Program-made: the position numbers and the translations under genes
Shown: positions 1-20,000 of the stretch, one piece after another
How the letters are laid out: each line of letters starts with the position of its first letter
How positions within the stretch are numbered: position 1 is the stretch's first letter
The notes under the pieces: generated by a model
What the model was told of the DNA's origin: nothing
Database searches by the model: none
What the model saw: only the letters and a program-made list of their open reading frames with translations
Source: an uncultured virus (IMG/VR IMGVR_UViG_3300033069_000905)
Taxonomy: Duplodnaviria; Heunggongvirae; Uroviricota; Caudoviricetes
IMG/VR virus record: IMGVR_UViG_3300033069_000905
Location: 111,954 to 131,953 of that record
DNA: 20,000 nucleotides
Reading direction: 5' to 3' (one strand)

Positions 1-15
1 ATACATAATCGCCAT
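1..15 (-). CDS. 5' end of a gene running off the left edge (MAIMY...)
   Basis: ATG at 15-13, preceded by the CGGAGTG RBS seen at other genes here and by the promoter at 46-74. Confidence 0.55.
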
Positions 16-45
16 TTCGCACTCCGTTGCAGTTAATTTGTTAGA

Positions 46-74
46 AGTATAGTCCGTTTTATTCAGTTTGTCAA
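46..74 (-). promoter_or_regulatory. sigma70-type promoter
   Basis: TTGACA-17 bp-TATACT on the minus strand, intergenic. Confidence 0.85.
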
Positions 75-140
75 GCACAGTGCTATCACTGACACCCTTA
101 GAGTCGCCAGTAAACACCGACGACAGCAACCCGAATTTTT

Positions 141-983
141 TCAGAACCCCCAAACGTTGCCTTTTACCTTGACCGGGGTTACGCTACATGTCTGTACGTA
201 CCCATCCGAGCCGTGACCCTTTGTTGACTTTGCAATAACAGAGTGCCCCTTCTGTAAACCTGACGAAGAAAAGTCTAGCTCCCTGTTCGCATAAAAACCC
301 TTATCCACACCCAACGCGGAGTAATACTTATCTTCGTACTCACCGTACCGTGCCGCTATGGGGTAAGTTTTTGACGGGGCAACCTTGTCGATACCAAAGT
401 GCTTGTTGAGCCAATCAATCTGCTTTTGACTCTCTACCGCTTTTTTGCAGTAGTTTGTTCGCACGTACTCAATGGCGTTTTTGTTGCCCGTCATGTGCAT
501 AACCAGAGCAGCCAGCACCGTACCCGTTCTTCCGTGTCCGCCAATGCACCCCAAGTGCACCTTCTTCCCTGATTTCAAGGCGTCTTCAAGATAGCCCAGC
601 AGCTTCCTGAATTCAACGATGTTGTCAGGAACACCGCTGTCTACGATATGGAATTCGAAGGCGATACGACCAGACCACGGATAGATTTTGAACTGTTCCA
701 TGCTCCGCTCAAAGCCCACGTAAACATCGGCGTCTTTAACCACGGGGTCTAAACATGACCCACCGTAAATTTTGTAGTCACCTATTGCCAACGCGGGGTG
801 GCTGTGTGCACACTTCGGGAGAGTTGATTTAGTCACGCGCACAGGTGCTTTCGTTTTGCTGGTGCTGAACGTAGCTTTGGCGTCATTGAAAGGTATGACT
901 TTTCCTTTTGATGAGCCAGTACGACTCGCCAAAGCAAGGTCTTTTGCTTTCTTCCAAGAATCCCAATCCATCGGCTTGTTCAT
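141..983 (-). CDS. CX5R protein-tyrosine/dual-specificity phosphatase superfamily protein
   Basis: VHLGCIGGHGRTG P-loop, upstream IVDSGVP acid loop, downstream AIEYVR...AVESQKQ (Q-loop-like); low-complexity extensions at both ends. Confidence 0.85.
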   Translation of the reverse strand: MNKPMDWDSWKKAKDLALASRTGSSKGKVIPFNDAKATFSTSKTKAPVRVTKSTLPKCAHSHPALAIGDYKIYGGSCLDPVVKDADVYVGFERSMEQFKIYPWSGRIAFEFHIVDSGVPDNIVEFRKLLGYLEDALKSGKKVHLGCIGGHGRTGTVLAALVMHMTGNKNAIEYVRTNYCKKAVESQKQIDWLNKHFGIDKVAPSKTYPIAARYGEYEDKYYSALGVDKGFYANRELDFSSSGLQKGHSVIAKSTKGHGSDGYVQTCSVTPVKVKGNVWGF

Positions 984-1957
984 GCCGCACTCCGTTCAAT
1001 CACAGAAGCATACGATTTGGGCGTGACATAAATTTGTTTCTTCGCATACGCCTTAGAATACGCCCCGTGTGCTGCTACCTGTTTAGCTTTTTCACTTGGA
1101 TAATCACCCAAAGCGCCTAGCGCCTCTACCTTGAACCAATCAACATAAAGCGGGTCTGGGCAAGGCAAACAGGCATCAATAGCCGACAAAGCATCATGCA
1201 GAGCGTGCGTACAGTTACCAAGTTCACCGTTAGCTACGTACTCCCTAATCTGCCCCGAGCGCTGCACGTCAAGAATCTTCAGCAACTCTTTTGTGTAGTG
1301 GTCGTAGAGCATGCCCTTGTTGAACATCGGGCCGTTGTTGTGTGCAAGCGACCACGACAAGTCATTCATCAATTCCAGAGAAATTTCACCGAAAACGACT
1401 TTCCTCAGAACTTCAGCGATTTCAGCCCACGGCTTCCCACCAAAGTTGTTTGGGTTGCCCCACTTCTTGAACACGTCAACAATCCCCGCCACGTACTCGC
1501 CCAAAGACACACCGCTGAGCGTAGACGCGCAGCCATCTTTCATGTAATCCGCCGCTGTACTTGACGAGGCGTTACTTTTTAGCCCCTTGATGAACTCAGT
1601 GATCTTGTACTGCGGGTCAAGCTTAGCAATACAGTGTGAAGGGGCGTGCCTAGCTTCGCGTGTAATAATGGTAAGGATGTAGTAGAACAGGCGAGCAGAA
1701 CTTTCAGACGCTTTTTTCAGATACAACCGAGCCAAGGCGTCCGCTTCTTCGGACAGATTTTCTTTTTTGTCGAATTGTGAACCCAGACGGCCAAAAGCGT
1801 CGTTGAGAAGATAGAAAAGAATCGCTTCTTCTTCAACACCGACTGACGTATTCGCCTTGAGGTATTTTGAGAGTTGCTGTGCCGTAGACACCAGTGGAGT
1901 CCCACTAACGTCTTGCTGCTTGAATAGCAACGCCTTTTTGTAATGCTCTAAATTCAT
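980..1957 (-). CDS. hypothetical protein, 325 aa, mostly helical
   Basis: Long ORF with CGGAGTG RBS before ATG 1957, its own promoter and an ATGA overlap with the phosphatase gene; motif-like segments FGGKPW and LAHNNGPMFNKG; family not recognised. Confidence 0.8.
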   Translation of the reverse strand: MNLEHYKKALLFKQQDVSGTPLVSTAQQLSKYLKANTSVGVEEEAILFYLLNDAFGRLGSQFDKKENLSEEADALARLYLKKASESSARLFYYILTIITREARHAPSHCIAKLDPQYKITEFIKGLKSNASSSTAADYMKDGCASTLSGVSLGEYVAGIVDVFKKWGNPNNFGGKPWAEIAEVLRKVVFGEISLELMNDLSWSLAHNNGPMFNKGMLYDHYTKELLKILDVQRSGQIREYVANGELGNCTHALHDALSAIDACLPCPDPLYVDWFKVEALGALGDYPSEKAKQVAAHGAYSKAYAKKQIYVTPKSYASVIERSAA

Positions 1958-1985
1958 AATCACTCCGTTGATTCAGTATTGCTTG

Positions 1986-2014
1986 AGGATACTACACTGC
2001 CATAAGTTTGTCAA
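1986..2014 (-). promoter_or_regulatory. sigma70-type promoter
   Basis: TTGACA-17 bp-TATCCT, overlapping the stop codon of the upstream gene. Confidence 0.8.
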
Positions 2015-2460
2015 TAGAACAATGCAATTACTTTCGCCACTTCCAACGTCACCTTGGTTTTTAGGCTAGGGCTATAGTCCGTCACTAGCGCTTGTTGTTC
2101 TTTCGTTTCAATGGCGTGGCTCTTGTAGTTGTCTCGCACGTATTGAACGGCTTTTTCTTCGCCAAGCAGAGTCATCAGCGCACCAAAGAACAGGCCAGTC
2201 CGACCAATACCCCCCATGCACCCGACATACATCGGTTTTTTGCGTGCGATTGGGATAAGCGCTTGCCTGATCCCGCGATCCAAATCTTCTTTATCCGGCA
2301 CAGAAAAATCTTCTGTGGGGATGTCGATATTGCAAGGATGATTAATCTCTTTTGCCATCTTCACGCCGAAAAAACCATCAGGCTTGACACGGTAAGGGCC
2401 ACCCACAATCCTGCGGGGTGATCCACCAAAAGAGAAATCAAAATTTTGTACAGCAGACAT
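2011..2460 (-). CDS. minimal CX5R protein-tyrosine/dual-specificity phosphatase
   Basis: YVGCMGGIGRTG P-loop, IPTEDFSVP acid loop, AVQYVR...AIETKEQ. Confidence 0.85.
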   Translation of the reverse strand: MSAVQNFDFSFGGSPRRIVGGPYRVKPDGFFGVKMAKEINHPCNIDIPTEDFSVPDKEDLDRGIRQALIPIARKKPMYVGCMGGIGRTGLFFGALMTLLGEEKAVQYVRDNYKSHAIETKEQQALVTDYSPSLKTKVTLEVAKVIALFY

Positions 2461-2832
2461 TTATCGCCCTTTCGTCTTGCACTCTTGGCAAGGTATAGTG
2501 TTTCGTATTTCATTTGTCCCGTGGCACTTACGACAGTTCTTGTCTTTACCACAACAGTCACAATCGTCTATCACGAGAATCCGTTTTGTGTCATTGCAGA
2601 ATGCACAACGCACATATTGTTTATGAGTATATACCTGTGGTTCTGGTTTGTCAAGCACTTCAACGTGCGGCTTGTGCCTAACTACACCCCGCAAGTACCC
2701 ACGACCTTCTGTACGCACGTCTGTACGCCCATCAATCCGTTTTCTTCGCGGTGTGTGCGGAGTAACAACCGTTGGTGTGGTGGGTGCGGCCTCAACCGGC
2801 GAAGGCTTACTGGTACTGTAGCGTACTGTCAA
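2461..2832 (-). CDS. Cys-rich zinc-finger protein (DnaJ-CR-like CxxC repeats)
   Basis: CAFC, CDCC, CRKCHG and CQEC in the C-terminal half; start uncertain (TTG 2832 chosen to limit overlap). Confidence 0.55.
   Translation of the reverse strand: MTVRYSTSKPSPVEAAPTTPTVVTPHTPRRKRIDGRTDVRTEGRGYLRGVVRHKPHVEVLDKPEPQVYTHKQYVRCAFCNDTKRILVIDDCDCCGKDKNCRKCHGTNEIRNTIPCQECKTKGR
2626..2654 (-). promoter_or_regulatory. sigma70-type promoter (intragenic, upstream of the small phosphatase gene)
   Basis: TTGACA-17 bp-TATACT with the same TTGACAAAC context as the intergenic promoters. Confidence 0.7.
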
Positions 2833-3115
2833 CTCGTTTGTCTCGATTGTTGTCGCGTAGGATGACGACAGAACGTGGGGCGCTGATAAGTATGTGGGCT
2901 TGTGTTCTGGTCTTCTCGTGGTCAGGAAGCCCAACGCCTACATAAACATCGGGGATGACCTCAATGTAATCCACCGCATCAAGCACGAACTCAGTGCCCC
3001 TCACAGACACCACCATCTCATCTTTACGAGGGGATATATACACGACAGTCAACGGAGTGTCCCCAAGGTAAATCACCCTACCCTCAGACACCCCCAAAGA
3101 TAATCCTTTACCCAT
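2807..3115 (-). CDS. CsrA/RsmA-like RNA-binding protein (divergent, with internal insertion)
   Basis: N-term LSLGVSEGRVIYLGD resembles CsrA LILTRRVGETLMIGD; C-term AHILISAPRSVVILR resembles VRIGIxAPKxVxxHR. Confidence 0.55.
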   Translation of the reverse strand: MGKGLSLGVSEGRVIYLGDTPLTVVYISPRKDEMVVSVRGTEFVLDAVDYIEVIPDVYVGVGLPDHEKTRTQAHILISAPRSVVILRDNNRDKRVDSTLQYQ

Positions 3116-3116
3116 A

Positions 3117-3524
3117 TTAACGCCCCATCAATCGTTTAGCTGTGTCCGTGGTGATCCAAGTGCTGCCGCCGACGATGCCGCGCTTGTAGTCGGTTATTTC
3201 AACAAGACCCTTGTATCTGAGAATAGTAAGTTGTGATGCCACATCCGAACTGGTCTGTGCAACTTCCGCGCTTTGGTTAACCAGTTCAGTAACATGCTTG
3301 GTGCTTGCGGGTTCAATGGCAAATAACGCGCCCAAGGCACACAAAAGTTTTGTTCCGCGTCTTGGTAGAGTGACTTCTTCTTCGATGTCAATATGGTCAG
3401 TCTGACTACCATCCGCATACTTCGATTGAACCAGTTTTAGAAAACCACAAAAGCATTTTAGAAAAACGCCCGTGTGGTCTTCGATATACCGCGCAGAAAC
3501 GCTACAGCACTTAGGACACTCCAT
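3117..3524 (-). CDS. Zn-ribbon plus winged-HTH putative transcription regulator
   Basis: CPKC...CFCG followed by the wHTH pattern STKHVTELV...SSDVASQLTILRYKGLVE...GGSTW; start may lie up to 75 bp further upstream. Confidence 0.65.
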   Translation of the reverse strand: MECPKCCSVSARYIEDHTGVFLKCFCGFLKLVQSKYADGSQTDHIDIEEEVTLPRRGTKLLCALGALFAIEPASTKHVTELVNQSAEVAQTSSDVASQLTILRYKGLVEITDYKRGIVGGSTWITTDTAKRLMGR

Positions 3525-3595
3525 GTCAATCCCCCCGCAGAACTCCACGGGGTTAAATTGTACGAAGTTATTTGAATTGTAAATAGTCATGTTAA

Positions 3596-5710
3596 TCAAG
3601 CACTCAGAAGGGACTTCAAAACAACGTCTTCAGAAGCAACCAACTTCTGATAAGAAACAACTGAAGGAACGCTATCCCCTGCAATCACTAGCTCCGTGAG
3701 GGGTTCGCCAGAAAAGCCTTTCAATTCAAGCACTTTACCCACGGCATCCTTTTTATTCGCCAAACCGTCGCCAAACTTCACGGTTCCTTTGGCGAAAAGC
3801 AAATCTTCGACAGAATTGACTTCTTCGATCAAAGAAAAACCAACATCCGTCAGCTTGCTTTTTAGCTTGTGGGTTACGCTAAAAAAGCCAAGATCAATCG
3901 CCACAGGCTTCGTCGGCTTAGCTTCAGCCAGACTGTCCAGCTTGCTTCTTGACACCTTTTTGTAGTCGAACAGTTCAAACAACTCAAACAGCGGCTTGTC
4001 ATATTCAACAACCGATTCGACTGACGTAGCGATAGAAATGATCCCTTCAAAGTCGTTAGCAACATGCTTCAGATGGTCGGGGTTCTTATCAAACTCACGT
4101 GTGTCAAGATAGCCGTAAGTACCCGATGTAACCAGCGGCACGAAAGAAACTTCACCGTGTACCCACGCAGATAACGTACTCAGTTCGGTATTGCTATCAG
4201 CCGCAATTATCGGAACATCGCTACCAACCCAAATGTTGCCCGTATCACCCTCAATCGTGATCTTGGTTTCACCTTCCGCGATGTAAGCACCGTTCAACGC
4301 CCAATAGTCGCCCCCCGAAACAGTCTTTCCCTGAGTCAAGTCAAGGCAACCGACCACGCAAACCTTGTCCATCCCGCGAGCCACCACCGCAGCGTGTGAG
4401 GATGATCCCCCTGTTTGGGTAAGAATCCCCACAGCCGCATTCATCCCTGCGATGTCATCAGGAGTGGTTTCCTTGGACAGCAGAATAACACTTTTTGTCT
4501 TCGCCAGTTCAACAGCTTTTTCCGATGAGAACACCGCCACGCCCGTAGCAAAACCCGTTGACGCAGCCAGTCCTTTACCCGTAGGGGCAATAGAAAACGA
4601 AGGATCAATCACAGGGCGACTTGCCATGAGGTATTGATCATACGAAATACGCGAGAATGCCGTCTTACGATCAATCACGCCCTCAAACACCAAGTCAACC
4701 GCCACCTTAACCGCAGCTTTTGCCGTGCGCTTGGCATTACGAGTTTGCAGGATAAACAGTTCACCGTCTTGAATAGTGAATTCAATATCTTGCATGTCGG
4801 CAAACGACTTTTCAAGCTTGTCAGCCGTTAGAATCAACTGTGCGAAGCTGTCAGTATTCCATTCAAGCATCGACTCTATCGGCAAAGGTGTACGCACACC
4901 AGAAACCACGTCTTCGCCCTGAGCGTTAACAAGGTACTCACCAACCGCCTTATTTTCGCCTGTAGCGGGGTTACGAGAAAAGAGAACACCCGTAGCTGAC
5001 TTGTCGTTCATGTTACCGAAAACCATTGCCTGAATAATACAAGCAGTCCCCAAGTCATGCGGAATCTTGTTCAGGTTACGATAGGTAATCGCACGGTCGG
5101 TATTCCACGAACCGTAAACCGCCTTGATTGCCCGACGCAATTGCATTTTGAACGTCTGTGGGAAGTCTGGCGTGATGCCAAGGAAAAGTTCGCAGATTAC
5201 TTTAAGGGATTGAACCGACAGTTCGGCGTCCGTAGAAACTTTCTCTACTTCTTTAACGTCATCCAGAATCGCTTCGTACTTGCTGGAAGAAATATTGAAC
5301 ACCACCGAACCGAACATCTGAATCAGACGACGATACGAGTCCCAAGCCGCACGTTCACCGATGCGCTTTTCCCACGCTTTAATCGTGGTTGAAGTCAGGC
5401 CAACGTTTAGGATTGTTTCGCACATGCCGGGGCAGCTAACCTTAGCGCCCGAACGAACAGAGAAAAGTGGCAGATAGCCAAACTTCTTTTCGATTTCATC
5501 AATGTAAGTATAGGCTTGCAGGGCAAGTGCCGCAGTGGACTCCGTACCCGCGTTGATACCCGCACAAAGCGTAGTGGGGAGAATGATTGCCGGGGGGACA
5601 TTGATCCCCAGACCAGCCATTTTCAAAAGGTTAAGCCCTTTACCCCCAAGAACGTCGATAGACGCTTCCGAAGGGGAACCAAAACCTACAGGGTAAAATT
5701 CAGCACTCAT
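3596..5710 (-). CDS. ppdK: pyruvate phosphate dikinase-like protein: ATP-grasp and phospho-His swivel domains, non-canonical C-terminus
   Basis: LGGKG, SVRSGA, QAMVFGN, NAQGEDVVSG, DIEF, LQTR and GGSSSHAAVVARG motifs; no PEP/pyruvate-barrel motifs; CGGAGTG RBS before ATG 5710. Confidence 0.9.
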   Translation of the reverse strand: MSAEFYPVGFGSPSEASIDVLGGKGLNLLKMAGLGINVPPAIILPTTLCAGINAGTESTAALALQAYTYIDEIEKKFGYLPLFSVRSGAKVSCPGMCETILNVGLTSTTIKAWEKRIGERAAWDSYRRLIQMFGSVVFNISSSKYEAILDDVKEVEKVSTDAELSVQSLKVICELFLGITPDFPQTFKMQLRRAIKAVYGSWNTDRAITYRNLNKIPHDLGTACIIQAMVFGNMNDKSATGVLFSRNPATGENKAVGEYLVNAQGEDVVSGVRTPLPIESMLEWNTDSFAQLILTADKLEKSFADMQDIEFTIQDGELFILQTRNAKRTAKAAVKVAVDLVFEGVIDRKTAFSRISYDQYLMASRPVIDPSFSIAPTGKGLAASTGFATGVAVFSSEKAVELAKTKSVILLSKETTPDDIAGMNAAVGILTQTGGSSSHAAVVARGMDKVCVVGCLDLTQGKTVSGGDYWALNGAYIAEGETKITIEGDTGNIWVGSDVPIIAADSNTELSTLSAWVHGEVSFVPLVTSGTYGYLDTREFDKNPDHLKHVANDFEGIISIATSVESVVEYDKPLFELFELFDYKKVSRSKLDSLAEAKPTKPVAIDLGFFSVTHKLKSKLTDVGFSLIEEVNSVEDLLFAKGTVKFGDGLANKKDAVGKVLELKGFSGEPLTELVIAGDSVPSVVSYQKLVASEDVVLKSLLSA

Positions 5711-5728
5711 AAACACTCCGTTGTTTTG

Positions 5729-5744
5729 TTGCAAGTAATTTCAA
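5729..5744. promoter_or_regulatory. recurrent operator-like motif TTGCAAGTAATTTCAA, copy 1
   Basis: Lies between the promoter and RBS of the dikinase gene; repeated at 9741, 13294 and 16906. Confidence 0.6.
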
Positions 5745-5751
5745 TAGCCCA

Positions 5752-5780
5752 AGTATAGCGCCCTGTTCTTGTTTTGTCAA
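5752..5780 (-). promoter_or_regulatory. sigma70-type promoter of the dikinase operon
   Basis: TTGACA-17 bp-TATACT. Confidence 0.85.
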
Positions 5781-5959
5781 GCTATATCAAGTGCATCGTG
5801 CACAGCTATCAGGAACCCCACAGAATCCACATCGGGGATCACGCCGTTTAGCAGTTCATCGCGTGTGCCCTCTAGCTCTTGGCGATCTATTTCTTCAAGG
5901 GGAGACTCCAATACAGACATCACCTTGCCTAGCAAGGATTCTACCTCACCTGCTTCCAT
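5777..5959 (-). CDS. small acidic hypothetical protein
   Basis: Fills the gap between the kinase gene and the promoter; overlaps the upstream stop. Confidence 0.6.
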   Translation of the reverse strand: MEAGEVESLLGKVMSVLESPLEEIDRQELEGTRDELLNGVIPDVDSVGFLIAVHDALDIA

Positions 5960-6500
5960 ATCTATCCTGTGTATGCCTGAAAAATTCAGCTAAGTATATG
6001 CCCATGCGTTGTTTTGTTCCACTGTTGTCATAGGTCGCGTCAACTTCAAACTCTTGTGTTTCGCTGGCATGGGATGATCCGGGAACGTCTTCTTCCTGCG
6101 GTCGGGTGACCCGTAGCAGTACACCATTGTTGTTACGTATCCAATTCGCTTCGTCGGGGAAACGCACGTCATCAAACACCACCGTCATGTGTTCTCTGAC
6201 CTTCCCTACGGCAAGTTTTGCTCTACGTACCCAGAAATCTTGTCCGAAGTTTTGACGCATACATTCGGTTCCTAGCTTCTGTAGCATTTCCCGCCTTGTA
6301 ATCCCCCAATAGGGATCAACTGCGCTTTTTCCTTGCGAGAAGTCTTCTGGCTTCAATCCAAAGAGGGAACACGCAGCCTCTTTCAACGGTGTGGCAAAGG
6401 ATAGCTTGCACACGAAAAACTGGCGAACCAGTTCATCAGCCGCAGTCGTCTTTCCCGCCCCCATTGCCCCCGCAATACCAATAATTATCCGCTTTGCCAT
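5946..6500 (-). CDS. deoxynucleoside monophosphate kinase (T4 gp1-like)
   Basis: P-loop GAMGAGKTT, SFATPLKE, REMLQKLGTE, FWV, DDVRFPDEA, HASE. Confidence 0.92.
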   Translation of the reverse strand: MAKRIIIGIAGAMGAGKTTAADELVRQFFVCKLSFATPLKEAACSLFGLKPEDFSQGKSAVDPYWGITRREMLQKLGTECMRQNFGQDFWVRRAKLAVGKVREHMTVVFDDVRFPDEANWIRNNNGVLLRVTRPQEEDVPGSSHASETQEFEVDATYDNSGTKQRMGIYLAEFFRHTQDRYGSR

Positions 6501-6536
6501 ACTAGAAACCCCTCAGTGCACAATATTAGAAGCTTA

Positions 6537-6737
6537 CTACGAAGAGACACTACATTTGTTAGTTGCTTGGCACGCGGGACAAGCCAATAGCTCTTTTCCG
6601 TCTTTTTTAAGATACTCCCACTCCACCCCTCTCGGCGGGAGTACAACAGGGTCGCTGTACGGGGATGTTTCTTCGCTCGTGGACTCAACAAAGCCGCATA
6701 CTTCGCACACCCATACATTTGTTTGATACACCGACAT
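6537..6737 (-). CDS. small zinc-binding hypothetical protein
   Basis: CEVC...W...CPAC; in register with its neighbours. Confidence 0.6.
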   Translation of the reverse strand: MSVYQTNVWVCEVCGFVESTSEETSPYSDPVVLPPRGVEWEYLKKDGKELLACPACQATNKCSVSS

Positions 6738-6740
6738 GCT

Positions 6741-7223
6741 TTATTTCCTAGCGCTAGTGTAGGCTTTTGCCGATTCTTTCATCCTGTCAAAAGATTCCCC
6801 ATCACGGCACACCACAAAACTGGAATACCGCTGTACGGCTTTCGTCATGCGAATGTTGCCTATGCCAATGTAAGTAGAATCAGACAGGATGATCAGCGAA
6901 CTGGGTTGGGCTTCACCCAACTTGTGCGACTCTACACCATGCAGGACTGTGTTGGAGTACACCTTCACGCGCTTTCCGAAAGCCGCCTTGTCTTCTAATA
7001 ATTTGATGAAGGCTGGTTCTTCCACCACGGACGAAATAACTTCAATACGAATGCGTGTAGACGCCACTAACTGATACACCGCACGCAGAGCATCCTGCCC
7101 TGTATAAACACGACACTCATCACCCTCGAACAAAGGCGTGTTGTTTTGCAAATCCAATGTGATTGGGTCTGCCTTAACCAGACTACTGAAGATCAGCAGC
7201 AATAGAAGCCATGTACGCATCAT
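6741..7223 (-). CDS. exported protein with degenerate PLD/Nuc-like fold
   Basis: Signal peptide MMRTWLLLLLIFSSLVKA; pattern resembles Nuc-type PLD but HxK is absent. Confidence 0.55.
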   Translation of the reverse strand: MMRTWLLLLLIFSSLVKADPITLDLQNNTPLFEGDECRVYTGQDALRAVYQLVASTRIRIEVISSVVEEPAFIKLLEDKAAFGKRVKVYSNTVLHGVESHKLGEAQPSSLIILSDSTYIGIGNIRMTKAVQRYSSFVVCRDGESFDRMKESAKAYTSARK

Positions 7224-7380
7224 ACCCCTCGTCTTTCTTAATTATGTTAGCCACAGTGCCTTCGCTCACACGGCACACCCTAGCAATCTCAGCTTGCTTC
7301 ATTTCCGAACCGTAGTACCAACGATTGACGAAAAAGCACAGTTCTTCGCGTGTTCCATATCGCCCCGTTGTTTTTATCAT
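7183..7380 (-). CDS. small HTH DNA-binding protein
   Basis: MKQAEIARVCRVSEGTVANII helix-turn-helix; start overlaps the upstream stop. Confidence 0.7.
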   Translation of the reverse strand: MIKTTGRYGTREELCFFVNRWYYGSEMKQAEIARVCRVSEGTVANIIKKDEGYDAYMASIAADLQ

Positions 7381-7733
7381 AGCCCCACAAACCTCATGTT
7401 GCACAGGGAACTACAAAAAGCGTAGTTGCTGTCAAAGCGTGCTTCAGCTTCTTTCATTTTCTTACCGCACTCAGCGCACTTGACAACACCATCAAAAGGA
7501 ACGTACTCACCCAAGCCCTTTGATGGAAACTGGTTTTTGGTGGGATCATAAATCTCACCGTTCGGCCTAACCGTCCACCAGTGCGGTTCGTTTGTATTCC
7601 AGATGGGGCAGAAGTAGTGCCCACGAACCAAAGTCAAAGAAGGATCAGCCACACACGCAGCATCGCAAAGCTGTTTGCACTTCCCACGATACTTAATGTA
7701 GTCCGATGCGGTTATTTCTGTATGTATTGACAT
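7377..7733 (-). CDS. hypothetical protein with C-terminal Zn finger
   Basis: C...HWW...IYDPT (transglutaminase/papain-like pattern, tentative) followed by CAEC...CSSLC. Confidence 0.7.
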   Translation of the reverse strand: MSIHTEITASDYIKYRGKCKQLCDAACVADPSLTLVRGHYFCPIWNTNEPHWWTVRPNGEIYDPTKNQFPSKGLGEYVPFDGVVKCAECGKKMKEAEARFDSNYAFCSSLCNMRFVGL

Positions 7734-7738
7734 AGTGA

Positions 7739-7930
7739 TTACCCACGAGAGTAGGCTACGGCTGGCAGCGCTTCGTGAGTCCACGTACCCCAAAACAAAT
7801 CCCCGCGCAGTATAAAATCAGGGGCGTCAAGATTATCACCACAAGCCACCGATGCGTAGTGGAAACCACGAAACACGGGGTTAAATTTTGCAGGGCTGGT
7901 TGGGTACGCCGTTGTTGTGTACGGTGTCAT
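7739..7930 (-). CDS. small hypothetical protein
   Basis: First ORF after the promoter at 7988-8016. Confidence 0.45.
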   Translation of the reverse strand: MTPYTTTAYPTSPAKFNPVFRGFHYASVACGDNLDAPDFILRGDLFWGTWTHEALPAVAYSRG

Positions 7931-7987
7931 ATTTATACCTATGTATAGTCGAATATAGTTACAACTTAGTATAACTGTGTATAGGCT

Positions 7988-8016
7988 ATTATCACACGAT
8001 ACGCACAGTTTGTCAA
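7988..8016 (-). promoter_or_regulatory. sigma70-type promoter
   Basis: TTGACA-17 bp-GATAAT. Confidence 0.75.
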
Positions 8017-8483
8017 GAGTTAGGCAAGTAAATCCACTCTCGCCCTGCGGCTAACCATAAATCCATAGACGCACTGTGAGGGTACTGCTCAGCAAAAACG
8101 ATGCGCTTACACCCTGTCCCCAACAATGACTTAACGCAGCGAATACAAGGGGATGCAGTAACGTAAGCTGTGTATATTTTCCTTACGTTTTTACAATACA
8201 GCAAGGCGTTATCCTCTGCATGAAGGGCTTCACAGCCATCCAAGTTCGTACCTGAAGGGGCAAATGCCGCAGAACAGGCATGGGGATAAACCGCACCTAT
8301 CTCGTGGCTAACTGTGTCGCAGTTAGGCAAACCCGCAGCTTTCCCATTGTACCCTGTCGACATGATTCTGTTATGCTTGGTTACGATGACACAACCCACC
8401 TTACGCCGCAGACAACTCCCCCGTGCAGCTACGTCTTTGGCAATCTGCATAAAATACTCATCCCACGAGGGTCTAGTTTCCAT
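8013..8483 (-). CDS. dCMP deaminase (ComEB-like)
   Basis: RPSWDEYFM, RRKVGCVI, TGYNG, HAE and SPCIRC zinc-deaminase motifs. Confidence 0.93.
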   Translation of the reverse strand: METRPSWDEYFMQIAKDVAARGSCLRRKVGCVIVTKHNRIMSTGYNGKAAGLPNCDTVSHEIGAVYPHACSAAFAPSGTNLDGCEALHAEDNALLYCKNVRKIYTAYVTASPCIRCVKSLLGTGCKRIVFAEQYPHSASMDLWLAAGREWIYLPNS

Positions 8484-8859
8484 TTTTAATCCTTTTGTCT
8501 CGTTGAACAAACAACTCAGTGATCCCATCTATAGCCGCGTTGTAGTCATCAACCCACTTCGCTGAATCAACCTTCCTCCACGGCTTAGCCGCACGTTTAA
8601 CAGCACACCACGCATAGCCCGCTGTCTTCGGCCACTTCTTCACCGCTTCGATATACAAGTCCAAGTCTTCTGCGGCTAAGTTCTCCGCATCAGCCCCCGG
8701 CACAAAAATATCGTTGCAATTAATTGCAGGATAGGCACCGTCGTCCCACGTTTCTTTTATGCTGTTGTAGCTGGTCAGGAAAATCTGATCTTCCACCAGC
8801 AACCAGAAAATCTTGCGTGCCGTTTCAAGTTCTGTGGTCAATACGTTCAACTCAGACAT
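8473..8859 (-). CDS. hypothetical protein
   Basis: ORF overlapping both neighbours in operon fashion. Confidence 0.75.
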   Translation of the reverse strand: MSELNVLTTELETARKIFWLLVEDQIFLTSYNSIKETWDDGAYPAINCNDIFVPGADAENLAAEDLDLYIEAVKKWPKTAGYAWCAVKRAAKPWRKVDSAKWVDDYNAAIDGITELFVQRDKRIKNGN

Positions 8860-9157
8860 CTACTTTTCTCTCAAACGTGTTTAAAAGTTCGTGCTTCAAA
8901 ATAGCCGCACCATCATCCAGCGTAGCCTCGTCAGCCATGGCGTATTCCTTCCATAGCATTGATAACTGCTCGCCCACTTCGTTAATCAAGTCAGATCGTT
9001 TCTTGGTGTAGGCACACATATTTAGCCGGGGCACTTCTAATACAAAATACGAATCATCATCAAAAGCGATGTTGCACATGAAAGGCGCTCTTGCTTTGAA
9101 GATTTCGTTCTTGTGCCTTATTACCCAAAAGAAGAACGGTGTTGTCGTATTACCCAA
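8852..9157 (-). CDS. hypothetical protein, HicB-like fold (tentative)
   Basis: DSYFVLEVPRLNMCAYTKKRSDLINEV resembles the HicB N-terminal pattern. Confidence 0.5.
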   Translation of the reverse strand: MGNTTTPFFFWVIRHKNEIFKARAPFMCNIAFDDDSYFVLEVPRLNMCAYTKKRSDLINEVGEQLSMLWKEYAMADEATLDDGAAILKHELLNTFERKVDV

Positions 9158-9365
9158 AACACTGCCCTATGGTCTGCTTGCCAATGACTATCTTCAAGTC
9201 TGTAGGTATGTTCCCGAACTGTGCAGATAGCTCCCCACATTTCAGTTGAGCGAAGCCGTTGACACCCCTTGGGTGGGCAATCACGTCCAAGTCGCTTTTA
9301 CACCATCTAGGGTCTAGCTCGGAAGATAGCGACCAATACCGCAACCCGATGCTATTTTCCATCAA
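9150..9365 (-). CDS. small hypothetical protein
   Basis: Overlaps both neighbours. Confidence 0.55.
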   Translation of the reverse strand: MMENSIGLRYWSLSSELDPRWCKSDLDVIAHPRGVNGFAQLKCGELSAQFGNIPTDLKIVIGKQTIGQCFG

Positions 9366-9730
9366 GCAGACTTTGCAAAGTTAACCTGAGCTATTTTATC
9401 GCCATACTCTATCACGCTGGTAAGTCCCCCCAACGTCCATAACCCAATGATAATCTCACCCGAACCCTGCACCACCACAACGGGTGTTGGGCTAGAAAGA
9501 TTCTTGTACTTCAGGTTAGGAACGACGGTAACCAGTGCCAGAACACCCGACTCAACTATAAGACCGATGTTTGTTCTAAACCACTGCGTTGTAGACCCTA
9601 TGGGGACGATATTCCCGTGGTTGAATTCACACCCGATGACACCCACCGCGTACAAAGGGAGAGGATTAATTACCCGCCCATCAGGGTAGAACGATTTAAC
9701 CGTGGAATCATGATAAACAATGGTTGCCAT
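9362..9730 (-). CDS. degenerate trimeric dUTPase-like protein
   Basis: IVPIG...TNIGLIVESG...GEIIIGL...IEYGDKIAQVNF follows the dUTPase fold; catalytic motifs are lost; CGGAGTG RBS. Confidence 0.65.
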   Translation of the reverse strand: MATIVYHDSTVKSFYPDGRVINPLPLYAVGVIGCEFNHGNIVPIGSTTQWFRTNIGLIVESGVLALVTVVPNLKYKNLSSPTPVVVVQGSGEIIIGLWTLGGLTSVIEYGDKIAQVNFAKSA

Positions 9731-9740
9731 GTGCACTCCG

Positions 9741-9755
9741 TGCAAGTAATTTCAA
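9741..9755. promoter_or_regulatory. recurrent motif TGCAAGTAATTTCAA, copy 2
   Basis: Directly upstream of the RBS of the dUTPase-like gene. Confidence 0.55.
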
Positions 9756-9979
9756 CAGAACAGAAGTTTCCCACGATAAAGTTCGTCAGGGATTTGTTTT
9801 ATGTGCCGTGCATAGCCCCTAAAAAAATTCTGCTGCAACTCGGCATTTTCCCAAAACGGAAGAAACTCCCGATAAGGGTTTTTGAAGTCGATATACACCT
9901 GCTGCTGAAGGTGGGGGCTATAGAGTAGTTGCAGGATCATGACAATCTGATCCCGCGTCAGATTATTGAGCGACCACAT
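9752..9979 (-). CDS. small hypothetical protein (MWSLNNL...)
   Basis: ATG 2 nt after the upstream stop. Confidence 0.6.
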   Translation of the reverse strand: MWSLNNLTRDQIVMILQLLYSPHLQQQVYIDFKNPYREFLPFWENAELQQNFFRGYARHIKQIPDELYRGKLLFC

Positions 9980-9981
9980 GG

Positions 9982-10356
9982 TTACTTGATACGACCTTCT
10001 GGCCCACCAATCTTGTGTATTGGCTTTGCTGCTCTGGACTGATCCCGCGTGCGGTAGAAATAGACTCGATCTTCTTTGCCCACACGAATATTGGTTTTCC
10101 ATCCCGAAGGCGTCTTCTCAATACGTGCGGGGGGTTTCAGTTTGCCTGTGGGCTTGTTGATTACCTGCGGGTCAATCGGCGGGGGATCATCGGGGGACAA
10201 GTTCAAAGAGTCATATAGGGGTTTCATTACGGCATAAGGCAAATCTGTCATCACCACGCCGTATCTCGTCCTAGTGGTGACAACTACATCCCCATCAGAA
10301 TAGATTTCAACCAGACCCGAAGGCACGTTGGCTTTTCCTACGATGCTTAATTTCAT
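9982..10356 (-). CDS. hypothetical protein
   Basis: AGGAAG RBS; preceded by a TATACT -10-like element at 10387-10392. Confidence 0.7.
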   Translation of the reverse strand: MKLSIVGKANVPSGLVEIYSDGDVVVTTRTRYGVVMTDLPYAVMKPLYDSLNLSPDDPPPIDPQVINKPTGKLKPPARIEKTPSGWKTNIRVGKEDRVYFYRTRDQSRAAKPIHKIGGPEGRIK

Positions 10357-10420
10357 GATGCTTCCTATGATATTTACTATGGTTTGAGTATAACCAAGAA
10401 CCTGAAAAACACAAAGCGCA

Positions 10421-12520
10421 CTACGACGCTTTCAGAATCTTCGCAAAATCCATTTTGGTGATGTTGGCGTCTTTGGGGTCAAACTTACCGTTGTTTCCAA
10501 CAGCAGACTTTATTTGTTCGGGATTAAAAGCAACTATCTCATCATACTTGGAGTCAGCAGTATTGCCGTGGATAAAGATTCCGTCAAAGCCCTTCTCAGC
10601 TAGATTAACCGACTCCAAATCATTCTGTTCTTCTGTGTTTTCGTTGTAGCGGTCAATATCAGCAGATGTTGCTATGTACGGCTTCTTTATACTAAGATAC
10701 ACAGGCATGACGTTAGCCCCGGAACCACCACCCCGCGTAAACCTGTCTGCAAACTCAGGGTTGTTAGAAAAGAAAAACCCCATCCAATGCGTTTTTGACC
10801 CGCCAGTTTTCTGTGGTGCCTTATAGCTAAACTCAGTGAAGTCAGAATTCGTTCCGTGATACATCACCCGTGGTTTCCCTTCTTTATCTACTACCTTACT
10901 CCTTTTGAACCACGCCTTGAATTCTTTTGTTTCTGTTTGCCCTGTATGGTCTATCCACTGATTGCCGTGGAAAGCATGACCGTCCTTATCCCCTTTCAGT
11001 AGCTGTGAAAAATCACGTTTTAAGGTACGCCCAACTAAACTAACTTTCCTGTCTGTGGGGATGGCGCGCCACTTTCCATCCCCCGCTTTATAATGAACGG
11101 CAGTTAATTGCACTTCTTTCCACTTCTTTGTATTGATGTAGGAATTACCCATCCCGAAGCTAGGTGGGTTGTCTTCTGAGTCCCAACCAACAGGCTGTTT
11201 TCCTTCCAAGACAACAGAAACAGAGAAAGAGACACGCTTCTGTCCGTCAGCAAAACGGCTCTCTACTTCTTTGCGGTTTTCCCCATCAATACCTTCCTCT
11301 GTATAAGCAAACTCTTTTGAATCATCTAAACCAGCACCGTCTTGGTGGGAGTACCAGTAGTTTCCTACGCGCTTGGTGTCGACCATACCTAAAACGTCTT
11401 CGGCTGTGGCCGTTCCGTCTTTTATCTTATGGTAAAGGCCGATGTTAGCTTCCACGTTAGCCTCTATGCCTCTGGATATGGTGTGTCCTGATTTACTCGC
11501 GTCAACAGGGCTTAAGTCAGACCACTGATTCCCACGGAAAGGATGGCCTACCTTATCACCCTTCTGTGTAGCACCGACTTGAGCCAGCGTCTTTGAAAAC
11601 ACCTTGGGGAAGCTAAACATCAAGTCCAATGCTTTTCTAACGGGGATCGACATGCGGTTGATGTTAACCTTACCGTCTGGATTCAATTCCAAGTTCCTAG
11701 CCCAACGGTTCGTACCGTCCAGAACATAATTATCCTTTGACACGGTTATCGGCTTACTCAAAGCTTCGGGGGTCAGTTGTTTCGCTTGTTCCACATTAAA
11801 GTGCTTCTGTGTGGGCTTCAAAGAAGAAAGGTGTACCTGTTCTGGTGTAATGGTGATACCTTTCTTCTTAGCGAATTCAGTGAACTCAGGAAAGTCTGAG
11901 GATTGAATCTGCGGCATGTCTTTTCGATCAATGCCAAGAGAATCTGAAAAATTACCCTTTTCATCCCACAGCGGTTTTTTATTAGAAAACGCCTTGTCTA
12001 TGGCCGTAGCAATACGATGTGTATTATCTCCATCCTTCGCTGCTTCTGCTAATATGTCCTTTACAGGGACTTCTTTTATTAGTTTCGAAGTGAACCCCGC
12101 ACCGTCGCTAGGGAAGCTGTAGCCTGTGCCGAAGAAATACTGATCCCGCCCGACTTGGGGGTTAGTTCCTTTTTCTTCTGGGTTTCCCTTGAAACCAATA
12201 TGCTCGTACTCCCCTGTATCTTTGGTGAGCGTGACTTCATGGGAGTAAATCTTCTCGTCCTTGATTTCGCCTTCTTCTTTCCAGTTCAGTATATGGGCTT
12301 CGATCCCGAACGCATTGCCCCCGTTGACACCTTTCAGTTCGGGGGACGTTCCAACACGATAAACAATAAATTTGGTTCCTGCTTTAAGAACAGGATTTTT
12401 CTGTACGGCATCCCATCCTTCGGCACTGACGTTAGCCTTGGCAAAACGTCCACCCTTACTGGAACCTGCGGGTTCATGGTAAGGGTCGGATTTCATTATC
12501 CGTGAGAACGTCGTGCCCAT
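10421..12520 (-). CDS. modular polyvalent-type protein with ParB/Srx-like and C-terminal ADP-ribosyltransferase-like (ART-PolyVal) domains
   Basis: LKPTQ...PITVSKDNYVLDGTNRW (ParB-like); VMYHGT...GFFFS...VMPVYLSIKKP...GFDGI...EIVAFNPEQIKSA (ART-PolyVal-like); repeated KGDKxGHxFxGNQW linkers. Confidence 0.75.
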   Translation of the reverse strand: MGTTFSRIMKSDPYHEPAGSSKGGRFAKANVSAEGWDAVQKNPVLKAGTKFIVYRVGTSPELKGVNGGNAFGIEAHILNWKEEGEIKDEKIYSHEVTLTKDTGEYEHIGFKGNPEEKGTNPQVGRDQYFFGTGYSFPSDGAGFTSKLIKEVPVKDILAEAAKDGDNTHRIATAIDKAFSNKKPLWDEKGNFSDSLGIDRKDMPQIQSSDFPEFTEFAKKKGITITPEQVHLSSLKPTQKHFNVEQAKQLTPEALSKPITVSKDNYVLDGTNRWARNLELNPDGKVNINRMSIPVRKALDLMFSFPKVFSKTLAQVGATQKGDKVGHPFRGNQWSDLSPVDASKSGHTISRGIEANVEANIGLYHKIKDGTATAEDVLGMVDTKRVGNYWYSHQDGAGLDDSKEFAYTEEGIDGENRKEVESRFADGQKRVSFSVSVVLEGKQPVGWDSEDNPPSFGMGNSYINTKKWKEVQLTAVHYKAGDGKWRAIPTDRKVSLVGRTLKRDFSQLLKGDKDGHAFHGNQWIDHTGQTETKEFKAWFKRSKVVDKEGKPRVMYHGTNSDFTEFSYKAPQKTGGSKTHWMGFFFSNNPEFADRFTRGGGSGANVMPVYLSIKKPYIATSADIDRYNENTEEQNDLESVNLAEKGFDGIFIHGNTADSKYDEIVAFNPEQIKSAVGNNGKFDPKDANITKMDFAKILKAS

Positions 12521-12521
12521 G

Positions 12522-12791
12522 TTACCGAATGGGTTTGCGATTGACTTCGTGGGGAACTACTTTTTGATTGTGCCGCTTCCAGAACGGAATCTGTTCAGGG
12601 ATGGATTCCCCTGTGGCCGGGTCAGCTTCATAGCAATACTGCCAGTGTCCTGATGCGAACGTGGCGATCAGGATGTTGACCTTTTCATCCACATCAAAGA
12701 AGCTCAAGCAGCCGTGATCTACCGTGGCAAGGTCAGCGTAAATCCATATCTGCTCACCTTTGGTGAACACGCTGTAGTAAATTTTATTCAT
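12522..12791 (-). CDS. hypothetical protein
   Basis: GGAG RBS; abuts the downstream gene. Confidence 0.7.
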   Translation of the reverse strand: MNKIYYSVFTKGEQIWIYADLATVDHGCLSFFDVDEKVNILIATFASGHWQYCYEADPATGESIPEQIPFWKRHNQKVVPHEVNRKPIR

Positions 12792-12804
12792 GAAGTCTCC
12801 AATG

Positions 12805-12863
12805 AGTATTAGGCGTCGATTGACGCTATCGAATCATACCCCGTAAGGGTATCTCCTAATACT
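12805..12863. other. intergenic branched stem-loop element
   Basis: Outer stem AGTATTAGG/CCTAATACT enclosing ATACCC/GGGTAT and TCGAT/ATCGA hairpins. Confidence 0.6.
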
Positions 12864-12864
12864 A

Positions 12865-13134
12865 TCACGCTTTCATGGAGAACGGGCTAGGAACCCGCAT
12901 GGACAAAGGACTTGGGGGTGTTTTCTGCTTTTTGCTCTTGGGGGATTTTACCTCGGGTGGTGTTAGGGAAAACTCATTATAACAGGGCACAGGAGCGGCC
13001 ACATAGCCCCCACAGTCACGTTCTAGCACGGGAGACTTAGATACCCATGCGGGTTCATCAGCGCAGCCTACAAAGCCTTGTATGTTGCTTGGTCGTTTCT
13101 TTGAACAAGACGAGCATTTAACCATACACGCCAA
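12865..13134 (-). CDS. Cys-containing hypothetical protein with Pro/Lys-rich tail
   Basis: ORF overlapping the upstream stop; CSSC...C...C. Confidence 0.6.
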   Translation of the reverse strand: MACMVKCSSCSKKRPSNIQGFVGCADEPAWVSKSPVLERDCGGYVAAPVPCYNEFSLTPPEVKSPKSKKQKTPPSPLSMRVPSPFSMKA

Positions 13135-13567
13135 GTTCTATAGCGATCTGCTCAGTCTTCATGCTTCTGACGATTTGATAGGCGGGGGCGGATGAGTATA
13201 GTCGAATACACGCATCCAATTCTTCTCTGAAGTTTTTTATTAGATCGTCGGGGATCGGTGTCCCCACACGAAGCCACTTACCCATCTTGCGGATTGCAAG
13301 TAATTTCAAATCGCCCCTCATGTCGTGGGCTAATCGCTCGAAAGCAGAGCACCAACTCTCCATTGCCGCCTCTACTTCTAGGTACTCACCTTCCCAATCA
13401 AGGAAGACGACATCAGCACCGACATGGAAAACAGCGTCGTCAAGAATCTGCCGATAGAAATACTCCATCGGAAAAACAAAAGCGCTAAGCCGCTTCTTTG
13501 AAACTGGCTTGTTCTGATCCTGAATCCGTGGCTTGTATTGCTTGCGGGGTTTTTTGTTTTTCGCCAT
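13118..13567 (-). CDS. hypothetical phage protein (MAKNKKPRKQYKPR...)
   Basis: Basic N-terminus followed by a helical domain. Confidence 0.7.
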   Translation of the reverse strand: MAKNKKPRKQYKPRIQDQNKPVSKKRLSAFVFPMEYFYRQILDDAVFHVGADVVFLDWEGEYLEVEAAMESWCSAFERLAHDMRGDLKLLAIRKMGKWLRVGTPIPDDLIKNFREELDACIRLYSSAPAYQIVRSMKTEQIAIELGVYG

Positions 13568-13781
13568 CTTGATAATGTAAAAAGCCACGTAAAAGCGGGG
13601 CAAGGTACTTTGTCACCACATAGTAATCGTGGGTATTAGGCTTCTCAAACAAGTGGTGTGACCCTGTGCTGGTCATCACGCTTAACACCTTGAATTCACC
13701 CTTGCCCTCAATGAATCGTATTCCTTGGTGGGAAAGCCAGTCTTTAAAAGCAGGAAGGTCAGACTTCAGTAGCTTTGACAT
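13485..13781 (-). CDS. hypothetical protein
   Basis: GAGGG RBS; tail overlaps the next gene by 83 bp. Confidence 0.65.
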   Translation of the reverse strand: MSKLLKSDLPAFKDWLSHQGIRFIEGKGEFKVLSVMTSTGSHHLFEKPNTHDYYVVTKYLAPLLRGFLHYQDGEKQKTPQAIQATDSGSEQASFKEAA

Positions 13782-13838
13782 AAAACCCTCTTAACAGTGG
13801 ATGATATGCCATTTTACCTGTTCTTGGCTTCCTGTTCA

Positions 13839-14042
13839 CTACTGCCTTGGTTTGTTCTCGTTGAGAACGTCAGCTATCTTCTTGAAGGTTGCATCATCAA
13901 GATGGATAGCATACCCCATAAAATCTTCCAGATGTTCTGGGTTGCCGTAGCATGCCACGCCATCTTCATAGCGTGTAAACATCGCGTCCAGAAGGTCAAG
14001 CAGTTCTATTTCGAGCGGAGTGTAACTATACGGTGTGGTCAA
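13839..14042 (-). CDS. small hypothetical protein
   Basis: GGGAG RBS; overlaps the upstream stop. Confidence 0.6.
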   Translation of the reverse strand: MTTPYSYTPLEIELLDLLDAMFTRYEDGVACYGNPEHLEDFMGYAIHLDDATFKKIADVLNENKPRQ

Positions 14043-14262
14043 TCTTAGCTCCCAAAGGATTCACACCTTCCTCTGGATACTCATCAAGGTAGGCCACAAA
14101 CCGATAGTGCTCAACTTCGCCGTCGTCGTTCGCCACACCCACTTCAGGGCATGGGATGATCGTCATTTCAGTTTCGAATTCATCGGTGTAATCAAGGTCT
14201 TTGACAACCAAGCCAACTGACTCAGCAAGGTCTTTAATTTCCTTTCCATTAAGGGTAATCAT
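14026..14262 (-). CDS. small acidic hypothetical protein
   Basis: ATGA overlap with the upstream gene. Confidence 0.7.
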   Translation of the reverse strand: MITLNGKEIKDLAESVGLVVKDLDYTDEFETEMTIIPCPEVGVANDDGEVEHYRFVAYLDEYPEEGVNPLGAKIDHTV

Positions 14263-14483
14263 GACGTGCCACCCGAAGTATCAGGCAAGTCTCTCCCCGC
14301 TCTCGAAAACACGCCGCGTCGAAACTCTTGGCAGAGACTTTCAAGAGTGGCTGAATCCAACTCGGCTAAAGGGATGGATTCCTTTACAGAAAAGCCTTCC
14401 TGCTTAAGCCGTGGGCGTCCAACCGTGTACACGGACGTAGGAACATCAAAAGGTTGCAGTTCAACCTCAATAGAGATTTTCAT
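14259..14483 (-). CDS. small hypothetical phage protein
   Basis: GGGGAG RBS; abuts the upstream stop. Confidence 0.7.
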   Translation of the reverse strand: MKISIEVELQPFDVPTSVYTVGRPRLKQEGFSVKESIPLAELDSATLESLCQEFRRGVFSRAGRDLPDTSGGTS

Positions 14484-14894
14484 TTATAGCTCCCCGTGGG
14501 CAGTGGTTACTGATTTCGTTATCCCTGCTTGCGTCAGTTCAACCACCCGCTGAGCAATGATTTCGTTGTGCGCCGATGCTTTCGCTGCGGCACGTATAAC
14601 ACCAGTAAAAGCCCCCCGATACTGTGACGCCAGCGTGTCTGAAATTTCTTTCCGCAGTGCTATGGAGATGTCATTTTCCAGCTTGGCATTGAATTCAGGT
14701 GATGCGAACACTTTAGCCAGACCAGCATCAATAACCTTGACAATCTTAGGTTCCGCCTTCTTGATAGCGGTTTCTACGACCGTCTTTATCTGCGCACCCG
14801 TACCATACCTGTCCTTGAGCATGGAAGTCAACGCCCCTTGTATCCCGTCTTCTATCCACCGCTTAATCTGATCATCTGTGATTGTGATTGCCAT
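14484..14894 (-). CDS. hypothetical helical protein
   Basis: TAATG coupling; GGGGAG RBS. Confidence 0.75.
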   Translation of the reverse strand: MAITITDDQIKRWIEDGIQGALTSMLKDRYGTGAQIKTVVETAIKKAEPKIVKVIDAGLAKVFASPEFNAKLENDISIALRKEISDTLASQYRGAFTGVIRAAAKASAHNEIIAQRVVELTQAGITKSVTTAHGEL

Positions 14895-14908
14895 TATAGC
14901 TCCCCGTG
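14484..14908. repeat. 15-bp direct repeat TTATAGCTCCCCGTG at 14484-14498 and 14894-14908
   Basis: Exact match; both copies encode HGEL-stop plus the RBS of the next gene. Confidence 0.85.
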
Positions 14909-15109
14909 TACGGCTAAGTTGATAATGCTGTTCTCGCCCATGCGATTGTATTCGATAGCGAACTGGAAAGCCTTTTCATCATAGGCTAACGTTTGCCCTG
15001 TTGACCTACGCAATTCATTTTCAGACACCATCCCCGCAATTTCAGCGTTGAGGCTTGCCGCCCGTGCATTGAGTATAGCGGCTCGTAGTTCTTCAGTTTG
15101 TATTGTCAT
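14894..15109 (-). CDS. small hypothetical protein
   Basis: ATGA overlap with the upstream gene. Confidence 0.7.
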   Translation of the reverse strand: MTIQTEELRAAILNARAASLNAEIAGMVSENELRRSTGQTLAYDEKAFQFAIEYNRMGENSIINLAVHGEL

Positions 15110-15675
15110 TTTCTTCTTCCCACTTCAAACGCAGCACGCAAAACGGCGTGTGCTTCATCACCAAGGTCAGGGTCAGCGTCATCACCTTCTTCATGCCAGA
15201 ATTCTTGGATCAAAGTTCTGTCGGGAAGACGCTTCCATACGCACTGGTCAGGAAAATCAATGTTCAAGCGCAAGGTTTTGATCAACTCGTAGCGATCCCC
15301 CAAGTTCTTCAGCGGATTCCATACATCCCCATTGATCAGCATCATACCGTCGACGGGGAACTTTTTGTTCTCCTGTACGTAGATATAATCCATGGCAATC
15401 GCAGCCGCTTCTAATAGTTCACGATCCGTCACTTGCAATCCTTTCTTATTGTGGGCATCAATGTCGGTATTGCTTGGTCTGCAAGGTGTATAAGGTACAA
15501 ACTCGTAGCGTCTTCCAGCGTCATCAGCCGCTAGGCGTAGTGCATCTTCCGCGCTTATGATTTGCCAGTCCCCCCATGTATTCGGGCCATTCTCGTGACC
15601 ATCAGGAAATCCAAGGTTGTAGACTCGCCACAACCATTGATCATACAGTGGCGTAGTTTCACGATCCGTCATCAT
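15106..15675 (-). CDS. hypothetical protein, probable in-frame fusion of two small genes
   Basis: GGAG RBS before ATG 15675/15672; internal AAGGA plus GTG start at 15432 (VTDRELLEAAA). Confidence 0.65.
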   Translation of the reverse strand: MMTDRETTPLYDQWLWRVYNLGFPDGHENGPNTWGDWQIISAEDALRLAADDAGRRYEFVPYTPCRPSNTDIDAHNKKGLQVTDRELLEAAAIAMDYIYVQENKKFPVDGMMLINGDVWNPLKNLGDRYELIKTLRLNIDFPDQCVWKRLPDRTLIQEFWHEEGDDADPDLGDEAHAVLRAAFEVGRRK

Positions 15676-16021
15676 CACTCCATAGTTTATGGACGTACAC
15701 ACGCAAGCCCCTACGTCTGGCACTATCAATCATCCCCTTGGTGCCTTTGCTGTCCCCATCCCACAATGCAATCAGGGCTTCAGCGTGCTTTGACATTTCA
15801 TCATTCCTGATATGCCCTGCCCTTTTTCCATAGCGTTCCCAATTCGCAGGGAACTGCTCGCACGGAACACCGAACTCCATCGCCCATGCTTCGCCCATCT
15901 GATCCACACCACGGGCAGTTCCGCTGATGACTACCGTGGGCGTCCAGCCACATAGCTTCAACGCCCGTAGCAGTTCCCTCTTGTCGTAGCATCCACGGCT
16001 ACCCGCGATGATTGTTCTCAT
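15659..16021 (-). CDS. SLOG-superfamily protein (YspA/DUF2493-like)
   Basis: IIAGSR, VVISGTARGVD, FPANWERYGKRAGHIRN, ALWDGDSKGT. Confidence 0.88.
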   Translation of the reverse strand: MRTIIAGSRGCYDKRELLRALKLCGWTPTVVISGTARGVDQMGEAWAMEFGVPCEQFPANWERYGKRAGHIRNDEMSKHAEALIALWDGDSKGTKGMIDSARRRGLRVYVHKLWSDDDGS

Positions 16022-16716
16022 GCCTTGTTTTCGAGTTGAGCCAGTTTTGAAATGGAATCCAGCCCCAGACGATGTGCTGTCATTTGGCTGTAGGACTCGA
16101 CTTCTATTTTTGCGTCACTGGTCGCCTTTTCAAGAGCCACTTCAGCCGCCTTAACCGAATACTCAAGGTTCCCCGGCAGGTTTTTCACGTGGCAGTTAAG
16201 AGAAAACAACCGCTCTTTCAGCGCCTTTTTGGGGATCGTTCCTGATTCAACCAAAACATTGATTGCGGCCAGTTCTTCAGTGATCTTCTGGATTTGTTCC
16301 GCAGAAGAACGCCCAATTTCGTCACGGTGTAAATCCGCTTTGGATTGGATATGTTCAATGGCGGGGATAACCTCAAGACCAGCCTTCGGGGGAGCAGCGT
16401 ACAGCAAGGTAATCGGTGTGCCTGATCCATTGCCTTGCGACGTAATGAACTGTGCAAATTGAGCGTGTGACATTTCAAACTCACACAAAATGTCTTTACC
16501 GAAAACCCAATCACGCCCTAAGTCACGCCGCAGTTCTGCACGCTGCACTTGAATTCGCATCGCCGCGTTATGCCCGATGTCTGATCCGAACAAGGTTGTA
16601 CTGCCCCCTGTTGTTTGAGACAGCGTAACCAGACCGTAGGCCGGGTGAGAATACACATCCCCACTGTGCATCGAAGTGTCAGGCGTAATCTTAGGTTTTT
16701 CGTATTTTCGTGTCAT
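16018..16716 (-). CDS. hypothetical phage protein
   Basis: AAGGA RBS; HPAYG...LFGSD N-terminal domain plus coiled-coil. Confidence 0.8.
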   Translation of the reverse strand: MTRKYEKPKITPDTSMHSGDVYSHPAYGLVTLSQTTGGSTTLFGSDIGHNAAMRIQVQRAELRRDLGRDWVFGKDILCEFEMSHAQFAQFITSQGNGSGTPITLLYAAPPKAGLEVIPAIEHIQSKADLHRDEIGRSSAEQIQKITEELAAINVLVESGTIPKKALKERLFSLNCHVKNLPGNLEYSVKAAEVALEKATSDAKIEVESYSQMTAHRLGLDSISKLAQLENKA

Positions 16717-16725
16717 GTGTATTCC

Positions 16726-16986
16726 TTAAATAGTATGGACGACCAGCTTAGATACACGGTTGTTATCGGAGTGTGGCTTGTACTCGCACATCTCCCCGTC
16801 CCAAAATTCGTTGGCGATAGCCGCTTCAGCGTCTTGTTCAAAGACGATAGACCCGCCCGTGCGATGACTGACCACCTTGATAAACTCAGGGAAACCGCCC
16901 GAAAGGAAATTACTTGCAAGCGTCAACACGCCTGTTTCCTTGTAGTAAGTACAATCCTTTAGACTGACTTGTTGCAGATGATCCAT
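16726..16986 (-). CDS. hypothetical protein
   Basis: GGAGG RBS directly after a promoter. Confidence 0.8.
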   Translation of the reverse strand: MDHLQQVSLKDCTYYKETGVLTLASNFLSGGFPEFIKVVSHRTGGSIVFEQDAEAAIANEFWDGEMCEYKPHSDNNRVSKLVVHTI

Positions 16987-17009
16987 ATAACCTCCGTGTT
17001 AGAAACTAC

Positions 17010-17038
17010 ATGCTACAACAATCAGAACGGTTTGTCAA
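17010..17038 (-). promoter_or_regulatory. sigma70-type promoter
   Basis: TTGACA-17 bp-TAGCAT. Confidence 0.7.
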
Positions 17039-17255
17039 GGCGTGCCACCCATTTTAGGCAAACAGCCGTGCACGATACGGGAAAGTAAATGTCGGGGTTC
17101 CTTCCGCACCTGTTGCGCTCCGTCAGGCTCACCCTGTCAGGGTCTGCTATGAAATACGTACAGTCAGAGCACTGTGGAGTTTTTTCCTTGTAGCCGTTCT
17201 TCACCTTCAAGTGTTCCAACACGTTCAAAGAGACACCTTCAAGACTTATTGACAT
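17022..17255 (-). CDS. small Cys-rich hypothetical protein
   Basis: CSDCTYF...C...CLKW; GGAGA RBS before ATG 17255. Confidence 0.7.
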   Translation of the reverse strand: MSISLEGVSLNVLEHLKVKNGYKEKTPQCSDCTYFIADPDRVSLTERNRCGRNPDIYFPVSCTAVCLKWVARLDKPF

Positions 17256-17341
17256 AGCTTTCTCCAACCTTCAGGTAAAGTACAGTTCTTGGGGGATTTT
17301 TTGAACATCGGTGCGATTTGTTCGTCGGAATACCCGGCCAC
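17246..17341 (-). pseudogene. displaced C-terminal fragment of the macro-like gene (VAGYSDEQIAPMFKKSPKNCTLPEGWRKLCQ*)
   Basis: Manual translation; aligns without gaps, 10/27 identical, to LANLCDSAVAPLFSSASENCFFDEFWR of ORF 17970-18356. Confidence 0.8.
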
Positions 17342-17346
17342 TCAGG

Positions 17347-17973
17347 CTAAAAATTTAACTTGTGCGGCCAGTTATTTGTTTTTATGAAGTCGTCCCTTGC
17401 AATAGCTGCTTCAAGTTCTGTATCAAACGTCCCGACGTAGTACGCTACACCACTACGCTTTATGGAAGCCTCCCACTTACTTCCTCTTAAAGATACACCT
17501 AAGTATTTTGAAGACGTGTTCGCTGCTTTTCTTTGGTTTGCGGCTTGAGTGTTCCAATCAGACCACTTGCAGTTATCAGGTTCGTAATTACCTTCTACAT
17601 GTATTCTATCAATTGTTAGTTCATCTGTGTATCCCGCTTTAATCGCCCACTCTCTAAAAACAGCAAAATTGTCCCAAGTGTGCGCGTAAGTAATGCCCAA
17701 CGCACCATAATTCTTATAGTCTGTTGCTTTTGTGTCGGTGCAGCGTCTTCGCATGTTTATCCACGTTTGATATAGCCTTGTTTTTTTACCCCCGTGTGTG
17801 GTTACTGCATCCCTGTTGGCGCAACCGCAGGATGTTGTTATTCCCGTCCTTAAGGACGACGCTCGCACTTTTGTTAAGTTTCCACAGACGCATAAGCACT
17901 CCCATTTAAGGTGCCTGTCTGTTTTAGCTGCCGGTGCTACTACCGTAAGCCTTCCGAATGTTTTTCCTATCAT
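17347..17973 (-). CDS. HNH homing endonuclease with C-terminal AP2 domain
   Basis: GKTFGRLTV...CLCVCG...SCGC; TIDRI...GNYEPDNCKW...QAAN; SKYLGV...KWEASI...GTFDTELEAA. Confidence 0.9.
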   Translation of the reverse strand: MIGKTFGRLTVVAPAAKTDRHLKWECLCVCGNLTKVRASSLRTGITTSCGCANRDAVTTHGGKKTRLYQTWINMRRRCTDTKATDYKNYGALGITYAHTWDNFAVFREWAIKAGYTDELTIDRIHVEGNYEPDNCKWSDWNTQAANQRKAANTSSKYLGVSLRGSKWEASIKRSGVAYYVGTFDTELEAAIARDDFIKTNNWPHKLNF

Positions 17974-18356
17974 GCGTAGGTGCCCCAATAATTTTTAGAA
18001 TCGCCTAAGTAGGTTCTCCAAAACTCGTCAAAAAAGCAGTTTTCTGATGCGCTAGAAAATAGGGGCGCTACCGCGCTATCACATAAATTTGCGAGTCCGC
18101 AGCCTACCCGCGTGACATTAAACTCAAGGTCGGGGTTAGCTTTGGCATACTCAACAAAGCCGTCCACGTACTGCTTGATAACGGTCAGGGGGAGCGTCCT
18201 CAGTCGTCCGTCTTTAGTGGGGATAGCATAGGCATTACCTGTTCTACCCACGCCAACGCCGTATACAGCCCCGTAGTTAAGCTTGGCGTAGAGTGCTGCA
18301 CCCTTACCATGACGGCCATCAAAATTGCTCCCGAATACAAAGCACCTACTTGTCAT
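17970..18356 (-). CDS. A1S_2505-family phage protein (macrodomain-like)
   Basis: FVFGSNxxGRHGKGAA, AYAIPTK and FNVTRVGCGLA motifs. Confidence 0.8.
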   Translation of the reverse strand: MTSRCFVFGSNFDGRHGKGAALYAKLNYGAVYGVGVGRTGNAYAIPTKDGRLRTLPLTVIKQYVDGFVEYAKANPDLEFNVTRVGCGLANLCDSAVAPLFSSASENCFFDEFWRTYLGDSKNYWGTYA

Positions 18357-18999
18357 TGCATTTAAACCTCTGTTTTGATGTATTTATTGGCGTCATAATG
18401 GAATCTTCTAGCGTCATACCTGTCCTACGACGTTCTTTTACTAAACCGTACCTGATCCCTTTTATACGGCACCACTCGCCAATTGAGTGTGTCTCATCAC
18501 CCATCACTACACGGGCTGTGTGTGATTGATTCTGTGCTTGTTCTAGCTTAGTTGCCCACCTACAATTACTAGGCTCGTAGCCTTTAGCGTTGTCATTACG
18601 TTCAATCGTGTGCTTATGCGGTCGCTCTCCCATGTCTGCCAAGAAATTAGTGAACCCATCATCACCAGACCATCTATCGCACACTTTAACATGGGCGTAC
18701 CGTGGGTTAACTATAACCCGTTGGTGCATCGCTTGCCATGAACGATAGGCACCTGATTGGGCACCACGAATAGCATTAGAATGCTTAGTGTTCTTGGCAG
18801 CAACAAGTTCAGACCTATAACAACCACACGATGTTATGTTTAAAAACCTAACCCAATTGACGGTAGCCTCAATCACAGTCCCGCAAGAGCATAGAAACAC
18901 GGCTTGACGACGGTTTTTATACGAAGGTAGTTCATACTGGTACGTTAGCCTAGTGTTGGGAATCAAATCCCCCTTTTTATAGATAATGCGTGCTGGCAT
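18346..18999 (-). CDS. HNH homing endonuclease
   Basis: CSCG...TSCGC; YRSWQAMHQR, VCDRW, FLADMGERP, TIERNDNAKGYEPSNCRWAT..EQAQN. Confidence 0.9.
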   Translation of the reverse strand: MPARIIYKKGDLIPNTRLTYQYELPSYKNRRQAVFLCSCGTVIEATVNWVRFLNITSCGCYRSELVAAKNTKHSNAIRGAQSGAYRSWQAMHQRVIVNPRYAHVKVCDRWSGDDGFTNFLADMGERPHKHTIERNDNAKGYEPSNCRWATKLEQAQNQSHTARVVMGDETHSIGEWCRIKGIRYGLVKERRRTGMTLEDSIMTPINTSKQRFKCNDK

Positions 19000-19031
19000 G
19001 TGCAAACTAATCCGTGTTTGGAAACCTAGCT

Positions 19032-19061
19032 ACTATACACCCAAAGACAAATAAGAAGCAA
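19032..19061 (-). promoter_or_regulatory. putative promoter of the HNH cassette
   Basis: TTGCTT-18 bp-TATAGT immediately inside the inferred insertion boundary. Confidence 0.45.
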
Positions 19062-19064
19062 CGG

Positions 19065-19148
19065 CTAATTGCTCCCGAACACAAAAATTCTGTCTGACAC
19101 CGAGTTTTCAATAGCACACGATAGCGCTTTAACGTCATCAGCGTCCAT
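19065..19148 (-). pseudogene. displaced N-terminal fragment of the macro-like gene (MDADDVKALSCAIENSVSDRIFVFGSN*)
   Basis: ATG overlaps the upstream TGA; ends in FVFGSN-TAG; 18/19 nt identical to 18323-18341. Confidence 0.8.
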
Positions 19149-19399
19149 CAGTTTTTAAACTCCGGTTTTTCTGTAGGATTCTTGGCGTCTTTCCATAGCG
19201 TAACGTAGTTCGGTTGTAGTACAGAACCGTCATCCTTGAGCACGCAATTTGTTACGCTAAACGGCCACCATCTCTCGGCATTCCACATGCCCCACACATC
19301 TTTTCGGGCAATGGCTAAGGTAATGTCGCTATCGTAGTCTTTCAACCAAACCAGCCGACCACGCGACAGGAAGCACCACACACGTTTTATTAGATTCAT
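19148..19399 (-). CDS. Trp-rich hypothetical protein
   Basis: In operon register with its neighbours. Confidence 0.65.
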   Translation of the reverse strand: MNLIKRVWCFLSRGRLVWLKDYDSDITLAIARKDVWGMWNAERWWPFSVTNCVLKDDGSVLQPNYVTLWKDAKNPTEKPEFKN

Positions 19400-19401
19400 A
19401 A

Positions 19402-19827
19402 TCAGTCATACCCACTCGAATATTTGTCTTCGTCCCCAACATCGTCCCCGATAGGGTTAGGGAAGCCGTACTTCACTGCTGTAGCCTTGAACAATGGAAG
19501 ACCGTACTGAGCGTAGTCCTCGAAGCCTTCAAGCCCTTCTTCGAGAATCCAGTTCCACATTTCAACGACTTCGTACATCAAGCCAGCACTGATCCCCCGC
19601 TTGTTGAGCGCCTTTTCAAAACCGAACTCAACGTCATCCTTCAACTGTGCAAGGACATTTTCCCGCGTGAAATCAAGTGCAACGTGCTTGCCGACGAATT
19701 CAGGTTTCAGTTCCAGACCGAACGAAGCCAGTTCAAACTCGGGGATGAACTGACACAGACGCGCCATGTCCCGACCACCCAGCGTTTCTGACTTGTACTG
19801 CAATCTGATTTGTTCAAGTGTTTTCAT
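19402..19827 (-). CDS. hypothetical phage protein
   Basis: AAGGA RBS; 141 aa. Confidence 0.8.
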   Translation of the reverse strand: MKTLEQIRLQYKSETLGGRDMARLCQFIPEFELASFGLELKPEFVGKHVALDFTRENVLAQLKDDVEFGFEKALNKRGISAGLMYEVVEMWNWILEEGLEGFEDYAQYGLPLFKATAVKYGFPNPIGDDVGDEDKYSSGYD

Positions 19828-19832
19828 TCGTT

Positions 19833-20000
19833 TTATTCCTTCCCTGTTTCCCTTGATACGGTAACGTCCGCAAGCGTAGCATCACGCCAACTGGTGTAAG
19901 GCACATTAACTATGTCTTCCGTATAAACTTCTTCGACCTCAAGAATCAGTACGGTCTTCTTGAAAATGAAGCCTTCTTTACCCACGCGAAAGCGTGTGCG
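19833..20000 (-). CDS. 3' part of a hypothetical gene (...WRDATLADVTVSRETGKE*)
   Basis: Open frame from the right edge to TAA at 19833. Confidence 0.6.
   Translation of the reverse strand, partial: RTRFRVGKEGFIFKKTVLILEVEEVYTEDIVNVPYTSWRDATLADVTVSRETGKE

Follow-up and report, generated by a model that had tools for sequence, protein, structure and literature searches.

A conserved phage module with a truncated dikinase, a predicted partner protein, and CX5R phosphatases

In rifampin phosphotransferase, the prodigiosin ligases PigC and RedH, and glucan water dikinase, the acceptor domain is within the same polypeptide. Phenylphosphate synthase and the 4-cresol kinase CreHI, which works with the phosphatase CreD, are multi-subunit dikinases of bacterial aromatic catabolism. 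Glucan water dikinase and the phosphatases SEX4, LSF2, and laforin act on starch and glycogen. In phages, thymidine hypermodification uses a 5-hmdU DNA kinase and aGPT-Pplase, and the Z-genome cluster consists of PurZ, MazZ, DatZ, and DpoZ.

Here we describe a gene cluster from an uncultured virus of the Caudoviricetes (IMG/VR IMGVR_UViG_3300033069_000905). By the window, we mean the whole 20,000-nucleotide stretch that we analyzed, from a contig of 131,953 bp. An earlier note on this DNA had listed seven co-oriented genes, and ORFs and family scans place all seven in the listed order on the minus strand. The note had ended the cluster at base 141, but the cluster runs on into a fifth conserved gene, which encodes protein X; an intein-bearing DNA polymerase A comes after protein X. 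The features are:

5752-5780, minus strand: promoter-like site P1, TTGACAAA-N15-TATACT, upstream of the dikinase
5714-5720, minus strand: ribosome-binding site AACGGAGTG, before the dikinase ATG
3596-5710, minus strand: dikinase, 704 aa from the ATG behind the ribosome-binding site, with PPDK_N and PEP-utilizers
3117-3524, minus strand: Zn-ribbon plus possible wHTH protein, 135 aa from the ATG at 3524; the ORF is open to 3599
2807-3115, minus strand: divergent CsrA-like protein, 102 aa
2461-2934, minus strand: Cys-rich Zn-finger ORF (DnaJ-type CxxC), start uncertain
2626-2654, minus strand: promoter-like site P2, within the long Zn-finger ORF
2011-2460, minus strand: phosphatase A, 149 aa, PTP/DSP fold, CMGGIGRT, upstream DFxVP Asp
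1986-2014, minus strand: promoter-like site P3 (one mismatch), upstream of the 325-aa gene
980-1957, minus strand: 325-aa protein (label U327), all-alpha, predicted partner of the dikinase swivel domain
141-983, minus strand: phosphatase B, 280 aa, PTP/DSP fold, CIGGHGRT, N- and C-terminal extensions
46-74, minus strand: promoter-like site P4, upstream of the gene for protein X
1-15, minus strand: first five codons of protein X (280 aa); the remainder is outside the window, at contig positions 111126-111968

The dikinase, its predicted partner, and the phosphatases

The dikinase ORF extends to a TTG at 5734 (712 aa), and the ATG behind the ribosome-binding site gives 704 aa. Pfam finds PPDK_N (PF01326; 1.2e-41) and PEP-utilizers (PF00391; 1.1e-19), and residues 25-509 of the 712-aa ORF align to residues 15-512 of pyruvate phosphate dikinase (PPDK; 1kbl/9pzl) with E = 1.7e-115. 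His439 (704-aa numbering) is the catalytic histidine, as the earlier note had proposed: it is invariant in 57/57 sequences, and the ATP-grasp residues are likewise invariant. Over the ATP-grasp domain, NCBIfam also gives weak matches to RPH, PigC, and RedH.

What is gone is the PEP/pyruvate barrel, so the view of this protein as a truncated dikinase is upheld. We found no match to PEP-utilizers_C at E ≤ 0.01, while the same scan gave 6.9e-76 and 3.5e-78 for two canonical 881-aa PPDKs. Because it lacks this domain, the dikinase cannot be a pyruvate enzyme. Beyond P500 (the last ~200 residues), no position is invariant or nearly invariant among the 57 sequences, and a word search with the tail gave only 3 close relatives. 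Also, the dikinase scores 521.3 bits against the TIGR01828 equivalog, whose cut-off is 843.45, and covers profile positions 7-523 of 865.

The phage dikinase is annotated as PPDK in GenBank records and in several papers (PMC12038007, PMC9229204, PMC10141217); in print, the module is treated as a glycolytic "PPDK" auxiliary gene. The strong similarity over residues 25-509 would fit a genuine PPDK that serves glycolysis as an auxiliary metabolic gene. But besides the missing domain, the score below the equivalog cut-off, and the tail without conserved residues, the dikinase is always embedded in a module with phosphatases and the 325-aa protein. We find this explanation scarcely credible, and the sequence does not support the published label. 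Of the 16 dikinase-only matches in the phage collection, we looked at two, and both are canonical 881-aa PPDKs in 'UNVERIFIED' records.

No Pfam family matches the 325-aa protein at E ≤ 10. Its AlphaFold2 model is confident (pLDDT 88.9, pTM 0.86) and all-alpha. The model has no fold match in the PDB with Foldseek (best E = 0.52), its best Z score against 48,161 chains with VIA-align is only 4.4, and the ESM Atlas has no named cluster for it (the Atlas's own model is poor). In BFVD, Foldseek found four full-length relatives and one shorter (143-aa) match (E = 0.03). The family has 370 word-search matches and 2144 representative clusters at E ≤ 1e-3. The top 150 representative matches are all stand-alone proteins of 262-445 aa, and there are no fused forms among 7998 longer candidates. 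A fused dikinase/325-aa form was not found, which is weak evidence. Among 185,579 bacterial species (one genome each), we found the family at only 10 loci. Judging from these searches, this is a large, phage-restricted family. The bacterial loci are mostly on contigs of ~90-100 kb or on MAG contigs, and no independent context was gained from them.

Modeling of pairs, as suggested in the earlier note, supports the idea that the 325-aa protein is a real partner of the dikinase. Predicted complexes of dikinase residues 340-704 with the 325-aa protein had ipSAE scores of 0.68, 0.70, and 0.73, as against 0.00 for the best control; these scores are model confidences, obtained with custom alignments. 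The ipSAE mark is reached by 116/157 solved complexes and by 2/215 mismatched pairs. The runs share at least 80% of contacts, and the pLDDT of the partner is 80-81. A similar solved complex cannot explain the score, because the 325-aa partner has no PDB match. The predicted interface takes in dikinase residues 433-439 (the His439 loop) and a C-terminal peptide, 568-578. In 42 sequences of the 325-aa family, 32 columns are invariant, including two His and many aromatic residues, and the predicted interface (57 residues) holds 7 of these 32. About 5.6 would be expected by chance, so this overlap does not establish docking of His439 into the conserved pocket.

Both phosphatases, which the note had assigned to the CX5R class, appear to be catalytically intact. 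They have CX5R(S/T) P-loops (CMGGIGRT in A and CIGGHGRT in B), and the G-rich CX5R motif is kept in every relative examined (72/72 for A and 73/73 for B). An upstream Asp column (DFxVP in A, D..P in B) is conserved at 90% or above and is probably the general acid of both enzymes. Phosphatase A has 27.2 bits with PF22785 (gathering score 27). For phosphatase B, the best score is 26.2 bits against a gathering score of 27, and DSPc gives it 21.8 vs. 33.5. PDB relatives include 25xa (1.1e-5) and 5z59 (9.6e-8). Median isoelectric points are basic for phosphatase A (9.29), phosphatase B (9.11), protein X (8.84), and the 325-aa family (8.65), and acidic for the dikinase (5.17).

Among solved structures, those nearest to both phosphatases are of small protein-tyrosine phosphatases (5z59, 9e9l, 2i6i), which raises the question of protein phospho-signaling. 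The phosphatases would act on host phosphoproteins and the dikinase would phosphorylate a protein, possibly the 325-aa protein in a PTS-like His-to-His/Cys relay. The swivel domain shares homology with PTS enzyme I (E in the 1e-4 range; TIGR01417 at 1.6e-6), and the 325-aa protein has its two invariant His. However, the phosphatases retain their general-acid Asp along with a conserved motif that contains Gln, features typical of hydrolases and not of carriers. In the 325-aa protein, the invariant residues form a pattern like that of an enzyme pocket, and no HPr-like or kinase partner was seen. We consider phospho-signaling very unlikely.

Instead, we propose that the cluster encodes a phage-specific multi-subunit phosphotransfer enzyme system, with a split dikinase, an acceptor site in trans on the 325-aa protein, and dedicated cysteine phosphatases. 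We give this proposal an even chance of being correct. Given the close homology to solved PPDKs, the ATP-grasp domain would hold ATP and His439 of the swivel would carry the β-phosphate. The PEP/pyruvate barrel is lost, and the all-alpha 325-aa protein would supply the acceptor site in trans. The tail peptide 568-578 would tether the 325-aa protein, and the His439 loop would dock on it. Phosphorylation of the substrate would take place in a pocket of the 325-aa protein where invariant Arg, His, Lys, Asn, and aromatic residues abound. That phosphate, or one like it, would then be taken off by the pair of CX5R phosphatases, whose job could be to recycle an activated intermediate, to clear it, or to trim phospho-substrates of a related kind. 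What the data show is the gene content, its conservation, the intact motifs, and a predicted interaction; we infer which way the phosphate is passed and what the phosphatases do.

Conservation, expression signals, and accessory proteins

That these genes form one module is borne out by 79 IMG/VR loci, in which the dikinase, CsrA-like, phosphatase, and 325-aa genes stay together. Wherever the contig reaches, the order is dikinase, CsrA-like, phosphatase A, 325-aa protein, phosphatase B, X, and DNA polymerase A, all on the same strand. We found the dikinase in 71 of these loci, CsrA-like in 72, phosphatase A in 78, phosphatase B in 77, X in 74, and PolA in 74; all the misses are at contig ends, except for three of CsrA-like. 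Phages of Vibrio, Stenotrophomonas, Rhizobium, and Rhodobacter all keep this order, at 30-40% identity. Because a single broad phage clade supplies the loci, much of the co-occurrence may reflect common inheritance and not independent selection.

In cultured phages, 40 records have the 325-aa protein and 40 have phosphatase A, with identical host make-up. Phosphatase B orthologs are in only 11/40 of the cultured module phages, so a scheme with two phosphatases does not hold for all of them. In the phage collection, the full-length polymerase type is nearly exclusive to module phages. We read the module as a block that is inherited beside DNA polymerase A. The RcF Rhodobacter phages are reported to share the polymerase (PMC8601537); we found no dikinase or 325-aa match in these phages.

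The ribosome-binding site CGGAGTG, which had been noted before the dikinase, 325-aa, and phosphatase B genes, is indeed 4-6 nt before the ATG of all three (5714-5720, 1961-1967, and 988-994), and also of the next gene (20-26). The window has 8 copies vs. 2.17 expected. As for the three σ70 promoters that had been claimed, a generic promoter scan of the window was not above chance (4 found vs. 6.7 expected). But a more specific motif, TTGACAAA-N15-TAT[AC]CT, has four sites in the window (5780-5752, 2654-2626, 2014-1986, and 74-46) vs. 0.10 expected, and no others in the contig. One of them (P2) falls inside the Zn-finger ORF.

The CsrA-like call seems to hold for the family, in which 32/47 members match the CsrA profile at E ≤ 0.1 (best 2.7e-7), and is weak for the window copy alone (14.7 bits vs. 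a cut-off of 27; E = 0.032). In the Zn-ribbon protein, a CxxC...CxC pattern is visible, and the sole hint of a wHTH is LexA_DNA_bind at E = 0.26. It is a variable accessory (33/79 related loci), as is the Zn-finger ORF (30/79), whose conserved portion is the last ~50 aa (GTG at 2613). In our reading, the CsrA-like protein and the variable Zn-finger and wHTH proteins are regulators, whose targets may be the AACGGAGUG ribosome-binding sites that the genes share and that contain GGA.

The frequent presence of a CsrA homolog would suit a polysaccharide cycle. By analogy, the dikinase and the 325-aa protein would phosphorylate glycogen of the host or some other glycan, the DSP-type phosphatases would reverse this, and the CsrA-like protein would mimic the host's carbon-storage regulator and stop glycogen synthesis. 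The parts list is the same (a His-swivel dikinase and, alongside it, one or two phosphatases of the CX5R dual-specificity type), and many aromatic residues are invariant in the 325-aa protein. On the other hand, Pfam finds no carbohydrate-binding module in any module protein, the domain order is that of PPDK and not that of glucan water dikinase, the 325-aa model matches no glycan-active fold, and the constant site beside a DNA polymerase would have no obvious rationale. Our literature search on glucan water dikinase in bacteriophage returned plant papers only. The note's CsrA and glucan-dikinase analogies keep a polysaccharide cycle among the serious rivals, but we regard it as unlikely.

The restriction of the four host-type promoter-like sites to the module suggests early expression. 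This would fit a counter-defense set whose target is a small nucleotide: depleted dNTPs, an immune signal, or a derivative of NAD/ADP-ribose might be destroyed or re-made. In Pfam, the phosphatases match best to DSP-PTPase families whose names refer to toxin and NAD-kinase contexts, and the source genome also carries Acb3, ADP-ribosyltransferase, and SLOG genes. The N-terminal part of protein X is weakly similar to the T7 dGTPase inhibitor Gp1.2 (Z = 5.8, rmsd 3.4 Å, 79 aligned), but this likeness is within the noise of the tool and in a low-confidence region. Foldseek and structure alignment gave no clear fold match for protein X; MotA C-terminal domain and type III secretion chaperones have Foldseek E values of 0.08-0.2. 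PADLOC, whose library is defense models and not anti-defense, had no match for any of 8 proteins. Also, a fixed order at 30-40% identity is unlike typical anti-defense genes, which turn over quickly. Overall, counter-defense seems rather improbable.

Candidate substrates and known systems

If the module is a phosphotransfer system, what is its substrate? The earlier note had suggested that the dikinase and phosphatases may act as writer and eraser on one substrate, in carbon signaling, nucleotide modification, or a counter to kinase-based defense. The Stenotrophomonas phages DLP5 and DLP3 both carry the module. It is reported that DLP5 DNA was cut by only 4/36 endonucleases (PMC5834331) and DLP3 DNA by 0/15 (PMC7326821). 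Because these module-bearing phages have restriction-refractory DNA, we favor, as the substrate class, nucleotide or DNA chemistry that would underlie the heavily modified DNA of both phages; this is a guess, to which we give somewhat less than an even chance. Both phages also carry sugar-nucleotide, glycosyltransferase, and methyltransferase genes, which are a possible cause of the modified DNA (PMC5834331, PMC7326821). The modified DNA of these two phages and the constant placement next to DNA polymerase A favor nucleic-acid or nucleotide chemistry over host carbon signaling.

We rejected the 5-hmdU/aGPT-Pplase route. A search of the contig for HMUDK_hel (PF18723) gave nothing at E ≤ 10, neither the contig nor any of 5 module genomes of 91-100% completeness has a ThyA-type hydroxymethylase (PF00303), and the 325-aa protein lacks a Pfam match; aGPT-Pplase models are presumably in the Pfam and BFVD libraries. 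Among the five near-complete module genomes, ThyX is in 2/5 and dCMP deaminase and dNMP kinase are each in 1/5, which rules these three out as module members. The missing ThyA and HMUDK_hel and the patchy presence of these three genes speak against a DNA role, as do the RcF phages, which share the polymerase but gave no module match. Our literature search found no phage paper that links hypermodification with a dikinase, and none on DSP-PTPase.

CTP synthase, PurA, and PurZ activate their substrates via acyl-phosphate-like intermediates. We speculate that the module gives rise to a new kind of DNA base in phages. The dikinase, together with the 325-aa protein, would put a phosphate on a nucleobase oxygen (or some other poor nucleophile) of a dNMP or of DNA, activating it for substitution. 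The phosphatases would edit the dNTP/dNMP pool or strip the activating phosphate, and the adjacent family A polymerase would incorporate the product. We consider this specific scheme unlikely. If true, it would explain why 32/36 enzymes failed on DLP5 and 15/15 on DLP3, in phages without known hypermodification genes.

The gene set is a concrete candidate for the source of heavy DNA modification in DLP3 and DLP5, which are therapy candidates. The module is present in no fewer than 40 records of cultured phages, in 124 IMG/VR loci, and in more than 2000 protein clusters. Its recognition defines a large uncharacterized enzyme family. Other members of the module have been mislabeled as thymidylate synthase, pyruvate decarboxylase, transporter, or membrane protein. 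The corrected annotations are a barrel-less dikinase, a putative trans-acting partner without a known fold, and dedicated phosphatases.

The phage dikinase resembles the PPDK of Clostridium symbiosum (1kbl/1dik) in its ATP-grasp and phospho-His swivel domains, which align, and in the conserved motif GGxxSHAAVVARG. It differs in lacking the PEP-utilizers_C barrel, in its length (704 aa, not ~875) and non-conserved tail, and in always being found with phosphatases and the 325-aa protein. Rifampin phosphotransferase, PigC/RedH, and glucan water dikinase use the same engine with a non-pyruvate acceptor. Unlike these retargeted enzymes, the phage form lacks a conserved acceptor domain of its own, and docking of a separate protein is predicted.

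Phenylphosphate synthase and CreHI/CreD, which we compared by description only, split the dikinase over several polypeptides, as we propose for the phage module, and use a transient activating or protecting phosphate that a dedicated phosphatase removes, but their partner subunits are different and they are bacterial, not phage. Glucan water dikinase with SEX4, LSF2, and laforin is similar in pairing a dikinase with CX5R dual-specificity-fold phosphatases (there, on one polymer), whereas the phage module has no carbohydrate-binding modules and another domain order. The 5-hmdU and Z-genome systems share with our proposed scheme ATP-dependent phosphate activation, accessory phosphohydrolases, a site beside a family A polymerase, and restriction-refractory DNA. 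The phage module differs from them in having no HMUDK_hel, no ThyA, no Pfam match for the 325-aa protein, and an unrelated type of kinase.

Gene order and conservation of the module

The window is the final 20 kb of a 131,953-bp viral contig. In the ORF calls, every gene of the module is encoded by the minus strand, and the genes follow the order proposed in the earlier note. A second copy of the same phage (178 kb) is present in IMG/VR (L012). The main genes are (window positions unless marked):

start ATG at 5710, downstream of AACGGAGTG, minus strand: dikinase, 704 aa
2011-2460, minus strand: phosphatase A, P-loop CMGGIGRT
980-1957, minus strand: 325-aa protein
141-983, minus strand: phosphatase B, P-loop CIGGHGRT
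contig 111126-111968 (first codons at window 1-15), minus strand: protein X, 280 aa

We counted 8 copies of the ribosome-binding word CGGAGTG in the window (2.17 expected). As had been noticed, it precedes the dikinase, the 325-aa gene, and phosphatase B; it also precedes the next gene, and in all four cases the ATG lies 4-6 nt downstream. Three sigma-70 promoters had been proposed as well. In a generic scan, sites were no more numerous than expected by chance (4 sites, versus 6.7 in shuffled sequences), but a more specific promoter-like word, TTGACAAA-N15-TAT[AC]CT, is present 4 times with 0.10 expected. These four sites are on the coding strand every time and are the only copies in the entire contig.

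Searches of the phage collection found the 325-aa protein in 40 records and phosphatase A likewise in 40, with the hosts distributed identically (33 Vibrio, 4 Stenotrophomonas, 2 Rhizobium, and 1 Rhodobacter). The dikinase was found in 57 records. Sixteen records had the dikinase only, and the two of these that we examined contain canonical full-length PPDKs in unverified records. Clear orthologues of phosphatase B were present in only 11 of the 40 module records, and the SIO-2/J26 clade of Vibrio phages has one phosphatase only.

For IMG/VR, we used the 325-aa protein to find 79 loci (from the best 80 of 124 matches, 29-40% identical) and searched them with purpose-built profiles. We found the dikinase in 71 loci, the CsrA-like protein in 72, phosphatase A in 78, phosphatase B in 77, X in 74, and DNA polymerase A in 74. 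Order and strand were constant, and all of the absences were at contig ends, except for three of the CsrA-like protein. Because the phages with the module all belong to a single clade, which has a distinctive polymerase, this linkage is partly inheritance rather than independent selection. The accessory proteins are variable: the Zn-ribbon/wHTH-like protein is in 33/79 loci, the DnaJ-type Zn-finger in 30/79, and a third small family in 29/79.

These features bear on one potential role for the module, counter-defence chemistry. Early-looking promoters and the other anti-defence genes in the same genome fit this role, but such deep and fixed conservation is at odds with it.

The dikinase and its predicted partner

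Residues 25-509 of the dikinase (in the numbering of the 712-aa ORF) align with residues 15-512 of solved PPDKs (E = 1.7e-115), and Pfam identifies the PPDK_N and swivel domains. In contrast, PEP-utilizers_C had no Pfam match in the dikinase, while two canonical 881-aa PPDKs in the same scan matched it at 6.9e-76 and 3.5e-78. Against the NCBIfam equivalog, the dikinase scores 521 bits, which is below the cut-off of 843. Among 57 aligned phage homologues, the residues of the ATP-grasp and the catalytic histidine (His439 in 704-aa numbering, as first reported) are invariant, and no column C-terminal of P500 is invariant or nearly so. By sequence, the engine is thus intact, but a conserved acceptor site in cis is absent. 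The gene in cultured relatives has been named as a glycolytic PPDK auxiliary gene (PMC12038007, PMC9229204, PMC10141217), a label that the domain content contradicts.

Since the dikinase lacks a conserved acceptor domain, we examined the docking of the 325-aa protein onto it. We gave ESMFold2 residues 340-704 of the dikinase, the 325-aa protein, and an alignment for each. The ipSAE was 0.68, 0.70, and 0.73, versus 0.00 in all three controls; such a mark was reached by 116/157 solved complexes and 2/215 mismatched pairs. The runs shared at least 80% of their contacts, with a pLDDT of 80-81 for the partner, and there is no similar solved complex that the model could have remembered. At the predicted interface are residues 433-439 (the His loop) and 442-448, together with a peptide of the tail at 568-578 (VEYDKPLFELF). 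As a prediction, the model supports binding of the 325-aa protein by the dikinase. However, the 57 interface residues include just 7 of the 32 invariant residues of the 325-aa protein (5.6 expected by chance), so His439 may or may not face the conserved pocket.

The 325-aa protein had 370 homologues by word search, and a search of representative clusters matched 2144 at E ≤ 1e-3, 642 of them at E ≤ 1e-30. We found no fused members of its family. It had no match to Pfam (at E ≤ 10), NCBIfam, or PADLOC. Across 42 sequences, the 32 invariant columns include R89, T99-R100-E101, R103-H104, W177, H206-N207, N213-K214, D230, and Q232. The AF2 model is all-alpha and confident (pLDDT 88.9, pTM 0.86). 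We found no match for it in the PDB (best Foldseek E = 0.52; best Z = 4.4 in an exhaustive VIA-align pass), and only its own relatives in BFVD. Among prokaryotes, a set of 185,579 species with one genome apiece gave only 10 loci; the family is thus essentially phage-borne. Homologues in GenBank relatives are named "putative membrane protein."

Phosphatases, the CsrA-like protein, and neighboring genes

Both phosphatases match DSP-PTPase families in Pfam at about the gathering score, and their nearest solved relatives are small archaeal-type PTPs. In related loci, the G-rich CX5R motif is kept in 72/72 copies of phosphatase A and 73/73 copies of phosphatase B. An upstream Asp and a common motif, YVRxxY..AVE(T/S)..Q, show conservation too. 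GenBank relatives (L001, L010) are systematically misannotated, with the phosphatase homologues named "thymidylate synthase (thyX)"; PHROG 17568 bears the same name.

The window's copy of the 102-aa protein matches CsrA at just E = 0.032. As 32/47 members of its family match CsrA at E ≤ 0.1 (best 2.7e-7), we consider it a divergent CsrA homologue by sequence. Leaders that carry AACGGAGUG are possible targets. In the Zn-finger ORF, conservation is confined to a Cys-rich mini-protein of ~50 aa (2461-2613) with a possible start at GTG 2613. This would be near-leaderless, ~12 nt downstream of the -10 hexamer of the promoter-like site at 2654-2626. The mini-protein has a weak match (E = 0.0073) to RtpA, an anti-TRAP protein that binds Zn and antagonizes an RNA-binding regulator. 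As its ORF adjoins the CsrA-like gene, the mini-protein may be an antagonist of the CsrA-like protein.

A glycan phosphorylation cycle, by analogy to glucan water dikinase with SEX4, LSF2, or laforin, would fit the module's parts list and the CsrA homologue, but we did not find a carbohydrate-binding module in the module's proteins.

Protein X has no Pfam family. Its C-terminal domain has a confident fold (pLDDT >90) with invariant Y192, S214, R216, S243, H245, and G258. In fold, X weakly resembles the C-terminal domain of T4 MotA and type III secretion chaperones, including the CsrA-binding CesT (Foldseek E = 0.08-1.0). There is also a weak resemblance between its N-terminal part and Gp1.2, the dGTPase inhibitor of T7 (Z = 5.8). 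In GenBank, relatives of X are named "pyruvate decarboxylase" or "transporter."

Downstream of the module and outside the window, the family A DNA polymerase is encoded by an 1841-aa ORF (contig 104941-110466) with intein-type domains (Intein_splicing, 4e-18; PT-HINT, 1e-10), and a NUMOD3 homing-endonuclease-like gene comes after it. A short way upstream of the module are genes for dNMP kinase and dCMP deaminase (5946-6500 and 8013-8528), which are present in this phage alone among five genomes with the module. Thymidylate synthase (ThyA) was not found in the contig.

Further upstream, a 699-aa protein (10421-12520) has a C-terminal ART-PolyVal ADP-ribosyltransferase domain (1.9e-28). At 15659-16716, a YAcAr/SLOG-family protein (3.9e-13) overlaps the beginning of phrog_6452 (5e-52), a conserved phage protein whose function is unknown, and these may be a nucleotide-sensing pair. 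Two HNH-endonuclease paralogues (phrog_374; 3e-67 and 1e-36) lie on either side of a conserved unknown gene, phrog_2072, at 17347-19005. Elsewhere in the contig are genes for a 1920-aa protein that has an ADPrib_exo_Tox domain, for a Zeta-toxin-domain protein, and for an Acb3-like CBASS inhibitor (contig 19775-20659).

Proposed mechanism and substrate

The mechanism with the best support is that of a split dikinase. His439 would be charged by ATP, the swivel domain would hand the phosphate to a substrate bound to the tethered 325-aa protein, and the cysteine phosphatases would take off the same phosphate or a related one.

As to the substrate, we favor nucleotide or DNA chemistry. The module constantly adjoins the polymerase, several lineages have it between terminase and portal (in our own loci and in PMC8601537), and the partner proteins are basic. 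Also, DNA from two cultured Stenotrophomonas phages with the module is reported to resist most or all of the endonucleases tested: DLP5 DNA was cut by only 4 of 36 (PMC5834331) and DLP3 DNA by 0 of 15 (PMC7326821, which also states the use of PacBio sequencing). Known hypermodification genes were not found: ThyA was absent from five genomes that are 91-100% complete, and HMUDK_hel had no match. On the other hand, both phages also encode methyltransferases, glycosyltransferases, and sugar-nucleotide genes; genomes with the module have ThyX, dCMP deaminase, and dNMP kinase only sporadically; and RcF phages are reported to have the same polymerase without the module. Protein signalling or a PTS-like relay is another possible use of the phosphate.

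No paper in which the module is identified as such came up in our literature search. Compared to the known His-swivel dikinases with a swapped acceptor, the split dikinase would differ in that its acceptor is in trans and has no known fold, and in that it has dedicated cysteine phosphatases.

Follow-up and report, generated by a model that had tools for sequence, protein, structure and literature searches.

Evidence from sequence and structure prediction says that the dikinase gene in the window, a 20,000-nucleotide stretch of an uncultured caudoviricete genome, does not encode a pyruvate phosphate dikinase (PPDK) and that a glycolytic label for it is wrong. We favor the view, with a probability of about 0.6, that its product uses ATP to supply the phosphate in a phage phosphotransfer system of several proteins.

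The dikinase keeps its ATP-grasp and phospho-histidine domains

The gene, its domains and the promoter-like sites in its surroundings are the following:

3596..5710, minus strand: PPDK-like dikinase gene (PPDKL), 704 amino acids plus stop
4586..5710, minus strand: ATP-grasp nucleotide-binding domain, residues 1 to ~375, assigned from Pfam PPDK_N and motifs
4211..4585, minus strand: phospho-histidine swivel domain, residues ~376-500, with His439 at 4394-4396
3599..4210, minus strand: linker helix and predicted compact TIM-like barrel, residues 501-704, without PEP/pyruvate motifs
5752..5780, minus strand: predicted sigma-70-like promoter, TTGACA-17-TATACT, 42 nt 5' of the dikinase ATG
2626..2654, minus strand: second exact TTGACA-17-TATACT site, 5' of the first phosphatase gene
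46..74, minus strand: third exact TTGACA-17-TATACT site, within the longest U326 open reading frame and 5' of its conserved Met47

A GGAG sequence lies ~7 nt 5' of the PPDKL ATG and the closest homologues begin at the identical Met; the frame also offers an alternative longer start, a TTG at 5734. The predicted promoter upstream of the gene matches 11 of 12 consensus positions. The whole 131,953-bp genome has just three exact TTGACA-N17-TATACT sequences, each of them in the dikinase block and on its coding strand. The dikinase has 179 relatives in IMG/VR.

Two Pfam families match PPDKL: PPDK_N (PF01326), which at 1.2e-41 exceeds its gathering score, and the PEP-utilizers mobile domain (PF00391, 1.1e-19, residues 406-491). 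As the initial annotation had stated, the nucleotide-binding motifs GGKG (residue 22), SVRSG (84), DIEF (308) and LQTR (321) are intact, and so is the phospho-histidine, His439 (codon 4394-4396). Across 31 homologues sharing 40-89% identity, G22, G23, K24, S84, R86, S87, G88, E310, F311, L321, Q322, R324 and H439 are all invariant. The AF2 model of the full-length protein has a pLDDT of 89.4, Foldseek matched PPDKL to PPDK 1kbl at E 2.3e-55, and the dikinase family profile matched PPDK at E 5e-208 across the first ~510 residues.

The similarity does stop, as had been observed, after the linker helix LSTLSAWV (residues 510-517, nt 4183-4160). PEP-utilizers_C (PF02896) had no Pfam match in PPDKL, the match to PHROG 18609 is confined to residues 17-513, and tblastn alignments of 57 phage records to PPDKL end between residues 447 and 549. 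Past residue 517 another 187 codons follow before the stop, in line with the earlier count. Longer dikinase homologues (P0009, P0098 and others) carry the same two Pfam domains and none further; the swivel domain of P0009 is in two separate stretches.

The tail is predicted to be a reduced TIM-like barrel

The absence of the PPDK barrel motifs, also claimed initially, held up: RTE[HF], G[TIV]M[IVL]E, G[TS]NDL and [GS][IVLM]CGE are not found in PPDKL, whereas true full-length PPDKs on viral contigs carry them in 8/8, 7/8, 8/8 and 8/8 cases, respectively. The four motifs are likewise missing from all of the best 120 database homologues of the dikinase, none of which carries PF02896, and they occur in 0, 0, 0 and 1 of 68 short viral copies.

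The descriptions of the protein as lacking the barrel and of its C-terminus as unrecognised have to be revised, however, on the strength of structure prediction. AF2 models residues 500-704 with high confidence (pLDDT 93.1, pTM 0.87) as eight strands alternating with helices, and three models agree that residues ~520-704 form a compact TIM-like barrel; the missing part would be the PEP/pyruvate site. When the tail was aligned with VIA-align, the best 50 matches were all TIM barrels (Z 6.4-8.8, rmsd 4.1-6.5 Å). The top match (Z 8.8) is a corrinoid protein, and unrelated TIM barrels equal or beat the PEP-family barrels, namely PEP synthase (PEPS) 9dae (Z 8.1), Enzyme I (EI) 6vu0 (Z 7.8) and PPDK (Z 7.6), with 179-200 residues aligned. 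Structure matches in the ESM Atlas were all to TIM families (10/10), at middling TM scores of 0.51-0.56. Foldseek, one of the searches initially proposed for this region, gave weak TIM-barrel matches only (E at least 2.6e-3).

Decay of the tail, which would have undermined the initial interpretation, was not seen: the two sub-groups of tails align with each other at an hhalign probability of 99.9%, and conserved positions persist among 109 sequences. The most constant of these are D571 (93%), G624 (90%) and G668 (85%), and no other position exceeds 80%. Positions at strand ends are less constant, with D536 in 49% and T537 in 67%, and the S559 position is Asp in 70% of tails, the query having Ser there. 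Compared with 8 true PPDK tails, the 109 tails gave an hhalign probability of 0.3%, the PPDK set being shallow (Neff 1.7). Residual homology between the tail and the PPDK barrel was considered and rejected, as there is no profile similarity and the structural scores are no better than those of unrelated TIM barrels. By its position, descent of the tail from a PEP barrel is nonetheless plausible. On the predicted structures, the tail has shrunk to a TIM-like barrel of ~185 residues from which the PEP/pyruvate site is gone.

Comparison with known dikinases

PPDK (EC 2.7.9.1; C. symbiosum 1KBL/1DIK, 9PZL) has the ATP-grasp domain, the swivel histidine and the linker in common with PPDKL, and a TIM-like domain is predicted at the equivalent position of PPDKL. 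They differ in that domain, which spans ~185 residues in PPDKL, without RTEH, GTMIE, GTNDL and CGE, and ~340 in PPDK; 267 residues follow the histidine in the phage dikinase and 424-427 in true PPDKs. Family models separate the two as well. PPDKL scored 521.3 bits against a cutoff of 843.45 for TIGR01828 (the PPDK equivalog; model positions 7-523 of 865), 81.4 bits against 739.75 for TIGR01418 (PEP synthase), 26.9 against 341.7 for TIGR01417 (Enzyme I) and 42.9 bits against 999 for NF041857 (rifampin phosphotransferase, in which the domain order differs too). A further model is NF004531 (PRK05878; 404.9 against a cutoff of 456, E 5e-121, model positions 19-481), a 534-position model also named pyruvate, phosphate dikinase. 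Like PPDKL it is short and PPDK-like, and it stops soon past the swivel domain, but it has no equivalent of the 185-residue barrel. The failure of TIGR01828 and TIGR01418, the four missing motifs and the dissimilar tail profile together bear out the initial contention that PPDKL is not a working PPDK, as far as sequence can tell.

The swivel histidine domain of PPDKL recurs in PTS Enzyme I and in PEP synthase, whose barrels are among the best structural matches of the tail. Enzyme I passes phosphate to a separate protein, as predicted below for PPDKL and U327; unlike PPDKL, it takes the phosphate from PEP rather than ATP and has no ATP-grasp domain. Rifampin phosphotransferase (RPH), the PigC/RedH ligases, glucan water dikinase, phenylphosphate synthase and HpeHI-type split dikinases combine the ATP-grasp and swivel-histidine engine of PPDKL with non-pyruvate acceptors. 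Weak NCBIfam matches of PPDKL to RPH, PigC and RedH fall in the ATP-grasp part. In RPH the substrate domain precedes the swivel, whereas in PPDKL the swivel precedes the third domain, and 5hv1 matches only the N-terminal part of PPDKL. None of these non-pyruvate dikinases is known to have a TIM-like tail, to be accompanied by U327 or to belong to a phage block linked to a polymerase.

Two features of such enzymes are precedents for what follows. In split dikinases, a separate subunit binds the acceptor; for the phage dikinase this arrangement is a predicted complex only, and U327 is unrelated in sequence to known subunits. Plant dikinases are paired with dual-specificity glucan phosphatases, which sets a precedent for a dikinase next to a phosphatase of this class.

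A conserved gene block surrounds the dikinase

Downstream of PPDKL, the window contains these genes:

3117..3599, minus strand: 160-aa Cys-rich protein, start overlapping the dikinase stop; accessory block member
2807..3115, minus strand: p102, conserved small protein of 102 aa, always directly after the dikinase
2461..2934, minus strand: p157, 157-aa open reading frame with a C-terminal Cys-rich segment, overlapping p102; start uncertain
2011..2460, minus strand: PTP1, CX5R cysteine phosphatase 1, 149 aa, motif CMGGIGR
980..1963, minus strand: U327, 327 aa, predicted docking partner of the phospho-His loop; PHROG 20946 (2.8e-60)
141..983, minus strand: PTP2, CX5R cysteine phosphatase 2, 280 aa, motif CIGGHGR, assigned from Pfam and PHROG
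1..153, minus strand: 5' end of U326, a gene that continues beyond the window (genome 111126-112106)

The order of the block is dikinase, small open reading frames, a CX5R phosphatase, U327, a second CX5R phosphatase, U326 and DNA polymerase A (PolA), the polymerase gene lying next after U326, outside the window. The 55 testable loci (short-tail viral loci followed by 7 kb or more of sequence) all carry PTP1, U327, PTP2 and U326; p102 was found in 54 of them and PolA in 51. By contrast, none of 8 viral loci encoding a 794-905-aa true PPDK carries any of these block genes. The association also holds in reverse, as a search starting from U327 found the dikinase upstream in 10/10 bacterial-genome loci, and the annotations of phages SIO-2, DLP3, RHph_Y1_11 and RcZahn show this gene order as well. 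The remaining members are less constant: homologues of the 160-aa protein occur in 20 and of p157 in 34 of the 55 loci. The 160-aa protein and p102 have no match in Pfam, PHROG or NCBIfam, and p157 has none in Pfam or PHROG. U326, in which Met47 is nearly invariant across the family alignment, had no Pfam match and no match at E ≤ 10 in a PDB profile search.

Both phosphatases look active, judging from the CX5R motif, which is kept in 57/57 PTP1 and 55/55 PTP2 homologues (54 of the latter as C[IMLV]GGHGR). PTP1 has weak DSP/PTP Pfam matches (~1e-5) and matches PHROG 17568 at 4e-36, and its family profile retrieves small PTPs from the PDB (5z59 at 6.7e-10, DUSP23 at 1.8e-6); that of PTP2 retrieves 5z59 at 1.1e-11. 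In single-sequence searches, the best Pfam matches of the two are DSP-PTPase families named for toxin and NAD-kinase contexts, with scores below the curated cutoffs save one (27.2 against 27). Since the phosphatases are closest to small protein-tyrosine phosphatases, a protein target would fit them at least as well as a nucleotide. PHROG 17568 and some phage records place a "thymidylate synthase" label on these CX5R phosphatases, which looks like an annotation error.

The phospho-histidine loop is predicted to dock on U327

U327 carries 24 invariant residues, including R102, E103, R105, H106, G175, G176, W179, D201, H208, N209, N215, K216, D232, Q234 and R235. It has no Pfam or NCBIfam match, and a PDB profile search found none at E ≤ 10; a 36-sequence alignment matched no Pfam family at E ≤ 1 save scattered chance matches, and the ESM Atlas, whose own U327 model is poor (pLDDT 0.36), returned nothing named. 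A library of 1.84 billion proteins yielded 2,450 representative clusters for U327 (E ≤ 0.001), the top 150 of which are all 310-409 aa long. No fused U327 was found at E ≤ 1e-5 among proteins of 729-2080 aa, which is weak evidence by the tool's own account.

Complex predictions of PPDKL residues 345-704 with U327 gave ipSAE values of 0.81, 0.78 and 0.83, whereas none of 3 controls scored above 0.00, and the runs had at least 86% of contacts in common with a partner pLDDT of at least 79. The mark used with this tool is passed by 116/157 solved complexes and 2/215 mismatched pairs, a calibration that is only rough here because the alignments were our own and unpaired and the score is the model's own confidence. 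Within the 25 lowest-error pairs, 10 U327 residues pair with the His loop (residues 433-443), and 7 of these 10 are conserved (Y51, N54, E197, D201, R235, G237 and L282; Fisher p 2e-5); across the full interface of U327, conserved positions are only weakly enriched (11/40, p 0.04). Predictors may favor conserved surfaces in general. His439 is predicted beside D201 of U327 (1.1 Å expected error) and V442 beside the invariant Y51. D571, the best-conserved barrel residue, is predicted to touch U327 residues 11-12, residues 568-579 being at the interface. The phospho-His loop is predicted to sit on the most conserved patch of U327.

A proposed phosphotransfer system and its target

How might the phosphate leave the dikinase? 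By the chemistry of the family, ATP would load its beta-phosphate onto His439 with release of AMP. The loaded His loop would then dock on the most conserved surface of U327, with the small barrel and its helix 568-579, D571 included, serving as the docking platform. Because the His loop is predicted to dock there, U327 would supply the acceptor site, either by binding the substrate or by being itself phosphorylated, and the two phosphatases would remove phosphate from the product or from an intermediate. The initial suggestion that the phosphate passes to a new acceptor is in this respect probably right, with the acceptor site now predicted on the co-encoded U327 and not in the tail.

The identity of the target is the weakest step of the proposal. 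A nucleotide or DNA-linked group is our leading guess, because the block abuts the replicative polymerase and because the DNA of DLP3 and DLP5, cultured phages that carry the block, is restriction-resistant. According to the available text of the two reports, DLP3 DNA resisted 15/15 restriction enzymes (PMC7326821) and DLP5 DNA was cut by only 4 of 36 (PMC5834331). This DNA link comes from one phage genus, and these phages also encode glycosyltransferases and other enzymes that could account for the resistance. In our genome, 162 open reading frames were called; of those scanned with Pfam, none was recognised as a thymidylate-synthase-like hydroxymethylase or as a member of a known base-modifying family. 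The scan covered all but a few frames in the window region and all but 13 of the 105 upstream of it (twelve plus-strand frames and a 952-aa frame at genome 56020-58878).

A functional analogy is found in the thymidine hypermodification of phages, for which Lee et al. (2018/2021) reportedly described a 5-hmdU DNA kinase and aGPT-Pplase transferases. There a kinase activates a DNA group by phosphorylation, a second enzyme substitutes it and the DNA becomes restriction-resistant; that kinase is a P-loop enzyme, whereas PPDKL is a dikinase. That pathway itself, with the dikinase as 5-hmdU kinase and U327 as aGPT-Pplase, was considered and rejected, given no relevant Pfam match of the U327 alignment at E ≤ 1 and no thymidylate-synthase-like gene among the scanned frames. 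More tentatively, and as a possibility that we would not yet bet on, the dikinase and U327, the latter a transferase of an undescribed family, could form a new two-protein phosphotransferase that activates a nucleotide or a group on replicating DNA by (pyro)phosphorylation, the phosphatases trimming intermediates on the way to DNA hypermodification.

Alternative explanations

Rather doubtful, in our view, is a protein phospho-switch, in which the dikinase would phosphorylate a protein, in the manner of Enzyme I and HPr, and the two PTP-type phosphatases would erase the mark. U327 (for example at the invariant Y51, D201 or H208), U326 or the polymerase could be the target. The best profile matches of the phosphatases (5z59/5z5a, SsoPTP and DUSP23) would suit this, as would the predicted placement of His439 beside D201 and of V442 beside Y51 and the presence of the EI barrel among the structural matches of the tail; Enzyme I, which belongs to the superfamily of the dikinase, donates its phosphate to a protein. 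However, the 24 invariant residues of U327 are rich in Arg, His, Lys and Asn and spread over the whole chain, which gives them the look of an enzyme active site rather than of a simple acceptor. No regulatory target is evident, and small PTP-fold enzymes act on many non-protein phosphoesters.

A new small substrate could instead accept the phosphate within the tail barrel itself, with U327 acting later in the pathway and making no contact with the dikinase. TIM barrels usually bear active sites, the barrel is a second active site in PPDK, PEPS and EI, and the moderately conserved D536, T537 and S559 position lie at strand ends. We consider this unlikely, as the barrel is poorly conserved (D571, G624 and G668 alone exceed 80%), the query has Ser at a position that is Asp in 70%, and D571 is predicted at the contact with U327.

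Quite improbable is a counter-defence or nucleotide-pool device without DNA modification, for example one that would evade host immunity through the synthesis or breakdown of a phosphorylated metabolite of signalling or salvage. The genome is rich in conflict genes: the window encodes a polyvalent protein with ART-PolyVal and a SLOG (YAcAr) domain, and elsewhere there are an Acb3-like CBASS inhibitor, a protein with an ADP-ribosyltransferase domain, a zeta-toxin-like kinase and an HD protein. The best Pfam families of the phosphatases are also named after toxin and NAD-kinase contexts, but those are the matches that fall below the curated cutoffs save one, and PADLOC returned nothing for any block protein. 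Moreover, the block lies constantly between packaging/early and polymerase/portal genes in very different phages, which fits a core replication-linked role better.

The initial annotation expected such a gene to be taken for a glycolytic auxiliary gene, and the available text of PMC12038007, PMC10671443 and PMC9229204 indeed presents homologues as PPDK auxiliary metabolic genes that boost host glycolysis; a literature search found no paper giving a phage dikinase another function. That the gene is a genuine, minimised PPDK or PEP synthase boosting host glycolysis or gluconeogenesis, as those papers would have it, is scarcely credible: a TIM-like tail is predicted at the PEP-barrel position, with PEPS, EI and PPDK barrels at Z 7.6-8.1, and PEP was docked into the tail of a homologue (available text of PMC12038007), but unrelated barrels score as high or higher (Z 8.8), the motifs, the tail profile and both TIGR models fail, 267 residues stand past the histidine in place of 424-427, and the block accompanies 55/55 testable short forms and none of the 8 true PPDK loci.

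Implications

The dikinase marks a widespread and strictly conserved phage block that includes two protein families without annotation. With the dikinase read as the donor of a phosphotransfer system, the predicted docking of its His loop on U327 makes the question of the acceptor concrete, reducing it to two purified proteins. Should DNA hypermodification by the dikinase and U327 prove true, it would explain the resistance of DLP3 and DLP5 DNA to nearly all restriction enzymes, and phages would then possess two routes, independent in mechanism, by which phosphorylation activates DNA for modification. If the target is DNA or nucleotides, the block would reveal by what chemistry Stenotrophomonas phages considered for therapy withstand so broad a range of restriction enzymes.

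A PPDK-like dikinase without the PPDK barrel motifs

The window covers the rightmost 20 kb of one 131,953-bp contig. Genes for the portal, prohead protease, capsid, tape-measure chaperone, RecA, DnaB, primase and DNA polymerase A give it the content of a tailed phage, with 145 of the 162 called ORFs on the minus strand. The PPDK-like gene, hereafter the dikinase, is one of these:

5710..3596, minus strand, dikinase ORF, 704 aa

An alternative TTG start at 5734 would add 8 residues. We prefer the ATG at 5710 because GGAG lies immediately 5' of it and because the identical 704-aa database record and homologues with 80-89% identity all start at this ATG.

The initial annotation described a PPDK-like enzyme lacking the PEP/pyruvate barrel. 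This finding is real and its reading mostly correct: its motif coordinates are all accurate, and 31 homologues (40-89% identity) keep the motif residues without exception. Pfam recognises PPDK_N and the mobile PEP-utilizers domain in the dikinase, and PEP-utilizers_C is absent from the same scan. PHROG 18609 ("kinase") aligns with residues 17-513 only, and tblastn matches in 57 phage records end between residues 447 and 549, with 0 of the 57 reaching 80% query coverage. A motif search of the query confirmed that the four PPDK barrel motifs are missing, and none was found in the best 120 database homologues. Among 68 short viral-contig copies, the four motifs occurred in 0, 0, 0 and 1, whereas the same scan recovered them in 7-8 of the 8 full-length viral-contig PPDKs that served as a positive control. 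The catalytic His is followed by 267 residues in the dikinase and by 240-300 in most homologues; in contrast, this region is longer in true PPDKs (424-427 residues). One database homologue, P0009 (1,104 aa; 69% identity over 62% of the query), has about 400 residues extra and a swivel domain split into two separate Pfam stretches, and its sequence raises the possibility of an intein within the phospho-His domain.

The C-terminal tail is predicted to be TIM-like

What is the tail (residues ~500-704)? It had been taken for an unrecognised C-terminus, a view not borne out by the predicted model, which is TIM-like. AlphaFold2, run with a 31-row alignment, gave a pLDDT of 89.4 for the whole dikinase, and residues 500-704 alone gave a pLDDT of 93.1 and a pTM of 0.87, with a linker helix leading into eight short strands that alternate with helices. 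Foldseek returned no match to the tail model at E <= 0.001, and its weak matches are TIM barrels (best 2.6e-3, TM 0.34). When the tail was compared with 48,161 chains by VIA-align, which itself cautions that a Z near 8 can mirror a common arrangement, all 50 rows listed were TIM barrels, headed by a corrinoid protein (Z 8.8, 165 aligned), with lower scores for the PEP-binding barrels of PEP synthase (Z 8.1, 193 aligned), Enzyme I (Z 7.8, 179) and maize PPDK (Z 7.6, 200/205). An independent ESM Atlas model of the tail matched ten TIM-barrel families at TM 0.51-0.56. Because these scores are middling and in view of the VIA-align caution, we term the tail only TIM-like.

Judged by its position, the tail probably descends, in shrunken form, from the PEP barrel. 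A sequence link to that barrel was not demonstrable by hhalign of a 109-sequence tail profile against true PPDK tails (probability 0.3%). Decay of the tail, which the initial annotation had considered, is not what we found: two sub-groups of homologues align with an hhalign probability of 99.9%. D571, G624 and G668 are retained in 93%, 90% and 85% of the 109 sequences, respectively, and conservation is low in the rest of the tail. The 109 sequences share no conserved Arg/Lys/His cluster there of the sort that binding of phosphate or carboxylate would require. Sequence and models show a dikinase with intact ATP-grasp and His439 swivel domains and a small tail, TIM-like in the models, devoid of the four PPDK barrel motifs.

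The dikinase belongs to a conserved block

From the dikinase, the genes run colinearly through a 160-aa Cys-rich protein, p102, p157, a 149-aa CX5R phosphatase (PTP1), a 327-aa protein (U327), a 280-aa CX5R phosphatase (PTP2), a second protein of no named family (U326), one further ORF, DNA polymerase A and the portal. This gene order also appears in the annotations of Vibrio phage SIO-2, Stenotrophomonas phage DLP3, Rhizobium phage RHph_Y1_11 and Rhodobacter phage RcZahn. We sampled 80 IMG/VR loci from 179 dikinase relatives; a dikinase ORF was called in 76 and the remaining 4 were left out. The 76 comprise 68 short-form loci and 8 with true PPDKs (794-905 aa). Block counts rest on the 55 of 68 short-form loci with at least 7 kb downstream, the 13 truncated loci being omitted: PTP1, PTP2, U327 and U326 were each present in 55/55, p102 in 54, PolA in 51, p157 in 34 and the 160-aa protein in 20. 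Block genes were found in 0/8 true-PPDK loci, examined over the whole locus, with at least 8 kb downstream in 5 of them. In a reverse search from U327, the dikinase lay upstream in 10/10 bacterial-genome loci (prophage-like or phage-sized contigs). Sequence and models show that the dikinase sits in an obligatory block, together with two CX5R phosphatases, U327, U326 and PolA.

The CX5R loop is retained in 57/57 and 55/55 homologues of the two phosphatases, and the nearest relatives of both families are small archaeal and bacterial PTPs and DUSP23. These proteins carry the label "thymidylate synthase" in PHROG 17568, NC_016567 (VPEG_00063) and MT110073 (DLP3_141), a label that looks wrong given the PTP-type C-x5-R loop and the matches to solved PTPs. 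U327, a family of 2,450 representative clusters, has 24 invariant residues, including the motifs TRESRH, GGxxW, HNNG...NK and DxQRxG, and no named relative in Pfam, NCBIfam, PDB-profile or Atlas searches. U326 was equally without annotation in profile searches. In an alignment of U326 homologues from IMG/VR loci, conservation is confined to the C-terminal ~110 residues, and 3 of the 36 homologues contain a ribosomal L7/L12 C-terminal domain (best E 7.2e-7). The polymerase lies just left of the window:

L005:12942-18467 (another piece of the genome; genome 104941-110466), minus strand, DNA polymerase A, 1,841 aa

Because Intein_splicing, PT-HINT, NUMOD4 and HNH_3 matches fall between its exonuclease and polymerase parts, it probably contains one or two inteins with homing endonucleases.

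The block also carries promoter-like sites:

5752-5780, minus strand, TTGACA-N17-TATACT, before the dikinase
2626-2654, minus strand, TTGACA-N17-TATACT, before the first phosphatase
46-74, minus strand, TTGACA-N17-TATACT, before the conserved part of U326

The 131,953-bp genome has no exact sites other than these 3, all of them inside the block on the coding strand, and 200 shuffled sequences contained 0 matches, which suggests that host sigma-70 RNA polymerase may read the block from strong promoters of its own.

A predicted complex between the dikinase and U327

Complex prediction with dikinase residues 345-704 and U327 gave ipSAE values of 0.81, 0.78 and 0.83, and none of three controls scored above 0.00. 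The pair passes a mark that 116/157 solved complexes and 2/215 mismatched pairs also passed, rates that are only rough here as custom alignments were used. The runs have at least 86% of contacts in common, with a partner pLDDT of at least 79. To our knowledge, no complex of this kind is known, so a pass from predictor memory seems unlikely. In the model, the phospho-His loop 433-448, including His439, sits on U327 residues 51, 54, 197-198, 201-202, 234-237 and 281-283, and barrel helix 568-579, with D571, on residues 11-15 and 86-90. The 25 lowest-error pairs include 10 U327 residues that pair with the His loop, and 7 of these 10 are invariant or almost invariant (Fisher p 2e-5); enrichment across the entire U327 interface is weak (p 0.04). 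The prediction supports binding of U327, the candidate partner on the acceptor side.

Proposed mechanism

How might the block act? From family chemistry, the dikinase would convert ATP to AMP and phosphorylate His439. The loaded His439 loop is predicted to dock on U327, with the barrel as a platform. The acceptor may be a nucleotide or DNA-linked group, whose product the CX5R phosphatases would process; both suggestions come from context and form the weakest step.

The cultured block carriers DLP3 and DLP5 have heavily modified DNA, although the authors of the two reports did not identify the modification: DLP3 DNA resisted 15/15 restriction enzymes (PMC7326821) and DLP5 DNA was cut by only 4/36 (PMC5834331). 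Because both phages also encode glycosyltransferases, the block is only a candidate for this modification. Nucleotide-pool genes for a dNMP kinase and a dCMP deaminase adjoin the block on its upstream side and may or may not cooperate with it. No recognisable hydroxymethylase was found among the scanned ORFs of the genome.

A first rival is that the system works as a protein phospho-switch, and a second that it is a counter-defence metabolite device. Its annotated domains mark this as a phage with many conflict genes, those on L007 listed below among them.

Genes in the window and on L007, a piece from elsewhere in the genome
Window 5946-6500, minus strand, deoxynucleotide monophosphate kinase (PHROG 139, 3.3e-45)
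Window 8013-8528, minus strand, dCMP deaminase (Pfam 1.7e-21)
Window 10421-12520, minus strand, 699-aa polyvalent-type protein with a C-terminal ART-PolyVal ADP-ribosyltransferase domain (1.9e-28), middle part PHROG 2859
Window 15659-16021, minus strand, small protein with a YAcAr (SLOG-family) domain (3.9e-13)
Window 17347-17988 and 18346-19005, two HNH endonuclease genes
L007:775-1659, minus strand, Acb3-like CBASS inhibitor (1.2e-33)
L007:4255-5508, minus strand, zeta-toxin-like kinase domain protein
L007:5505-11267, minus strand, 1,920-aa protein with an ADP-ribosyltransferase exoenzyme-type domain at its end
L007:12182-12811, minus strand, HD_5 phosphohydrolase

Alternatively, the acceptor site could lie within the tail barrel itself. 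True PPDK activity is the least likely reading: the NCBI PPDK equivalog TIGR01828 scores the dikinase at 521 bits, below its cutoff of 843, with matches to the first 523 of 865 positions only; the PEP synthase, RPH, PigC/RedH and Enzyme I models leave it far under each cutoff, and NF004531, a 534-position model also named PPDK, just short (405 vs 456).

PMC12038007, PMC10671443 and PMC9229204 present dikinase homologues as PPDK auxiliary metabolic genes. PMC12038007 reports that only residues 1-527 overlap PPDK 1GGO and terms the remainder a conserved TIM barrel, into which PEP was docked. Our literature search on phage dikinase homologues found no paper with an alternative function. We conclude that the gene encodes a new dikinase-family variant within a widespread, previously uncharacterised phage system.

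Follow-up and report, generated by a model that had tools for sequence, protein, structure and literature searches.

The closest described counterpart of the arrangement considered here is known from yeast, in which WHO elements supplant the 3′ end of the gene FBA1, leaving the former end stranded (Coughlan et al. 2020, PMC7282813). For one of these elements, WHO6, allele-specific cleavage has been demonstrated (PMC7282813). A comparable pattern is described for fungal mitochondria, in which C-terminal duplications of atp6 and cob are flanked by GIY-YIG or LAGLIDADG ORFs, with no test of the mechanism in the parts of that report drawn on here (PMC6279837). In T4-like phages, one-sided homing takes place, with illegitimate repair of the break when homology is one-sided (Edgell et al. 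2010, PMC2988022, citing Parker et al. 1999). The natural examples from these phages, namely mobE in nrdA of Aeh1, mobA with gene 60, and seg with gene 43, are genes split into two working pieces (PMC2988022). The gene-end-replacing layout is thus described for yeast and fungal mitochondrial genes and not for phages in the literature searched, from which subscription journals were mostly outside the scope and in which no phage case of gene-end duplication beside a homing endonuclease was found. The atp6 gene of Allomyces is reportedly a further case in which a mobile endonuclease ORF is associated with a gene end. With regard to the gene concerned here, the phage macrodomain AdfM removes DarT2 ADP-ribose from DNA (PMC13309987).

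We analyzed a stretch of 20,000 nucleotides (hereafter the window) of the uncultured virus record IMGVR_UViG_3300033069_000905, in which two nuclease genes adjoin a macrodomain gene and fragments of both ends of such a gene lie beyond them. As in the case of WHO and FBA1, a full-length target stands next to a nuclease gene, and its end on that side is of a divergent allele; directly past the nuclease gene comes the apparently displaced old end, the target reads as a chimera with discordant parts, and there is no splicing (PMC7282813). Unlike the locus here, the WHO proteins are intein-like LAGLIDADG/zinc-finger fusions of a eukaryote and, in the sections of the report that concern us, affect the 3′ end only (PMC7282813). 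Here, the nucleases belong to a PHROG family named 'HNH', the target is a 128-codon phage gene, both ends are affected, and cleavage is something that we infer. In the fungal mitochondrial loci, an endonuclease ORF likewise separates a full gene from a duplicate of its C-terminal part, but these loci belong to an organelle genome and involve other nuclease families, and no both-ends case is described in the relevant parts of the source (PMC6279837). As with the free-standing homing endonucleases of T4-like phages, the nuclease gene is intergenic, its target would be in a neighboring conserved gene, and the flank would be co-converted (PMC2988022). Unlike the natural examples from T4-like phages, however, the target gene here stays whole and the old ends appear to have been discarded.

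Anatomy of the locus

A preliminary description, made from the letters of the window alone, had proposed a five-part order, and inspection of the ORFs located every element at its given place, all on the minus strand. In the direction of transcription, a 27-codon orphan start is followed by HNH-1, an intact 128-codon gene, HNH-2 with its AP2 domain, and a 31-codon orphan end. The features of the locus, in the coordinates of the window, are as follows.

19148..19399, minus strand: upstream 83-codon gene, function unassigned; its TGA and the ATG of the orphan start share one base (TGATG)
19065..19148, minus strand: orphan 5′ end, 27 codons, with the FVFGSN motif last and then TAG; read as the stranded start of the allele that preceded HNH-1
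19067..19085, minus strand: copy A of a 19-nt direct repeat, encoding FVFGSN plus one base; left junction of the putative HNH-1 insertion
19000..19064, minus strand: 65-nt spacer between the orphan start and HNH-1
18346..18999, minus strand: HNH-1, 217 aa, free-standing gene of the homing-endonuclease type; its stop overlaps the start of the intact gene by 11 nt
18323..18341, minus strand: copy B of the 19-nt repeat, within the intact gene, codons 6-11 plus one base
17970..18356, minus strand: intact, probably chimeric A1S_2505 / N4 gp14-like macrodomain gene, 128 aa
17970..18092, minus strand: substitute 3′ module of the intact gene, residues 89-128, long type with a YWGT tail
17347..17973, minus strand: HNH-2, 208 aa, free-standing nuclease gene; its ATG overlaps the TGA of the intact gene (ATGA)
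roughly 17350-17529, minus strand: AP2 DNA-binding domain of HNH-2, last ~60 residues
17246..17341, minus strand: orphan 3′ end, 31 codons, short type, starting inside the GCGLAG motif, with an in-frame TGA directly upstream
17022..17255, minus strand: downstream 77-codon gene, with its ATG (17255) and a Shine-Dalgarno-like GGAGA inside the orphan end, the last 10 nt of which it overlaps

The start of HNH-1 was taken as the likely ATG at 18999, and the ORF listing begins two codons earlier, at a TTG (19005). The orphan start lies 65 nt ahead of HNH-1, and the orphan end lies 5 nt past HNH-2. The working gene is translationally coupled to both nuclease genes. The orphan ends, in turn, remain coupled to the flanking genes, as had been pointed out, through TGATG upstream and through GGAGA and the 10-nt overlap with the ATG at 17255 downstream.

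An assembly artefact is ruled out as the source of this layout, since contigs of a wastewater run from a separate study (X6) span the junctions and show 0 differences over 17132-17468, 17678-18996, and 18979-19257. Contigs of a second run (X5) cover 18426-19387, and the stretch is present in 12 sequencing runs from 6 studies. Four runs mapped to the stretch contained no joined, nuclease-free form; their partial shares of its words (0.16-0.77) reflect fragmentary, low-depth contigs, which cannot show absence. The family similarity of the flanking pieces is more than chance, and a six-frame survey of the full record (131,953 nt) yields the FVFGSN-type motif at two places only, in the orphan start and in the intact gene.

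The macrodomain protein and the two nucleases

The intact gene had been called macro-like, and its product indeed belongs to the NCBIfam family A1S_2505 (NF049995; E 5e-40, 136 bits against a cut-off of 45) and matches phrog_2072 (E 5e-49). Its AlphaFold2 model (pLDDT 95.2) has a predicted macrodomain fold, closest to DarG and TARG1, with DarTG, TARG1, and DarG among the top 10 Foldseek rows (TM 0.60-0.64, probability 1.00, best E 4e-4). Pfam yielded no match for this protein, and PADLOC yielded none for it or for the nucleases. All 24 columns that are invariant in the family alignment (A2) are kept in the intact gene. F6-N11 and G85-A89 vary little or not at all among 46 family sequences, so the breakpoints do fall in the most conserved motifs, as the preliminary description had stated. 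The family motifs PTK and GCGLA align, weakly (E 0.27-0.35), with ITKK and GCGLD (RIGCGLD) of TARG1, residues that we take to carry catalytic roles. The protein shares a predicted fold with DarG and TARG1 and aligned motifs with TARG1. DarG and TARG1 differ from it in that they are 15-19% identical to it, and the Asp of the TARG1 GCGLD motif corresponds to an invariant Ala in the family.

Both nucleases match phrog_374, annotated 'HNH endonuclease' (HNH-1, E 1e-36; HNH-2, E 3e-67), and no HNH domain was found by Pfam in either of them. The only fold support for a nuclease comes from the middle domain of the HNH-2 model, which resembles the restriction enzyme PacI, presumably an HNH enzyme, at a level below a clear match (Z 6.2, rmsd 2.6 Å, 74 residues). 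The AP2 domain attributed to HNH-2 was recovered in the model, whose C-terminal fold matches the AP2 domains of TEM1, ERF1, and WRI1 (rmsd 1.5-2.5 Å, 54-59 residues, 31-38% identity). Foldseek with the HNH-2 model returned the AP2 domain only, and the Pfam AP2 score of 17.4 bits is under the cut-off of 33.3.

The proteins nearest to HNH-2 are 63-69% identical to it, and its nearest phage relatives (~40% identical) sit between RNA polymerase genes; among those relatives whose neighboring genes could be read, none stands beside a macrodomain gene. HNH-like genes occur sporadically near genes of the macrodomain family, in 7 of 130 scanned loci, and are directly adjacent in 3 (128 of these loci were fetched by a match to the family gene, and some contigs were fetched twice).

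Old and new gene ends

The 3′ replacement is well supported by sequence comparison. The metagenomic protein P0010 (118 aa) is a contiguous allele made up of the core and the orphan end. Over positions 1-88, it is identical to the intact gene at 25/26 residues of the start module and then at 56/62, after which it continues with the orphan-end sequence, matching 29 of its 31 residues. The orphan C-terminus had been regarded as the original terminus of the gene, and this uninterrupted allele bears that view out. A second protein, P0012, matches the orphan end at 27/31 residues, and, used alone as a query, the orphan end finds the C-terminal part of the family in 268 phage records (best E 5e-6). 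The substitute end (residues 89-128) is matched by P0009 at 36/40 residues and by P0010 at 10/40, whereas in the start module P0009 is identical to the intact gene at 19/26 residues. P0010 and P0009 were drawn from the best 120 of 3114 family proteins. Since the orphan and substitute ends show no detectable DNA similarity and have 10/31 residues in common, the substitute end is a foreign allele and not a local duplication; the GC content of the substitute 3′ module is 0.454, versus 0.516 for residues 1-93. We read the working gene as a chimera whose start and core are P0010-like and whose end is P0009-like.

The 5′ replacement is also supported, by a different set of observations. Together, the copies of the motif make up a direct repeat of 19 nt, identical at 18/19 positions (19085-19067 and 18341-18323), which ends exactly at the orphan stop, i.e., at the insertion junction. 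Only 1 of 101 distinct family alleles is as close to the repeat copy in the orphan. The orphan start by itself gave no tblastn match and aligns with the family over the motif only (alignment A1); its identification depends only on the final ~9 residues, the location, and the repeat. As no match extends beyond the motif, it can be derived from a long-start allele only tentatively. Long N-terminal extensions are present in the family (P0116, P0078, P0083, and others), and the two members with the longest starts match the orphan start at 10/22 and 13/23 positions. A weak hairpin with a T-rich run (19076-19054) spans the junction between the orphan and HNH-1. As a terminator it was rejected as not significant (one site versus 1.9 in shuffles; -11.2 kcal/mol, z -1.62, 13/200 shuffles as stable).

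The closest relatives of HNH-1 are found in N4-like phage DNA, in L149 (63% identity), RiverRider (59.6%), CB1 (57.5%), and C121 (52.1%). In 4/4 of them, the HNH-1-type gene overlaps with the beginning of the same macrodomain gene, there a short-start allele. In the N4-like phages, the HNH-1-type gene is intergenic and lies just upstream of an ordinary short-start allele; no orphan was seen upstream in any of the three loci scanned for the motif. Because an ordinary short-start allele follows the HNH-1-type gene there and no orphan precedes it, the 'replacement' start is probably the donor allele's own start. The replacement ends had been pictured as cargo supplied by the endonucleases, which they need not be.

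Related phages without the nuclease genes had been expected to carry a contiguous gene. A contiguous allele was found for the 3′ junction, in the metagenomic protein P0010 and in P0012, and none for the 5′ junction, at which neither tblastn nor further search turned up a contiguous long-start allele with the orphan start. No nuclease-free relative of the phage was found in IMG/VR, the JGI metagenomes, or the phage database. The stretch gave no megablast match in the phage database, from which close records may be missing, and the Ackermannviridae matches listed by distant blastn cover only the 141-codon gene at 19402-19827, the homologue of which is followed by unrelated genes in May and Bue1. 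Queries with five different proteins brought up nothing in IMG/VR but the same phage, at 100% identity, or contigs without synteny. The upstream 83-codon gene has no Pfam, PHROG, or NCBIfam family; its one confident match in IMG/VR is the same phage (100%), and a second match spans 17 residues at 65%. The downstream 77-codon gene was its own sole match among 5.8 billion proteins. P0010 gave a best match of 72% in the JGI metagenomes, and a contig search with P0130 gave one irrelevant match.

Histories of the locus and their implications

The most likely history, which we hold to be quite probable, consists of two separate homing events, each of which brought in a nuclease gene along with the gene end of the donor allele, the old end being displaced. 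The phage, Ackermannviridae-like and environmental, carries an A1S_2505 / N4 gp14-like gene, which would have been struck on two independent occasions by free-standing homing-endonuclease genes that belong to one PHROG 'HNH' family. In the 5′ event, a gene of the HNH-1 lineage would have been copied in with the donor allele's own short start, and the longer resident start would have been left behind, severed right after the FVFGSN codons. In the 3′ event, HNH-2 would have been copied in with a long-type donor end, and the resident short-type end would have been displaced downstream, severed inside the GCGLAG codons. In each case, the nuclease would cut or nick the naive allele in the conserved motif, and donor sequence would be copied during repair, across the nuclease gene. 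On one side, homology would come from the gene body; on the other, the first insertion would have required an illegitimate or microhomology join, that is, one-sided homing. In later rounds, the stranded end and the flanking genes could act as a second homology arm, as in the yeast WHO elements. It had been argued that damage at both ends implies that the gene is under selection. This does not follow, since copying of the donor end restores the gene by the mechanism itself.

It is possible to picture a single event instead, in which a ready-made block of HNH-1, macrodomain gene, and HNH-2 replaced the middle of a resident gene by one illegitimate recombination and left both resident ends in place. 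The three translationally coupled genes do form one compact unit, and no intermediate has been seen at the DNA level. We nevertheless consider this unlikely: P0010, which joins the start and core of the intact gene to an orphan-type end, is the intermediate expected of a separate, later 3′ event. Moreover, this history would trace the orphan end and the intact core to separate genes, although each resembles P0010 (29/31 and 56/62), and in the four N4-like loci bearing HNH-1-type genes no HNH gene directly follows the macrodomain gene. The weaker evidence at the 5′ end, where the orphan start has no detectable homologue beyond ~9 residues, would suit a history in which only the 3′ event is real, the 27-codon frame is a chance or unrelated one, and HNH-1 is merely intergenic, as in N4-like phages. 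Such a history is very unlikely, because none of the six frames of the 132 kb has the six-residue motif anywhere else, the matching stretch is 19 nt long (18/19) and ends exactly at the insertion junction, the ATG of the orphan start is coupled to the upstream gene, and long N-terminal extensions exist in the family.

Two further possibilities concern the fragments themselves. They represent opposite, complementary ends of the gene and break off precisely where the nuclease genes adjoin, with spacers of just 65 nt and 5 nt and no trace of decayed cores, and the orphan end is still 29/31 identical to a living allele. That they are the remains of two decayed members of a row of three tandem paralogues, with the nucleases as bystanders, is therefore extremely improbable, and nothing speaks for it beyond the family similarity of the three pieces. 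Nuclease genes of this kind often reside in group I introns (PMC2988022), and the fragments might accordingly be joined at the RNA or protein level, with the nuclease genes in self-splicing introns or as inteins. We find this scarcely credible: a search of 16800-19600 (E up to 1) detected no Rfam family, each nuclease is encoded in a separate reading frame with a stop of its own, the frames are closed against the gene fragments, and the intact gene is complete alone, with a pLDDT of 95 and all invariant residues. The preliminary view of an arrangement with neither intron nor intein is in agreement with these results.

A more far-reaching reading, which may be entertained but which we regard as rather doubtful, is that the gene and the two nuclease genes make up one self-spreading counter-defence cassette. 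In this case, the nucleases would home to the two conserved motifs of the ADP-ribose pocket; every phage that has the gene, even one of another family (N4-like to Ackermannviridae-like), would be convertible to the cassette allele; and the stranded ends would afterwards serve as homology arms. If true, a DarG/TARG1-like anti-ADP-ribosylation gene would owe its horizontal spread and the turnover of its alleles to selfish nucleases.

Should the macrodomain protein prove to be a counter-defence enzyme, selfish nucleases would be linked to the spread of an anti-defence gene. A link of this type was raised for T-even phages in a 2026 paper on SegB (PMC13096335). On the two-event history, P0010-type and chimeric alleles should differ in their sensitivity to HNH-2. 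The locus illustrates how free-standing nuclease genes can enter a gene with neither intron nor intein while the gene goes on working by means of the donor end. It also indicates that such events can cross the boundaries of phage families when the target gene alone is common to them, which would explain mosaic alleles as well as small orphan frames that are annotated as hypothetical proteins in phages.

Layout of the locus

Every element of the locus lies on the minus strand. The preliminary description had an orphan start, HNH-1, an intact gene, HNH-2 and an orphan end following one another, and this arrangement proved accurate in every element and position:

19399-19148 (-): upstream gene, 83 codons, with TGA as its stop
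19148-19065 (-): orphan start, 27 codons ending in FVFGSN and then TAG; its ATG overlaps the TGA of the upstream gene (TGATG)
19064-19000 (-): spacer between orphan start and HNH-1, 65 nt
18999-18346 (-): HNH-1, 217 aa, ATG at 18999
18356-17970 (-): intact gene, 128 aa; its first 11 nt are shared with the end of HNH-1, stop codon included
17973-17347 (-): HNH-2, 208 aa; its ATG overlaps the TGA of the intact gene (ATGA)
17346-17342 (-): spacer between HNH-2 and orphan end, 5 nt
17341-17246 (-): orphan end, 31 codons
17255-17022 (-): downstream gene, 77 codons; the orphan end contains its ATG and ribosome-binding site

A six-frame scan of the complete 131,953-nt record places the FVFGSN-type motif at two sites only, in the orphan start and in the intact gene. 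These copies form a 19-nt direct repeat (18/19 identical), and only 1 of 101 distinct family alleles is as close to the orphan copy. The orphan end, taken alone, matches the C-terminal part of the intact gene's family in 268 phage records (E down to 5e-6). The stretch is present in 12 public runs from 6 studies; contigs of a wastewater run that belongs to a separate study show 0 differences over 17132-17468, 17678-18996 and 18979-19257, and every junction is therefore covered. The observed layout is confirmed as real and not a product of chance.

At 19054-19076 (-), the last bases of the orphan start and the beginning of the inserted DNA together make up a hairpin with a T-rich run after it. 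This structure is not significantly stable (z -1.62) but could still dampen read-through into HNH-1. A second direct repeat (18 nt, 83% identical), shared by the downstream gene (17082-17099) and the intact gene (18120-18137), is probably due to chance.

The macrodomain gene, the nucleases and the phage that carries them

The intact gene matches NCBIfam NF049995 ('A1S_2505 family phage non-structural protein', E 5e-40) and phrog_2072 (E 5e-49), and has no PADLOC or Pfam match. Its best matches in deposited phages, annotated as 'N4 gp14-like' or 'macro domain', are 54-59% identical and come from N4-like and some jumbo phages. An AlphaFold2 model built on an alignment of 46 family sequences (pLDDT 95.2) retrieves the DarTG/DarG, TARG1 and Poa1p macrodomains as top Foldseek matches (TM 0.60-0.64, probability 1.00). 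The family profile aligns weakly with TARG1 (E about 0.3), its PTK and GCGLA falling on ITKK and GCGLD. Family, fold and motif matches therefore support the earlier label 'macro-like'. By analogy with the phage macrodomain AdfM (PMC13309987), a putative ADP-ribose-removing, possibly anti-DarT role can be proposed.

HNH-1 and HNH-2 match phrog_374 'HNH endonuclease' (E 1e-36 and 3e-67, respectively), and Pfam found no HNH domain in either. The HNH-2 model (pLDDT 91) has three parts: a cysteine-rich N-terminal part, a middle domain resembling the restriction enzyme PacI at a middling score (Z 6.2), and a C-terminal AP2 fold (rmsd 1.5-2.5 Å to plant AP2 domains). No intron family was detected in 16800-19600, in keeping with the claim that the locus is intron-less. 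Outside the window, the 132-kb record holds three further 'HNH' paralogues (about 94242-94655, 105897-106391 and 107091-107681), 27-37% identical to HNH-1/HNH-2, which brings the total for this phage to five or more.

The window is the final 20 kb of this record, and a 178-kb IMG/VR contig shows 100% identity across the 5,850 bases compared. For a 141-codon gene at 19402-19827, DNA identity to phages of the Ackermannviridae, Erwinia Bue1 and Klebsiella May among them, is about 72%. Downstream of it, gene content differs in May, Bue1 and a 70%-identical IMG/VR contig, and the neighbourhood is therefore variable. The flanking small genes (17022-17255 and 19148-19399, both minus strand) matched no known family. 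No nuclease-free relative of the phage was found among deposited phages, IMG/VR, JGI metagenomes and sequencing-run contigs. At 141-8528 (-) lies a run of nucleotide-metabolism genes, labelled by PHROG as thymidylate-synthase-like, a 712-aa 'kinase', dNMP kinase and dCMP deaminase; sets of this kind are carried by phages whose DNA bases are modified. At 15659-16021 (-), some 1.2 kb beyond the locus on its downstream side, is a YspA-type SLOG protein (Pfam PF10686, E 4e-13). In 8 IMG/VR loci from the set L035-L044, SLOG homologues (47-53% identical) precede the macrodomain gene by about 1 kb or less; in L040 (4605-5366) a single 254-codon open frame runs straight from SLOG domain into macrodomain. 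This arrangement hints that the two proteins are functionally linked.

Probable origin of the orphan start and the substitute end

The closest relatives of HNH-1 are all in N4-like phage DNA: IMG/VR contig L149 (63% identity), Xanthomonas phage RiverRider (59.6%), Pectobacterium phage CB1 (57.5%) and Stenotrophomonas phage C121 (52.1%). In all four, the nuclease gene overlaps the start of a short-start macrodomain allele; no orphan fragment lies upstream of the nuclease in the three loci scanned for the motif. Next in identity comes the gene of Klebsiella phage GADU21 (46.8%), which sits about 1 kb downstream of the macrodomain gene, and all others are at most 41% identical. Among 130 loci scanned, nearly all with a family gene and some contigs counted twice, an adjacent HNH gene occurs only in these N4-like phages, so the usual place of the HNH-1 lineage is intergenic, immediately upstream of the macrodomain gene. 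In the present phage HNH-1 would have brought the donor's short start with it, and the resident start would have been severed precisely where the 19-nt repeat ends. What weakens this reading of the 5' event is that the first ~18 residues of the orphan start have no match; extended starts do exist among family members.

For the 3' event, three metagenomic proteins from the best 120 of 3114 family proteins found are informative. P0010 (118 aa) agrees with the intact gene at 25/26 residues over positions 1-26 and 56/62 over positions 27-88; from the GCGLAG motif on, it agrees with the orphan end (29/31) and not with the intact gene (10/40). An uninterrupted 'core + orphan end' allele therefore exists. 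P0012 also ends in the orphan type (27/31), and P0009 (128 aa) combines the intact gene's long end (36/40) with another start (19/26). Orphan end and substitute end have no detectable DNA similarity. By these comparisons, the intact gene is a chimera of a P0010-like front and a P0009-like end, and between them the four alleles cover every pairing of the start modules with the end modules. To judge from P0010, the 3' event was probably the later of the two. The downstream 77-codon gene has no homologue but itself among 5.8 billion proteins, which weakly suggests that P0010 belongs to another genomic context than this phage.

The closest HNH-2 relatives are proteins 63-69% identical to it. Those whose genomic surroundings could be read are about 40% identical and, in N4-like phages, have RNA polymerase genes on both sides; in no genome was an HNH-2 relative found beside the macrodomain gene. 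Two of the 40% relatives adjoin N4-type RNA polymerase genes, at L149:4632-5315 and in Pectobacterium phage Possum (1483-2145), in the latter between the small RNAP subunit gene and an RNAP2-like gene. Judged from this placement, the RNA polymerase locus is a different target of the same nuclease family.

Proposed mechanism and comparison with known systems

The presumed first step is that each nuclease cuts or nicks a naive allele at or close to a conserved motif, after which repair would copy the donor. If donor and recipient share only the macrodomain gene, homology exists on one side only, and the other junction must be made illegitimately, as shown for 'one-sided' homing in T4 (PMC2988022). 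Recipient sequence up to the break would become the orphan, followed by donor sequence. Thereafter the stranded end and its flanks could provide the other homology arm, a role also proposed in WHO elements (PMC7282813).

The preliminary description was largely right, with two corrections: replacement gene ends are present but are the donor alleles' own ends, and selection on the gene, which it held to be implied, is not. WHO elements at yeast FBA1 (PMC7282813) have the same locus layout, and the discordant start/end pattern described there is that of the four alleles here; a further resemblance is to atp6 and cob in fungal mitochondria, where C-terminal duplications are flanked by endonucleases (PMC6279837). 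In the natural phage examples reviewed in PMC2988022, genes are split into two working parts, not given a new end. The literature searched, with incomplete coverage, contained no phage description of gene-end replacement. What is particular here is that both ends of a single 128-codon gene are affected, that the nuclease lineage's usual intergenic home in another phage family is identified, and that the uninterrupted allele and the donor-type allele are both among metagenomic proteins.
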